A stretch of 63,770 nucleotides of DNA, filler included, from Candidatus Babelota bacterium (lineage in GTDB: Bacteria; JAGOBX01), in the NCBI GenBank assembly GCA_017999075.1. It is 10 parts of 10 records of this genome, joined end to end, with 100 filler letters (N's around TTAATTAATTAA, not from the genome) between each part and the next. Parts side by side here need not be neighbours in the genome. Positions count along the whole stretch, not along the records: positions 44,910 to 51,140 come from JAGOBX010000223.1; 9 more parts are not named here. One strand, given 5' to 3'. This document shows, piece after piece, positions 1 to 63,770 of the stretch. Position 1 is the stretch's first letter, and the number at the start of each line of letters is the position of its first letter. The notes beneath the pieces are model-generated. The model had not been told where the DNA came from and did not search any database. It worked only from the letters and a program-made list of their open reading frames with translations. Position numbers and translations under genes: made by a program.

Positions 1-37
1 ATTTAAAAAGCCGTTCGAATTTGAAAATAAACTTCAT
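1..37 (-). CDS. 5' fragment of a possible flagellar export protein FliJ (runs off the window start)
   Basis: ATG at 37 gives MKFIFKFERLLN, resembling the FliJ N-terminus (MxxFxFxLxxLL). Only 12 codons are visible. Confidence 0.35.
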   Translation of the reverse strand, partial: MKFIFKFERLFK

Positions 38-206
38 AATTGAGATAATCTTATAACATTATATTCATTAAGTCAAATTTTATTATATTATTGAACAAAT
101 AAAAATATTGCATTTTTCCAAGTATTATTTAATAATATGAAAAAAAATAAAATCTGAGGATAAATTATAATTTGATAAAAGTTTAAAAGGCGGGAAATTT
201 AATAAA

Positions 207-1643
207 ATGAAGTATGTTTCTGTTATAGGATTGGAAATTCATTCTCAATTAAGCGTTAATACGAAAATATTCTGCGGATGTTCTGTAAAATTCGGCGCAG
301 AACAGAATACTCAAACATGTCCTGTATGTTCTGGTTTTCCCGGGACTTTGCCTGTTTTGAATAAGAAAGCCGTTGAATATGGAGTTAAAGCAGGACTGGC
401 ATTAAAATGTTCTATCCCTCATTACAATAAATTTGACAGGAAAAATTATTTTTATCCGGATCTGCCTAAAGCTTATCAGATTTCACAATATGATAAACCT
501 TTATGTTTAAAAGGAAAAATTGAAATAAAAGTCAATGGTGAAATAAAAACAATAGGTATAACACGGATACATCTTGAAGAAGACGCGGGAAAGCTTGTGC
601 ATAGCGGTGATTTTTCTTCTGCTAATAATAGTTTTGCGGATTACAACAGGTGCGGTACTCCGCTTATAGAAATAGTAAGCGAGCCGGATATGCGTTCATC
701 TGATGACGCTTATGCGTATTTGCAGGCTGTAAAACATATTCTTGAATATATTGAAGTGAGTGACTGCAATATGGAGGAAGGCTCTTTGCGCTGCGATGCA
801 AATGTTTCTGTTATGCCGGAAGGAAGCAAAGTATTCGGAGTTAAGACCGAACTGAAAAATATGAATTCTTTCAAAGCTGTAAAAAATGCTGTTGACAGTG
901 AAATTAAGAGGCAGATAAATGAGCTTGAAACCGGCGGAAGAATAATCCAGGAAACCAGATTGTGGGATGAGACTGCAGGAATAACCAGACCAATGCGGTC
1001 GAAAGAAGAAGCTCAGGATTATAAGTATTTTCCGGAACCCGATTTAGTTTCTGTGGAACTCGATGAAAACTTTATTGATAGTATAAGAAAACAATTACCG
1101 GAACTTCCTCAATGCAGATTATCAAGATTTATTTCAGAATATGGATTAACAGAATCTGAAGCTGAAGTTTTGATAGCTCAAAAAAATATAGCTGATTATT
1201 TTGAAAATTCGGTTAAAACAGTTAATTTACCGAAAAAAATTGCTAACTGGATTATGGGCGATTTTATGTTTTTGCTGAAAGAAAACAAACTTGAAATTAA
1301 TAAATCTAAAGTTATGCCCGAACATATTGCCGAACTTGCTGATTTAATTGAAAAAAATGTAATCAATGGAAAAATAGCCAAACAGATATTTCCTGAAATG
1401 TTTGATTCCGGCAAAAAAGCGTCAGATATAATACGCGATAAAAATCTTGTTCAAATTACTGACGTTTCTGAAATTGAAAAAATTGTAGAACAGGTTATAA
1501 CTGAAAATCCTGAAGTTTTTGAACAGATAAAATCAGGAAAAGATAAAGCAAAAGGATTTATAGTCGGTCAGGTAATGAAGCTTTCAAAAGGCAAAGCAAA
1601 TCCGGCATTAGTTAATGAAATTTTGGCAAGGAAATCAGGTTAA
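207..1643 (+). CDS. gatB: Asp/Glu-tRNA amidotransferase subunit B
   Basis: IGLEIH, FDRKNYFYPDLPK, HLEEDAGK, RCDANVS, ELKNMNS and the C-terminal GQVMK..KGKANP. Confidence 0.98.
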   Translation: MKYVSVIGLEIHSQLSVNTKIFCGCSVKFGAEQNTQTCPVCSGFPGTLPVLNKKAVEYGVKAGLALKCSIPHYNKFDRKNYFYPDLPKAYQISQYDKPLCLKGKIEIKVNGEIKTIGITRIHLEEDAGKLVHSGDFSSANNSFADYNRCGTPLIEIVSEPDMRSSDDAYAYLQAVKHILEYIEVSDCNMEEGSLRCDANVSVMPEGSKVFGVKTELKNMNSFKAVKNAVDSEIKRQINELETGGRIIQETRLWDETAGITRPMRSKEEAQDYKYFPEPDLVSVELDENFIDSIRKQLPELPQCRLSRFISEYGLTESEAEVLIAQKNIADYFENSVKTVNLPKKIANWIMGDFMFLLKENKLEINKSKVMPEHIAELADLIEKNVINGKIAKQIFPEMFDSGKKASDIIRDKNLVQITDVSEIEKIVEQVITENPEVFEQIKSGKDKAKGFIVGQVMKLSKGKANPALVNEILARKSG

Positions 1644-1699
1644 TATATTTGCATCATGCTGAAGATTTCCTGCTGATTAAATTACAGGAATTGTTTTAT

Positions 1700-2266
1700 A
1701 TGAAAATAAAAATTGCTGAAAATATAAAAATATTATCATCTTATCTTAAAGAAAATGAAAATTATATAATTTCTTCTGTTGAAACTATTGCTTCACGGAT
1801 CGCGGAAATTATAAATAACGGCGGAAAAATTATTACTATGGGCAATGGAGGCAGCGCGTCTGATGCCCAGCATTTTACAGCTGAACTTATGGGAAGATTT
1901 CTGAAAGAACGTAAACCTTATGAATCAATATGCATAAACACAAACGTTTCTAATATTACTTCAATAGCAAATGATTACGGTTACGAATATGTGTTTGAAC
2001 GCCAGATATACGGATTATGCAGAAAAAATGATTCGGTTATATGTTACAGCACTTCAGGAAATTCTGCGAATATATTGAAAGCTGCATCTGCTGCAAAAAG
2101 TATTGGAGCGTTACTTATAACATTTACAGGATTTTCAGGCGGTAAACTTAAAAATATGTCTGATATAAATTTTAATGTTTCAATCAACAGCACAGCCAGG
2201 GTTCAGGAAGTACATTGTCTTGTCAATCACCTTATTTGCGAGATAATTGAAAACAGGTTGAATTGA
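1700..2266 (+). CDS. gmhA: Phosphoheptose isomerase (SIS domain)
   Basis: GNGGSASDAQHF, IANDYGYE, STSGNS, QEVH. The ATG at 1700 after CAGGAA is preferred to the TTG at 1649. Confidence 0.92.
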   Translation: MKIKIAENIKILSSYLKENENYIISSVETIASRIAEIINNGGKIITMGNGGSASDAQHFTAELMGRFLKERKPYESICINTNVSNITSIANDYGYEYVFERQIYGLCRKNDSVICYSTSGNSANILKAASAAKSIGALLITFTGFSGGKLKNMSDINFNVSINSTARVQEVHCLVNHLICEIIENRLN

Positions 2267-3552
2267 ATGCAATTATGAAGAAAAAGGGACTGATATTTTT
2301 TTCATCGAAATATATTAATGTTTTGATATCTGATAATAAAAAAATCGAAAAATTTAATTTTGAACTTAATGATTTTTCTGCCGAAACTATTTCTGAACTT
2401 TTAAAAAATATAAAAAAAACCGAGGTTTTAGCTGTTTTATCAGGTGAATTATATTATAATTTGAAAACTGAAGTTCAAATAACCAATATTGATTCATTGA
2501 ATAAAATTCTGCCGAACATTATTTCCGGATATCATTTTGAAAAAAATTATAAAGGCGGGTTCGGCGTTGCGGTATACAATGCAGACAATTCCTCAAGAAC
2601 TGTTTTATATTCATATTTGACTGAAGAAAAAAAATATATTATCAGCGGAGCTCTTAAAAATTTTAAAGTGTCCGGTATTACTTCAATGCATCATTTTTTA
2701 TATGAATATTTAAAAAAAAACAGTGTATCTCCGGAAAAAATAAAAGTTCAGGATTTTTATTTTAATAATGATAATTTATTTTACGGTTTTACAATAGATT
2801 CGCAAAACAAACTTAGCATGATAAAAAATGTTAAAATAAAAAAGGAAGATTTGCCTGAAAACGGAAACGGATGCGTTGTTTTAAACGGTCCAGAGAGTTT
2901 GTTTGAAGATTTTTCAAAACGTGAAATGCTCGATTCTGTTTATAATTCGATTATTGAAAATTATAAGTTTACTTTGTTTGAAAAAAAAAACAGGGTTAAA
3001 TTGTCGGATGTGTTTGATTTAAAAAAATGTTTTAATAAAACTTCTGTTTATCTTTTAATTGTTATATTGCTTTTTTACGAGCTGAACCGTTATTTGATTT
3101 ATCATAAATTTAAAACACAGTATAACGGTGTTAAATCCAATCAGGTTAAATTGTTTAAAAATAATTTTTCTCAGGAAAAAGTTATAATTGATCCGCTGAA
3201 TCAGTCTAAAAGTTTGATGCTGAAGAAAAAAAATGAACTTGAGATGATGTATAAAAATTCTCCTCTTTACATTGATTATATAAGGCAGTTGAACCAGTCA
3301 TTTGATATTTTAAATAAATATTCCGCTCAGCTGAAACAGGTTGACGTTAAGAATAATGTTATCACATTTGAAGGAGAAGCGCAGTCAATAAGCGATATAG
3401 ATAAAATTCATTCGGAACTTAGGGAAAAATTGAGAAATGTGGAATCTGTAAAAATTTTGAATTCTAAATATAAAAACATATTATCTAACACAGGCGCGGA
3501 ATTCGAGATTTCAATTGTAATTGAACTTCCGAAAATAACAGATGGGAATTGA
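2263..3552 (+). CDS. GspL/PilN-like bitopic membrane protein
   Basis: Cytoplasmic N-domain, one TM (VYLLIVILLFY), coiled coil, IIDPLNQ motif, and a ferredoxin-like C-domain (ITFEGEA...EFEISI). Confidence 0.55.
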   Translation: MNAIMKKKGLIFFSSKYINVLISDNKKIEKFNFELNDFSAETISELLKNIKKTEVLAVLSGELYYNLKTEVQITNIDSLNKILPNIISGYHFEKNYKGGFGVAVYNADNSSRTVLYSYLTEEKKYIISGALKNFKVSGITSMHHFLYEYLKKNSVSPEKIKVQDFYFNNDNLFYGFTIDSQNKLSMIKNVKIKKEDLPENGNGCVVLNGPESLFEDFSKREMLDSVYNSIIENYKFTLFEKKNRVKLSDVFDLKKCFNKTSVYLLIVILLFYELNRYLIYHKFKTQYNGVKSNQVKLFKNNFSQEKVIIDPLNQSKSLMLKKKNELEMMYKNSPLYIDYIRQLNQSFDILNKYSAQLKQVDVKNNVITFEGEAQSISDIDKIHSELREKLRNVESVKILNSKYKNILSNTGAEFEISIVIELPKITDGN

Positions 3553-5128
3553 TTATATGAAAGAAATTGTTTCTGCCGGAACTATGCGTGAAATAGATAG
3601 GCATACGATTGAATCAGTGGGTATACCCGGAATAGTTTTGATGGAACAGGCTGCCATAGGTTGTTTTAATGAAATAAAAAAAATTATTGATTCGGAAAAT
3701 TTTGAAAAAGTTATAATAGCAGCAGGTTCTGGAAATAATGGAGGAGACGGGTTTGCAGTATGCCGCCATTTGGTTCACAGTGGAATTATTCCTGAATTAT
3801 TGATTGTATGCGATGAGTCAAAACTTAAATCTGATGCATTAACAAATTTTAAAATTTTGAAAAATCTCGGAATTAAAATTTTAAAATATGACAGAAACAA
3901 TATTACAGCAGGCTATTTTGATAATGCTCTTGTAATTGATGCTCTTCTTGGAACCGGAATAACAGGAAAACTAAAACCTGAGATGTCAGAAATAATAAAT
4001 TTAATTAACGCATCAAATAATTTTGTTGTGTCAATAGATATTCCGTCAGGATTGTCTGAAAATCAGGATAATATTTCTGTAAAAGCAGATATAACTCTTT
4101 CAATAGGATTTTATAAAGATATTTTTTTCAGTTCGAAAGGAATTGAGAATACAGGTAAAATAAAATTGATAGAATTGAATTTTTTTAAGTCTGTATTGGA
4201 TAAATTTTCAAATAAAATTTTTGTTAATGAAATTTTAAAACATGAATTATTGAACTTAATTCCTGAAAGAAATTCAAATAAATCAAATTCAGGAAAAATT
4301 CTTGTTATAGCCGGTTCTGAAAAATATTCGGGAGCTGCGGTGATAGCATGTCAGTCAGCTGTTGAAACAGGCGCAGGTATTGTGTATTGCCTTTGCGAAG
4401 AAAAAACAATGAACTGTATAAAATATGCTGTTCCTGAAGTTATAACTTTGAAACTTGATTCTGTTTCAGGAAAAATAAGTTTTTCAGAATATAACAAAAA
4501 AATAGTGGAAAAATATATTGGAATAGCGGATGTTGTTTTAACAGGTTGCGGACTTGATATTTCGGATGATTTGTTTGAACTTGTAAAATTTATTCTGCAA
4601 AATTCGGTTTCACCTGTTATACTTGACGCGGACGGCATTAATAATGTTGCAGGAAAAATTAAGTTTGAAGATATTGATAATAATGCAGGCATAATATTGA
4701 CTCCGCATCCCGGAGAATTCGGCAGGCTGACCGGACTAAAAAGTTCAGATATCCAAAATGACCGTATCAATGCTTCTGATAAATTAAAATTGAATCAAAA
4801 TTCGGTGCTGGTTTTGAAAGGGAAATATACGATTATTTCTGATACGCAAAAAAAATATGTGAATTTTACAGGAAATTCATTGCTGTCAATAGCTGGTTCA
4901 GGAGACTCGCTTGCAGGTTTAATAGCAGGGTATACAGCTAAATCCAAATATCAAAAATTGATTGAACCTGTGAAAACTGCTGTATTTCTGCATGGAGCAG
5001 TAGCGGATTTTTTGAAAAATTATGAGTCGAGAATTGCAATGAAAACTTCGGATATAAACCAGTATTTAAATAAAGTTATAGGTGTTATGCTTAAAAAAAA
5101 TGAAGAAATTTTTATCAGGCCTTTTTAA
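3542..5128 (+). CDS. nnr: Bifunctional NAD(P)HX epimerase/dehydratase (YjeF)
   Basis: GNNGGDG, DALLGTG, DIPSG, LDADG, LTPHPGEF, GSGD.LAG. Confidence 0.95.
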   Translation: MGIDYMKEIVSAGTMREIDRHTIESVGIPGIVLMEQAAIGCFNEIKKIIDSENFEKVIIAAGSGNNGGDGFAVCRHLVHSGIIPELLIVCDESKLKSDALTNFKILKNLGIKILKYDRNNITAGYFDNALVIDALLGTGITGKLKPEMSEIINLINASNNFVVSIDIPSGLSENQDNISVKADITLSIGFYKDIFFSSKGIENTGKIKLIELNFFKSVLDKFSNKIFVNEILKHELLNLIPERNSNKSNSGKILVIAGSEKYSGAAVIACQSAVETGAGIVYCLCEEKTMNCIKYAVPEVITLKLDSVSGKISFSEYNKKIVEKYIGIADVVLTGCGLDISDDLFELVKFILQNSVSPVILDADGINNVAGKIKFEDIDNNAGIILTPHPGEFGRLTGLKSSDIQNDRINASDKLKLNQNSVLVLKGKYTIISDTQKKYVNFTGNSLLSIAGSGDSLAGLIAGYTAKSKYQKLIEPVKTAVFLHGAVADFLKNYESRIAMKTSDINQYLNKVIGVMLKKNEEIFIRPF

Positions 5129-6050
5129 ATTAAATATAGTAATAAGCGTTATAATAATACTTTTTATTCTGTCAATAGTAGTAAGCAGAATTAAAGTTTA
5201 TAACAACATAAAAAATAAAAATAAAATTTTGGAAAAATTCGGATATTCAGAGAAAACAGGGATATTTAATGAAGCTGCTCCGGCAATATTTGGAGGAAAT
5301 GTAAAATTAAAACATGCGGTGCTGCTTCTTCATGGTTATTCAGCTTCTCCTTTTGAATTTAAATCTCTCTTTAAAGAATTTGAAAAAAATGGAATACCTT
5401 ATTATGCGCCGCTGCTGACAGGGTTCGGCCAAAAAGATTTCCATCTTTTAAATAATATAAAACCTGAAGACTGGATACGCGATGCATTAACTGCGTACGA
5501 TCTGCTCGCAGCTTTTTTTGAAGAAATAAGCGTGATAGGCCATTCAAACGGCAGTTCCCTTGCAGTGATAGTTTCATCTGAAAGAAAAGTAAAAAAATTG
5601 ATTTTGACCGGACCGAATATAAATGTTGCAGCTTCTGATAAATTTTATAAGGACATTCTGAATAAACCTGTATTGTCTTCAATACTAAAATTTTATATGC
5701 CTGTTTTTGAAAAACCTTTTAGAAAAAACAGAATTACAAATGTTGATACAATTGATACCGAATCCGCATTGTCTTCGTTTCATTATTCTGCTTTACCGAT
5801 AAACAGTTTGGCAGCCGTTTGGAAATTGCAGGATTATGCAGATATTCTTAAAGCAAAATATGAAAGTTTGACTGTTATATACGGGATGAATGATTTAACA
5901 GTCGATGTTAATTCCTTTCTTGATTTCCTGAAAAAAAATAATATTAAGTATAAGGATATTGGATTGAAAAGTTCAGGACATAATGTTTATGACGATTTTG
6001 ATAAATCAGAAGCTGTATCTGAAACTTTAAAAGTGTTTAATGAAATTTAA
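5100..6050 (+). CDS. Membrane-anchored alpha/beta hydrolase (carboxylesterase-like)
   Basis: N-terminal TM, LLLHGY, nucleophile elbow GHSNG, Asp (NDLTVD) and His (SGHN). Confidence 0.85.
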   Translation: MKKFLSGLFKLNIVISVIIILFILSIVVSRIKVYNNIKNKNKILEKFGYSEKTGIFNEAAPAIFGGNVKLKHAVLLLHGYSASPFEFKSLFKEFEKNGIPYYAPLLTGFGQKDFHLLNNIKPEDWIRDALTAYDLLAAFFEEISVIGHSNGSSLAVIVSSERKVKKLILTGPNINVAASDKFYKDILNKPVLSSILKFYMPVFEKPFRKNRITNVDTIDTESALSSFHYSALPINSLAAVWKLQDYADILKAKYESLTVIYGMNDLTVDVNSFLDFLKKNNIKYKDIGLKSSGHNVYDDFDKSEAVSETLKVFNEI

Positions 6051-6104
6051 ACCGATTTAAGATATATAAATATTTTATATATTATTTTATTTTTTTTATA
6101 AATT

Positions 6105-6344
6105 ATGAAACAAAAGTTTGATCTTGATAAAGAAGAAATATTCACATTTAAGGATAATTTTTTTACTGATTCTGTATTGAATCTCTTATTTTATATAAAA
6201 GAAAATCCTGTTAAATCTATAGTTACAATTCTGATATTAGTTGTAGGAGCATATTTTTCGCTGTATCTGATTAAAAAACCTAAATTTGATATAACTAAAG
6301 CTACATCTGCTCAAATTAAAATTGAACGTAAAATCCTTTTGGTC
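6105..6344 (+). CDS. Hypothetical single-TM protein, 3'-truncated
   Basis: ORF with one hydrophobic helix running into the linker. Confidence 0.6.
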
Positions 6345-6444
6345 NNNNNNNNNNNNNNNNNNNNNNNNNNNNNNNNNNNNNNNNNNNNTTAATTAATTAA
6401 NNNNNNNNNNNNNNNNNNNNNNNNNNNNNNNNNNNNNNNNNNNN
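6345..6444. other. Artificial contig linker, first of nine (others: 12788-12887, 19227-19326, 25656-25755, 32071-32170, 38447-38546, 44810-44909, 51141-51240, 57457-57556)
   Basis: Identical N44-TTAATTAATTAA-N44 blocks, with stops in all six frames. Segment lengths fall monotonically from 6344 to 6214. Confidence 0.99.
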
Positions 6445-6492
6445 GTATTCTTCAGTGAGTTTATAAAGAAAAGTTAATATTATTTTTTTCAT
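6445..6492 (-). CDS. 5' fragment of an unidentified CDS downstream of tRNA-Pro
   Basis: ATG at 6492, MKKIILTFLYKLTEEY, open to the contig end. Confidence 0.4.
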
Positions 6493-6506
6493 TGGCAATT
6501 AAAAAA

Positions 6507-6582
6507 TGGTCGGGGCGACTGGACTTGAACCAGCGGCCTCTTGGTCCCGAACCAAGCGCGCTACCATCTGCGCTACGCCCCG
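6507..6582 (-). tRNA. tRNA-Pro(CGG)
   Basis: Reverse complement CGGGGCGTAGCGCAGATGGTAGCGCG-CTTGG TTCGGGA CCAAG-...GGTTCAAGTCC...CGCCCCG-ACCA. 76 nt with encoded CCA. Confidence 0.98.
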
Positions 6583-6594
6583 TCATTTTATTAA

Positions 6595-7353
6595 TTAAAA
6601 AGAATGAGTTAAAGAAAAATTAATTCCGCAATCTCCGCTTTTACTTGATAATCCTATTGGAACGGCTAATTTTAACACAAGGTTTTTTTCACTATCAAAA
6701 ATTAATCCTGGAGAAAAATACGATTGAGTTTTAAAACCGAAATCTGCGCTTTCTGAGACTCTTATCCCTGTTAATTCTGCTGCAACTTTAAGTTTTTTTG
6801 AAATAGAAAAGTTAATTCCTGCATCGTATTCGATAGCAGTATTATCTCCTGCATTTAAAAAATTAATTCCTGTAGAACCGAATAATCTGAAATTAGGGAA
6901 ATCTTTTCCTGCGCTTGCAAATAATTTTATATCAAGTTTTTTATTATCGTACTGTTTAATTCCTGAAACGCTGCCTGTAGGAAAATTAAGTTCTAATCCT
7001 CCTGAAAGAACAGGCGTTTTACCTGCTTCTTCAATAAATTTAAATTTTTGATAAATTGAGATGTCTCCAAAACCGTTATCATTGTTTTCTACAAAAATAT
7101 AAGGAATCTTAACGCCTATTTCCATATTGTGCATAACACCCCAACCTATACGGACAGGCATAATTCCAAAATCATAATTCAAATTAGCGTAATCTTTGTA
7201 TAAACAAAACCCTTGTTCAATATCTACGTCCTGGATTTGAAGAAAATTGTTGTCAATACCGAAAATTGATTCAAACTGGCGCGTTTGACCATCTTTGGAA
7301 AATAATAAAACTGCAATAATAATTAAGCTTGATAATAAAATCTTTTTAGTCAA
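6595..7353 (-). CDS. Outer-membrane beta-barrel (putative transporter/porin family)
   Basis: Signal peptide, GFGDI..Y.KF and L.FPTG motifs, amphipathic strands, terminal Phe. Confidence 0.7.
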   Translation of the reverse strand: MTKKILLSSLIIIAVLLFSKDGQTRQFESIFGIDNNFLQIQDVDIEQGFCLYKDYANLNYDFGIMPVRIGWGVMHNMEIGVKIPYIFVENNDNGFGDISIYQKFKFIEEAGKTPVLSGGLELNFPTGSVSGIKQYDNKKLDIKLFASAGKDFPNFRLFGSTGINFLNAGDNTAIEYDAGINFSISKKLKVAAELTGIRVSESADFGFKTQSYFSPGLIFDSEKNLVLKLAVPIGLSSKSGDCGINFSLTHSF

Positions 7354-7380
7354 TTTATTTCTCCATTTTTTTATAAATAA

Positions 7381-8457
7381 TTATTTGTTTTCTTTTTCAA
7401 ATTTTTCCATAAATTTGATCAATTCTTTAACCCCTTCAATAGGCATAGCATTATATACTGATGCTCGGCATCCTCCGACACTTCTATGACCTTTTAATCC
7501 GATAAATCCGGCAGCAGTAGCTTCTTTAATAAATTTTTCTTCAAGCTGTTCAGTAGTCAATCTGAAAGTTATGTTCATTTTTGAACGGCTGTTTTTGTCG
7601 GTGGTTCCGCGGTACATCGAACTGTTGTCGAGAATTTTATATAATAATTCTGCTTTTGAGTTATTGATATCTTCAATGCCCGATATTCCTCCGAGTTTTT
7701 CAATCCATTCCATAACGAGTTTGATAATATAAATTCCGAAACATGGAGGAGTGTTATATAATGAAGGTTCCTTAACATGAGTTTTATAACTTAACATTGT
7801 TGTAAGCCCTGAAGCTGATGATTCGACTAAATCTTTTCGGATAATAACAAGAGTAACTCCTGAAGGACCGATATTTTTTTGAGCTCCTGCGTAAATTAAG
7901 CCGAATTTTGAAACGTCAATTTTTCTGCTGAATATATCTGACGACATATCTGCAACAAGAGGGACATTTCCTGTATCAGGAAATTTATTAAACTGAATTC
8001 CGCCTATAGTTTCATTTGATGTAACATGCACATATTTAGCATCGGCTTTAAAATTAAATTTGTCAGGAATATAATTGTAATTTTTATCTTCGGAAGTAGC
8101 CGCTATATTTACTTTCCCAAATAGCTTGGCTTCTTTAATAGCTTTGCTTGCCCATTCTCCGGTATGAATATAATCAGCTGATCCGCCTTGAAGTAAATTC
8201 ATAGGCACCATACCAAACTGTAAACTTGCGCCGCCCTGTAAAAAGAGTATCCAATAATTATCAGGTACACCGAAAATGTCTCTGATTTTTTGTTCTGCTG
8301 TTTTGATAACAGCATCGAATTCTTTTGACCTGTGGCTGATTTCCATTATGGATAATCCTATTCCATTATAATCAAGCAATTCTTCCTGAGCTTTTTTCAT
8401 TACTTCATAAGGCAATATAGCCGGACCTGCGTAGAAATTATATTTTTTTACGCCCAT
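7381..8457 (-). CDS. serC: Phosphoserine aminotransferase
   Basis: NFYAGPA, QGGAS.QF, DMSS, AGAQKN.GPSG, NTPP, GHRSVGG.RAS.YNA. GGAGG lies upstream of the ATG at 8457. Confidence 0.98.
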   Translation of the reverse strand: MGVKKYNFYAGPAILPYEVMKKAQEELLDYNGIGLSIMEISHRSKEFDAVIKTAEQKIRDIFGVPDNYWILFLQGGASLQFGMVPMNLLQGGSADYIHTGEWASKAIKEAKLFGKVNIAATSEDKNYNYIPDKFNFKADAKYVHVTSNETIGGIQFNKFPDTGNVPLVADMSSDIFSRKIDVSKFGLIYAGAQKNIGPSGVTLVIIRKDLVESSASGLTTMLSYKTHVKEPSLYNTPPCFGIYIIKLVMEWIEKLGGISGIEDINNSKAELLYKILDNSSMYRGTTDKNSRSKMNITFRLTTEQLEEKFIKEATAAGFIGLKGHRSVGGCRASVYNAMPIEGVKELIKFMEKFEKENK

Positions 8458-8502
8458 ATCTTTCAAACCTCCGAAAATTTTTCAAAAAATTTATTGGAAT
8501 AT

Positions 8503-8530
8503 ATTTTATAATTATTAAAAAAATTGTCAA
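8503..8530 (-). promoter_or_regulatory. sigma70-type promoter for serC
   Basis: TTGACA-16 nt-TAAAAT on the minus strand. Confidence 0.5.
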
Positions 8531-8610
8531 TAAAAATTATAAATTTTTAAACTATAATTAGTACAATTTTTTTATATTTTATTTTTAATAACAATCAATA
8601 AATAATTTAA

Positions 8611-8952
8611 CTATGCTGTTTTTTTATTATTATTTTTTTTATTGCCAGAATGGCTTTTATTTTCAGAAGAAGATGAAGAACCGCTTGATTCATTAACAGG
8701 TTTTACTTCTGATGCTGCAGTTTCACCGGATTTTTTTTCGTTTTGTAATGAGGATTTTGAAGAATCAGATTTTTTCTTCGAATCAGTAACATAAAAACCG
8801 CCGCATTTAAATAAAACTCCTGCTCCGCCGCAGATAAGTCTTTGAACTTTGCCTTTGCATTTTGGGCATTTTTTTATGGGTTCTTCGCTTATTGATTGAA
8901 ATTCTTCAAAGGTAAAACCGCATTTAGCGCATTCATAATCGTATGTAGGCAT
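8611..8952 (-). CDS. FmdB-family zinc-ribbon protein
   Basis: MPTYDYECAKCG...CPKC...FKCGGFYVTD with a Ser/Lys-rich tail. The real start is probably the ATG at 8952, not 9084. Confidence 0.9.
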   Translation of the reverse strand: MPTYDYECAKCGFTFEEFQSISEEPIKKCPKCKGKVQRLICGGAGVLFKCGGFYVTDSKKKSDSSKSSLQNEKKSGETAASEVKPVNESSGSSSSSENKSHSGNKKNNNKKTA

Positions 8953-9034
8953 AACAAAAACTCCTTTTACATTATTAACATAAATAATTTTTTTATTGAA
9001 ATTATCAGGTTTTTCCGGAAAATATTTAGAAAAA

Positions 9035-9883
9035 TTAAGCGGTACAGTATTTTTCTTGATATTTTTCAGCAACTTTTCTTGCAAGCGTTCTTACACGCAG
9101 AATATATTTCATTCTTTCTGAAACGCTTATTGCTCCGCGTGCATCAAGCATATTGAATGCGTGAGAACACTTTAAAACATAATCATAAGCAGGAAAAACA
9201 AGATTATTATTAAGAATATTTAAACATTCTTTTTCAAAACCATTAAAAGAATTATACATGAGTTCTGTATCTGAATATTCAAAATTATAATGAGAATATT
9301 CAATTTCTGTGGGTTTATGAATATCACCGTATTTAACGCCTTTGGTCCACTCTATTTCAAAAACAGATTTTACTTTTTGAATATACATTGCAAGACGTTC
9401 AAGTCCATAAGTGAGTTCTGCAGGAATTAAATTCAGCTCAATCCCACCTACTTGCTGAAAATATGTAAACTGAGTAATTTCCATTCCATCAAGCCAAACT
9501 TCCCAGCCGAGTCCCCATGCTCCGAGAGTTGGTGATTCCCAATCGTCTTCCACAAATCTTATGTCATGTTCTTCAGGAATTATTCCTATATGTCTTAAAC
9601 TATCAAGATATAATTGCTGAATATCTGCAGGCGCAGGTTTGATTATAACCTGAAATTGATAATAATGCTGCAGCCTGTTAGGGTTTTCTCCATATCTTCC
9701 GTCTGCAGGTCTTCTTGACGGCTCAACGTAAGCTACTTTCCATTCTTTGTTTCCCAGGCAGCGAAGAAATGTATGCGGATTAAATGTTCCGGCGCCTACT
9801 TCAATATCTGTCGGCTGAGCAATAACACAGTTTTTTTCTGACCAATAATTCTGCAATCTTAAAATAATATCTTGAAAATACAT
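9035..9883 (-). CDS. glyQ: Glycine-tRNA ligase alpha subunit
   Basis: [52 protein letters not shown]. Confidence 0.99.
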
Positions 9884-10014
9884 TTTTAATCTCCGTAATT
9901 TTATTGAAAAAATATATTCAGGAAAAATTTATTTGCTTAATATTATATAATATCAGAATAAAAATCAAGCCAAAGAAAATTTTTATTTATAAAAAAATTA
10001 GAAGTTAAAAATAA

Positions 10015-10043
10015 TTGACATAAACCAAAAAAGAAAATAAAAT
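10015..10043 (+). promoter_or_regulatory. sigma70-type promoter for xdhAB
   Basis: TTGACA-17 nt-TAAAAT. Confidence 0.6.
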
Positions 10044-10127
10044 AGTTTAATAATAAAAAATAAAGAAACTTATACATTTTTGTGTTTATTTGTCATATCA
10101 TTAACAATATAAAGAGGAGAAAATCAG

Positions 10128-11525
10128 ATGCTTAAATTTATTATCAATGAAAATATTGTTGAAACTGAAATGCATCCTGGAACAGTGTTACTTGATTTTA
10201 TAAGAGAACATTTGAAACTTACCGGAACTAAAGAAGCTTGCAGAGAAGGTGAATGCGGAGCTTGTACGGTATTAGTTGGTAAAATTGGTAATGACGGAAT
10301 TTTATCTTATAAAAGCTGCGCTTCGTGTATTCTGCCTATAGGTGATGTGAAAAACTGTCATATAGTAACTGTTGAAGGATTGAATATGGGTAAGCCTACT
10401 GCAATACAAAAAGCTATTATTGATGCCAGCGCTTCGCAATGCGGATACTGTACTCCTGGTATAGTGCTTTCTTTAACGGGATTTTGTTTTACAAGCGATA
10501 AATTTGAATATAATGATTCAATAGATGCACTTGATGGAAATATTTGCAGATGTACAGGTTATGTTTCAATTAGAAATGCAGCCAAGTTTCTTTCTGATTT
10601 TTTGAAGGAAAAAAATACGAATAGAAATAAACGGTTGGAAACGCTTATAGATTTGTCAGTTGTTCCTGAATATTTTAAGAAGATTCCTGAAATGCTTAAA
10701 AAAATGAATTCATCTGCGTCTTCTGAAAGAATAATTGATAAAACTATTGTTGCTGGAGGAACTGATTTGTTTGTTCAGCGTCCAGAAGAATTGGCTGAAT
10801 CTAAACTGTATTTTATGTCAGACCGCTGTGATTTGAATTATATAAAAATTGATGATTCAAATATTCTGGTTGGAGGAGCAGTTACCATTGAAGATTTTCG
10901 CAAATCGGAAATTACAGAAAAATATTTTCCTTCAATGAAAAATGATTTATTGCTTCATTCTTCAACAATTTTAAGAAATAAAGCTACTCTTGCCGGTAAT
11001 ATTGTCAATGCATCTCCCATTGGAGATATGACTATTATACTTCTTGCGTTAAATGCTGTTCTTGTTTTAGAATGTGAAAATATGAGTGTTCGTGAGGTAG
11101 AATTGTCGAATTTTTATAAAGGATATAAACAAATTGATCTTAAAAAATCTGAAATTATCCGTGAAATAAAGATTCCTGTTCATAAAAAACAAATTTATTT
11201 TAATTTTGAAAAGGTTTCAAATCGGAAAATTCTTGATATTGCTTCTGTAAATTCCGCTATGTTTTTGACGACAGGTAAAAAAGGTGTTATAGAAGAATTA
11301 AAAATATCTGCCGGAGGAGTGGCGCCTGTTCCTTACCTTGTAAAAGAACTTGATAAATATTACGGAAAATCAATAAATGAAAATATTATAAGTAAGATTG
11401 TTGAAACAGTTGAAAAACAGGTTGTTCCGATAGATGATATCAGAGGTTCGGCGAAATATAAAAGTCTTTTATTGAAACAACTTATAAAATCTCATTTCAA
11501 AAAACAATCAAATAATGCAAATTAA
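10128..11525 (+). CDS. xdhA: Xanthine dehydrogenase small subunit (two [2Fe-2S] plus FAD)
   Basis: TGTKEACREGECGACTV, QCGYCTPG, GNICRCTGY, AGGTDL, AT.AGN..NASPIGD. Confidence 0.9.
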   Translation: MLKFIINENIVETEMHPGTVLLDFIREHLKLTGTKEACREGECGACTVLVGKIGNDGILSYKSCASCILPIGDVKNCHIVTVEGLNMGKPTAIQKAIIDASASQCGYCTPGIVLSLTGFCFTSDKFEYNDSIDALDGNICRCTGYVSIRNAAKFLSDFLKEKNTNRNKRLETLIDLSVVPEYFKKIPEMLKKMNSSASSERIIDKTIVAGGTDLFVQRPEELAESKLYFMSDRCDLNYIKIDDSNILVGGAVTIEDFRKSEITEKYFPSMKNDLLLHSSTILRNKATLAGNIVNASPIGDMTIILLALNAVLVLECENMSVREVELSNFYKGYKQIDLKKSEIIREIKIPVHKKQIYFNFEKVSNRKILDIASVNSAMFLTTGKKGVIEELKISAGGVAPVPYLVKELDKYYGKSINENIISKIVETVEKQVVPIDDIRGSAKYKSLLLKQLIKSHFKKQSNNAN

Positions 11526-11542
11526 TTGGAGGAACCACCGGT

Positions 11543-12787
11543 ATGAAAAATACAGATGTAAAAATGCATGTTCAAGGAAAATCAATTTTTGTAGATGATA
11601 TAGTTGCGCCAACAGGTATGCTGCGGGCTGTTTTTTTTACTTCACCTGCAGCAAAAGGTAAAATAAAAAAAATAGATATTTCAAAAGCTGAAAAGGTTGA
11701 GGGCGTAATAAAAGTATTTACTTATAAAGATGTACCTGGTAAAAATCAAATTGGACATATGGTTCACGACCAGCCTTTGTTGGCGTTTGATTCTGTTGAA
11801 TATATTGGACAGCCAATTGCGATGGTTGTGGCAGAAACAAAAAAAATAGCAGATAAAGCTCGGAAATTGATAACAGTTGATATTGAACAATATGAACCTG
11901 TTTTTGATCCGAGAGAAGCTTTTGCAAAAGGAATGATTCACGGACCAAGGAGAATTTTGACACGCGGAGATTTAGATGCTGCGTGGAAACAATGCGTATA
12001 TACGGCTTCAGGAAGAATTGACAGTGGCCCGCAGGAACATTTTTATTTTGAAACTCAGAGAGCTCTTGCCATTCCTGCTGAAGATGAAACAATAAAGGTC
12101 TGCGCCAGCGCGCAGTCTCCTGGAGCATTTCATCATCATATAGCTGAAGTACTTGGAATTCCAATGCATAAAGTTGAACTTGATATCAGAAGATTGGGCG
12201 GAGGGTTCGGCGGAAAAGAATCTTCTGCGGCATGGGTTGTAGGACCTGCGTTAGCTGCTAAAATTTTAAATAAACCTGTTAAAATGACACTTGACAGAAA
12301 TGAAGATATTGCCACTACAGGAAAACGTCATCCGTATTCTTTTGACTATAAAATAGGTGTTGATAAAGAAGGAAAAATTATTGCCTACGAAGTTGATTTA
12401 TATCAGCATGCAGGCGGTTGCGCTGATATTTCACTTGCAGTTCTCGGCAGATCATTTTTTCATACGTCAGGTTCTTATCTTATTCCTAATATAAAAGTTA
12501 CTGCTGTAAGCTGCAAAACCAATATACCTCCCAATAATGCGTTTCGCGGGTTTGGAGTGCCGCAAGGAGTTTTTGCAATTGAATCCGCTATTCGGCATAT
12601 AGCTGAAGTGATGGGAATAAATGAAAATATTATAAAAAAGAAAAATTTGTTGAAAAACGGAGATTTTCTTCCCTATGGAATGCAGCTTGAAACTACAAAT
12701 GCTATAAAATGCTGGGAAGCGCTTGATCAAAACGTTAACATAGAAAAACGGATAAAATCAGTAACTGAATATAATAAAAAATATTCT
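11543..12787 (+). CDS. xdhB: Xanthine dehydrogenase molybdopterin subunit, 3'-truncated
   Basis: QEHFYFE, RRLGGGFGGKE, TGKRHP, AFRGFG.PQG. Confidence 0.9.
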
Positions 12788-12887
12788 NNNNNNNNNNNNN
12801 NNNNNNNNNNNNNNNNNNNNNNNNNNNNNNNTTAATTAATTAANNNNNNNNNNNNNNNNNNNNNNNNNNNNNNNNNNNNNNNNNNNN

Positions 12888-13463
12888 TGGAGTAAAAAAG
12901 AAATTTATCCATATATCAGCGCTAACCCCAAACTTATACGTCCTGCAAATTTTTCAGAAGGAGTCCCGGGTTTCGGTTATTCTGTAATAGAAAAAAATAA
13001 TATTATGATTGCGGTAATTAATCTTATAGGAAAAGTATTTATTCCTGATTCACATTGCCCGTTTAGAAAATTTGATGAAATATATTTGAAAATAAAAAGT
13101 CAGGTTAAAATAGTTTTAGTTGATTTTCACGGAGAAGCAACTTCTGAAAAAAGTGCATTTGCATATTATACTTCAGGCAGAGCGAGTGCTGTTATAGGAA
13201 CTCATACGCATGTCCAAACCAATGATTTTAGAATTTTTAATGATTTTACAGCATTTGTAACTGATGCTGGAATGACAGGACCATATGATAATTCTATTAT
13301 AGGGGTTGATAAAAATCTTATTTTGAAAAAATTTTTAACTGGAATGCCTGTAAAGTTTGAACCTGCTAAATGTTCAAAAATACAATTGAATTCGGTTATA
13401 ATTACATTTAATGCTGAAACTGGCGCGGCATTAAAAATAGAACCTTATAATTTGATTGACTGA
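12888..13463 (+). CDS. ymdB: YmdB-family metallophosphoesterase, 5'-truncated
   Basis: Frame open from the contig start: LIRPANF...PG.G, VDFHGEATSEK, GTHTHVQT, TDAGMTGP. Confidence 0.93.
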   Translation, partial: WSKKEIYPYISANPKLIRPANFSEGVPGFGYSVIEKNNIMIAVINLIGKVFIPDSHCPFRKFDEIYLKIKSQVKIVLVDFHGEATSEKSAFAYYTSGRASAVIGTHTHVQTNDFRIFNDFTAFVTDAGMTGPYDNSIIGVDKNLILKKFLTGMPVKFEPAKCSKIQLNSVIITFNAETGAALKIEPYNLID

Positions 13464-13492
13464 ACACAAAAAATTTTATAAAATAATAATTT

Positions 13493-14386
13493 ATGAATGC
13501 TAAATTGTTAGACGGCATAGAAGCCGGCAAAGTTATTGAAAAGGAATTGTCTGAAAAAATCATATATTTAAAACAGAAAAAAATTATTCCGTCTCTTGCT
13601 GTTATATTGGTAGGTGCAGACAAACCATCACATACTTATGTTCAATTGAAACATAAAAAATGTCAGGAACTCGGGATATCTTCTAAAGTATATAAATTTG
13701 AAGAAAATATAGGTGAAAAAAATATTATTGATCTAATAAATGAGTTGAACAATGATGATAATATCCATGGAATACTTGTTCAATTGCCCCTTCCGAAAAA
13801 TTATAATCAGAATAATATAATTGATTCTATATTTCCTGAAAAAGATGTTGACGGTTTTCATCCATTAAATATAGGTAAGCTTGCTATAGGAAAACCCGAT
13901 TTTATTTCCTGCACTCCTTATGGAGTTATAAAACTTCTTGAATATTATAATATTCCGGTAAAAGGAAAAAATGCAGTTATAATCGGGTGTAGTAATGTGG
14001 TAGGGAAACCAATGGGATTGCTTCTTCAGATTTGCGAAATTGCTACATGTACAATTTGCCACCTCCACACAAAGAATATTAAAGAGCATACTTTAAATGC
14101 GGATTTGATTATATCAGCTGCCGGTTCTCCCAACTTGATAAAAAGCGATATGGTAAAAAAAAATTGCGTGGTTATTGATGTTGGTTTTAATGTCTCGGAA
14201 ATTGTTGATTCAAATGGAGGAATAATTAGAAAAATTAATGGCGATGTTGATTTTGAAAATGTAAAAAATATTGCTTCTTATATAACTCCTGTACCTGGCG
14301 GAGTCGGGCCTATGACTATAACAATGCTTATGTATAATACTGTAAAATCCTGTTTTTTAAAGCATAATCTGATGAATTTTTCTTAA
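13493..14386 (+). CDS. folD: Methylene-THF dehydrogenase/cyclohydrolase
   Basis: HGILVQLPLP, KDVDGFHP, CTP.G, TPVPGGVGPMT. Confidence 0.98.
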   Translation: MNAKLLDGIEAGKVIEKELSEKIIYLKQKKIIPSLAVILVGADKPSHTYVQLKHKKCQELGISSKVYKFEENIGEKNIIDLINELNNDDNIHGILVQLPLPKNYNQNNIIDSIFPEKDVDGFHPLNIGKLAIGKPDFISCTPYGVIKLLEYYNIPVKGKNAVIIGCSNVVGKPMGLLLQICEIATCTICHLHTKNIKEHTLNADLIISAAGSPNLIKSDMVKKNCVVIDVGFNVSEIVDSNGGIIRKINGDVDFENVKNIASYITPVPGGVGPMTITMLMYNTVKSCFLKHNLMNFS

Positions 14387-14393
14387 TAATTTT

Positions 14394-17300
14394 TTAGTTA
14401 TTAAATTCTATTTTAATATTTCCCTGGCCGACTATTGTTTCGAGATTTGATATAAAATTGTAATTTATTCTAAGCTGATTCGCTTCTGGTTTGATAACAG
14501 CATAATTGTTTTCTTCAATTTTCAGAGAAACAAATATTTTTGTGTTTCCTTTAGGCATAGAAACAAGAATATTATTAATACTTTCTATTATTCTATCGTC
14601 AGGAGCAGCCCAATTTATTAAAACATTTATTTTTGAAATAATATCTCCGAAACCTGTATCTGCAGGAAATATTTTTTGTACTGTGAATTTGCTTGAATAC
14701 TGTTTATCCAATCTGCCATAAACATATACGATATTATTATCAAAAATTAAATCTCTGAATTTATCGTAAACGCTTGAAAAAATTATTGCCTCGACAGAAC
14801 CTGCAAGCGTATCTAAAAAACATGTTACCATAGTCTGGTTTTTTTTATCAAGTTTGCGTTTTATTACTGCAAAAACGCCGGCTATGTAAAATTCGGAACC
14901 ATCTGGAATATCTTCAATATTATTCAAATCATACTTGCTTATAAATTTTATTTCATCGGAAAATCTGCTTAATGGATGTTCTGAAAGATAAAAACCGAGT
15001 GCTTCGCGTTCAAACATAAGTTTTTCTATATGAGGAAACTCGTCAAGTTTCGGATAAGAAAATGCCACATATTCGTTATTTTCTCCGGATAAATCGAATA
15101 ATGAATCCATATTTTTAACAGATTCGTTTAATGCAGTTCCCGTTATTTTAGGCAAAGCTGAAATTAATGACGCTCTTGTTAATTTTAAATAATCGAATGC
15201 TCCGGCATAAACAAGGTATTCTATGCTGTTTTTTTTCAGTTTATGAATGTTGATTCTTACGCAGAAATCATAAAGGTCCTTAAAAAAACCGTTATTATTG
15301 CGTTCTGTCTGAACTTCTAAGATAGATGAAACTCCTACATTTTTTATTGCGCCCAGACCAAATCTTATTTTACCGTTTTCAATTGAAAAATATGCTGAGC
15401 TGTAATTTATATCAGGAGGTAAAATTTTAATTCCATTGCGTAAAGCATCGTCTATTATTTCAGGAAACCTTGCGTTGTTCATGTCTATTTCATTATTAAG
15501 CAGAGCTATATAAAATTCAAGGGGAAAATGGGTTTTTAAATAAGCAGTCCTGAAAGATAATAATGCGTAAGCCGCGCTGTGAGATTTATTGAATCCGTAT
15601 TGCGCAAATTTTTCTATTAGATAAAAAATATTTTCTGCTTCAGTTTTTGTTAATTTTGAATTTGATACGCATCCTTCCACAAAAGGAATTTTTTCGGCTT
15701 CCATTATAACTGGGTTTTTTTTGCCCATAGCTTTTCTTAAATAATCTGCTTTTCCAAGAGAATACCCTGATAAAACATTTGCGATGAGCATAACCTGTTC
15801 CTGATATATTATAACCCCGTATGTTTCTTTTAATATTTTTTCAAGAGCAGGATGAGGATATTCTATTTGTTCTATTCCATGTTTTCTGTTTATGAAAGAA
15901 TCTACCATTCCGCTTTTTAAAACACCAGGCCTATATAAAGCAAGAAGAGCTATTATGTCAGTAAACTTGTCAGGCTGAAGTTTAACCATTACAGAACGTA
16001 TTCCTTTACTTTCAAGCTGAAACACTCCTATAGTGTTGCCTGATTTTAATAGAGTGTAAGAATTTTCATCATTGAGAGAAATTATTGAGAAATCAGGGCG
16101 TTTGTCTTCTGGGATTAAATCAAGAGTATCTTGGATGACAGTAAGCGTTTTCAATCCGAGAAAATCCATTTTTATCAGACCTAGTTTTTCTATGCCTTTC
16201 ATATCGAATTGAGTGGTTACCGCATTATTGGTTGTATCAAAATATAAAGGTAAATATTCTACAAGAGGTTTGTCGCTTATTACTACGCCGGCAGCGTGAG
16301 TACTTACATTTTTGGGAACCCCTTCTATAGCATTTGCAGATTCAAACCATTTTTTATACTCGGGTTTTTCTACTACAAGATTTTGAAGTTCTGGAAGACT
16401 TGCTACTATTTCATTTATAGATAATTGAGATATTTCAGGGAAAAGCTTTAAAACTTTACTGACTTCAGAATAAGCCATTCCCATAACTCTTCCTACATCT
16501 CTAAGAGCATTCCTCGTTTTCAGCGTTCCGAAAGTTATTATTTGAGAAACATTATCTTTTCCGTATTTTGATATAACGTAATCTATTACTTCGTTTCTTC
16601 TTCTGAAACAGAAATCAATATCAATGTCCGGCATTGAAATTCTTTCAGTATTGAGAAACCGCTCGAAAATCAAATCATATTCAAGAGGGTTAATTTCGGT
16701 TATACCGGTAAGATATGCGACAAGACATCCTGCAGCGCTGCCTCTTCCCGGGCCTACAGGAATATTTTTGTGTTTTGCAAAATAAATAAAATCGCGCACT
16801 ATAAGAAAATAAGAAGAGTATCCCATTTTTTTTATGACAGACAATTCATAATTCATTCTGTCAATAATTTCAAGGGAAGGAGAGTCGCCAAATTTTTTTT
16901 TAAGCCCTTCCCCACACAACTCAGTTAAATACTTATGCGTGGATTGATATTCTTTAGGAATATCAAATACCGGAAAATGATATTTGTCTGAATTTAAATC
17001 AAGAAGAACATTGCATTGCTGACTTATTTTAATAGTGTTTTCAACTGCTTCCGGATAATCAGAAAATAAAGATTTCATCTCGTCGGCATTTTTTACATAA
17101 AGTTCGGATCCTCCATATTTCATTCTTTCTTCGTCTGTTAAATTGTGGCCTGTTTGAATACATAATAAAATATCATGATATTCGCTGTCGTCTCGATTAA
17201 TATAATGTGCGTCGTTGGTTGCTACAAGCGGTATTTTGAATTTTTTTGAATACTCGGAAAAAGCTTTTATTATTGTTTCTTCCTGAGGAAGATTGTGACG

Positions 17301-17825
17301 CTGTATTTCGAAAAAAAAATTATCTTTTCCGAATATAGAGATATATTCTTCTATGCGTTTTTCTGCAGTTTCAAAATCGCCGTTTATTATATGTTGCTGA
17401 ATTTCGCCTTTTGCGCATGCAGTAAGACATATAAGATCTGAAGAATATGCAGATAATAATTTTTTATCAACTCTTGGTTTATAGTAAAATCCTTCAATGT
17501 AGGCGGTTGAAACCAATTTAATCAAATTTTTATATCCGTTATAATTTTTTGCAAGAAGTACGCAATGATAATTTTTAGAATTTTTTGTTTTATCTGTTCT
17601 GTCTCCTGATGCAACATAAATTTCACATCCTATGATTGGCTTGATTCCGTTTTTTGAACATTCTGAATAAAAATCAAGAACGCCGAACATACATCCGTGA
17701 TCTGTAATAGCTACTGCCGGCATACCGTATAATTTACATTTTGACACAAGTTCTTTTATACGGCAGAACCCGTCAAGAAGACTGTATTCAGTATGTGTGT
17801 GTAAGTGAACAAAATTATTGTTCAT
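14394..17825 (-). CDS. dnaE: DNA polymerase III alpha subunit
   Basis: PHP HLHTHTEYSLLDG, GPGRGSAAG, MPDIDIDF, HAAGVVI, YGFNKSHS. Normal length with no intein. Confidence 0.99.
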   Translation of the reverse strand: MNNNFVHLHTHTEYSLLDGFCRIKELVSKCKLYGMPAVAITDHGCMFGVLDFYSECSKNGIKPIIGCEIYVASGDRTDKTKNSKNYHCVLLAKNYNGYKNLIKLVSTAYIEGFYYKPRVDKKLLSAYSSDLICLTACAKGEIQQHIINGDFETAEKRIEEYISIFGKDNFFFEIQRHNLPQEETIIKAFSEYSKKFKIPLVATNDAHYINRDDSEYHDILLCIQTGHNLTDEERMKYGGSELYVKNADEMKSLFSDYPEAVENTIKISQQCNVLLDLNSDKYHFPVFDIPKEYQSTHKYLTELCGEGLKKKFGDSPSLEIIDRMNYELSVIKKMGYSSYFLIVRDFIYFAKHKNIPVGPGRGSAAGCLVAYLTGITEINPLEYDLIFERFLNTERISMPDIDIDFCFRRRNEVIDYVISKYGKDNVSQIITFGTLKTRNALRDVGRVMGMAYSEVSKVLKLFPEISQLSINEIVASLPELQNLVVEKPEYKKWFESANAIEGVPKNVSTHAAGVVISDKPLVEYLPLYFDTTNNAVTTQFDMKGIEKLGLIKMDFLGLKTLTVIQDTLDLIPEDKRPDFSIISLNDENSYTLLKSGNTIGVFQLESKGIRSVMVKLQPDKFTDIIALLALYRPGVLKSGMVDSFINRKHGIEQIEYPHPALEKILKETYGVIIYQEQVMLIANVLSGYSLGKADYLRKAMGKKNPVIMEAEKIPFVEGCVSNSKLTKTEAENIFYLIEKFAQYGFNKSHSAAYALLSFRTAYLKTHFPLEFYIALLNNEIDMNNARFPEIIDDALRNGIKILPPDINYSSAYFSIENGKIRFGLGAIKNVGVSSILEVQTERNNNGFFKDLYDFCVRINIHKLKKNSIEYLVYAGAFDYLKLTRASLISALPKITGTALNESVKNMDSLFDLSGENNEYVAFSYPKLDEFPHIEKLMFEREALGFYLSEHPLSRFSDEIKFISKYDLNNIEDIPDGSEFYIAGVFAVIKRKLDKKNQTMVTCFLDTLAGSVEAIIFSSVYDKFRDLIFDNNIVYVYGRLDKQYSSKFTVQKIFPADTGFGDIISKINVLINWAAPDDRIIESINNILVSMPKGNTKIFVSLKIEENNYAVIKPEANQLRINYNFISNLETIVGQGNIKIEFNN

Positions 17826-19226
17826 CGGAGGTTCGCAGATTTTCAAGTAATTCCTGCTTTCCTTCGGAAAAATAGAATCCCTGCCCTAACAGTATTCCTA
17901 TTTTTTTTATTTCATTAAGTTCGGCAGGAGTTTCAATCCCTTCGGCAAGGACTTTAATATTATGTTGGCTTGCAAATTTGACAAGTGCTTTAACTATATC
18001 GCTGCGCGGATTGTTTTCATTAATATTTTTTACTAAAGAAATGTCGAGTTTGATTATATCTGGCTTTAATTCTGCAATATAAAACAAGCTCGCATAACCG
18101 CTTCCTGCATCATCGATTGCTACTGTGAATTTGCAGTTTTTGAATAGCTGAAGCTGTTCTTTGAATTTTTGTAAATCGGTTATGTTTGTGCGTTCTGTTA
18201 TTTCAAGTATTATTTTAGAAAAATCAATATTATCCGGATTCATTTCAGCGTATTTTCTGAATTCAGGATCAGAAAATGTTTTGGGTTCGACATTCAAAGA
18301 CAAAAATTTCATACCATGATTTTTATCGCTGAAAAATAAAGCCAGCGCTTTTTTTCTTACAATACGTTCAAGTTCCCATATTTTATTTGTTTGATATGCC
18401 ATGTTAAACAATATTACCGGTTTATTCAGCATAGAATTTTGAGGACCGCGGGCAAGTGCCTCATATCCGATTATTTTGTGTTTTTCAAGATCAACTATAG
18501 GCTGAAAAATCACATTTATGTTTTCGGCCGCAATTATTTCTTTGAATTCAGACTGCAATGACAATGAAACCTGAGATTCTTTGTCGTAAGCCATCATCAT
18601 GGCATTTTTCAGATTGGTATACACTGTCCTCTCAAATTTTATTTCGCGGTTTAAATCAATTATAGAATATCCCAGATAAAAATCAAATTGATATTCAAGT
18701 CCGCGTGAAATAATTTTATTTTTATTTGATTTTAGATATTTTTCTATCCTGTTTTTTATTTCATTTACATCGGAAATTCTTATTTTTTCCTGGTATCTCG
18801 GAGGTGATAAAAATATTATAAAATCATCATCCCACATACGGGTAATCGAAATTATATCATTGTTTCTGATAATCGTCCCTTTCATGTTTTTTAATAGTTC
18901 GGACGTTTTTAAAAGCAAATTATCAAAAACTTTTTCTCCGTAATTTATTTCTATTTCATTGAATTTTGCAACATTTATATAAACCAATCCGAAATTAGGA
19001 GAATTTTTAAATAATGTTTTTGTTTCATCCAAAATAGAATTAAGAAGAGGAAGTTTAGTTAATTTATCAATGCCTTTGTCAAGGTAAGAATAATATGAAT
19101 TTGGAGATGTTTCAATTAGCTGTTCATTCATCTTATTCGAATATTGGATTATCCGTTTATTAAGATATATATTGATTTTATTTATTAGCTCATTTGAATG
19201 AAATGGTTATAAAAGATAATCATCAG
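17815..19226 (-). CDS. REC (partial)-degenerate GGDEF-EAL c-di-GMP phosphodiesterase, 5'-truncated, with an in-frame TAA at 19207-19209
   Basis: EAL motifs are intact (GYEALAR, EITE, DDAGSGY, AEGIET, QGFYF) and GGDEF reads WDDDF. The frame upstream of the ATG at 19131 reads DDYLL*PFHSNELINKI, a receiver-domain C-terminus. Confidence 0.85.
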
Positions 19227-19327
19227 NNNNNNNNNNNNNNNNNNNNNNNNNNNNNNNNNNNNNNNNNNNNTTAATTAATTAANNNNNNNNNNNNNNNNNN
19301 NNNNNNNNNNNNNNNNNNNNNNNNNNT

Positions 19328-19546
19328 ATGGATTTTTTATCAAAAGTCTTATATTGCGCGGATTATATTGAACCTACTCGAAAATTTTATTCACATGTCG
19401 ATTTTAATGTTTTAAATAATTTAGATAAATTATTGGAGTTTGTTGTAAAAAATAAATTGAAACATATAGGTTCTTCAGAAATTCCGCATCCTAATATTTA
19501 TAAAATTATTGGAAAACCAAAAAAAAATGATAAAAAAGTTTTTTGA
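19328..19546 (+). CDS. yqeK: YqeK-like HD hydrolase, C-terminal fragment
   Basis: M..LSKVLYCADYIEPTR motif. It precedes an LCP gene, as is common for yqeK. Confidence 0.75.
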   Translation: MDFLSKVLYCADYIEPTRKFYSHVDFNVLNNLDKLLEFVVKNKLKHIGSSEIPHPNIYKIIGKPKKNDKKVF

Positions 19547-20768
19547 ATTTGTTTTTAAATACTTTGATTATTTTTTAAAACTATATTCTGGATTTAAATA
19601 TAAAAGATATGCTCCGGCGGTAGTTTCAATAATGTTATTGGTGTTTCTGTACGTATTGATAGAAAGTAATATAATTAAAATTTTCAACAATCCTCTTACC
19701 AATGACGCATTGAATAAAGATAAAAGTATAAATGTTTTAATAGCAGCATTGACAGACGATAATCAATTGTCGAGTTTATATCTTTTCAGCTTTGAACCTG
19801 TAACATGCAAGATTGGAGTAATTTATTTTCCGTGGAATTCGCTTTTTCTTCAGGTGTCATCTTCAAAAAATAATAAATTATATACTGTTAAAGAATTGTA
19901 TTCGATTGGCGGATTTGAATATTTGATTGAAAGTCTCGAAAATGATTTCAAAATTAAAATACCATATTATCTTGGATATAAAAAAATTGATTTTATAAAA
20001 TCTATGGATTTGTTGTCTGGTATGCATCTGCGGGTTGCAAACCCTATAAAATTTTATGACAGATATGAAAAAAAATGGTATTTGCTGCCTGCCGGAACCA
20101 ATGATTTTTTGGGATATAAACTATCAGAATATCTGGAATATGATAAGGATATTTATAATGAAAATAATCTTACTTACCGTAAATCTAATTTTGTAAAAAC
20201 GCTTTTTGAAAAACTTAATTCTATAGAAGGAATCGAAAATCAAAGTTCATTTATGAAAAGCATACATTCGTTTATTTCATATAAAAATATGAATTTTGAC
20301 AATTTTAATGAATTTATTTTATCGGTAAAAGAAGTTAAAGTTTACGATATAACATTTGATAAAGCGCCAGGACAGAAAGAATTGCATCAGAATATTGATG
20401 CATACAGGCTTAGCATATCTAAATCTATAGATATTTTACCTAAAAGTTTTGAAACCAAACTTGATTCGGCTCAAAAACAAAATTATATTACTGTAGAAAT
20501 TCTGAATGGTTCATCTTTATCAGGAAGCGCGGAAAAAATAAGAAAACAACTTCAAAAGTTTGTGGATGTAGACGTGCAATTCATTGGAAATGCTAAAACA
20601 AGAGATTATGCGAATACCCTGATAATTGATAAAAAAAATAATTTGAAGTCATCACAGCGTATAAAAGAAATTTTGGGATTCGGAGAAATCAAACGGGAAA
20701 TTGATGAAAATTCGTTCACGGATGTAACAATAATTCTTGGAAATGATATTGAACCTGAAAAAAAATAA
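19527..20768 (+). CDS. LCP (LytR-CpsA-Psr)-like protein with a LytR_C domain
   Basis: N-terminal TM, LCP-like core, C-terminal VEILNGSSLSGSA...IGNA...DVTIILGND. Confidence 0.8.
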   Translation: MIKKFFEFVFKYFDYFLKLYSGFKYKRYAPAVVSIMLLVFLYVLIESNIIKIFNNPLTNDALNKDKSINVLIAALTDDNQLSSLYLFSFEPVTCKIGVIYFPWNSLFLQVSSSKNNKLYTVKELYSIGGFEYLIESLENDFKIKIPYYLGYKKIDFIKSMDLLSGMHLRVANPIKFYDRYEKKWYLLPAGTNDFLGYKLSEYLEYDKDIYNENNLTYRKSNFVKTLFEKLNSIEGIENQSSFMKSIHSFISYKNMNFDNFNEFILSVKEVKVYDITFDKAPGQKELHQNIDAYRLSISKSIDILPKSFETKLDSAQKQNYITVEILNGSSLSGSAEKIRKQLQKFVDVDVQFIGNAKTRDYANTLIIDKKNNLKSSQRIKEILGFGEIKREIDENSFTDVTIILGNDIEPEKK

Positions 20769-20804
20769 GAAAATAAAATGTTGAGTTTTGATTGAATTTT
20801 GCGG

Positions 20805-22259
20805 TTAAAGCATTGGTGCAAATAATGCGCAGAAGTTGTTTCTGAAAGTTTCAAGTCTTGATTTTTTCAAAACTGAATTAAAAGAAATTTTTTCAGAATA
20901 TCTTTTTTCTGATTCAAACATATTTGCGGATTTTTTTATAATGTCAGTTCCTATTACTTCAAAACATAATTCGTAATTTGAACGTAACGAAATGTAATCA
21001 AGATTTCCTGAACCGAGTATTGCCCATTCTTCATCAATTACTATAGATTTTGAATGAATAAAAGGAAGTTTGCGTTCGAAAATATTTATATTGCATTCTG
21101 TAAGTTCTCTGTATAAACTTTTTGAAGCGTATTCCATTATTTTATGTTCGTTTTTTTGCGGAATAATTATATTTACTTCAATTCCGGATAATCCGGCATA
21201 TTTTAATGCGGAAATAATTTCTGGTTCCGGATAAAAATAAGGCGTAATTATATCTATTTTTTTTTCGGCATGCATAATAGCACCGAATATTATTAATGAA
21301 AATGCTTTGTAAGCTGCTGTTGGAGAACTGTCGATAACACGTATTATGCTGTTTCCATCTTTAGGATTGTCAGGATAATATTTTAAATCATTTAAAATTT
21401 CGTTTGTTACAAATAACCAGTCTGTTGAAAATACTGATTGAAAATCAGATACTGCCGGTCCTTCGATTTTGAAATGATAATCATGTACAAAACAGTTTTT
21501 ATTATTGCAGTATTTATTGTAATTTTCATCATGTATATTTAATCCTCCGCTAAAAGCGGTTTTCCCGTCTATAATCAGGTTTTTTCTGTGGTTTCTGAAA
21601 TTTACTTTGAAATTTCGTTTTAAAAGATTTAATCCGCCGAATGAATAAACTTTGGCTCCGGCTCGTTTCAGTTCATTCCAGAATTTTACAGGAGTGTTTA
21701 TTGAACCTATTGGATCGTATAATAATCTTACTTCAACTCCTGATTTTGCCTTATTTAATAATGCGGTTTTGAATTCTTTCCCGATATTGTCGCCTGAAAA
21801 AATGTATGACTCAAGACATATGAATTGTTTTGCTGAATTTATTGCATTAAGCATTTCAGGATAAGCTTCGTTTCCTGTAAGCAGAAAATTTATCTTGTTT
21901 CCGAATGTAGGAGGATATTGTTCGAGTGAATCAAGCAGAGAATTTGATTTCACAGTTTTTTTGTATGTAGATAATAATGCGTTTAGATCTTTTATTTGAT
22001 TTTCGTTTATCTGAGTAATAATAAACTGATTTATAAGTTTTGCGGAATTCCGGTATTTTTTTATTTTTCGTTTAAGTAATGTCATTCCGAAAACAAGATA
22101 TAAAACTGCTCCCCCAATAGGAATAAACAGCACTATTAAAATCCATAAAGCTTCTCCAACAGGATCCCGTTTTGAAGTGACAATATGATAAATTATAAGG
22201 ATGTCAATTAATAGGCAGAAAAAAAATAATATTATTACAATTATTATTGATGGAAACAT
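20805..22259 (-). CDS. cls: Cardiolipin synthase
   Basis: PLDc_N TM hairpin and two HKD motifs (NHRKNLIIDG, IHSKSIVIDE). Confidence 0.93.
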   Translation of the reverse strand: MFPSIIIVIILFFFCLLIDILIIYHIVTSKRDPVGEALWILIVLFIPIGGAVLYLVFGMTLLKRKIKKYRNSAKLINQFIITQINENQIKDLNALLSTYKKTVKSNSLLDSLEQYPPTFGNKINFLLTGNEAYPEMLNAINSAKQFICLESYIFSGDNIGKEFKTALLNKAKSGVEVRLLYDPIGSINTPVKFWNELKRAGAKVYSFGGLNLLKRNFKVNFRNHRKNLIIDGKTAFSGGLNIHDENYNKYCNNKNCFVHDYHFKIEGPAVSDFQSVFSTDWLFVTNEILNDLKYYPDNPKDGNSIIRVIDSSPTAAYKAFSLIIFGAIMHAEKKIDIITPYFYPEPEIISALKYAGLSGIEVNIIIPQKNEHKIMEYASKSLYRELTECNINIFERKLPFIHSKSIVIDEEWAILGSGNLDYISLRSNYELCFEVIGTDIIKKSANMFESEKRYSEKISFNSVLKKSRLETFRNNFCALFAPML

Positions 22260-22291
22260 TTTTAATAATTATTTTTTTAACTAAATTTATA

Positions 22292-23092
22292 TTAAAATTT
22301 AAAATCAGTTGTTTCTTCGTCTGCGGGTATTTTTGAAACAGGAACATTGTTGGCAGCGCATTTGTTTAAAAAATTTTGAGTTGGATTTGAAAATACCGCC
22401 CAAAAAAATATTGAACTGAATACCATTAATGTTCCTATAATAAAATATTTCATAATTTTTCTTTTTTCGAGTTCAAAATCCATTATCCAATATAAAAAAT
22501 AACTTGAAAGAGCCATTATGCAATATAAAAAACCCGTTAATTTTATAACAGTCCAAATTTCCCAGGCTAAAAGGGTTGATACTGCAGCATCGTCGCTGTA
22601 ATAACTTAATAATCCGACATAATATCCCATTTTAGCTAAATCCCTTGATATTACAAGCAGCCCTATTACTCCTCCGCTAACTAAGGTTGATATGCAAATT
22701 ATAAAATATTCGATTATAGTTGAAAGTGAATATTGTTTGAAACTGAATCCGATTCCATGTTTTATCCACATGAACTTTTCGTTTGTAAATGGAGCAGATT
22801 GAATAACTGTTAATTTTACAGTAGGTTCGTCAGATAAGGTTAAAAAAAATATTGTGCCGGCAAATATTATTGACCACCAGATCAGATGTTTTATTCCTTT
22901 TTCAAAATTTCCTAATTTAACTGCTAGCAATAAAGGAATGTAAACTCCGAATGGTGCGAAGAACGGTAATGTATAAGCTGATGAAGTGAACATTCCGGAA
23001 TAAGTTAAAAACATGGTGGAAATCAGAATTAACGGATAAGCCAACCATGTTTCAAATGATGATTTGAATAAAAACTCACCGTGCTTATACAC
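22292..23092 (-). CDS. Polytopic membrane protein of unknown function
   Basis: About 6-7 hydrophobic segments, directly downstream of metK on the same strand. Confidence 0.7.
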   Translation of the reverse strand: MYKHGEFLFKSSFETWLAYPLILISTMFLTYSGMFTSSAYTLPFFAPFGVYIPLLLAVKLGNFEKGIKHLIWWSIIFAGTIFFLTLSDEPTVKLTVIQSAPFTNEKFMWIKHGIGFSFKQYSLSTIIEYFIICISTLVSGGVIGLLVISRDLAKMGYYVGLLSYYSDDAAVSTLLAWEIWTVIKLTGFLYCIMALSSYFLYWIMDFELEKRKIMKYFIIGTLMVFSSIFFWAVFSNPTQNFLNKCAANNVPVSKIPADEETTDFKF

Positions 23093-23120
23093 TGACCGTA
23101 ACTTCTTTTATAGACATAAA

Positions 23121-24281
23121 TTATTTTTTTAACAATTTTTTTAACTCGTCGACTTTATTGGTTTTTTCCCAACTGAAAATATTTCTTCCAAAATGACCGT
23201 AAGCCGCTGTTTTTAAATATATCGGTTTTCTCAAATCAAGAGTAGTTATTATACCTTTTGGAGTAGTGTCAAAAATTCCGAGAACAGCTTTTTCAATAAT
23301 TGATTCTTCAATTTTGCCTGTTCCGAAAGTATTGACATAAACTGATACTGGTTTTGCTATACCGATTGCATAAGCAAGCTGAACTTCACATTCTTCAGCT
23401 AACCCTGCAGCTACAATGTTTTTAGCTATATATCTTCCCATGTATGCTGCTGATCTGTCTACTTTTGATGGATCCTTGCCTGAAAATGCACCGCCGCCGT
23501 GTCTGCCTTTTCCGCCGTAAGTATCTACAATAATTTTTCTTCCTGTCAAACCGCAGTCTCCGTTTGGTCCGCCTACAACAAACCGGCCAGTAGGGTTAAC
23601 ATGGACTTTTAATTTGTTGTCAATAAGTTTTTTCGGCAATACCTGTCTTATAACTTTTTCTTCAATTTCTTTTTTTAATTTTGATAATGAAACTGAAGGC
23701 AAATGCTGGGTGGATATTACTACGGTATCTATCTTGACAAGTTTTCTGCCGTCGTATAAACATGTAACTTGAGATTTACTGTCAGGACCAACGTATGCTA
23801 ATTTTTTTGATTTCCTTAATTCTGCGAGTTTAATCAATAATTTATGCGCATACATAATCGGTGCAGGCATTAATTCAGGAGTATCGCTGTTAGCATAACC
23901 GAACATCATTCCCTGATCTCCAGCGCCTTGTTCTTTATGAAGACCCTGGCCTTCAGTAACTCCCTGTGAAATATCAGGAGATTGTTTGTCAAGCGCAACT
24001 ATAACTCCGCTTGCATCACAATCAAATCCATATTCTTTACCGGTATATCCGATATTTTTTACTACTGTTCTCGCTACATTTTGATAATCAACTGTTGCTT
24101 TAGTTGTAATTTCTCCAGCTATAGCTATTAAACCTGTCGTTATTAAAGTTTCACACGCAACCCGGCTGTTAGGATCCTGAGTAAATATTGCATCAAGTAT
24201 TCCATCAGAAATTTGATCCGCTACTTTATCCGGATGTCCTTCGCTGACAGATTCCGAAGTAAATAAATATTGTCTGCTCAT
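23121..24281 (-). CDS. metK: S-adenosylmethionine synthetase
   Basis: [46 protein letters not shown]. Confidence 0.99.
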
Positions 24282-24427
24282 TTTAAAAAAAACCTCCTGA
24301 AAATTATTCTTATAATATAAATTTCATTGCGCATTATATTTAACCGTAATTTGAATTCACAGTTTAGAAATATTATGCCGCTGCGCTAATTAAAAAATTC
24401 GGCATTAATTTTTCATTATTCTTTTTT

Positions 24428-24456
24428 ATTATACCATAGCTTTTTTATTTTTACAA
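24428..24456 (-). promoter_or_regulatory. sigma70 promoter for metK with an extended -10
   Basis: TTGTAA-17 nt-TATAAT with TG-n before the -10, implying a ~140-nt leader. Confidence 0.65.
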
Positions 24457-25425
24457 CCTTTTTTTATAAACATTGTAAGTTGTTTCAATAATCGTTTTTA
24501 TATCGCTGAATTTAGGCGACCATTTTAATTTTTCGAATGCGAGTTTATTTGATGCGATTACAGTTGCCGGATCTCCTGCACGTCTACCGGAAAATTTATA
24601 ATTCAATTTTTTGCCTGTAATAGATTCTATTGATTTTATAACTTCCAGAACCGATGTTCCTGTATTCTGGCCGAGATTTATAAGCAGGTTTTCATTTTCT
24701 GATTTTACGTATTCGAGAGATTTTATGTGAGCGTCAGCGAGATCATTAACATGAATATAATCTCTTATACATGAACCGTCGCGTGTTTTATAATCAGTCC
24801 CGAAAACTGACAGGGTTTCCCGTAAACCTGTTAGTGTTTCCATTGCTACAGGAATAAGATTTGTGCAGTCTTTTTCAATAGAGGATATTCTGTTTTCAGT
24901 GTCATAACCTGCTGCGTTAAAATAACGGAGTATGCCGTATCTTATGCCTTTGAGTCTGGAATACCATTTGATATTTTCTTCAATTGCGAGTTTTGTGTAG
25001 CCGTAATAATTTTCAGGATTAAGTTTGTGAGTTTCATCTACAGGCACGTATTCAGGTTCGCCGTATACAGCTGCTGAAGAAGAAAAAATAATAACAGGAA
25101 TTTTGTATTCAGTCATTTTATTTAAAATATTCAATGACCCAGTAATATTATTTACAGCATATTTTTCAGGAACTATCATTGATTCTCCTGCTGCTTTAAA
25201 TGCTGCGAAATGATATATTGCGTCATAATGTTCTGAACTCATGGCATTATCAAGATCAGACAGATTCAGTATGTCTCCTTTTATAAATTTTTCTTCAGAA
25301 AATATGTTGGAAGGATCGCCTTTAGACATATTGTCAAACACTGTTATTTTATGACCTGTTCTTATTAAATCTGCGCATACATGACTTCCAATGTAACCTG
25401 CTCCGCCTATAACTAAAATTTTCAT
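24451..25425 (-). CDS. galE: UDP-glucose 4-epimerase
   Basis: GGAGYIGSH, FSSSAAVYG, YGYTK, LRYFNAAG, RDYIHVNDLA, RRAGDP. Confidence 0.96.
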   Translation of the reverse strand: MKILVIGGAGYIGSHVCADLIRTGHKITVFDNMSKGDPSNIFSEEKFIKGDILNLSDLDNAMSSEHYDAIYHFAAFKAAGESMIVPEKYAVNNITGSLNILNKMTEYKIPVIIFSSSAAVYGEPEYVPVDETHKLNPENYYGYTKLAIEENIKWYSRLKGIRYGILRYFNAAGYDTENRISSIEKDCTNLIPVAMETLTGLRETLSVFGTDYKTRDGSCIRDYIHVNDLADAHIKSLEYVKSENENLLINLGQNTGTSVLEVIKSIESITGKKLNYKFSGRRAGDPATVIASNKLAFEKLKWSPKFSDIKTIIETTYNVYKKRL

Positions 25426-25525
25426 AATTTAAACTCCGAAATTAAAAATAAATTTTATTTTTTATTTGTAAATAGCTGTTTAAAAACAATTCAGATGGAA
25501 TGACATTTATTGTTTATAGTTTGTA

Positions 25526-25654
25526 TTATTCGAGTTTTTTAACAGGTAAAAGAATAGTGAACTCGCTTCCTATTTTTTCAGCGCTTATAACTGAAATTTT
25601 TCCTTTATGATCCTCAATAATTTTTTTTGCTATAGGTAAAACGAGTCCTATGCC
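25526..25654 (-). CDS. Histidine kinase HATPase C-terminal fragment (not in the ORF track)
   Basis: GIGLVLPIAKKIIEDHKGKISVISAEKIGSEFTILLP...stop. Confidence 0.85.
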   Translation of the reverse strand, partial: GIGLVLPIAKKIIEDHKGKISVISAEKIGSEFTILLPVKKLE

Positions 25655-25757
25655 GNNNNNNNNNNNNNNNNNNNNNNNNNNNNNNNNNNNNNNNNNNNNT
25701 TAATTAATTAANNNNNNNNNNNNNNNNNNNNNNNNNNNNNNNNNNNNNNNNNNNNCA

Positions 25758-25862
25758 TTAGACCCGATTACTGTTTCAGCTAAAAGAATTGCTACCATTG
25801 ATAAAAATTTGATTGCAGATTATAAAAAAATAATATTTTATATAGGAGAAGAGCATAAATGA
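25758..25862 (+). CDS. 3' fragment of an unidentified CDS coupled to the next gene
   Basis: LDPITVSAKRIATIDKNLIADYKKIIFYIGEEHK*. Its TGA overlaps the next ATG (ATGA). Confidence 0.6.
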   Translation, partial: LDPITVSAKRIATIDKNLIADYKKIIFYIGEEHK

Positions 25863-28800
25863 AATTTAAAAGTAAAATAATTTTTTTGTTTTTGATTATA
25901 TTATTTTTTTGCTTAAATTATAATGTTTACGCAAATATTTTGTCTATTGATAGTTTAAGCAGCGCTGATTTTCCCAATTTAATTTCAATGACTGTTACAG
26001 TGAAGGATGGTTCGGGAAATCCTATTACCAATCTTACAAAAGAGGATTTTTGTGGTTTAATGGAAAATAATGTTCCTCAAAATATTTATGTAGTGCCGCC
26101 GAATACAGAGGGGTCAAATTCTAAAGTTGCAGATATAGTGTTTATTATAGATAATAGTAACAGTATGTCAGATGAGCAAGCACAAGTAAAAAATAATATC
26201 ATAAGTTTTGTAAATGGTTTAGCCGCAGCAGGAGATATAGATTATAGATTAGGATTAGTTAGATTTGGACAAGGAACAAATAACGGACAACCGATTATTG
26301 AAGATAATGGTAATCTTACTGCTGATTCAAATTATTATAAAAATACTATTTTGAATAGAATGACTGTTGATGGTGGAACAGAACCGGGATTTGAAAGTTG
26401 TTATAAAGCAACGACACAAATAAATTTTAGAAGTAATTCTCAAAAAATATTTGTAGTTATTACTGATGAACCCAGTAATGGCGATATTACGCCTTTTCAA
26501 ACTGTAATAAATACCTTAAATCAAAATTCAATAAAAGTTTATACATGGTATCAAATAGGTCAGGGGGATAATCACTATAGTCAAAATTCAAGTGGTAGTT
26601 TATCAAAAGAAACCGGAGGAAAATCATTTAGTATTTTAGATCCGATTACAGTTTTAATTAATGAAATAACAAGCTCTGTTTCATCTCAATATGTTATTAC
26701 CTATACGCCAACCAATCAAGAATATGATGGTATTTTAAGAAATGTAATTTTATGTTATTCAGGAAATACTGCAACAGCATCTTATACGCCGGGCGCAAGA
26801 CCTGTATTAACATTAACAGACGCGACACAAGAATTATTTATTGGCGCGCGTGTAGATAATGATCCGAATGTTCAAATATCAGTATATATGCAAGACATAC
26901 AATCTCCATATCCAACTAATGTTACTTTGCATTATAGACATATAACTGCAGCATCTTATACTTCGATAAATATGACAAATGTTTCAGATTCATTATATCG
27001 CGTAACACTACCTACAAATGTAATTCAAGATCCGGGTGTTGCATTTTATTTTTCAACAACTGACGGGCAATTATCAGCCACATTACCCAAAAATGATCCG
27101 TCAGAAAAACCTTTTTATTTTGCAGTTTTACCTAATGTTGCGCCAATTATACTAATCAAAGATGTTCGGGCGACTAATCCTAGTGAATTAATTTATGTAG
27201 ATGTTGAATGTGTTGATACTACTTATAATATAGCTTCTTCAAAAATATTTTATAAAGATGCGCGTCAATTATTATATTCAGAAACCACAGCATACAACAC
27301 ATCTGATTCCAATTATTATTTTAGATTTCCAACTTTAACTGATTCATATAAATATTATTATTATGTTCAAGCAACGGATAATTTTAATCTTAACGCTTCA
27401 AACGGGTTTCCAGACGCGCCGCATCAGATTAGTTTAAATGATGTTTTCGCGCCGCCGGAAGTTACTCTCTTAACTCCGAATAACACCAGCGAAACCAGTT
27501 CAAAGAACACAATATTTTCTTGGACAAAAGTTTATGACAGAGAAAGTTCAATAAAAAATTATTCTATTGAATTTGCAAAAGACATTAATTTTTCAAATAT
27601 AATCTATTCAGAAACAACAGTCGATATTAATATTTTTCCATCTTATAATTTTGAAGATACTATTTATTATTGGCGTGTAAATGCAGTTGACAATTGGAAT
27701 AATATAAATTCCGGTACTATGAAATGGAGTGTTTTTTTTGATTCAAACCCGCCGAGCATAGCGAGTTTAATACAGCCGGCTGACGAGGCGAAATTTAATG
27801 CGGTGAATGATACGATAAAATTTGAATGGACGGAAAGTATTGATACCGGCTTAGGAAATGTAAGTTGTATTCTCCAATTTTCCAAAGATAATTTTACGAG
27901 CGTTTGGGATTCGCAAACATTGACAAATACCAGCGTAATAATTTCAATGTCATATTTTAGCGAAGATACGATTTATTATTGGCGTGTTCTTTCAAAGGAT
28001 AAAATTAATAATACAAATAGCGGTTCTGACACAAGAGTATTTTATAAAGATAATTATTCTCCGACAAAAGTAGTATTAATAGCTCCTGAAAATAATGAAG
28101 TTATGAAAGCATCCGGCTCGGATTTAAAATTCGAATGGTCTCAAAGTTTTGATACGGGACTTGGTTTTGATTCTTATACGATTGAAATTTCAAATAATAT
28201 TAATTTTACAAATATCGTTTATACCGCGACTAACTTGAAAGATACATTTTTAAATCTTAATGTTTCATTATTTGATAATAATAATAGCGAACGGTTATAT
28301 TGGAGAATTATTTCATACGATACATTATTGAACTATAATACTTCAACTGTCAACAATTTTTTAAATGATTTGCTTCCGCCGACAGAAATTATAATATTAA
28401 AACCGGCAAATAATGATACGGTTAATTTTAAATTACCCACTTTGATAGAATGGACGCCATCTGTTGATACTGGAGTCGGACTGAAAATGTATAGAATTCA
28501 GATTGCCGATAATGTCGGCTTTTATCCTGTCGCGTATAGTTATGATACTACTAATATCAGTTGCTCATCTATTCAAGTTTTATTGTCTGATTTTAATGAA
28601 AAAGATTATTATATAAGAATTAGAGCGTATGATAATTTTGATAATGCGAGTTTGGGTTCAAATATAAATAAGATTTACAATGATATTACTCAGCCTGTAA
28701 CTACAGACAATATTCCGGCAGATTGGCAAAAAAATAATTTTGAAGTTGTATTTATTGCAACGGATACAAACTTAACAACAACTTTTTATTCAATAAACAA

Positions 28801-31800
28801 TTCGGATACGCTTACAGGAAAAACTTTTACAGTCGCAAATGATGGGAATTTTAATATTTTTTATTATAGTTCGGATTTATATTCAAACACCGAAAGCATT
28901 AAAACAAACGAATTAAAAATCGATAAGACCGCGCCTGTAATAAGTTCGGTTGATTATTATTCGCAGGATGCGGACAGAAACCTGAATGATAAAAGTCCGT
29001 CGCATTTTACTGTTAGTTGTATAAGTTATGATACATTGAGCGGATTAGCAAATCATCCGTTGGCGGAATATTATATCGGTAAAAATTTAATCAATTATAC
29101 AAACTCAATTTTAATGGAAACTTCAACGCTCGGCGCAACTGTTTACAGATGCAATATTTCTGAAACAACATGGAAAACATATTCAGAAGATACGATTTTT
29201 ATCAGGATAACCGCAACTGATTTGGCAGGTAATACAACGGTTTATACATTAAGCGAGTATATCGATAAAAATAATGACACGCCGTTATTAACGCAGAATC
29301 CGCCTACAGTAGTAATGGACGAAGACACAGAAACAAGTCCGTTCAATTTGAATAATTATTTTTCAGATGTTGATAAAAATGATACTCTCGTTTTTAGCGC
29401 GACCAATAAAATTCCGGACAGCATAGCAATCACGATATCGGATACAGGACAAGTTTTTTTAAAACCCGATACAAATTATAATGGGAATATACAAGTAACG
29501 GTTCGCTCAACTGACCAGATTGGAGCATATACAAGCGGAAGTTTTATGATAATCTTAAATCCGGTTAATGACACGCCGGTTTTAACTGCAATACCAGATA
29601 CTTCGATACTGCAAGGACAGCAATTTACTTATTCGATAATTGCGGATGATGTTGATAATGATCCGCTTATTTATTCCATAGTTTCAGGGATTAATGGTTT
29701 AACGATAAATAACAATACTCTATCTTTTCTGCCGACCAATAATGATGTTGGCGCGCATACTGTATGCATAAGGGTTTCAGATAATCAAGCTGCGGTTTTT
29801 GATACATTTGTAATAACGATAATCAATGTAAATGATACGCCGGTATTATCAAAATCAATACCAACGGTAGTAATGAACGAAGACAGCGAGACAAGTCCGT
29901 TTAATCTGAACGATTATTTTTCGGATATAGACTCAAATAATATTTTGACTTTCAGCATTACTAACAAAACTCCGGACAGCATAGCAATCACGATATCTGA
30001 TACAGGACAAGCTTATTTAAAACCGGACTTGAATTATAATGGGAATATACAAGTAACAGTCCGCTCAACTGACCAGCTTGGCGAATATACGGACGGAAAT
30101 TTTACGATAATTGTAAATCCGGTTAATGACACGCCGGTTTTAACTGCTATCCCTGATACTTCGATACTGCAAGGGGAGCAATTTACTTATTCGATAATTG
30201 CGGCTGATGTTGATAACGATCCGCTTATTTATTCCATAGATTCAGGGATTAATGGTTTAACGATAAATAACAATACTCTATCTTTTCTGCCGACCAATAA
30301 TGATGTTGGCGCGCATACTGTATGCATACGGGTTTCAGATAATCAAGCTGCGGTTTTTGATACATTTGTAATAACAGTAATCAATGTAAATGATACGCCG
30401 GTATTATCAAAATCAATACCGACAGTAGTAATGAATGAAGATAGCGAAACAAGTCCGTTTAATCTGAATGATTATTTTTCGGATATAGACGCTAATGATA
30501 TTATAAATTTTGCGGCTCTAATTAAAACGCCGGACAGCATAGCGATTACAATATCAGATACAGGACAAGTTTATTTAAAGCCGGACTTGAATTATAATGG
30601 TAATATACAAGTAACGGTTCGCGCAGCTGACCAGCAAGGCGGATATACGGACGGAAGTTTTATAATAATCGTAAATCCGGTAAATGATATTCCGAAAGCA
30701 ATAATTAAATATGATAATAATAAAACAACATCTAATGATACATTTATTGTTAGTCAGCCGATGACATTGTCCTTAAACGCCGATTTAAGTTATGATGTTG
30801 ACAGCGATAATCTAACATATTTATGGAATTTCGGCGATGGCGCGAGTTCAACGCAGAAAAACATTGAACATACATATTCCCGCAGCGATACTTATTTTAT
30901 AACATTGACAGTAACTGATATTCACGGCGCAGTTGATACTGCGTATCTGACTTTGATAATAATAAACTCATTGCCGTCTGCGGTTTTTAATTTCGGTAAT
31001 ACAGACATAATGTTTGCAGGCGAAGAGCGAATATTTGATGCAAGCGGCTCGACTGACGCGGACGGGAGCATAGACAGTTATGTTTGGCAAATATCTTCAG
31101 CGGCTGACAGCGTATTCTACGGCGAAACATTGACTTATATTCCGAATTTTATCGGGAGCGATACGGTAACATTAAAAATTTTTGATAATTACGGATATTA
31201 TTCTGAAACATCGGTTGTGATTACAATCAGAATGCCGAACACTGAAATTTATACGAATGTTACAGGCGTTCGACCCGACAGATATTTTTATACTTTAGCG
31301 TTTGAAGATTTATATCCGAATGTCGGCGACGGTGATTTTAATGATTTTGTTTGCGATTATAATATAAACCGAATATTAAATGCGAATAATGAAATAACAA
31401 AAATAATTATTTCTTCAAAAGCATTAGCTCGCGGCGCCGGTTATACGCATAAATTCAAAGTGAAATTAAATATCAATGGTTCTGCGAGTATATCTATTAA
31501 TGAATATAAGCCGGACGGAACTAAAGCGCGTAATACGGTAAATACTTCGGGCAGCGGATTATTGGATATAACATTATTTCAAAATACTGCGGAAGCGTTT
31601 AAAAATGCAAACGGAAGTAATATTTCAAATCCTAATGCGTCATCTATGACTGTTGAAGGCAATTATGCGGAAGCAATTATTACTTTAAATAATCCAACAG
31701 AAAATCCGCTTGCTTCATCAGATATTCTTCCTTACGATCCATATATCTATATCAATAATACTACCCCGGAAAATAAAAATACTAATAAAGAAGTTCATCT

Positions 31801-32070
31801 CAATACTATTGATTCTAACTATTATCCGTTTGCTTTAATGGTTCCAACAAACTGGAGCTGGCCAAAAGAAGGTTATCCGATAGATACGAATATTGCGCAA
31901 ATTAAAAGTAAACCGTTATCAACTATCGCGTATCCGTTATTTCAAGATTGGCGGTTAAGCGGATACAATTCAAAAATTAACTGGTATGATTATCCGGTTG
32001 ATAAAAATGTTGTGAAAAATACGAGAACTCAACTGGAAAATAATAGACCGCAGATAACTTCAAATAAAGA
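25859..32070 (+). CDS. Giant secreted adhesin-like protein: vWA, Ig/FN3-like, cadherin-like repeats, two PKD, LruC-type domain; 3'-truncated
   Basis: Signal peptide, MIDAS DNSNS and VVITDE, YYWRV repeats, VNDTP repeats, YLWNFGDG, TLAFEDLYP.VGDGDFND. Confidence 0.88.
29273..30690 (+). repeat. Intragenic tandem repeat, 558-bp period, about 2.5 copies
   Basis: AATGAYACGCCG recurs at 29273, 29831 and 30389, and CCGGTTAATGAC at 29561 and 30119. The DNA copies are near-identical. Confidence 0.95.
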
Positions 32071-32172
32071 NNNNNNNNNNNNNNNNNNNNNNNNNNNNNN
32101 NNNNNNNNNNNNNNTTAATTAATTAANNNNNNNNNNNNNNNNNNNNNNNNNNNNNNNNNNNNNNNNNNNNGT

Positions 32173-33390
32173 GCAAATGACAAAATCATGACTGCAAACA
32201 ACATATTAAAAGTCATTCCTGATTTGACGCGCAAACTTTCCGATTATATTGCTTTTAAAAAAAATAAAATAGATATAATAATTGCTTTCGGATCAGTATC
32301 AGGTATAGCTGCATCAATATTGAAAAAGAAATTAAAGATCCCTTTTATTTTTGTCCCTGAATCTTTCACATACAATTCTATGCTGGACATAAAAATTAAT
32401 TCTAAAAATTGTGATCAGCTTATCAAACGTAATAACTGGCATCTGCAGCATAGCGCTGAAACAGTTTCTATTCTATTCTGTGATTCCATAATCGTTCCAA
32501 TATCAGAAAAAAAAGCAGACCAGATATTCAGCAGTAAGCTGTATAAAGAAATTTACGGGAAAATTAATAACCTGACTAAAATTAATTACGGTGTTAACGC
32601 TGATAATTATGGAATTGAAAAATTTAAAAATCATTATAAGAATAATGATGGAAAACTCGAACTAATAAATCTGATTAAAAGCCGTATAAATCTTGAAAGG
32701 TCGGAACTTCCTTTTATAATTACAGACATAAGCCAAAAAAATAACGATAACGCTTTTAACCTTATCAAAATTTATAATTCTTCCAAAGAACTTCAAAAGT
32801 CAGCAAATCTAATGATTATAGGAAAAATTGACAGCAAACGCCTGATTACAAATTTAAAAAAAAATAATTTAGAAGGCAAATTATGCGTTTTAAAATATTC
32901 AAATTATTATAATGAATTACCTTATATTTTCGGGTATTGCGCAGAAAAAAGATCTATCTTTGTAAATTTCGATTCGACAGAAAACAATATATCAGTTTTA
33001 TCCAACTTAATGACTGCCATGGCTTCAGGAATTGCAGTTATTACTGCAAAAAACGAAAGTATTTCCGAACTTTTAGATTTTAACAGGTATGGTTTAATGT
33101 TTGTTGCTCAAAAACAATCATTAAAAAACATCTTGTATTTTATTAATAAAAAAGAGTTATTTGATACGTATAGAGAAAAATCCGTTAAACGGATAATTGT
33201 AAATTATTCTTGGAATGTTATCGCAAAAAAATATTTAAGAATAATAGAATCCATAGAAAAAAAAGGAAACGCATGTGTTCAGGACATATCTATTCCAAAT
33301 TATTTTGTTAAACAATCTAAACAGGATGATGAGCAAAACATTAAATCGGCTTTTAAAAATATTTTGGTTAATAATAATTTTCAGTTATAA
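32173..33390 (+). CDS. Divergent GT4 / sucrose-phosphate-synthase-like protein, 5'-truncated
   Basis: ERSELPFII, KELQKSANL, AMASG, RYGL, YSW..IAKKYL..IE and IP.YF follow the order seen in bacterial SPS. Confidence 0.7.
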   Translation, partial: ANDKIMTANNILKVIPDLTRKLSDYIAFKKNKIDIIIAFGSVSGIAASILKKKLKIPFIFVPESFTYNSMLDIKINSKNCDQLIKRNNWHLQHSAETVSILFCDSIIVPISEKKADQIFSSKLYKEIYGKINNLTKINYGVNADNYGIEKFKNHYKNNDGKLELINLIKSRINLERSELPFIITDISQKNNDNAFNLIKIYNSSKELQKSANLMIIGKIDSKRLITNLKKNNLEGKLCVLKYSNYYNELPYIFGYCAEKRSIFVNFDSTENNISVLSNLMTAMASGIAVITAKNESISELLDFNRYGLMFVAQKQSLKNILYFINKKELFDTYREKSVKRIIVNYSWNVIAKKYLRIIESIEKKGNACVQDISIPNYFVKQSKQDDEQNIKSAFKNILVNNNFQL

Positions 33391-35410
33391 CTTTAATTAT
33401 CTGCCGGCTGAATCATACGATACTGTAATTATAAAAAAATCCGATACTCTCGAAGTTAAATTTTTTAACGATAATGATTACATATTAGGAATGTCCGGAA
33501 ATATAGAATTAGAATATTCCGGTATAACAATAAATTCCGACAGTATAACTTTCAATCCCGTCACATCTCAAATTTCGTCAAATTCAGTGACAAGATTCAA
33601 ATCTTCTGACTTGGACATTGTTACTGACAAATTCAATTATTATTTAAACTATGATATTAATGAATTATATAACGTCAGCCTTGTTTTTGACAAATGGTTC
33701 ATAAAAGCCGGAAAACTTCAAATTAAAAAAAATATTAAAAACAGTAAACAATCCAATTTTTATACTTTGACAGATGCAAGAATCACAAGTTGTGATTTTG
33801 ATACACCTCATTTTCATATATTTTCAAAAAAAAGTCTTTTGAAACCAGATGAATCTATTTCGTTATATTCTCCTGTTTTTAAAATAGGAAAATTTCCGCT
33901 TCTCTATTTTCCTTACTTGAAAAAAAGGTTGGGCCGAGATGTATTTAAATATGAAGCAGGTTATTCTAAACGTGAAGGAATATTTGCGCTTACCGAATAT
34001 TTTGCCGATCCTTCACCTCCCCTAACTTACAGTATAATAGCCGATTATTATTATTATAGGGGGATCGGAACAGGTTTCAACGCCAAATATGATACAAGCA
34101 ATATTTTCATTTCAGGAAAGTCATATTACATCGCAGAAAAACCTATTATATATAATATAAATACAGGTGAATATTTAAAAACAGGCGGAACAAGAAGAGA
34201 TCGTTGGAAAACAGAATTCGATATAAAAAGCATTATATATAAAAACATTAATATAAGAGGAACAAACAAATATTACTCTGATAACCTTATTGAAAAAGAT
34301 TATAAAGAGCGATGGTCCGGACTTATAATTAATGAATTTAATAATGAATTTGAAATTTCATCTATAACAGAAAATAAAGTTTGGCATTTGATATATGAAC
34401 GTAAAGATTTATGGAATGCAGCTGCAGGCAAATTCAAATACTCATATATAAATTTCCCTGATTTAAGAATTATGTGGAATAGAAAACACTTCAAAAAACT
34501 CGACATATACTTTAAACCTGATATTTCTGTAATATCTAAACATTCAGAAAATTCTGTGCGTAATACCGATTATAACGCTGCCGGATATTTGATAAAAAAA
34601 ATAAACATCAACAAATTATTAAATTTTTCAATAACCGCAGGCCTGAAATTCAATAGAAATGAATATAGCTCTTCGGAGATTTCAAGAGATCACAACAAAT
34701 TAAATTACACTGCTGAGATTTCAAGGTTGGACAACTATAAAAATTATTACAGTTATGCTTCGCATTCATTTGAAAAAATTTTTTATAATGTAAATTCAAC
34801 TCAAGATTTTTTCACAAGCGTTTTAACAAATAAATTAAATTGGGACAATATGTTAATATTTGATAAATCCATGTTATCTTTAATTTCAGGAGTTTCTTTA
34901 AACAACAACAAATATTATTCAAATGCCAAAGAACGGTTTGAAGATGTCAAAATAAACTATTTAATTGAATTTGATTCAGGTTCTTCATTATCAGCAAGCG
35001 CTGATTACAGTATAAAAAAATCGGCAGTTTCAATAAGTTCATTAACTCATATATTTAATTCAAAAAATAACAAATTTTCTCTTACAAACGGATTGAACTA
35101 TGTTAATAAAAACAATGTTGACGGAATCTACCAATGGACATCAGACTTCACATACAATATTTTCAAAGAAAAAACTGCGGAATGGGTCATAAACCTTTCT
35201 CAAACAGTAGATTTGAATTCACGATATCTCAAAACTCAAAATATTAAAATAATCAAAGACTTACACTGCTTTACATCTGAACTTTCTTATAATAAAGCTT
35301 CGAAAAATGATTATTCCATTTTTCTTGTTTTTAATATAAAATCCTATCCAAAACAGGGATTGGGAATACAATATAATTACGCTAATAAGTCTATACGGTT
35401 GAAACAATAA
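33326..35410 (+). CDS. lptD: LPS-assembly protein LptD-like
   Basis: Signal peptide, ITSCD...PHFHI, FKIGKFPLLYFPY, GYS..EG.F, aromatic-rich barrel, KDLHCF near the C-terminus. Confidence 0.75.
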   Translation: MMSKTLNRLLKIFWLIIIFSYNFNYLPAESYDTVIIKKSDTLEVKFFNDNDYILGMSGNIELEYSGITINSDSITFNPVTSQISSNSVTRFKSSDLDIVTDKFNYYLNYDINELYNVSLVFDKWFIKAGKLQIKKNIKNSKQSNFYTLTDARITSCDFDTPHFHIFSKKSLLKPDESISLYSPVFKIGKFPLLYFPYLKKRLGRDVFKYEAGYSKREGIFALTEYFADPSPPLTYSIIADYYYYRGIGTGFNAKYDTSNIFISGKSYYIAEKPIIYNINTGEYLKTGGTRRDRWKTEFDIKSIIYKNINIRGTNKYYSDNLIEKDYKERWSGLIINEFNNEFEISSITENKVWHLIYERKDLWNAAAGKFKYSYINFPDLRIMWNRKHFKKLDIYFKPDISVISKHSENSVRNTDYNAAGYLIKKININKLLNFSITAGLKFNRNEYSSSEISRDHNKLNYTAEISRLDNYKNYYSYASHSFEKIFYNVNSTQDFFTSVLTNKLNWDNMLIFDKSMLSLISGVSLNNNKYYSNAKERFEDVKINYLIEFDSGSSLSASADYSIKKSAVSISSLTHIFNSKNNKFSLTNGLNYVNKNNVDGIYQWTSDFTYNIFKEKTAEWVINLSQTVDLNSRYLKTQNIKIIKDLHCFTSELSYNKASKNDYSIFLVFNIKSYPKQGLGIQYNYANKSIRLKQ

Positions 35411-35416
35411 TTTTTT

Positions 35417-36145
35417 ATGAAAAAAGAACGTCTTGATAAAATACTTTTAGATAAAAAATTTTTCAATTCCAGAACTGAAGCTCAGGGATACATTTTGGCG
35501 GGCAAGGTTCTGGTTAATGAAACTCCCATTACTAAATCAGGAGAAAAAATAGATACTGATTCTGAAATCAGGATAAAAGGGGAATTAAAAAAATATGTAA
35601 GCCGCGGCGGCGACAAACTCGAAATAGCAGTTAATGAATTCAATATTGATTTTACCAACAAGTCAGTTCTTGATATAGGAATTTCAACAGGCGGATTTAC
35701 TGACTGCGCGCTTCAATCAGGCGCTGAATCAGTTACTGGAATTGATGTAGGATATGGTCAGCTTGACATTAAAATAAGAAACAACCCTAAAGTGACAGTT
35801 ATTGAAAAAACAAATGCAAGAACTCTAAATCTAAATAAACAATTTGATATTATTTTATGTGATGTATCGTTTATATCAACAATAAAACTTTTAGACACAT
35901 TTGATTTACATTTAAAACAAAACGGCAGAATGGTTATTTTAATAAAACCTCAATTTGAAGCAGGACAGGAATTTATAGAAAAAGGCGGGATAGTAAAAAA
36001 TCTTGATGTTCACAAAAATGTGCTTGATGAAATAAAAAAAAAATATAATGAAAAAAAATTTGAGCTTACAGGAATTGCAGAATCACGGATTCTTTTTCCA
36101 AAAGGCAACATTGAATATTTAACTTACTGGAAACGGGAAATATGA
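35417..36145 (+). CDS. tlyA: TlyA rRNA 2'-O-methyltransferase
   Basis: S4 domain KERLD, YVSRGG.KL, LDIG.STGGFTD, DVSFIS, LIKPQFE. Confidence 0.96.
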   Translation: MKKERLDKILLDKKFFNSRTEAQGYILAGKVLVNETPITKSGEKIDTDSEIRIKGELKKYVSRGGDKLEIAVNEFNIDFTNKSVLDIGISTGGFTDCALQSGAESVTGIDVGYGQLDIKIRNNPKVTVIEKTNARTLNLNKQFDIILCDVSFISTIKLLDTFDLHLKQNGRMVILIKPQFEAGQEFIEKGGIVKNLDVHKNVLDEIKKKYNEKKFELTGIAESRILFPKGNIEYLTYWKREI

Positions 36146-36822
36146 GAATACTTATTATTGAAGACGATTTAACTCTTGCAGAATTCATAAAAAAAGGATT
36201 AACCGAAGAAGGATATGCTGTAGATATAAATTCAAACGGAGAACATGGATTCAATCTTGCTTTGAATCATGAATTTGATTTGATTATACTTGATGTGATG
36301 CTTCCTTTAAAAGACGGTTTTGAAATCTGCAAATCTATACGTCTGAAAAATAAAACCATTCCGATTTTATTTTTATCTGCCAGAGATGAAACTCAGGATA
36401 TTGTAAAAGGTCTGGATTCTGGCGCAAACGATTATCTTACTAAACCATTTGCATTTCCGGAATTATCAGCTCGTATCAGAGCATTATTAAGAAAGAATAC
36501 TAATCCTGACAACTCAGGAATAATTAAAATAAACGACTTAACTCTCAATCTTTTCACACACAAAGCAGTCCGGGAAGAAAATGAAATAGAATTAACATCA
36601 AAAGAATTTTCTCTGCTCGAATATTTTATGAGAAACCCTGACAGGATACTTACGCGAACTATGATCATTGAACATGTGTGGAATTTTAATTTTGACAATT
36701 TTACAAATGTAATTGACGTATACATAAACTATCTAAGAAAAAAAATTGACGAAGACCACGCTTTTAAAATGCTTGTTACAATCCGCGGGTCTGGTTATAT
36801 GCTAAGGTCGAAACCTCAATGA
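36142..36822 (+). CDS. OmpR-family response regulator (CusR/CzcR-like)
   Basis: ILIIEDD, LDVMLP, GANDYLTKPF, wHTH NVIDVYINYLRKKID...TIRGSGY. Confidence 0.95.
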   Translation: MRILIIEDDLTLAEFIKKGLTEEGYAVDINSNGEHGFNLALNHEFDLIILDVMLPLKDGFEICKSIRLKNKTIPILFLSARDETQDIVKGLDSGANDYLTKPFAFPELSARIRALLRKNTNPDNSGIIKINDLTLNLFTHKAVREENEIELTSKEFSLLEYFMRNPDRILTRTMIIEHVWNFNFDNFTNVIDVYINYLRKKIDEDHAFKMLVTIRGSGYMLRSKPQ

Positions 36823-38198
36823 AATTAACATTTAAACGAAAATTAATATTAATATTATTTTTTATTCTTTCAAGTCTGTTTGTAGTTCAAGTTTTAATTG
36901 TAAACCATTTCACGGAAAAATATGCTATTGAATACGAAAATAATGAAATGAAAGAATATATGGAACTATGTATAAAAATTTATTTCAATGAATTGGAATT
37001 GAATAACACTCCTCAAATTGACATTGAACTTGAACATTTCTATTTTCAAGTCCGGGATGAATCGGATAAAATAATTTACAGTTCTCCCAAAATAAAAATG
37101 ATGAAAACCGAACATTTTACTTTAAAAAATTTGGATAAAAATGAATATTACTATAATGATAAGCTGAACGGCGATTTAGTCAGAATATATGTGGAAAAAC
37201 AATTTTTAAATGGAAAAATTTATAAATTCGTATATTTTATTTCATTAAACGAATATTTGAAATTCGTAAATAAAATAAACGGGTTATTCATTATAATATT
37301 TATTATAGTCATAGTAATACTGTTTTTAATTTCAAATTTTTTTGTTAATAAAGCTTTAAACCCGATTAACCGCATTATAAATGATGTCGAAAAAATAAAT
37401 ATTAAAACTCTTAGCGGAAGAATAAAAAAAGTTGAATCAAATGATATCTTAGAAAACTTAACAACCACATTTAATTATATGATTGAACGTTTGGAAATCT
37501 CATTTAACCGAATTAATGGTTATTTTTCTAATTTTTCTCATGAAATCAAGACTCCTATCTCTGTAATAAAAAACGGAGTTGAACTTCTGCAAAAATCCAA
37601 AAAAAATAATGATGAAGAATCAAATATTTTGTACAGGTTGTCAGAAGAAATAGATGCAGTACAAAGGATGACAGGAGAACTCCTTTTTCTTGCAAAAGCA
37701 GATGCAGAAAATATAAAACTTAATTTTTCAACCATAAAATTGAAAGAATTAATATCTTTCTCAGAAGATATCGGAAAAATCATGACAGACGAAAAAAAAA
37801 TCAAATTCATAATTAATTTTCCTGACACAGAAAATTCAATTTATATTGATGAATTCAAAATAAAACAGGTTATAATAAATCTTTTAAACAATGCCGTTGA
37901 ATATACAAATTCAGGAGAAATATCAATAAACTTTTCTATCGAACACGATTATTTAATTATTTCAGTTTCTGATACAGGTATAGGTATAGATCCTCAAAAT
38001 CTTCCTTATATATTTGAAAGATTTTACAGATGCGATAAAATACGATCTCGTGAAAAACATCATTTCGGTCTTGGATTATCAATTGTAAAAATGATTATTG
38101 AGTTACATAAGGGTTCTATTGAAATCAAATCCATAATTAATAAAGGGACTACTGCAACAATAAAAATTCCTATAGCAAATATTTCTTTCATACAATAA
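36819..38198 (+). CDS. Membrane sensor histidine kinase (HAMP-HisKA-HATPase)
   Basis: Two TMs, SHEIKTP, NLLNNA, DTGIGI, GLGLSI. ATGA overlap with the regulator gene. Confidence 0.95.
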   Translation: MKLTFKRKLILILFFILSSLFVVQVLIVNHFTEKYAIEYENNEMKEYMELCIKIYFNELELNNTPQIDIELEHFYFQVRDESDKIIYSSPKIKMMKTEHFTLKNLDKNEYYYNDKLNGDLVRIYVEKQFLNGKIYKFVYFISLNEYLKFVNKINGLFIIIFIIVIVILFLISNFFVNKALNPINRIINDVEKINIKTLSGRIKKVESNDILENLTTTFNYMIERLEISFNRINGYFSNFSHEIKTPISVIKNGVELLQKSKKNNDEESNILYRLSEEIDAVQRMTGELLFLAKADAENIKLNFSTIKLKELISFSEDIGKIMTDEKKIKFIINFPDTENSIYIDEFKIKQVIINLLNNAVEYTNSGEISINFSIEHDYLIISVSDTGIGIDPQNLPYIFERFYRCDKIRSREKHHFGLGLSIVKMIIELHKGSIEIKSIINKGTTATIKIPIANISFIQ

Positions 38199-38298
38199 TA
38201 AACATTAGAAAATTCTAATCTTATCTTAATGACTTTCTAATACTGTTATGCTATCTTTATATAAATATAGCCGTTTATTTTATTACAGGATATTTCTT

Positions 38299-38446
38299 AT
38301 GAATTTTTTTTTACTATTTTATTCATTTTGGATTTCTTTATTTTCAATAATAAGAATTTATTTTATTATTAATTCCGGATTATTATCATTAGCTCCTAAT
38401 ATATTATTAAAATCATTATTAATCGGATTACGGTTTGATATAGTTG
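38299..38446 (+). CDS. LTA-synthase/sulfatase-family membrane protein, 5' fragment
   Basis: Hydrophobic N-terminus with R..F and the characteristic GLRFD motif. Confidence 0.65.
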
Positions 38447-38671
38447 NNNNNNNNNNNNNNNNNNNNNNNNNNNNNNNNNNNNNNNNNNNNTTAATTAATT
38501 AANNNNNNNNNNNNNNNNNNNNNNNNNNNNNNNNNNNNNNNNNNNNCGGCAGGTTTTTCTTCGCTCAAAACCGCTTCATTGTTTTCTTCAATCGGTTTCA
38601 GAATTTCAATGTGAGTCGGCTCTGGCAAATCTGAATTATCATCTGAAAACTTTGGTTCGATTTTTTCTTCA

Positions 38672-40123
38672 ATGTCGTATTCTGGAAACGATGGAATAAC
38701 AAGTCAATTTATTGAAATATTAAAAAATCCCGTGTTAACTGCAAAAAAAATAACAGAATCCTATAAAATCGAATTTATTTTATGGCTGCTATCATTTTCT
38801 TTTTTTATTCCTTTATTTAATTTTAAAAAATTCTTTATAGTCGGATTATTTTTTGTTTTTTTTGCTTTGATAGAAAGACCGTATATTTTCATGAAAAATT
38901 TTTATTATTTTATGCCTATTGTGCCTGTGATATTCATTGCTTTTGTAGATTCGATTAGAGTTATTGAAATTAAATTTAAACACAGCTGGCTTTATATTAA
39001 TTTAATTTTAATAGCGATATTGATTTATTCAGCATATCCCTATATGAAAAATTTCAGAATAATTACTGATACTTCGGAATATTTTGATTTTCATAATTAT
39101 CCTGATGTAAAAAAAGTTTTGAATCTTGTTAAAAAAGAGCAAAGCGTAATGACAACTACGCGATTTCATTATTATACTTCAAACAGAAAAATTGTTAGAA
39201 ATTTACATTTGTACAATATAGTTGAAGATGTAATAATTCTCGATTTTTCTGAACGCGACTGGTTTTTAATGGCTCCTTCCTCAAACCATAAAATGCTGGA
39301 AATAATTTTTATGAAAAAAATTTCAAAACTGATTGAAGACGAAATTTTTGGAATAAAATTTTTAGAAAAAGATATTGTCCTGTTAGAAAAAAATTATAAA
39401 AATTATGAATATGAGAAAAACGAATTGTTTGATAAATTCGACGATCGTATAAAAAAAAATCTTGTATATGAAAAAAAAGACAATATGATAAATGAAAATA
39501 TTTTGATACCTGTGTATGTTCCGGACAATGAACCATACCTTATTTACAACAATTCTATTAAAAAAATTTCGGGTGATATCATTATTTCATTTTATTTTAA
39601 TTCAAAAGACAGAAATATAAAAGACATATACTATTCTCTCGAAGGTTCTTCTGACACCGGCGGATATGAGATTAAAACAACTTATGGTCAATCCATTTAT
39701 ATTTTAAATGAATTTATAAAGTTTAATGATTTGGAATTAAAGAATGGAATGAGAAAACTTGAAATAACTGTTCAATGCGAAAATGATTCATTATACAAAA
39801 CTTCAATTCCGATTTTATTTGATCTGACTCCTCCGGATTTAAAAATTGAAAACAGCAATATTTTTTATGAAGATAGTTCTCCTGTTGAAATAAAAGTAGA
39901 ATTATATGATGGGAAAATCAAATACCTTACTTCCTGTATGATGAAAAATGAAAATCCTTTTGCAGATAAATTGTTTAATAAAACTAATGATATGGCATAT
40001 CCGGTGTTTCTACATTATCAATTAAAATCAAAAGGAAATTTATGCATTAAAAAAGAAAAAGTAATGAAGATTATCGCTTCAGATATTGCCGGAAACATAA
40101 CTGAAATATTGCTTAACCAATAA
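38672..40123 (+). CDS. DUF2079-like membrane protein, C-terminal half with an extracytoplasmic extension
   Basis: ILKNP, three to four TMs, YYFMPIVPVIFIAF, then a soluble region. The N-terminal TM half appears to be missing. Confidence 0.55.
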   Translation: MSYSGNDGITSQFIEILKNPVLTAKKITESYKIEFILWLLSFSFFIPLFNFKKFFIVGLFFVFFALIERPYIFMKNFYYFMPIVPVIFIAFVDSIRVIEIKFKHSWLYINLILIAILIYSAYPYMKNFRIITDTSEYFDFHNYPDVKKVLNLVKKEQSVMTTTRFHYYTSNRKIVRNLHLYNIVEDVIILDFSERDWFLMAPSSNHKMLEIIFMKKISKLIEDEIFGIKFLEKDIVLLEKNYKNYEYEKNELFDKFDDRIKKNLVYEKKDNMINENILIPVYVPDNEPYLIYNNSIKKISGDIIISFYFNSKDRNIKDIYYSLEGSSDTGGYEIKTTYGQSIYILNEFIKFNDLELKNGMRKLEITVQCENDSLYKTSIPILFDLTPPDLKIENSNIFYEDSSPVEIKVELYDGKIKYLTSCMMKNENPFADKLFNKTNDMAYPVFLHYQLKSKGNLCIKKEKVMKIIASDIAGNITEILLNQ

Positions 40124-40141
40124 AGGTTTGACAGAATTATT

Positions 40142-41131
40142 ATGATTTGTTTAATAATTAAAAACAAAAAATTGCAAAAAATTAAAAATATTTTTTTTAT
40201 AATTTTTTTGATTGTAAATATTTTTGATTTTTGTTACAGTTCAGAATTTTTGACCAGCAATTCAATGCCTGCAGCAATTCTTTCAGCAAATAAGACAAAA
40301 GCATTGATTGGCGACACGATAGTTTTAAAATTAAATATAAAATTCGCTGAAAACATAGATGAAATCAATCCTGTGTTTCCTGAAAAAAAAATAGGTGTTT
40401 TTGATATTTACGATATTCAAACTGTATATGAATCAAAAACGTCGAAAACATTCACAATTGTAATTGCTCCATTTCATATTTCTGAAACAAGTGCAGTTAT
40501 ACCTCCGATAAATGTTGAATACAAGAACAAAGACAATAGAAAAACCGGCGTTATTAGTTCGAACAGCATTCAAATTGAACTTGAAGACATTAAATTTGAC
40601 TCTAAAAAATGGATTAAAAACCTGGAAAAACCTGTATTAAAAAAATATGATTATTCTGGAATTATTGTTGTTTTAACAATAATTTTTATTCTGATTTTTT
40701 TTGTCATAATGGTAAGATATATTTTAAAAAAAAGAATGGGAATCGAAAAAAAATATTCTTATCCCGAAGAAGAATACAGTACAGACAAAATAATAGAGTT
40801 ATGTATTAAGGAACTTGAAAAAATAAAAAATAGGCGGGTAATGGATATATCAGACTATAAACTTGCGGCATTTGACCTGTCATTTTTATTGAGAAAATTA
40901 TTAAGTGGTTTTTTTAAGACTGATTGTATGGAATTATCAAATTCTGAACTGAAAATTAAGTTTGAACAATATTCGTTTTCAAAAAAATATTTGTTTTTTG
41001 AAATATTGGATGAACTTGAAACCATAAAATTTTCTTCAAATTTTAGTGCAGACACTGTTAAAATTAAACAGATTTTTGATAATTCATTTATTGCAATCAG
41101 TTCTTTAAAAGGCATAAAAAATGAAAGCTGA
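40142..41131 (+). CDS. BatD-like protein (Ig-like domain, TM, helical C-domain)
   Basis: Signal peptide, IGDTIVLKL, IPPINVEY, one TM, LS..LR..L...F...E.S..EL, KFS. Confidence 0.6.
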   Translation: MICLIIKNKKLQKIKNIFFIIFLIVNIFDFCYSSEFLTSNSMPAAILSANKTKALIGDTIVLKLNIKFAENIDEINPVFPEKKIGVFDIYDIQTVYESKTSKTFTIVIAPFHISETSAVIPPINVEYKNKDNRKTGVISSNSIQIELEDIKFDSKKWIKNLEKPVLKKYDYSGIIVVLTIIFILIFFVIMVRYILKKRMGIEKKYSYPEEEYSTDKIIELCIKELEKIKNRRVMDISDYKLAAFDLSFLLRKLLSGFFKTDCMELSNSELKIKFEQYSFSKKYLFFEILDELETIKFSSNFSADTVKIKQIFDNSFIAISSLKGIKNES

Positions 41132-41172
41132 TTATTTTATTCAACTTATTTTTTGAATTTTCAAATATCATA

Positions 41173-41200
41173 TTGACTTTACTTAAATTGTTATTAAAAT
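41173..41200 (+). promoter_or_regulatory. sigma70-type promoter for ugd
   Basis: TTGACT-16 nt-TAAAAT, followed by a short GGATTTT/AAAATCC hairpin at about 41225-41239. Confidence 0.45.
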
Positions 41201-41285
41201 AAATTAGTTTTTTAATAAAATAACAGGATTTTAAAAATCCCGTTGTTTTAATTTTGTTTTTCAAATCGTAGGGGGATATATTGAA

Positions 41286-42608
41286 ATGAAAAAAGTTTGC
41301 GTTATTGGATCGGGATATGTAGGTCTTGTTGCCGGCGCATGTATTTCAGAACTCGGAGCTACAGTAATATGCGTAGATAAAGATAAAGATAAAATTGAAA
41401 AACTTAAAAAAGGAATAATCCCGATTTATGAACCTGGTCTTTCTGAACTTGTAGAAAGAAATGTAGAGGAAAAACGGCTTTATTTCACCAATAATCTGAA
41501 AGAATCTGTAAAAGAATCTGAAATAATATTTATTGCAGTAGGAACACCTCCTCAAGAAGATGGTTCGACTGATTTAAATCATGTTTTAAATGCTGCTCAG
41601 GATATAGCAGAAAGCATGAACGGTTATAAAATAATTGTTATAAAAAGCACTGTTCCTGTCGGAACATCGGATCTTGTAAAAAAGAAAATAAAATCAATAA
41701 CCAGCATAAAATTTGATATAGTTTCAAATCCTGAATTTTTGAAAGAAGGAGATGCAATAAAAGATTTTATGCGGCCTGACAGAATAGTTATAGGTGTAGG
41801 CAATGAAAAAACTGCTGATATAATGAAATCCTTATATTCGCCTCTTGTTAGAACGGGTGCTCCGATTATTGTGATGGATAATAAAAGCGCAGAAGTGACC
41901 AAATATGCCTCAAACGCATTGCTTGCTACCAAAATATCATTTATGAATGAAATAGCAAATTTTTGTGAAAAAGTCGGGGCTGACGTTTCGCTTGTCAGGG
42001 CAGGCGTAGGTTCTGACAGCAGAATAGGAAAAAGTTTTTTATTTCCAGGATGCGGATATGGGGGGAGCTGTTTTCCTAAAGACATAAAAGCTCTGATTAA
42101 GACAGCCGAAGAACATGGAATAAAAATGAAAGTAATAAATTCTGTGGAAGAAGTTAATGATGAACAGAAAAAAATTATGATCCCGAAAATAGAATCTGAA
42201 TTGGGTAAAGACTTATCTAAAAAACATATAGCTATCTGGGGATTGTCTTTTAAAGCAAGAACCGATGATATGCGTGAAGCCTCATCCATAGTTATCATAA
42301 AAGAATTATTGAACCGCGGCGCAAAAATATGCGCGTATGATCCTGAAGCAATTGGAGAAGCAAAAAAAATATTCAAAAATCAAATTGCCTATGCTGAAAA
42401 TCAGTATGAAGCCATTAAAAATGCAGATTGTCTTGTGATTGTAACTGATTGGAATGAATTCCGGCAGCCTGATTATGACAGAATGCAGAAACTTTTAAAA
42501 AATAAGATGATATTTGACGGCAGAAATCTTCTGGATATTGAAGAGTTAAAATCCAGAAATTTTACTTACTACAGTATCGGGTTGAAACCTGTTATAGCAG
42601 CAAGATAA
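41286..42608 (+). CDS. ugd: UDP-glucose 6-dehydrogenase
   Basis: GSGYVGL, AVGTP, KSTVPVG, SNPEFLKEG, GYGGSCFPKD, TDDMRE, FDGRN. Confidence 0.96.
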   Translation: MKKVCVIGSGYVGLVAGACISELGATVICVDKDKDKIEKLKKGIIPIYEPGLSELVERNVEEKRLYFTNNLKESVKESEIIFIAVGTPPQEDGSTDLNHVLNAAQDIAESMNGYKIIVIKSTVPVGTSDLVKKKIKSITSIKFDIVSNPEFLKEGDAIKDFMRPDRIVIGVGNEKTADIMKSLYSPLVRTGAPIIVMDNKSAEVTKYASNALLATKISFMNEIANFCEKVGADVSLVRAGVGSDSRIGKSFLFPGCGYGGSCFPKDIKALIKTAEEHGIKMKVINSVEEVNDEQKKIMIPKIESELGKDLSKKHIAIWGLSFKARTDDMREASSIVIIKELLNRGAKICAYDPEAIGEAKKIFKNQIAYAENQYEAIKNADCLVIVTDWNEFRQPDYDRMQKLLKNKMIFDGRNLLDIEELKSRNFTYYSIGLKPVIAAR

Positions 42609-42625
42609 ATTATTGGAGAAGACAA

Positions 42626-43294
42626 TTGGCAGGAAGATACAGAGCGCGCACTAAAATTGAAAATATTAATGTTGGCGTTTATTATGCCGATCAAAATTCG
42701 TTAGAGAATGAATTAATCGATAAATGCAAAGATATTTTTTATACGAACGCAGCTGTTAAAAATGAACTTGAAATAGGATGCGGAAATGGTCATTTTATAG
42801 CAAAAAAAGCTGCTGAAAATCCGTCAGTGTATTATTTTGCCAATGAAATTAAATTTAAGATTATAGTAAAAGCCATTCAGAAAATTTACAATAATAAACT
42901 TAACAACGTATTTTTTTTGAGAGGGGATATAGCTTTTTTTATAAAATTAATACCGGATTGTTTTTTAAATGCAATATACATAAATTTCCCTGATCCATGG
43001 CTTAAAAACAGGTATAGAAAACGCAGAATAATAAACCAGGAAAATCTTAGTATATTTCATTCGAAACTTTCGGAATCGGGTGAAATTTTTTTTGTTACTG
43101 ATAACACGGATTATTTAAACTATTCCATAGAACAATTTAAATTAAGCGGTTTTTTTGAACCTGTTTTCGAAAACTTCGGTTATTCGGAAAAATTGGATAA
43201 TTATCCGCAGACTTTGTATGAAACGATTTTTAGAAAACAAAATATACCGGTATATTACACGGTATATTCTAAAAAAAACAGGACAATACAATGA
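42626..43294 (+). CDS. trmB: tRNA (guanine-N7)-methyltransferase
   Basis: LEIGCGNG, NFPDPW.K.R..KRR, FVTD, T.YE. Confidence 0.93.
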   Translation: MAGRYRARTKIENINVGVYYADQNSLENELIDKCKDIFYTNAAVKNELEIGCGNGHFIAKKAAENPSVYYFANEIKFKIIVKAIQKIYNNKLNNVFFLRGDIAFFIKLIPDCFLNAIYINFPDPWLKNRYRKRRIINQENLSIFHSKLSESGEIFFVTDNTDYLNYSIEQFKLSGFFEPVFENFGYSEKLDNYPQTLYETIFRKQNIPVYYTVYSKKNRTIQ

Positions 43295-43845
43295 AAACAG
43301 GATTATTTTCTTATTTAATTTTAAGCGTAATTATGAGTGTTTTATTATTTTTAGGAGGTTGTTCCACTTTTCCAAAAGATGAAAACCAGAAATTTTCAAG
43401 ACAAATAGAAATATACGTACCTATTTTTAAAAATAATACGTATAAACCGGGAATAAATGAAATGCTTACAGATTGCGCAATAAATATTATGACATCTTCT
43501 GATTTTTTAAAACCAGTAAATAAGGATGATGCGGAATTTTCTGCTGCATGTGAAGTTATTTCATACGGAGTAACCTCCAAGATACTTGATTATTCAGATG
43601 TTTCTCAAATGAACAGACTCGATATTACTATACGGGTTTTTTTGTCGGAAAAAGACAATTCCGGGAATTTTTCTGAAGTTTCAAAATTTGATGTTTCAGC
43701 GTTTTCTAATTTCAGCGAAACAGGCATTTCTCCCGAACTTGAAAAAGATGCAGCGTCTAAATTATACAAGATTATTTCAATTAAATTAATTGATAAATTA
43801 AAAAAAAATATTTATGACAGAACAAAAACCAAAACTGAAAATTAA
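43291..43845 (+). CDS. lptE: LptE-like lipoprotein
   Basis: Lipobox LGGC and IYVPIFKNNT..PG....LT. Lies immediately upstream of holA, the usual synteny. Confidence 0.7.
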   Translation: MKTGLFSYLILSVIMSVLLFLGGCSTFPKDENQKFSRQIEIYVPIFKNNTYKPGINEMLTDCAINIMTSSDFLKPVNKDDAEFSAACEVISYGVTSKILDYSDVSQMNRLDITIRVFLSEKDNSGNFSEVSKFDVSAFSNFSETGISPELEKDAASKLYKIISIKLIDKLKKNIYDRTKTKTEN

Positions 43846-44809
43846 ATCGGCAAATTACGATTTAAAAGAATTCGCCGTAGAATTATCAAAAAAAAAAGTG
43901 GCGCCAGTTATATATTTGATATATAACGAATCAGATTCTGAAAGCGCGGAATTTATAGATTCAGTAAAATTAGAATTGAATATTGTGGATGACAATATTT
44001 ATATTTACCTTGGCGAAGAAATGGATTTAAATCAGTTTATAACCGATTACTGCAACGTTCCGTTATTCGGCGATAAAAGGCTGTTTATTATAAAAAATTT
44101 AAATAACTCAAAACAAAAACGCGACAAAAAATTAGTTGAATCTTTTTTAAGGCTGCTTGAAGAACCTCAGCAGGAAAATTATATTATTATAACCAACCCT
44201 TATATTTCGGAAAAAAAATATACGGATTTGATATACAAAACTTTGCTGAATTCGGCAGTTATAAAAATAAAAGAAGGAAATGTTATTCAATGGATAAAAG
44301 ATTATGCTGAAAAAAACAGGAAAAACATTGATATGCAGGCAGCAAAAAAATTATTCGCATTATGTAATGAAAAAAAAAATAATATAAAATCAGAATTGGA
44401 TAAATTATTTTTATATTGTCTTAATGAAAAAGAAATAACTCTTGAAGTTATTTCTAAAACAGTTCAGAACTATGACGAGGATAATATTTTCAATTTATTG
44501 GATAATATAATCCTTCGTCAATACGAAAAATCAGTTATTCAATATAGGGAATTATTAAATAAACGGGTGTCTGCGAATGTAATATTGTTTAATTTAATTG
44601 AAAAACTGAATAAACTGATTTATTTTAAAGAAACTGCAGTTAAAATGAAATATATTGGTGATTCTCAACTTGATCAAATTTGTGCTATAATCATGCAAAA
44701 ATATAAGCTTCCAATAAATTATTATGAAAAGTATAAACTTAAAACTTTTGCAGCAAAGTATGATTTTGAAAAATTAAAACTTTTTTTAAAATATATGATA
44801 GAACTTGAT
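43814..44809 (+). CDS. holA: DNA polymerase III delta subunit, 3'-truncated
   Basis: PLFGDKRLFIIKN, WI......K.I...A...L, SELDKL.LY, NIFNLLD.I. Confidence 0.85.
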
Positions 44810-44909
44810 NNNNNNNNNNNNNNNNNNNNNNNNNNNNNNNNNNNNNNNNNNNNTTAATTAATTAANNNNNNNNNNNNNNNNNNNNNNNNNNNNNNNNNNN
44901 NNNNNNNNN

Positions 44910-45660
44910 CTATAATCTTTCAATCTATAACCCTAAAGAGTTTTCTACAAAATTAAAAAACTTTCATCATTTTTAATTCGTTATATTCGTGGTTAAAATT
45001 GTTCTTCGGTGTCATTCAGTGTCCTCGGTGGTTAAAAATCTCTACCACTGAAAACACGGAACGACACCGAAAAATACAATTTACTTTTCTGCCACAAAGA
45101 CACCAAGTCACTAATTTTTTTCGTGTCTTTAGCGCCTTTCGCTGTTAATTTATCAATTGTCTAATTCGTGTGAATTAGTGAAATTCGTGTAGAAAATTCT
45201 TTGACACGAATTACACAGATTCCCACGAATTTTAAAACGCCAAAGCGTTTGCTATAATATTTCAATCTTTGAATCAATAACCATAAAGGGTTTTCTCTAA
45301 AATTAAAGCCGCTCGTCATTTTATTCATTTAATTCGTTTTATTCGTGGTTAAAATTCTTTTTCGGTGTCCTTCAGTGTCCTCGGTGGTTAAAAATTTTCT
45401 ACCACCGAAAACACCGAATTACACGGAAATTTAATTAAAAATATATTCAAACACGAATCTATCAAATCTAACGAATTTAAAATACAAAAGTATTATTTAA
45501 CTGTATCCTTCCGTTAAACCTGTATTCATCTGTTTAAAAAAATTTTTATACTGATTAATAAGTGATTAAACGAATTTTTACGAATTTTAAAAACGCTAAA
45601 GTGTTCTCAATAATTTTTAAATTTTGAAATCTAACAATAATTGTCAATTGTCAATTTATT
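44910..45660. repeat. Non-coding array of ~355-bp units made of imperfect palindromes
   Basis: The hairpin at 45005-45071 recurs at 45361-45428, and CGAATTTTAAAA(A)CGC occurs at 45226 and 45581. Further hairpins lie at 45091-45144 and 45163-45231, and a tandem AATTGTC at 45639-45656. Confidence 0.92.
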
Positions 45661-45664
45661 AAAC

Positions 45665-48600
45665 TTATTCGCGCCATAACTGTTCATTCGCTCCTGCTAC
45701 TTTTTCACGCTGCGTGTACCACCAATGATATCCTTCTCCATTCAATATTTTGGATTTAAACGGCGATCCTTTTGCTTTCGGCTTATTTGAACTGTCGCGG
45801 CTGCTCCATTGAAATTCATCAAAGAGATTGATATTACCTTTATCATCCATATCAAAAACAATATCAGATGCTGAATTATTTTTAAATGTTGTTTCCCATA
45901 TCCGCGAACCGTTTTTATCATACAATACAATCTGACCATTCTTTTCAAATACGCATCTTTCCGCCTTATTTTTATCGCGAGTTGAAAAAATAGGTCCTTC
46001 GTATGTTTTAAAATAATTATTTCTCTGAAATTCAAACCGGCGCGCTGATAATTCAAGATAACCGTCATTTGTGAATGTAAACGTGAAACTTTTATTTGCA
46101 TTACTTATTGATTCGCCTTTTTTCAGTTCAGAACCGCCATACATATATGAATATTGACCATTTTTCGCGTCGGCGATTGCCTTGCGTTTATTGCGGTCAA
46201 ATTTTTTGATCGGCTTGCCATTGCATACAATCTGCAGTTCGCCATATTCGTTTATTGAAGCTGTAGCGCCAGGATTATCTTCCGTTTCCGTTTCCCATGC
46301 AATCTTATTGTCAGAAGTATAGACAACAAGATTACCGTTTTTTTCCATAACGCATCTATATGCCTTTTGTATTGGAAATTCCTGAATAGATTTAAAAGTT
46401 TTCACTGTATCATATGGCGGCGTCTGCATCTGTGATATTTCTTTTCTGTGAGTTATTAGCCAGCCCTTGTTTTTATTCTCATCATTAGAATTTGGATTCT
46501 GAGATATTGAAAAATACATTGCTTTATTTTTATCAGTTGCGTGATAAATGAATTCATTCGGTTTCAATTCCTCGCCTGATTTGAGTTCTATCCTGTCTTC
46601 TTCGGTAAGTTTTTTCACTATAGGCGCAGGAACACCGCCCCATTTGCCGTAAACTTCAATTTCCCGGATTGAGTAATTTGGACCATACATTGCTTTTGTT
46701 CCACTCATACGGATATATCTTGCAACCACATTATTTACCGAAAATTCGCGGTTATCAGCCGTTCCTTTAGTTATTTCAGCAATATCTATCCAGTCATAGT
46801 TATTCGGTGAAACCTGAATTTTATATTGAACGCCCGGATCTACCCAGTCAATTATAATTTTGTTAACAGTTGCATTTGCTTCAAGATCAACTGTAATTGT
46901 CTGTTTATCTCCGACTTCGCTCATCCATTTTGTAGCCGGATTTCCGTCAGTTGCATTTTTGAAATAAGATGTAACAGTTCCCGCCCGCATTTGAGAAGAA
47001 GCGGAAACCGGCTTATTCAACGCGAGATTTTCAGGTTCGGATTGAGAAACAGGCGCTGATTGAGCGCTCCAAACTTCAAATTCATAAATTGCAAAACCTA
47101 TTTCAGTCAATTTCCCATTTGCATCTACTTTCTCATAAAATTTCCGCAAGCGTGTCAAGCAATTTATCTTTACATATCTGGCTTTTATTTCATTGAAAGA
47201 AATATCTTTTTTCCCTTCTTTTCCATTATATACAGCCGCAAGATCCGTCCATTTTTTATTATCAGATGAAACGGAAACTATATATTCCAAAGCTGCTTCA
47301 GGCCGCCAGTTCAATGAAACTCCATTTATCAGAATTTCTCCGCCAATATCAACTGTAATCCATTCTCCGTCATTTGGCTGGGACATCCAATAAGACGACT
47401 GATTGCCGTCATTTGCCCAAGCAGGATTTCTTTCATCATAAAAACTGCTGACAAAAATCTTTTTATTTTTTGCGATATTCGCGCCCTTCAAAGGTTGCGC
47501 TTTAGCAAAAAGTCCGTTCACTTCAAATTCGTTCAGCGCGCAGCCCCATTTGCTCATCGGTTTAACGCATAATACACGCGCGCCGATTGCGATTGTTTTA
47601 TCAATTATAAATTCGCGCGAGCCTTCAAATCCGTCGGTAACTTTAACAATATCTGTCCATATAACATTATCTTTTGTAATTTGAATTTTATATTCTTTTG
47701 CCGCGTTCCAATCCCAATTTACAATAAACCTGTCAATTTCAACCGGACTTTCAAAGAAAACTGCCAGCCAGTCGTTTTCCACGCCGCTTGACACCCAATG
47801 AGTCAAAGGATCGCCGTCAATTGCGCTTTTTGAAGAATAATCCTTTTTAGCGTTTGGATTTCTTTCTATCATACTCGCATGCGCTTCGCTATTTGATTTA
47901 ACAATTCCTTTTTGTGCTTGGTTCATTGTCCGCCAATCTGATTTTACAGAAGTCATACTATTTTTTTTGTTCTCATAAAAATTGAAGACAATCTTGTTAT
48001 CTTTGTCAAATATATTCAAATCTCCGTTATCTGTAAGTTTCAGATAATTATTCGGATATGCCGGAACATTTGATTTCCAATTGCCTTCCCTGCCATTATC
48101 GTCGAATGTTGAAAATTTACCTTCTTTACTAATCATCAAAACCGGATTATCCTGAACTATAATTTCAGATGCCCAGAGCATTTTTTTGGAAGAAACCTCA
48201 TAAATTTTCAATATGCCGCGGGTATTCTGAAACGGCTCAAATTCAAGCGAATATTGACCATTTTTTGAAACAAGCTTATTGCCAACTCTAAATTTTTCGC
48301 CAATAGTCAGCATATCATCCACAACAATTTGCGGAGTTAACTGCGGATTTTTATTTTCAAAAAAAGTAAATATCGCCTTCCCGTTTTTATCAAACATTTT
48401 CAGGTCGCCGCCGTTTGTCAACTGAACATAATTATTCGGATTAACAGTTGCATTGCAAATATTGGATTCTACATCAAATTTATTAAATGATGAAAATTTT
48501 CCGTCAGCTCCCATTTTCAGAGTTATACCGAGATTAAGCGTAGAATACCAGATTTCTTTATTATTCCAGTCATAAATATATAAACGGTTTACGCCGCCAT

Positions 48601-50899
48601 TATCAGTTTTAAACTCAAGTTTATAATTGGCATTTTTGGAAAGCAGTTTATTCCCGATTTTAAAAATACCATTTGGCCCGAGAATATCGTCGCTTGAAGG
48701 AATCTGATTTTGTTGGATTTGATTTGAAGAAACTGATGTATTTTGAACAGGTGTTTGAGCCGCTTCACGGCTTTTAAAAAGCGCGTAGAGATTTTTGTCG
48801 AAATCTTCGTCTTTTGCGCCTTTTGATATTGCGGCATTAATTAAAGCGCGCACATCCTTGAATTTTGATATTGTTTCCGGTTTGCCGAAATCGGACTGTG
48901 GTATTGCTTTCTTACCGTCGATTATTTCAGCCATTGCCTTATTAGCCGCATTGATTTCTGTCAGCGTGCCTGAACTCTTATTTTCAAAAAAAACATAGAT
49001 AGACGCGCCTGATTTATCGAACAGCCGTAAATCGCCTGCATCAGTCAATTGAAGATAATTATCCGGATTTTTCGGGGCATCGCATTTCCAATTTTCGTAT
49101 CCGGTAGGATACATGCTTGACAATTTTCCGTCTGCCCACATTTTTATTGTACCTGCTAAATTCATTTTAGAATACCAGAGTTCATTATTATTTGAATCAT
49201 AGATATAAAACCTGTTGCTTCCTCCATTATCAGTTTTGAATTCAACTCGGTATTTGCCATTTTTTGAAGTCAGTTTATCGCCGATTTTCATTGAACTATT
49301 AGGGCTAAGTATGTCCGCGCCACTCGGAATTGAAGAATTAGACGTTGACTGCTGTGAGTTTGTTTGATGATTTTGCGTCGTTTGATTTGAAGATTGTTGA
49401 ATATTTTGCGTTTGAGTTTGCTGAGTGGCAGATGCAGTTGCCGCAACCTTTTGCGCCGCGCCAGGAACCGAGCCTTCAACTCCCCATAATTCAAATTCAA
49501 TAATCATAGCGGAATTATTCGAAGATTGACACCCTTTGCTTATTGCTACTCGAACATAGCGGGCAATAAATTCCGTTACATTCTTATCTGTAATTGACTC
49601 TTTATTGTTTGAAACAGAATCAACATTTGTCCATTTTTTGTTATCTGAACTTTTTTGTATAACAAATTCAGGTATAACATATTCAGGATAATTGCTGTAA
49701 TGTTTAATAACATAATGCCATATTGTGTGTTCTTTTTCCAAGTCAACAGTCAATATTTTATCATTGTCGTTTGTGAACCAGAAAGTCGTAGCGCTGCCGT
49801 CAATAGCGCGTGCGCCGTTATACGAAACTCCTGCGCTTCCGCTTTCAATATATTTTTTATTAAGCGCCACATTTTTTAACTCTAATGTCTGACTTACGGG
49901 AGGAGTTTGATCCTGCTGCTGCGCTGCTCCTGTATTTTCAACGCCATAAACTTCAAAATCAAGAATAACTCCTATTGAGTTTGAGTTCTGCATTCCTTTA
50001 ATTATTGCTATCTGTACATAGCGCGCAGTAAATTCATCTACTGATTTATCGGTTTTATCAGCACTGTTATTTCTAACCGAATCCACTACTGTCCAAGTTT
50101 TATTATCCGAACTTTTTAAAATATCAAAATCTGAAGTTCTATAAGAAACCGTTAAATGATGTTTGACAACATAACGCGAAATGCGGTATTCTTTCCCTAA
50201 ATCTACGGTTAAATTTTTTTCATTATCGTTGGTGTACCAAAAAGTCAGAGCATTACCGTCCAACGCTTTTTCGCCGTTGTAATAAGATGCAACACTGCCG
50301 CTTTCAACATATTTTTTATTTAATGCAACATTCGTCGGCGGTTGGGTTTGCTCTGATGACCCTGAAGCCGACCGAACGCCGCGGCCTGTTGATCTTGCAT
50401 CCCTTGATCTGCCGGTTGAAGTTCTATCAGTCGATTTTACTTTACGGCTTCTTACTCCCCGCGCTGAACCGCTTTCTGAAGTTTCTTTGTTTTCGGTCTG
50501 CGAATTTGCTTTTTCAAGCGCAGCTTGTTTTTCAAGCGTTTTCATCAATGATTCAAGATTATTCGGGTCAATCTCCGCAGATGTCTGACCGCCAGCGCTT
50601 CTAACTCCCCGGCCCCTGCCAGCCGAACGCACACTGCGCTGCGAATTCTCATCGGAAGATTTTGATTCTTTTTTTTCTTCTTCAGTCATTAGTTTTAACA
50701 GTTCATCCGGCGTCAATATTTTTTCTTTGCTGACTTCATCAGCTGATTTTTCAACATTTTTATCCGCGCTTCTTACGCTTCTTGACCGTGATGAGTTTCT
50801 AACTCCGCGTTCATTGTTCGCGAATAATTCGATTTCCCAAAACAATACAAACACAAATAACACAAAACACATTCTTGAAAAATTTTTAAAATTTTTCAT
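45665..50899 (-). CDS. Secreted multi-lectin protein: five F5/8C (discoidin/CBM32-like) and about five bulb-type-lectin-like domains
   Basis: Signal peptide; N.ALNK...A.DG...T.W...TVDL...ARYV repeats; L.SKNG.Y.LEF and L.LTD.GDL repeats; GGAGG RBS. Confidence 0.85.
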   Translation of the reverse strand: MKNFKNFSRMCFVLFVFVLFWEIELFANNERGVRNSSRSRSVRSADKNVEKSADEVSKEKILTPDELLKLMTEEEKKESKSSDENSQRSVRSAGRGRGVRSAGGQTSAEIDPNNLESLMKTLEKQAALEKANSQTENKETSESGSARGVRSRKVKSTDRTSTGRSRDARSTGRGVRSASGSSEQTQPPTNVALNKKYVESGSVASYYNGEKALDGNALTFWYTNDNEKNLTVDLGKEYRISRYVVKHHLTVSYRTSDFDILKSSDNKTWTVVDSVRNNSADKTDKSVDEFTARYVQIAIIKGMQNSNSIGVILDFEVYGVENTGAAQQQDQTPPVSQTLELKNVALNKKYIESGSAGVSYNGARAIDGSATTFWFTNDNDKILTVDLEKEHTIWHYVIKHYSNYPEYVIPEFVIQKSSDNKKWTNVDSVSNNKESITDKNVTEFIARYVRVAISKGCQSSNNSAMIIEFELWGVEGSVPGAAQKVAATASATQQTQTQNIQQSSNQTTQNHQTNSQQSTSNSSIPSGADILSPNSSMKIGDKLTSKNGKYRVEFKTDNGGSNRFYIYDSNNNELWYSKMNLAGTIKMWADGKLSSMYPTGYENWKCDAPKNPDNYLQLTDAGDLRLFDKSGASIYVFFENKSSGTLTEINAANKAMAEIIDGKKAIPQSDFGKPETISKFKDVRALINAAISKGAKDEDFDKNLYALFKSREAAQTPVQNTSVSSNQIQQNQIPSSDDILGPNGIFKIGNKLLSKNANYKLEFKTDNGGVNRLYIYDWNNKEIWYSTLNLGITLKMGADGKFSSFNKFDVESNICNATVNPNNYVQLTNGGDLKMFDKNGKAIFTFFENKNPQLTPQIVVDDMLTIGEKFRVGNKLVSKNGQYSLEFEPFQNTRGILKIYEVSSKKMLWASEIIVQDNPVLMISKEGKFSTFDDNGREGNWKSNVPAYPNNYLKLTDNGDLNIFDKDNKIVFNFYENKKNSMTSVKSDWRTMNQAQKGIVKSNSEAHASMIERNPNAKKDYSSKSAIDGDPLTHWVSSGVENDWLAVFFESPVEIDRFIVNWDWNAAKEYKIQITKDNVIWTDIVKVTDGFEGSREFIIDKTIAIGARVLCVKPMSKWGCALNEFEVNGLFAKAQPLKGANIAKNKKIFVSSFYDERNPAWANDGNQSSYWMSQPNDGEWITVDIGGEILINGVSLNWRPEAALEYIVSVSSDNKKWTDLAAVYNGKEGKKDISFNEIKARYVKINCLTRLRKFYEKVDANGKLTEIGFAIYEFEVWSAQSAPVSQSEPENLALNKPVSASSQMRAGTVTSYFKNATDGNPATKWMSEVGDKQTITVDLEANATVNKIIIDWVDPGVQYKIQVSPNNYDWIDIAEITKGTADNREFSVNNVVARYIRMSGTKAMYGPNYSIREIEVYGKWGGVPAPIVKKLTEEDRIELKSGEELKPNEFIYHATDKNKAMYFSISQNPNSNDENKNKGWLITHRKEISQMQTPPYDTVKTFKSIQEFPIQKAYRCVMEKNGNLVVYTSDNKIAWETETEDNPGATASINEYGELQIVCNGKPIKKFDRNKRKAIADAKNGQYSYMYGGSELKKGESISNANKSFTFTFTNDGYLELSARRFEFQRNNYFKTYEGPIFSTRDKNKAERCVFEKNGQIVLYDKNGSRIWETTFKNNSASDIVFDMDDKGNINLFDEFQWSSRDSSNKPKAKGSPFKSKILNGEGYHWWYTQREKVAGANEQLWRE

Positions 50900-50968
50900 A
50901 ACAAAACCCTCCGAAAAATAAATATAAATTTTACTTGTATAAACCGTTGTAATCAGCCGGTTATTTTT

Positions 50969-51140
50969 AAATTATTTTTCTGCAACTAAGACACCAGGAT
51001 ACAATTTTTTTCGTGTCTAAGAAAGTAGTGTCTGAAAATTTTTTTGCACGAATCACACGAATTTTCAAAAAATTTTCAAACGCTAAATTATTCGCTGCAC
51101 TCTTTAAATCTTGAATTATAACAATTCTAAAACTCTAAAG
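50969..51140. repeat. Diverged, internally deleted copy of the ~355-bp unit upstream of the lectin gene
   Basis: TTTTCTGC.AC.AAGACACCA...AATTTTTTTCGTGTCT and GAAAATT.TTT..CACGAAT.ACAC...AAACGC.AAA are colinear with 45079-45288 and in the same orientation. Confidence 0.85.
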
Positions 51141-51242
51141 NNNNNNNNNNNNNNNNNNNNNNNNNNNNNNNNNNNNNNNNNNNNTTAATTAATTAANNNN
51201 NNNNNNNNNNNNNNNNNNNNNNNNNNNNNNNNNNNNNNNNAT

Positions 51243-52298
51243 ATAAAAGTAATTCAGGATTGTTTGGAAAACAGTGCTTTTATAATGGGAGATTATATAA
51301 AGAAAATTGAAAAAAATGTTTCTGATATGCTTAACGTGAAACATTGTATTGGAGTTTCATCCGGAACCGATGCTTTGTATATTCCTCTTCTACATCTTGG
51401 AATAAAACCTGGAGATGAAATTATTACCACCCCGTTTACTTTTATTGCAACCGCTGAGGTTATTTCATTATTAGGCGCAAAACCTGTTTTTGTAGATATA
51501 GAAGATGTCACATATAACATGGATTCTTCTAAACTTGAAAAATATATAACTCAAAAAACCAAAGCAATCATACCAGTTCATTTATACGGACATCCTGCGG
51601 ATATGGATCCGATAATGGAATTATCTAAAAAACACAAAATATTTGTAATAGAAGACTGCTGCCAGGCGATTTGTGCAGAATATAAAAATAAAAAAGTCGG
51701 GTCAATTGGAGATTGCGGCGCTTTATCTTTTTTTCCGAGCAAAAATCTAGGATGTTTTGGAGATGGCGGGATGATCACCACTCAATCTGAAGAACTCAAT
51801 CGTATTTATTCTATGATCAGGGTGCATGGACAGGAAAAACGCTACATTCATGAAGTAATGGGAATTAATGGAAGACTTGATAACATTCAGGCAGCTGTAC
51901 TGACTGTAAGAATTAAGAGACTTCAAGATTGGATAACCGATAGGATAAGAATTGCAAAAAAATATTGTGAAGAATTGAAAACAATAGGAGAAATAACAGT
52001 TCCACAAACTAAAAATAACTGCAAACACGTTTTTAACCAGTTTACTGTTAGGATAAATAAAAAACGTGATATTTTTCAAAACAGACTAAATGAATCAGGA
52101 GTTCCTACAGCAGTTCATTACCCGATTCCTCTTCACTTACAGCCTGCGTTCAAATATCTTGGTTATTCAAAAAATGATTTTCCGGTCAGTGAAAAAATCA
52201 GTGAAGAAGTTATATCACTGCCTATATTTCCAGGTATGACCGAACAGCAGCAGAGTTTTGTTATAGATTCAATAAAAAAAACGGTTAAGACATTATGA
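51243..52298 (+). CDS. DegT/DnrJ/EryC1/StrS sugar aminotransferase, 5'-truncated
   Basis: SSGTDAL, PVHLYG, IEDCCQA, SFFPSKNLG.FGDGG, N.RLD.IQAA, HYP.PLH.QPA. Confidence 0.95.
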   Translation: MKVIQDCLENSAFIMGDYIKKIEKNVSDMLNVKHCIGVSSGTDALYIPLLHLGIKPGDEIITTPFTFIATAEVISLLGAKPVFVDIEDVTYNMDSSKLEKYITQKTKAIIPVHLYGHPADMDPIMELSKKHKIFVIEDCCQAICAEYKNKKVGSIGDCGALSFFPSKNLGCFGDGGMITTQSEELNRIYSMIRVHGQEKRYIHEVMGINGRLDNIQAAVLTVRIKRLQDWITDRIRIAKKYCEELKTIGEITVPQTKNNCKHVFNQFTVRINKKRDIFQNRLNESGVPTAVHYPIPLHLQPAFKYLGYSKNDFPVSEKISEEVISLPIFPGMTEQQQSFVIDSIKKTVKTL

Positions 52299-53734
52299 AA
52301 ATTGCATTTTTAAACCCTCCATTTTATAAACATTTTTCACGCAGTCAGAGAAGCCCGGCAGTAACAAAAGGAGGGACTTTGTATTATCCTATATGGCTTG
52401 CATATGCTGCAGGAGTAAGCGATAAATCAGGATTTGAAACAATATTGATAGATTCGGCAGCGAAAAATCAATCGGTTGAAGATATGATTGACGAACTGAA
52501 AAAGTTTGGACCGGATATTTTAGTGATAGATTCAAGCACTCCAAGTATTTTTAATGATATTAATATAGCGAATATTATTAAAAATAAAATTTTAAATATT
52601 TTTATAGCTCTTGTAGGAACACATCCATCAGCTCTTCCGGAAAGTACATTGAGTTCTTCAGATTGTATAGATATAGTTTGTATTGGAGAATATGATTATA
52701 CAATAAGAGATATTGCTTACGAACTTCAAAAAAAAGGTTCTTTAAAAAATGTGAAAGGCATAGGTTATAGAGATAACGGGAAAATTATTATAAATGAACG
52801 TAGAGAACTTATAGAGAATCTGGATGAAATCCCGTTTGCCGGTTATGTTTACAAAAAATATTTAAATATTAATGATTATTATTTTGCAGCTGCTGATTAT
52901 CCTATGGCTATGATTATTACGGGCCGCGGCTGTCCTTTCAAATGTTTTTTCTGCGTTTACCCTCAAACTTTTCACAGCAGAAGATACCGCTTGAGGACTC
53001 CTGCAAATGTTGCTGAAGAATTTGAATATATAAAAACTGAACTTCCGGAAGTTAAAGAAGTTGCTATTGAAGACGATACTTTCACGGCGAACAGACCTCG
53101 AACGCATAAAATTTGTGAATTACTCATAAAAAATAAAAATAAATTGAAATGGTATGCTAATGTAAGGGCTGATCTTGATTTGGAAACAATGCAGATTATG
53201 AAATCTGCTGGTTGCAGGTTATTGATTGTAGGATTTGAAAGCGGAAGCAATGAAGTTTTAAAAAATATGCATAAAGGTATTTCAAAAGAAGCATCATTAA
53301 AATTTATGAGTAATGCAAAAAAATCCGGATTATTAGTTCACGGTTGTATGATGATAGGTAATCCTGGAGAAACAGAAGAAACCATGAATGAAAGTTATGA
53401 ATTTTCAAGACAACTTGATTGCGACAGTTTTCAATTTTATCCGCTGTATGTTTATCCCGGAACAGAAGCTTATGACTGGGCAAAGCAAAACGGATATTTG
53501 ATGACAGAAGATTTTAATCAGTGGCTGACTCCTTCAGGAGAACATAACTGCGTAATAAGTCTGCCTGGATTGCCGCGTGACAGAATAGTTGAATTTTGTA
53601 ATTCGGCTTACAGGAAATATCATTTGAATCCGAGATATTTATCTAAGAAATTATTGCAGCTTATAACAGCGCCAAGTGAAGGAAAAAGGACAATAAGATC
53701 AGGTTTAAAATATTTCAAATCATTTTTAAGATAA
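52295..53734 (+). CDS. B12-binding radical SAM protein (HpnJ-like)
   Basis: GT.YYPIWLAYA, GRGCPFKCFFC (CxxxCxxC), EDDTFT, VGFESG, YPGT. Confidence 0.9.
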   Translation: MKIAFLNPPFYKHFSRSQRSPAVTKGGTLYYPIWLAYAAGVSDKSGFETILIDSAAKNQSVEDMIDELKKFGPDILVIDSSTPSIFNDINIANIIKNKILNIFIALVGTHPSALPESTLSSSDCIDIVCIGEYDYTIRDIAYELQKKGSLKNVKGIGYRDNGKIIINERRELIENLDEIPFAGYVYKKYLNINDYYFAAADYPMAMIITGRGCPFKCFFCVYPQTFHSRRYRLRTPANVAEEFEYIKTELPEVKEVAIEDDTFTANRPRTHKICELLIKNKNKLKWYANVRADLDLETMQIMKSAGCRLLIVGFESGSNEVLKNMHKGISKEASLKFMSNAKKSGLLVHGCMMIGNPGETEETMNESYEFSRQLDCDSFQFYPLYVYPGTEAYDWAKQNGYLMTEDFNQWLTPSGEHNCVISLPGLPRDRIVEFCNSAYRKYHLNPRYLSKKLLQLITAPSEGKRTIRSGLKYFKSFLR

Positions 53735-53762
53735 ATTTTGATTTATTTAAAAAATAGACTTA

Positions 53763-55184
53763 TTAAATTTTATCAATTTCCGATTGATATTTTTTTAAAT
53801 CTCCGAGTTTTAAATAACATTGAGCTGCATATTTTCTGCATTCCGATGAATTTGGAATTATATTTAAGCTTTTTCTGAAACATTTTAAAGCTTGTTTAAA
53901 ATCATTTTTATTAAAAAATTCAATTCCTTCCATAAAATATTTTTTGTCTTGTTTATTGTCAATTAAAATAAGCTGTTTATCGACAAAATCTTTATTTGCA
54001 AGAGCAAATTGATTAGTCGATTCAATTTTTAAAATTCTTTCTAAAATTTTTTTTAATTCCTCATAATTTTTGTCATATAAGATTATTTTCCCATAATTTT
54101 CCAGTGTTTTTATATCATTAGGATTATATTTTAAAGCCATTTTATACATTTCTTTTGCGGAATAATTGTCGCTGTTAGTTTTATATATTGCGGCAAGATT
54201 GTAATAAGCGTTAGAATGCTCAGGTTTTAAGGAGATAATTTTTTTAAAAATTTTTATTGATTCTTCTGTATTTCCTGTTTGCCATAAAGATAAAGCGAGA
54301 TTATTTAGAGCTGATATATTAGTTGAATCGTGGTTAAGACTTAATTGAGCGAATTCTGAAGATTTTTTATAATCCTTTAATTCCATGTTTATAACTGATA
54401 TTTCATTATAAACTTCAGACAAACGATAATTTTCTGAAATGCAGCGGTTAAATAAATTTAGAGCTTCATCATATTTTTTCATACTTCTTTTTTGTTTTGC
54501 GAGTTCATAACATGATTTTAAGTCATTATATTCTGCAAATTTTTTTTCATTAAGTTTTTCATAAAATTCTAGTTTTTTTATTTTTATTCTGTTATCGAGT
54601 TCTGCGAAGATATATCCATAATGATAAATAAAAAAATCAGCATCTTTTAAAACGCCTTTATTTAGTAATATAGAATTATCAATTAGTTCGTGAATATGCC
54701 CTGAAAAATAATATTCAGGTAAATTTTTAAAAAGCCTGACTTTATCCGAAGGGAACCATCCGGCCGCACCGTCAGCCATTTTTTTTTCTTCATCATTTGA
54801 ATTTGTTCGCCAGTTTGAAGTAGAAGAATTGTTAGTAAAATTTTTAGTTGAACAAATAAATCCATTTATTTCCGGAGATTTTACAGATTGTAATATAACT
54901 GGATAAGAATCAGGACACAGTTTTTCATCTGCATCAATTAAAAAAATCCAGTTTAATGAACTTTTGGATTTAGCATAATTTCTGGCAGCGGCAAAATTAT
55001 CTTCCCATTTAAAAAAATATATTTTGTCAGTAAATTTTTTGCAAATATCTATGGTACTGTCAGAACAGCCTGTATCAATAATTATAATTTCTCCAGCTAT
55101 TTCACGGATAGAATTTAAACAATTTGCGATACATTTTTCTTCATTTTTTACTATTATATTGAATGAGATAGGGGAATTATTCAT
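53763..55184 (-). CDS. GT2 glycosyltransferase with TPR repeats
   Basis: IVKNEE, DTG..D.T, F.AARN, IDADE, IHE, HYGY, followed by TPRs. Confidence 0.92.
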   Translation of the reverse strand: MNNSPISFNIIVKNEEKCIANCLNSIREIAGEIIIIDTGCSDSTIDICKKFTDKIYFFKWEDNFAAARNYAKSKSSLNWIFLIDADEKLCPDSYPVILQSVKSPEINGFICSTKNFTNNSSTSNWRTNSNDEEKKMADGAAGWFPSDKVRLFKNLPEYYFSGHIHELIDNSILLNKGVLKDADFFIYHYGYIFAELDNRIKIKKLEFYEKLNEKKFAEYNDLKSCYELAKQKRSMKKYDEALNLFNRCISENYRLSEVYNEISVINMELKDYKKSSEFAQLSLNHDSTNISALNNLALSLWQTGNTEESIKIFKKIISLKPEHSNAYYNLAAIYKTNSDNYSAKEMYKMALKYNPNDIKTLENYGKIILYDKNYEELKKILERILKIESTNQFALANKDFVDKQLILIDNKQDKKYFMEGIEFFNKNDFKQALKCFRKSLNIIPNSSECRKYAAQCYLKLGDLKKYQSEIDKI

Positions 55185-55194
55185 AATGATTAAT

Positions 55195-55884
55195 TCATTT
55201 AATATCAACTTTTTCTTTAATTAATTCGAAAGTTTTCGGGCCTATTCTTGGAACTCTAGTTAAATCATCTACACTTTTAAAATCTCCATGCTGTTTTCTG
55301 AATTCTATAATTGTTTCTGCAGTTTTTGGACCGATTCTCGGAATTTTAGTTAATTCAGAAATATCATTGCTATTAATGTTTATTTTTTTTGTTTCTTCAT
55401 ATTTATTTAAAAAAGTTTTTTTTATTTCATGTTCTTTTTTTATAAATTTTTCGAGATTTCCCAAGTTCTGATTTGTCAGCATAAATTTGTTTTGATAATT
55501 ATTATAATTTAATTTAGCAGGAATAATTACGGTATCTGATTCAAATATTTTAATGTTATCATATTTAAAATCGTAATCAGCATTAGGAGCAAGACCTCCT
55601 GCAAGTTCAATTAATTTTTTTACAGTAATATGTTTTTGAATTTTATACGTTCCAGGATTTTTTACAGGACCTATTATGCCGATATATATAAAATTATCGG
55701 AAATCTGATTTTTAGAATCTATGCCGTTATTTTTGTTAGAATCGGTATAGTTGTTATTATGATGTATGTCTGAAAAAACAGATTGAGAAGATGTAAAAAA
55801 ATAATTGTTTTTTAAAAATAAAAGTAGTCCTGCTGTAATTGCGAGCAATATTATCCATAACAATTTTCTATTATTGTTATTCAT
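55195..55884 (-). CDS. comEA: ComEA DNA-uptake protein (SLBB plus HhH)
   Basis: TM, G.VKNPG.Y...IELAGG, KININ...EL..IPRIGPKTA..II.FR...G.F.SVDDL. Confidence 0.9.
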   Translation of the reverse strand: MNNNNRKLLWIILLAITAGLLLFLKNNYFFTSSQSVFSDIHHNNNYTDSNKNNGIDSKNQISDNFIYIGIIGPVKNPGTYKIQKHITVKKLIELAGGLAPNADYDFKYDNIKIFESDTVIIPAKLNYNNYQNKFMLTNQNLGNLEKFIKKEHEIKKTFLNKYEETKKININSNDISELTKIPRIGPKTAETIIEFRKQHGDFKSVDDLTRVPRIGPKTFELIKEKVDIK

Positions 55885-56017
55885 ATTGTAAAATATTATA
55901 TTATTTTGTGATTTTTTTCAAGAAAAAATTTCTTGAAATATATTTAATAAATTATAGAATTCTTTAAGGATATAATTAAAACACTTAATTTTGAAAAATT
56001 TGTTTTATTTAAAAGTT

Positions 56018-57456
56018 ATGACAAATACCGAGAATGAAGATATAGATGAATTTAAAAATGCGATAATTTCAAACATCTCACACGAATTAAGAACACCTCT
56101 TGTGGCAATAAGAGGTTATGCGGAAATTATGTCCAATGGAGGCCTGGGAGAACTTAACGATAAACAGCAGAATTCCTTAAAAATCATTGTCAGGAATGTT
56201 GACAAGCTTGTAAGTCTTATAACTGATTTTCTTGATTTTTCAAAAATTGTTTCTAAAAAAAATGTTTTGCTTAAGAAAGAAATTTTTTTATTATCTGAAG
56301 TTGTTGAAACTGTTATTGAAAAATTGGAGATAATGGCTTCTGAAAAAAAAATAAAGATTGAACTTAAATACGACAAATCAATTTTAGTTGAAGCAGATAA
56401 ACATAAAATAGGAAGAATATTATTTAATCTTATACAGAATTCTATTAAATTCAATAAAGAAGAGGGGTATATAAAAATTTGTTTTGATGTAAATAACAAT
56501 AATTTAATTATTGAAATATCAGATTCTGGAATTGGAATACCACAGGAGAAAATAGATAAGGTTTTTGAAAGTTTTTATAAGGTGGATTATTCTGATAAAA
56601 AAAAATATGATGGCGTAGGCATTGGATTAAGCGTTGTAAAAGAGTACGTATATCTGCATAAAGGTAATTTTAAAATAGAAAAATCCTCTCCTTCAGGAAC
56701 AGTTTTTAAAATAAAAATTCCTATAGTTTTAACGGGTGACATTGTTTCTTCGGAAATAATAGCTGTTCTTAAAAAAAAAGTTTTTTTTCTTTTCTGTAAT
56801 AACAATTTGCTGCTGTTAAATATCAAACGGATGTTTTTAAATCTTGGATTTAATATAATTGATTCTTCAGATGCATTTGAATCAGATTTTTTTATAAATA
56901 AATATAATCCTGATATGATTTTTAATTTTATTACAGAGAAAAACGATGTAGTTTTTTTTAATAATTTTAACCAAGCAGATAATATTGATATTCCTCTATA
57001 TAATTTTATAGTTAAAACAGAAGACTCTGTTATAAAATCCATTTCATTAATAAACATGATTCGTCAATCATATATTTTGTCTAAGTCTTTTAAAAATTCA
57101 TTTATTGCGCTGCTTAAAGCCTTAAATAAAGATAATAATGTGCAATTAGCTTTATGCTCAAAAAACGAAGCGCACAGATCATTGTTTATGTTGGAAAATG
57201 GCGATAGTATAAAAATTTTTTCGTCGCCGGCAGAAGCGGCCGAGGATGAATTTGATAATATTTTAATTGATCTGAATAGTGTGAATTTTGAATTGAGTGA
57301 ATTGAATTCTGATATTTTTGAAAATAAAAAATTTTTTTTTGCCATACAGGAAATTAATTCAGATATTATAAATAGATTTTTTGAATACGATCAGTTAAAT
57401 TATAATTTTTCAATAGATGAATTGTTTAATGTTATAGGCAAAATGTACCTTAATAC
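56018..57456 (+). CDS. Cytoplasmic histidine kinase with degenerate C-terminal receiver-like domains, 3'-truncated
   Basis: ISHELRTPL lies about 20 aa from the start, followed by NLIQNSIKF, DSGIGI and GVGIGLS. Confidence 0.88.
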
Positions 57457-57556
57457 NNNNNNNNNNNNNNNNNNNNNNNNNNNNNNNNNNNNNNNNNNNN
57501 TTAATTAATTAANNNNNNNNNNNNNNNNNNNNNNNNNNNNNNNNNNNNNNNNNNNN

Positions 57557-58036
57557 TAAAAGAGAATTTATTTTTTTTATCACATCGTTTTTTACAAACA
57601 TAAAGCTTTGTGTTACAGCAGGAGATTCAGATTTTAAAATAAGGGTTCCTTTATACAATTTTTCCGGGACAAGCGAATTATTAAATATGTCTCCTACAAT
57701 TTCGTTCCATTTGGACAATATAATTGTTCTTGAAATATTGGTATTTCCAGTCAAACCGGTAATATATTTTTTAGTTAAAAAAGACATTTTTTTTAATGAC
57801 CCTCTGTAAATATCAGGGGTTTCTGATAGCTGTTGACAGTTTAAAGATTGAGAAAATGAACAAGTGCTAAATTTGAAATGAGCAGTCATATTTGGCGATT
57901 TAGGGATCTCGCCGAATGTAGATTGAATTTCTTCTTTTTTTAAATATTTAGAGCAAATACAGCATTTTTTCAGATCAAATATTTTTTCTTTAAAAAATAT
58001 ACAGTATCTTGTAAGAGGTTTTGAAACTGCTTTCAT
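57557..58036 (-). CDS. dciA: DUF721/DciA-family protein, 3'-truncated (alternative start 57787)
   Basis: WNEIVG.......PEKLYKGTLILKSESPAVTQSFMFVKNDVIKKIN matches the DUF721 pattern W..IVG...L.V.V.S..W.Q.L...K..I..KIN. Confidence 0.72.
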
Positions 58037-58854
58037 TTTTTTATAAGAAAATTTTGTCTATAATTAGGCGCTTTGACATTATATATTATGCACATTTCAA
58101 TTATGCGTGATAAAATCCTGTCGTTCTCAGCAAGTTTTTCTATATTATCTAAATTATTATTTGTAGTGATAATAGTGGTTTTATGATAATTATTTCTGCC
58201 GTCAATCAATTCATATAATTTTTCATTTTCCCATTCAGTACTGCGTTGAGTTCCGAAATCGTCTATGATAAGAATATCATAACTGATTAGATTTTTAATA
58301 ATATCTGTTTCTGATTCTAAATCTTTTGAATAAGAGTTTTTTAATCTTCCGAAATAATCAGAAGATAACTTTAAGAATTTTGCAGAAGCAGAATAATCAA
58401 GTATAAGTGTATTCATTATTATTGATGCAGATAAGGTTTTTCCATTTCCGGTAGTTTGACTCCATAAAGCAAGTCCGCGTCTTTTAGTTAAATCAGGGTA
58501 ATTTATTATTATATCTTCAATAACATTAAGTAATTCCTGAGATTCCTGAACAGGTTTGTTTTTTTTGTCTTGCAGATTGAAATCACAAAGAAATTTTCCT
58601 TTATAATTTTCAGGCAGGTCGGCATTTTTAAATATTTTATTGATTTTATTGATGTTTGAACGGAATTGTTTGCAGATGCATTGTCTGAAAATACTATTTT
58701 TTTCGTCATAATACAAATTATTGTTTTCATTTCCGCAAATGCATTTTTTTTCTATGCATTTGCAAATAACGGCATTTTTTTGTTCAATGCTCCACGAATA
58801 CCCTTTTCCTGAGCAGTTGCAATGATTGGTTTTTTTTGTTTTCGCTGAGTTCAT
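58033..58854 (-). CDS. DnaC/DnaI/IstB-type AAA+ ATPase with a Cys-rich N-terminus
   Basis: CNC, CKC, CIC, CIC; A.LP..Y....L.DF; Walker A TGNGKT; Walker B LIIDDFG; TIITTN; DRILSRI.EMC. Confidence 0.88.
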   Translation of the reverse strand: MNSAKTKKTNHCNCSGKGYSWSIEQKNAVICKCIEKKCICGNENNNLYYDEKNSIFRQCICKQFRSNINKINKIFKNADLPENYKGKFLCDFNLQDKKNKPVQESQELLNVIEDIIINYPDLTKRRGLALWSQTTGNGKTLSASIIMNTLILDYSASAKFLKLSSDYFGRLKNSYSKDLESETDIIKNLISYDILIIDDFGTQRSTEWENEKLYELIDGRNNYHKTTIITTNNNLDNIEKLAENDRILSRIIEMCIIYNVKAPNYRQNFLIKK

Positions 58855-58909
58855 AGAAATTGAATATAAAATATTCTAAAAGAAAATTCAATCAAATTAT
58901 TAAAAAAAC

Positions 58910-58937
58910 TTGACAATTTTTTTGCGAGTTATAAAAT
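58910..58937 (+). promoter_or_regulatory. sigma70-type promoter
   Basis: TTGACA-16 nt-TAAAAT upstream of 59001. Confidence 0.5.
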
Positions 58938-59000
58938 TCGCTAAAAATATTTTTTTAAACAGTAAAAAAGTAAAATGAAATTTTTCAAGGGGGATTTTTT

Positions 59001-59654
59001 ATGTTAAAAAATTTTATGGTTTTTTTAAGTGCTGTCATTTTGATAGCAGGTTTGACTTCTTGTGCAAAAGAAGAACCGCCAAAACCGAATAATAATCCGG
59101 TTATTTCCAAACTTGAAGCTAATCCTGAAACATTAGCTGCAGCAGGAACATCTACAATAAATTGTTCTGCTACAGATCAGGATGGAGACACAATTACATA
59201 TGTTTGGACGTGCAGTAATGGCAAAATAGAAGGAAATGGCGCTTCTGTAAGTTTTACTGCTCCTGAACAAGGCGGAAGTTATGAAGTTTCTGTTGAAGTT
59301 AGCGACGGACGCGGCGGAATTGCAAAAGAAAAAAAAATGATTCAGGTTAATTCAAAACCTGAAATAAAAGCATTGACCCCGAACAATACAGAATTAAAAA
59401 TGGGAGATAAGACAAGTATTGTTTGCGAAGCTGCTGATGCTGACAATGACCAATTAACATTTGAATGGAGCGCTTCCAAAGGCGAAATCGTAGCTGATAC
59501 TACTGGAACTTCGGCTGAATTTACAGCTCCTGCTGAAGCTGATACTTGCACAGTTACTGTTAAAGTAACTGATGGTAAAGGCGGAGAAGAATCAAAATCA
59601 GTTGATTTGAATGTTATAGCTAAAAAAGGTAAAAGTAAAAAATCAAAAAAATAA
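59001..59654 (+). CDS. Lipoprotein with two Ig/PKD-like domains and a Lys-rich tail
   Basis: Lipobox LTSC, two A.D.D.D.(I/L)T(Y/F).W....G.I...FTAP...V.V.DG.GG repeats, C-terminal KKGKSKKSKK. Confidence 0.88.
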   Translation: MLKNFMVFLSAVILIAGLTSCAKEEPPKPNNNPVISKLEANPETLAAAGTSTINCSATDQDGDTITYVWTCSNGKIEGNGASVSFTAPEQGGSYEVSVEVSDGRGGIAKEKKMIQVNSKPEIKALTPNNTELKMGDKTSIVCEAADADNDQLTFEWSASKGEIVADTTGTSAEFTAPAEADTCTVTVKVTDGKGGEESKSVDLNVIAKKGKSKKSKK

Positions 59655-59699
59655 TAACTTTTATGTAATTGTATTGTTATTATAAAAACCCATCTAAAT

Positions 59700-59742
59700 A
59701 AAAAAACTCTAAAACTGAGTAAAACGGTTTTAGAGTTTTTTT
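59700..59742 (+). terminator. Intrinsic terminator, potentially bidirectional
   Basis: AAAAAACTCTAAAACTG-AGTAAAA-CGGTTTTAGAGTTTTTTT, about 45 nt after the stop. Confidence 0.8.
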
Positions 59743-59928
59743 ATTGAATTTCTTCAATTTTGCTATCAGTTGTAATACATCAATTTATTTAACCGTATAA
59801 TTGACTCAAATAAAAAATATATAATTTTAGGTTTTAATTTTTCTGCAACATAAAAATTTCTCATATTAACGATTTTGCAGATGATATAACTCCAAAATAG
59901 AATGTATTTTAAAAATAATAAAAAAAAA

Positions 59929-59957
59929 TTGACAATAAGAAAAAAATGAAATAAAAT
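59929..59957 (+). promoter_or_regulatory. sigma70-type promoter for the 60077 gene
   Basis: TTGACA-17 nt-TAAAAT. Confidence 0.6.
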
Positions 59958-60076
59958 TAAGATGTTTTATGTAATAAAGAGATTTTCTATAGCACTCTTT
60001 TATATTTTTGTTGCTTAAGAGTTTTATTTATAGGATTAAGAGTGTAAAAAATATATTTATTATTTTATATTTATAA

Positions 60077-63000
60077 ATGAAATTTTGTATAAAGTCAGTA
60101 ATATTAGTCATAATAATTTGGCTGTCATTTTATACGGATATATATTCAGCACCTGCCAATTTAACCCGATTATATATTAAAAGCAATGATATCACACTGG
60201 ATTCTACAGTTGTTTTTGTTACAATTGGAGATGGATTTGAAATTTATGCCGATACTGATTTTCCGGTATGGTCGGGTGTGCCTGATTATTTTTATTGTTC
60301 TGTAACCACTTCGTCAAATTTAAACGATACTATTTATTTAAAATTATATCAGGAAGCAGGGGATACGGGATTATATAAAACCAATTTTGAAATAGTTTCT
60401 ATAGATAAATCTAATGGACAATTGAAAAAAATAGGAGTTAATAATAATTCCGGAGAAACTATTTATTTTAGTTTCAATGGTATTGTTTATGATACTTTAA
60501 TAGTATCTGTTTCAAGACCGCCATTGACAGTAAATACATTGAATTTTTACAGCAATGCAGCATATTCTGTAATAATAAATGATTCAGGGGTACCTATAGA
60601 AACAATTTGTTATTTGGAAGCGAATGCTGTTGACGGTTCTGAATATTCTATAGATTCCCTTCCTATTACAGTTGAAAGCAAATATGATTCTTTTAATATT
60701 AATTTGATTGAAACAGGGAAGAATACAGGGTTATACCGAGGTTATATTAAAGTAACAAATTCAACTGTGCCTCAAAATCAATACATAAAAGTGCTTGTTT
60801 CCGGGGATACTGTGCAGATTAAAGAGTCAATATCAAACAATACTGCTATTATTACATACCGCCAGCCATCTGAACCGAATACTTTTTACGGTATTGAATT
60901 TGTTATAGACAATTTCAGCAACCAGACCAAAAATGATTCTTTGATTTTAGAATCTAATGCATATATTAAATTAAGCGCAAATGATCCAAATCAGAATATT
61001 TTGGATTTAGTTAGAATAATTATAAAAAATATCAGAACAGGCGATACAATAACTAAAATTTTATATGAGCAATCTCCGGGAATTTATACTGGGAATTTTT
61101 ATTTAACAACATACACCAATGGAACAATAGGATATTTGGGAGCATATTATGGAGATTCAATAACAGTATATAATATTTTGGACAGCATATCAGACACATT
61201 GCAGGTAGCAGTTCCGTCAGGTCCAGCAGCATTAAATAATTTAAGATTTATGAATTATAGTTATTTAAGTGAATTAACTGGATATATCCCTGCTTCTTCA
61301 CAATTATATATTGAAGCTAATGGATTAGACGGAAATAGTTTAACAGTTGATACAATGGAATGTTATGTAAAATCGAATCTTGATAATGCGGGAATAATTG
61401 TGGTTTTGACTGAAACTGAAAAAAATTCAGGCAGATACAGAGGAATAGTAAACACTGGAAATTATAGTGACACAGTTTCCCAAGTGATTAATTCATTTAA
61501 TAATGGAGATACTGTAGGTATATATAAAACAATAAATGGAATGACTTTTTATGATGAAATATCAATTCAAAATTCTGTTTCTCCTGTGATTGTAAATTAT
61601 TTAGAATTTAAAACATTTGTTACGCTTGAAGTTATTGAAGGCGAGATTTTGCCGACAGACCAAATTATTGTTGAAGCAATAGCAGTTGATAGAAATTCAA
61701 ATTCTATAGATACTTTAAACGCTTCAATATATAGTGCAATTAATAATGATACAATAATATTTGATTTATATGAGACTTCACGCAATTCAGGAGTATTTAG
61801 AAATAGTTTTGAATTGTCTCAGAACTACACCAATCAAACTTTGAAAATTTTAAAAGCTTCTTTCGGAGATACTATTACAGGATATATTTCTGATTCTACT
61901 GTTATAAACGATGTTTTAAAAGTAACAGTACCTTCTCCTCCAACTGTAATTAATTCATTAAGATTTATGGAAGAATTTTATCAAATTGAAAAAGGTGAAT
62001 ATACTGATGCTTACACAAAGATATATGTGGAGATAACAGCGACAGACAATAATCCTTACTACCAGGATACGAAACAAGCGATATGTTATTCTACCTATGA
62101 TTCTATTACAATAATTTTAACTGAAACCGGCAAAAATAACGGTGTTTTTAGAGGTTTTATTGAACTTAACAATTTCACGTTTGAAACCTTAAATTATATA
62201 AAAGCATATAAAAATGGAGAAACTGTATCAGTATATTGCGGCAATAAGTATGATACTGTAACTTTATTTTTAACATCTTCTCCAATTAGCGTAATAAGTA
62301 TAAACATTAAAGAATCAATTGATTATTTAACCAATAAAACGGACCTGCTGACTATCGGAGATAATGTTTTTGTAGAAATAATTGCTGTTGACGCTAATCC
62401 TTTGACAAAAGATACAATGACTATGAGAGCTCAGGTTACAGCTTCTGATTATATTGAATTTACTGCAGTGGAAACTGAAAAAAATTCAAACAGGTATAGG
62501 GGATTTTTTAGATTGACCACCCTGTCAAATGACACGATTGATGAGCTTGGTGTTAATTATGGAGATACTCTTAGAATAATTGCAGCAGCTACAAACGATT
62601 CTATAACAGCCAATATTACAATTCCTATGTCTCCGGCTTTTTATAATGAATTGATTTTTACTCAAGCAGATTATAATAATGCTTGGCTTGATATAAACCA
62701 AGTGAATTTCGGTTATACTGTATATATAAGAATGACCGCTTCCGACTTTAATCCTTTAACCAGCGATACGTTCGGAGTGATTTTATATACATTAGGACAA
62801 ACTGGTTCTGATTCTGTTGAATATATATATAATTTAACTTTGCTGGAAACAGGAAAACATACTGGAATTTTTCAAGGAAACGCTGTTCTTGATGTGGTTA
62901 AATCAGTTGCGCAAAACAGGTGTAAAACCAAACAAGGGACTTATATAATATTAGTTCCAGGCGATACTTTAGCGGAAAATGTTAAAAATATAAATTCTGA

Positions 63001-63770
63001 ACTTATAAACAATGCAGTAGATACTCTTCAAACCGCCACCCCAAAACCACCGACTGATTTTATATCTGCAACATTAAAAACAGATGCTTTTTTCACCGGC
63101 ATAAAGTACAGCCCGATCATTTGGAATGAATTTTTATTTTTAGAAGTTGAAGCAGATAAAACCACAAGCAGTGATTTAATTGAAGATACTGTAATAGTAA
63201 TGATTCAAAGTACAAGCGAAGAGAATTTCGGAGATACCGGATACTTCACTTTGCTGGAAACAGGAATACATACTGGTGTTTATCGTTCTGGGCCAAGGGA
63301 TATTGAAATTTCCAATATAGATGAAGTAGGCCAGCAGTTTTATGCTTCAAGACTTGAAGTTAAATCTGGAGATTGGGTAACAATAACTGCGTTAAACCCG
63401 AATACGCTTTCATTATCTTCGACTAAAATTATGCGTGAAGCCGCATATATAATTCCTCCGAAAAGAATTAAAACAATCAGAACTTATAGAAACTCATCTT
63501 ATAATGAATCGTCGCGTGTTTCGAATGGTTTAATATCTTTTGAACCAAATTACAGGTATATGTATTTTGAAGTTGAAGCTTATGATTTAGCAGGGACTTT
63601 AACTGATACTACTCTTTATGCAAATGATGAATTGGAGGATACAGTTGAATTATTGATTACTTCAAGACTTGGGTTAAATGGTTTAGGAGGCACTGTTCCT
63701 ATAACTTTAATTGAAAAAGGGAAAATTACTTATATATATAGAAATCGTCTAGAAAACCCTTATATAGTTA
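60077..63770 (+). CDS. Giant secreted repeat protein (>1231 aa, runs off the window; absent from the ORF track)
   Basis: Hand translation from the ATG at 60077 shows no stop. Signal peptide MKFCIKSVILVIIIWLSFYTDIYSA, then about ten ~115-aa beta-rich repeats with L.ET(G/E)KN(T/S)G.(Y/F)RG. Confidence 0.92.
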   Translation, partial: MKFCIKSVILVIIIWLSFYTDIYSAPANLTRLYIKSNDITLDSTVVFVTIGDGFEIYADTDFPVWSGVPDYFYCSVTTSSNLNDTIYLKLYQEAGDTGLYKTNFEIVSIDKSNGQLKKIGVNNNSGETIYFSFNGIVYDTLIVSVSRPPLTVNTLNFYSNAAYSVIINDSGVPIETICYLEANAVDGSEYSIDSLPITVESKYDSFNINLIETGKNTGLYRGYIKVTNSTVPQNQYIKVLVSGDTVQIKESISNNTAIITYRQPSEPNTFYGIEFVIDNFSNQTKNDSLILESNAYIKLSANDPNQNILDLVRIIIKNIRTGDTITKILYEQSPGIYTGNFYLTTYTNGTIGYLGAYYGDSITVYNILDSISDTLQVAVPSGPAALNNLRFMNYSYLSELTGYIPASSQLYIEANGLDGNSLTVDTMECYVKSNLDNAGIIVVLTETEKNSGRYRGIVNTGNYSDTVSQVINSFNNGDTVGIYKTINGMTFYDEISIQNSVSPVIVNYLEFKTFVTLEVIEGEILPTDQIIVEAIAVDRNSNSIDTLNASIYSAINNDTIIFDLYETSRNSGVFRNSFELSQNYTNQTLKILKASFGDTITGYISDSTVINDVLKVTVPSPPTVINSLRFMEEFYQIEKGEYTDAYTKIYVEITATDNNPYYQDTKQAICYSTYDSITIILTETGKNNGVFRGFIELNNFTFETLNYIKAYKNGETVSVYCGNKYDTVTLFLTSSPISVISINIKESIDYLTNKTDLLTIGDNVFVEIIAVDANPLTKDTMTMRAQVTASDYIEFTAVETEKNSNRYRGFFRLTTLSNDTIDELGVNYGDTLRIIAAATNDSITANITIPMSPAFYNELIFTQADYNNAWLDINQVNFGYTVYIRMTASDFNPLTSDTFGVILYTLGQTGSDSVEYIYNLTLLETGKHTGIFQGNAVLDVVKSVAQNRCKTKQGTYIILVPGDTLAENVKNINSELINNAVDTLQTATPKPPTDFISATLKTDAFFTGIKYSPIIWNEFLFLEVEADKTTSSDLIEDTVIVMIQSTSEENFGDTGYFTLLETGIHTGVYRSGPRDIEISNIDEVGQQFYASRLEVKSGDWVTITALNPNTLSLSSTKIMREAAYIIPPKRIKTIRTYRNSSYNESSRVSNGLISFEPNYRYMYFEVEAYDLAGTLTDTTLYANDELEDTVELLITSRLGLNGLGGTVPITLIEKGKITYIYRNRLENPYIV

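Follow-up and report, generated by a model that had tools for sequence, protein, structure and literature searches.

The stretch of DNA that was analysed, here called the window, is 63,770 nt long and consists of ten contigs concatenated with spacers of the form N44-TTAATTAATTAA-N44 between them. Positions 44910-45660, with which we are concerned here, are therefore the first 750 nt of contig C364, and an ORF that ends at 44857 belongs to a different contig and does not adjoin the region. C364 contains an array of repeats and one lectin-like ORF, and nothing else. The product of this ORF has five F5/8 type C domains and one B_lectin domain; its stop codon abuts the array, which is convergent to the gene. 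The array itself holds just two short ORFs (49 and 55 aa), in agreement with a preliminary description that reported no long ORF there. At the other end of the contig, upstream of the lectin-like ORF, lie further repeats related to those of the array (Table 1).

Table 1. Features of the repeat array and of the remainder of contig C364, in window coordinates.
Feature	Position	Strand	Parts and basis
Two GTG-type ('L') units, ATTCGT dialect, ending GTGGTT	44972..44998	+	Sequence reading
Palindrome A1 (family A)	45005..45071	+	L arm 45005-45032, loop 45033-45043, R arm 45044-45071
Element E, arms in opposite order	45092..45144	+	CAC-type ('R') arm, T run, GTG-type arm
Palindrome B (AATTCGTG dialect)	45163..45231	+	L arm 45163-45190, loop 45191-45203, R arm 45204-45231
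6-bp hairpin, then extended -10-like TGcTATAAT	45235..45250	+	Fold z -3.1
Outer L arm (ATTCATTTA / ATTCGTTTT / ATTCGTGGT)	45323..45349	+	Encloses A2; pairs with 45450-45476
Palindrome A2 (family A)	45361..45428	+	L arm 45361-45388, loop 45389-45400, R arm 45401-45428
Outer R arm (AACACGAAT / CTATCAAAT / CTAACGAAT)	45450..45476	+	Partner of 45323-45349
Tandem heptamer AATTGTC, 2.6 copies	45639..45656	+	Tandem-repeat search
1744-aa ORF	45665..50899	-	Sole true neighbour gene of the array; ORF and domain search
Related repeats (copy of element E and CACGAAT units)	50969..51125	.	C364:6060-6109, 6112-6216

The array is built around three palindromes of 67-69 nt, A1, B and A2, whose arms (27-31 nt in the window) each consist of three units of 9-10 nt. 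With DNA folding parameters and 200 shuffles of each element for comparison, A1 folds at -19.1 kcal/mol (z -6.8), B at -18.6 kcal/mol (z -7.1) and A2 at -16.9 kcal/mol (z -4.9), and in none of the three was a single shuffle as good, so that the triple-unit palindromes of the preliminary description stand, positions included. The arms are 81% complementary in A1 (31-nt arms in the inverted-repeat search), 86% in B (28-nt arms) and 75% in A2. In A1 the left (L) arm is made of three TTCGGTG-type units and the right (R) arm of three CACCGAA-type units, with an A-rich loop between them; A2 and the left half of A1 form a 94% direct repeat. The outer pair of arms described around A2 is likewise present, the left one with 70% complementarity to 45437-45476 in the inverted-repeat search, and the whole 150 nt folds at z -4.8. 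The two units that precede A1 represent the left outer arm of the first copy, which has no right partner, and are a direct repeat of 45328-45360. A1, A2 and the outer pair share one plan: three units of 9-10 nt in tandem around a G[TC]G core, a terminal unit ending in GTGG and a mirror-image partner. Palindrome B has such units too, but carries its CCAC unit at the outer end. In element E, whose arms were correctly described as standing in the opposite order, the R arm (45092-45114) starts with CCAC and the GTG-type arm occupies 45120-45144; it has copies in C480, in C253 and at C364:6060-6109, and it is a weak hairpin (z -2.6; one of 200 shuffles as good). A decayed pair that had been proposed at 45508-45586 folds no better than expected by chance (z -0.35; 67 of 200 shuffles reach its value) and is dropped.

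The 6-bp hairpin marks the beginning of each of two units of about 355 nt, which have a global identity of 67.5%, and it has a counterpart in the units of a related genome, G002. A period of 355-356 nt, as first described, holds for the first 166 nt (82% match) and the last 54 nt (76%), but the middle cannot be aligned, and TRF reported no array with a period near 355 nt in the region. A promoter-like site with 10 of 12 matches lies at 45231-45258; the array as a whole has six such sites against 4.1 +/- 2.2 in shuffles, which is no excess, and a single weak terminator-like site. An Rfam scan of 44400-46000 (E up to 10) returned only sub-threshold matches to miRNA-type hairpins, all far under the gathering scores. 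The AATTGTC run near the end of the array was also found as described; it is the kind of heptamer array that brackets four-helix-bundle genes elsewhere.

Three genomes were compared, namely the source genome (G000) and two related ones, G001 and G002, the latter from another genus. On nine contigs of the source genome there are about 18 copies or half-copies of family A, and with the other sequence dialects the repeats occupy at least 18 contigs in total by hand reading of the search results; homologous composite units occur in G002 and matches in G001. The units are thus multi-locus, on several contigs and in several genomes. Contig C480 bears an array with a 237-nt period in 4-5 copies. Triple tandem G+C-containing 7-11-mers number 43 in G000 against four in a Markov-3 simulated genome, and positions that have three direct copies together with two or more inverted ones number 42 against two. 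A 7-mer over-representation analysis did not single out the motifs; scans for ungapped and one-bulge hairpins (at least 22 of 27 pairs) caught few copies, because the arms differ in unit length and carry mismatches; and a strict IUPAC pattern was too strict, since it had zero matches in 61 genomes, G000 included. By hand count, nine of some 25 loci are no farther than about 520 nt from the end of a contig; sequence within 500 nt of a contig end makes up 15.5% of the genome. The sequencing runs that match the stretch gave DNA contigs from three studies, with no RNA run among them, and in the assemblies of four runs the array was fragmented in all four. Joints in such runs, for example one that skips 360 nt, were considered as signs of excision at the C364 locus and rejected, as they resemble a variant of the 237-nt unit of C480.

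The repeats are associated with a gene. The preliminary description named a link with GxxExxY genes (PF13366), and arms of this type were indeed found at all ten PF13366 loci of the source genome, with one dialect per locus; the PF13366 loci of G001 follow this pattern too. G000 has seven dialects or more, every one linked to its own GxxExxY gene. Family-A arms flank GxxExxY genes on C390, C83 and C137 and also build the gene-less palindromes of C364, C480, C2 and C70, so that within one genome gene-bearing and gene-less copies have terminal inverted repeats in common, as expected of MITEs. Six-frame hmmsearch of C364:1-760, C364:5986-6231 and C480:1750-2900 found no relic GxxExxY coding (best E 0.48). 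G002, which is 86% complete, has family-A palindromes but no match to PF13366; hence either arrays can endure in its absence or the gene is missing from the assembly.

These associations bear on the earlier suggestion of an uncharacterised REP/BIME-like or cassette system, of which the cassette half is upheld by the GxxExxY link and the REP/BIME half is not. According to the definition given in a portion of PMC3733652, a REP is an imperfect palindrome of 20-40 bp with a GTAG or CGTC tag at one end. The palindromes of the window are about 70 nt long, their arms consist of tandem units, and no such tag is present, the ends reading TTCGGTG.../...CACCGAA. The repeats are extragenic, palindromic and multi-copy, a cognate gene between inverted repeats is formally like a RAYT between REPs, and G000 does encode one PF01797 protein, all of which would suit REP/BIME-type elements mobilised by a RAYT (Y1 HUH) transposase. 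But that gene (C51:6159-6518) adjoins a different and unrelated repeat (C51:6583) and no triple-unit arms, which go with the ten PF13366 genes instead. We disfavour this explanation and give it hardly any credence.

The link with GxxExxY genes extends across phyla. With an inverted flank defined as a score of at least 12, such flanks were present at 45 of 78 usable GxxExxY loci, against none of 78 when the upstream window was reversed and one of 73 when the windows were displaced; the other 33 loci had none at this threshold. The arm period was 9 in 22 and 10 in 21 of these 45 loci (43/45), arm length at gene-bearing loci is mostly 26-33 nt, and a strict triple in either flank occurred in 49 of the 78 loci, compared with 4 of 72 in the control. 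At most loci single arms, that is half-palindromes, flank the gene, and in the dominant order the CAC-type arm is upstream and the GTG-type arm downstream. In a minority (C253, L167, L072, L078 and L120) the order is reversed and the GTGG ends point towards the gene, so the 'inside' and 'outside' of a cassette are not fixed. Both ends of a cassette terminate in GTGG plus 1-3 mirrored bases, after which the sequences diverge. Within a cassette, each unit of one arm mirrors the corresponding unit of the other: identity is 0.91 in register and drops to 0.68 at a shift of one unit (21 of 21 loci, subject to the bias of selecting the best register). A literature search with coverage short of most subscription journals and of supplements found no description of such flanks at GxxExxY genes.

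Dialect and protein lineage are inherited together: across phyla the dialect follows the protein tree with 19 changes against a shuffle mean of 24.4, none of 1000 shuffles being as low, on a tree that is poorly resolved (6 of 47 inner branches starred). Co-inheritance alone would also give rise to this signal. An entirely different reading would be that the repeats are operator- or iteron-like arrays of a host DNA-binding protein, involved in control of the lectin-like gene or in local chromosome organisation. A spacing of 9-10 bp brings the motifs to the same side of the helix, it is the motif that is conserved and pairs do not covary, the 1744-aa gene has related repeats at either end, and the composite units are conserved in another genus. 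Against this stand the seven or more dialects in one genome, each with its own GxxExxY gene, the tracking of the cassette protein by the dialects across phyla, and the lack of functional relation among host genes beside the repeats. The array-side gene of G002 was tried as an orthologue of the 1744-aa ORF and rejected, as it gave no tblastn match, and this lack of detectable kinship also speaks against an operator role, which we regard as very unlikely.

The GxxExxY protein (Pfam PDDEXK_3; TIGR04256 / PF13366) has a PD-(D/E)XK nuclease fold. Residues E28, D68, E78 and K80 are invariant in 71 sequences, the structure model has a pLDDT of 93.9, and the nearest solved folds are Cas4, lambda exonuclease and Hjc; a sequence search of the PDB with the GxxExxY profile gave no match. 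In a portion of PMC3424549 the function of GxxExxY and four-helix-bundle proteins is given as unknown.

Do the arms act as DNA or as RNA? They might act mainly as RNA, as stems of about 28 bp that are cut by RNase III or that stabilise or insulate cistrons; in that case the array would serve as a group of hairpins for processing or stabilisation 3' of the lectin-like gene, and the symmetry of the DNA a by-product. Arm lengths of 27-31 nt would suit such a role, as would the RNase III gene encoded in the source genome (C266), and the occurrence of L-loop-R, R-gene-L and R-loop-L forms alike is natural if pairing alone matters. Moreover, the neighbours on both sides are co-directional with the cassette gene at 42 of 60 loci, because of which the cassette genes are probably co-transcribed with them. 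The preliminary description had named a lack of covariation in the stems as telling against its own interpretation, and within family A there is indeed none, 78.0% of cells being paired against 78.6% in shuffles, although across dialects the arms of a cassette still mirror each other as described above. Nor are G-U mismatches favoured over A-C ones on the sense strand (24 and 22, beside 66 of other types), and the spacer positions of family A are mostly unpaired (9-10 of 16 copies). Tandem 9-10-nt units and a special GTGG terminal unit have no obvious role in a plain RNA stem, and the array is convergent to its sole neighbour gene. We consider a mainly RNA-level role unlikely, if still to be taken seriously.

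Another possibility is that the palindromes are attC-like single-stranded sites and that promoterless cassettes are moved, integron-style, by a tyrosine recombinase from another locus. In favour of it, one architecture persists through varying sequences, genes and neighbours point the same way, some arrays run hairpin-gene-hairpin (C589, C390/C83, C233 and L169), and forms with R-gene-L only (C372) fit a spacer crossover of a circular 'gene plus palindrome'. But the cassettes are scattered singly in unrelated operons (type I R-M, pilus, thioredoxin and two-component) with no common platform, and the contigs examined encode no recombinase. On reading of the sequences, the arms have no attC end consensus, and they are tandem repeats, which attC sites are not. 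We think an integron-style system improbable. The site orthologous to C137 in G001 has neither cassette nor palindrome, and its intergenic DNA cannot be aligned; two further empty-site comparisons with G001 and G002 returned coding matches only, the intergenic DNA being too diverged. No insertion event, empty site with an exact junction or target-site duplication was seen between G000 and G001, whose intergenic DNA is too diverged for this, and no duplication beyond the mirrored ends was seen at the cassette termini.

A comparable architecture surrounds a second class of genes. Inverted flanks were found at 17 of 29 four-helix-bundle (PF05635) loci against none of 28 in the displaced control, and the arms are mostly heptamer arrays with a period of 7, including those of genes outside rRNA, in line with the 7-mer tandems that the preliminary description placed at such genes. 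As described in passages of PMC4990558, the IVS (intervening sequence) in the 23S rRNA of Coxiella has a 28-bp terminal stem and tandem heptamers by the S23p ORF's start codon and is cut by RNase III, the copy number of the tandem repeats in the arms differs among strains, and the origin and mobility of rRNA intervening sequences are still unclear. No 23S rRNA gene was found in G000 and G001; that of G002 (3122 nt against a 2925-position model) contains no inverted repeat of 18 nt or more.

With somewhat better than even confidence, we take the region to be a gene-less cluster of arms, the end repeats of a family of miniature selfish IVS-like cassettes that is seemingly undescribed and spread over many bacterial phyla. 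A complete cassette consists of a small GxxExxY gene between mirror-image arms of about 27-31 bp, each arm having three tandem 9-10-bp units with a GTG/CAC core; at the outer ends the CAC-type arm begins with CCAC and the GTG-type arm finishes with GTGG. A1 and A2 each join a GTG-type arm to a CAC-type arm over an A-rich spacer of 11-12 nt, and because GTGG and CCAC face this spacer, they look like the junction of the ends of two adjacent cassettes and not like a single cassette without its gene. Element E looks like a cassette reduced to its two ends. Palindrome B, with its CCAC unit outermost and a 13-nt spacer, fits neither form. The arms may be DNA-level multi-site recognition sequences, akin to terminal inverted repeats, that would be recognised most likely by the cassette's own nuclease. 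New copies would land beside or inside older ones, giving rise to tandem and nested arrays, and arrays so built would be expected to break short-read assemblies. If transcribed, adjacent arms could pair into a stem of some 28 bp, comparable to those cut by RNase III in 23S intervening sequences, which may make insertions in operons tolerable. As no gene is left in it, the array is most likely an inert or non-autonomous relic.

More speculatively, GxxExxY cassettes and four-helix-bundle heptamer cassettes could be sister classes of one unrecognised, phylum-spanning mobile family. The 23S intervening sequences would then be members that landed in rRNA, STRR-type heptamer arrays and palindromic arrays would be gene-less debris, and the 125-aa PD-(D/E)XK protein would be a minimal mobility nuclease that reads three tandem sites per end and cuts beside the terminal GTGG. 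This unification is tentative, and we are inclined to doubt it.

In Bacteroidota, Planctomycetota, Verrucomicrobiota, cyanobacteria and other groups, GxxExxY and four-helix-bundle proteins rank with the most frequent small paralogues annotated as 'hypothetical'. The shared architecture of their ends, mirror-image arms of about 28 bp made of short tandem units, joins these genes, intervening sequences and many unexplained intergenic repeats into a system that can be tested, with a protein plus its own arm dialect as substrates for biochemistry. It also provides a rule for annotating such tandem or palindromic intergenic repeats and explains the breakage of short-read assemblies at these loci, as at the nine near contig ends noted above.

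How does this family compare with known systems? The attC sites of integrons have paired inner and outer boxes, a conserved end core and extrahelical bases. Like them, the palindromes described here are imperfect, with a fixed architecture and a sequence that varies between genes, and as in integron cassettes the small promoterless genes are oriented as their neighbours and units without an ORF exist. Unlike integron cassettes, those described here are dispersed singly, with no integrase or platform on the contigs examined, the arms are internally repetitive, and the end consensus is GTGG/CCAC and not the attC core. Some MITEs and foldback-type elements have terminal inverted repeats made of short tandem repeats. 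The family resembles them in its non-autonomous copies with ends common to gene-bearing copies, in multi-site ends with a distinct terminal unit, and in nesting and tandem arrays; it differs in that we saw no target-site duplication, that its protein is no known transposase, and that the commonest gene-less form is an end-to-end junction and not an internal deletion. With the STRR sequences of heterocystous cyanobacteria, for which our literature search returned fingerprinting uses only, the AATTGTC run and the four-helix-bundle heptamer arms have in common that they are intergenic tandem heptamers in several variants, whereas the main repeats here are 9-10-mers.

REP/BIME elements, and REPINs with their RAYT genes, are likewise extragenic palindromes in many copies, with several sequence families per genome, each with its own gene between inverted copies, and with gene-less copies that outnumber the genes. 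Here, however, the gene is PDDEXK_3 and not a Y1 HUH transposase, it is flanked by half-palindromes at most loci, and the arms are tandem triplets of 9-10 nt in place of the single tagged palindrome of 20-40 bp described in PMC3733652. The differences from the 23S intervening sequences with an S23p ORF (Coxiella, Leptospira), as portrayed in PMC4990558, lie in the unit, which is 9-10 nt repeated three times and not a heptamer, in the PD-(D/E)XK nuclease carried by complete cassettes, in the position, which is intergenic in protein-coding operons and not in helix 25 or 45 of 23S rRNA, and in the copies of the window, which have no ORF and mostly have their outer ends facing one another. By the same account, the two have in common terminal inverted repeats that can form a stem of about 28 bp, arms that at gene-bearing loci hold short tandem repeats beside the start of the ORF, and, in complete members, one small ORF in the loop.

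The array lies at one end of contig C364, where it takes up the first 750 nt. The window is made of ten separate contigs (C357-C366) of an assembly of 594 contigs (3.83 Mb, 30% G+C), joined by N44-TTAATTAATTAA-N44 spacers (N runs 6345-6444, 12788-12887 and so on to 57457-57556), so that adjacency across a spacer is only apparent. The ORF ending at 44857 sits on another contig, and the sole real neighbour of the array is a long minus-strand ORF; C364 stops at the array because the array is repetitive, and blastn against the genome finds related repeats at the opposite end of the contig. The observation behind the preliminary description is largely right. Three palindromes (A1, B and A2), each arm made of three tandem 9-10-nt units, lie exactly where they had been placed, and as single-stranded DNA they fold at -19.1 (z -6.8), -18.6 (z -7.1) and -16.9 kcal/mol (z -4.9), respectively, with 0/200 shuffles as good in each case. 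The folds are short helices interrupted at unit junctions by 1-2-nt internal loops. An outer pair enclosing the second palindrome is likewise present (70% complementary; 150-nt fold z -4.8). Element E, described as having its arms in the opposite order, belongs to a genuine repeat family but makes a weak hairpin (z -2.6), while a supposed decayed pair is at chance level (z -0.35; 67/200 shuffles equally good). The proposed 355-nt period holds in part, with 82% identity over the first 166 nt and 76% over the last 54 nt, against 67.5% globally. Each ~355-nt unit opens with a match to an extended -10-like promoter (TTTAAA, 16 nt, TGcTATAAT); promoter-like sites are no more numerous than in shuffles.

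Positions of the array, its surroundings and other loci in the source genome
Feature	Position	Strand	Remarks
Contig C364	window 44910-51140		
Array	window 44910-45660		
A1	window 45005-45071		palindrome
E	window 45092-45144		opposite-order element
B	window 45163-45231		palindrome
A2	window 45361-45428		palindrome
Supposed decayed pair	window 45508-45586		
AATTGTC tandem	window 45639-45656		
Extended -10-like matches	window ~44910; 45231-45258; ~45586-45614		
1744-aa ORF	window 45665-50899	minus	five F5/8 type C domains, B_lectin domain
Related repeats	window ~50969-51125		
Type I R-M operon (L009)	C233 5040-6950		
Partnerless arms (L005)	C300 1100-2600		
TGGCAGAACTGCCAGAA-type direct repeat, ~35 nt	C236:2073; C349:6417; C480:3395 (L008); C533:1881		distinct from the arms; overlaps start of 133-aa ORF on C480
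9-nt tandem runs (L018)	C47 11277-11400		CTGATAACG, then CGTAAACGC; inside 3933-aa ORF
8-mers (L002)	C70 782-860		about ten, GGATAGGC-like; between two ORFs
Y1 transposase gene with adjoining repeat (L016)	C51 6159-6650		own, different palindromic repeat just downstream
Four-helix-bundle gene (L046)	C288 1495-1812		GTGCGA-type short repeats on both sides

The repeats are not confined to a single locus, as blastn and a motif-cluster scan of the genome agree. The former detects 4-5 near-identical units arrayed with a 237-nt period on C480, and more copies on C137, C390, C300, C2, C253 and C70; the latter gives ~18 copies or half-copies of family A (the TTCGGTG dialect, or unit-sequence variant) on 9 contigs. 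Other dialects share the architecture (TTCGTG, ATTCGCG, CTTCGG, CTTCGCG, CACAAAGACAC, CAGGATA, TCACGCC), and pure tandem arrays of 7-, 8- and 9-mers also occur. The genome holds 43 triple tandem 7-11-mers and 42 positions where at least two inverted copies accompany three direct ones, compared with 4 and 2 in a Markov-3 simulated genome. The long 9-nt tandem runs on C47 are a coding repeat with no relation to the arms. The lineage is thinly sampled, with one genome each from the same genus, family and class: the related genome G001 has many matches, and G002, from the same family, carries a homologous composite unit (family-A palindrome, second triple palindrome, small GC hairpin), likewise at contig ends.

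The proposed association of the repeats with GxxExxY genes is borne out in the source genome and across phyla. Palindromes directly flank small PDDEXK_3 / GxxExxY genes on C137 and C390 (Pfam and NCBIfam calls), and triple-unit arms bracket 10/10 PF13366 loci, with one dialect per gene, the same on both sides. The layout is palindrome-gene-palindrome on C589, C390/C83 and C233, a CAC-type arm (beginning CCAC), gene and GTG-type arm (ending GTGG) only on C372, and mixed on C137; G001 has the same arm arrangement. These cassettes, each a GxxExxY gene between mirror-image arms, sit in unrelated operons: between hsdS and hsdR, after hsdS, beside a pilB-like ATPase gene, flanked by DGC-domain and thioredoxin genes, and at other intergenic positions. 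In the R-M operon of C233, a three-part unit (CAC-type arm, AGTTGAG-like heptamer run, and hsdS ribosome-binding region with first codons) recurs three times over, as though every insertion had copied the beginning of the gene that follows. On C300, partnerless CAC-type arms bracket a DUF4160/DUF2442 pair and a 104-aa ORF, and so arms may bound cargo besides GxxExxY.

With an alignment of five proteins of the source genome, 80 GxxExxY loci spread over many phyla were retrieved from public genomes, and 78 of them were usable. Inverted flanks (130 nt upstream against 130 nt downstream, score at least 12) are present at 45/78 loci, compared with 0/78 when the upstream window is reversed and 1/73 when both windows are moved 300 nt outward; at that threshold they are absent at 33/78. 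The best arm period in the 45 is 9 (22 loci) or 10 (21 loci), and a strict triple, that is, three 7-mers ending G[TC]G at 9-10-nt spacing, occurs in a flank at 49/78 loci against 4/72 displaced controls. Usually the CAC-type arm is upstream and the GTG-type arm downstream, the order being reversed at a minority of loci. Both ends comprise GTGG and one to three mirrored bases, followed by divergence, and within a cassette each unit of one arm is mirrored by its counterpart in the other, with identity of 0.91 in register against 0.68 shifted by one unit (21/21 ungapped loci, a best-register bias being present). Certain dialects have the start codon within the arm, and both neighbouring ORFs are co-oriented with the cassette gene at 42/60 loci. 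Two Verrucomicrobiota of different families (L075, L076) each carry a cassette, in what look, from their flanking translations, like corresponding intergenic sites. At L049 and L057 the terminal unit and first spacer bases resemble, in some dialects, the 9-mer DnaA-box consensus, which may be coincidence in A+T-rich spacers.

A putative sister class is formed by four-helix-bundle genes (PF05635, 23S_rRNA_IVP), found in 25/61 mostly unrelated genomes. Among the best 30 matches, 29 of them usable, 17/29 have inverted flanks, compared with 5/29 reversed controls, a figure inflated by low complexity, and 0/28 displaced ones. The period is mostly 7, in line with the earlier remark on 7-mer tandems beside such genes, and the AATTGTC repeat of the array is such a tandem. 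The sole gene of this class in the source genome has a histidine-kinase gene on one side and a sigma-54 response-regulator gene on the other. The heptamer flanks match the published case of the Coxiella intervening sequence (IVS) of 23S rRNA genes, whose 28-bp terminal stem has tandem heptamers beside the S23p start codon; there the stem is cut internally by RNase III, and how such elements arose is described as unclear (PMC4990558).

This precedent suggests that RNase III cuts such stems when they are transcribed, and the source genome has an RNase III gene; an RNA-processing role for the arms is the main rival to a DNA-level constraint, or an additional layer. In 16 family-A copies from the source genome and G002 (alignment A2), where stem covariation had been looked for, 78.0% of cells are paired against 78.6% in column shuffles (416/500 as high), with covariation scoring 0.109 against 0.110. 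Most of the 2-nt spacers that separate the motifs do not pair, so motif conservation in each arm explains the pairing. Mismatches of gene-flanking arms comprise 24 G-U on the sense transcript, 22 only on the antisense and 66 others. Lacking covariation and a sense-strand G-U excess, the arms favour a DNA-level constraint, with one protein perhaps reading both ends, over selection on an RNA stem. As for that protein, E28 (of GxxExxY), D68, E78 and K80 are invariant in 71 aligned sequences; AlphaFold models it with confidence (pLDDT 93.9), and among solved structures the model comes nearest in fold to Cas4 SSO0001, lambda-type exonucleases, Hjc resolvases and an uncharacterised restriction-endonuclease-like protein, with no sequence match in the PDB. 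A 2012 PD-(D/E)XK survey lists the family as 'function unknown' (PMC3424549). Dialect follows the weakly resolved protein tree (19 changes against a shuffle mean of 24.4; 0/1000 shuffles as low), with single-dialect clades spanning phyla, and thus gene and arms travel together, which does not by itself prove that the protein reads the arms. A nuclease-driven mechanism acting at the DNA level would be a tentative proposal, somewhat short of even odds.

How, then, is the array to be read? The outer ends of a complete cassette are CCAC and GTGG units. In A1 and A2 these units face an 11-12-nt A-rich spacer, so that the form is the right end of one unit, spacer, and left end of the next; by unit order, both would be junctions of two ends, not a cassette without its interior. 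Element E, with its CCAC...spacer... order, resembles a cassette of which only the ends are left, and B, with CCAC at its outer end, fits neither form cleanly. Six-frame profile searches of the arrays found no GxxExxY gene relic (best E 0.48), hence the array consists of debris without genes, or of non-autonomous copies. Most likely the region is a cluster of orphan ends from IVS-like GxxExxY mini-cassettes, and we hold its family assignment with considerable confidence. Against the cassette reading stand the loci of reverse order, those without inverted flanks, and G002, which has palindromes and no PF13366 match in a profile search of its 86% complete genome. No insertion event with exact junctions was seen on comparison of the source genome with its relatives.

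Among known systems, REP/RAYT membership fails, as these palindromes lack the short, tagged form of REPs and the sole Y1 (IS200/RAYT-type) transposase gene lies beside another repeat. Integron membership is unsupported, the cassettes being dispersed and the arms tandem repeats. Arm flanks at GxxExxY genes were not found described in a literature search that covered few subscription journals, leaving novelty unproven. The closest known kind is the ORF-bearing 23S rRNA IVS. What sets the GxxExxY system apart from it are unit length, cargo, genomic location and the gene-less form in which ends abut.
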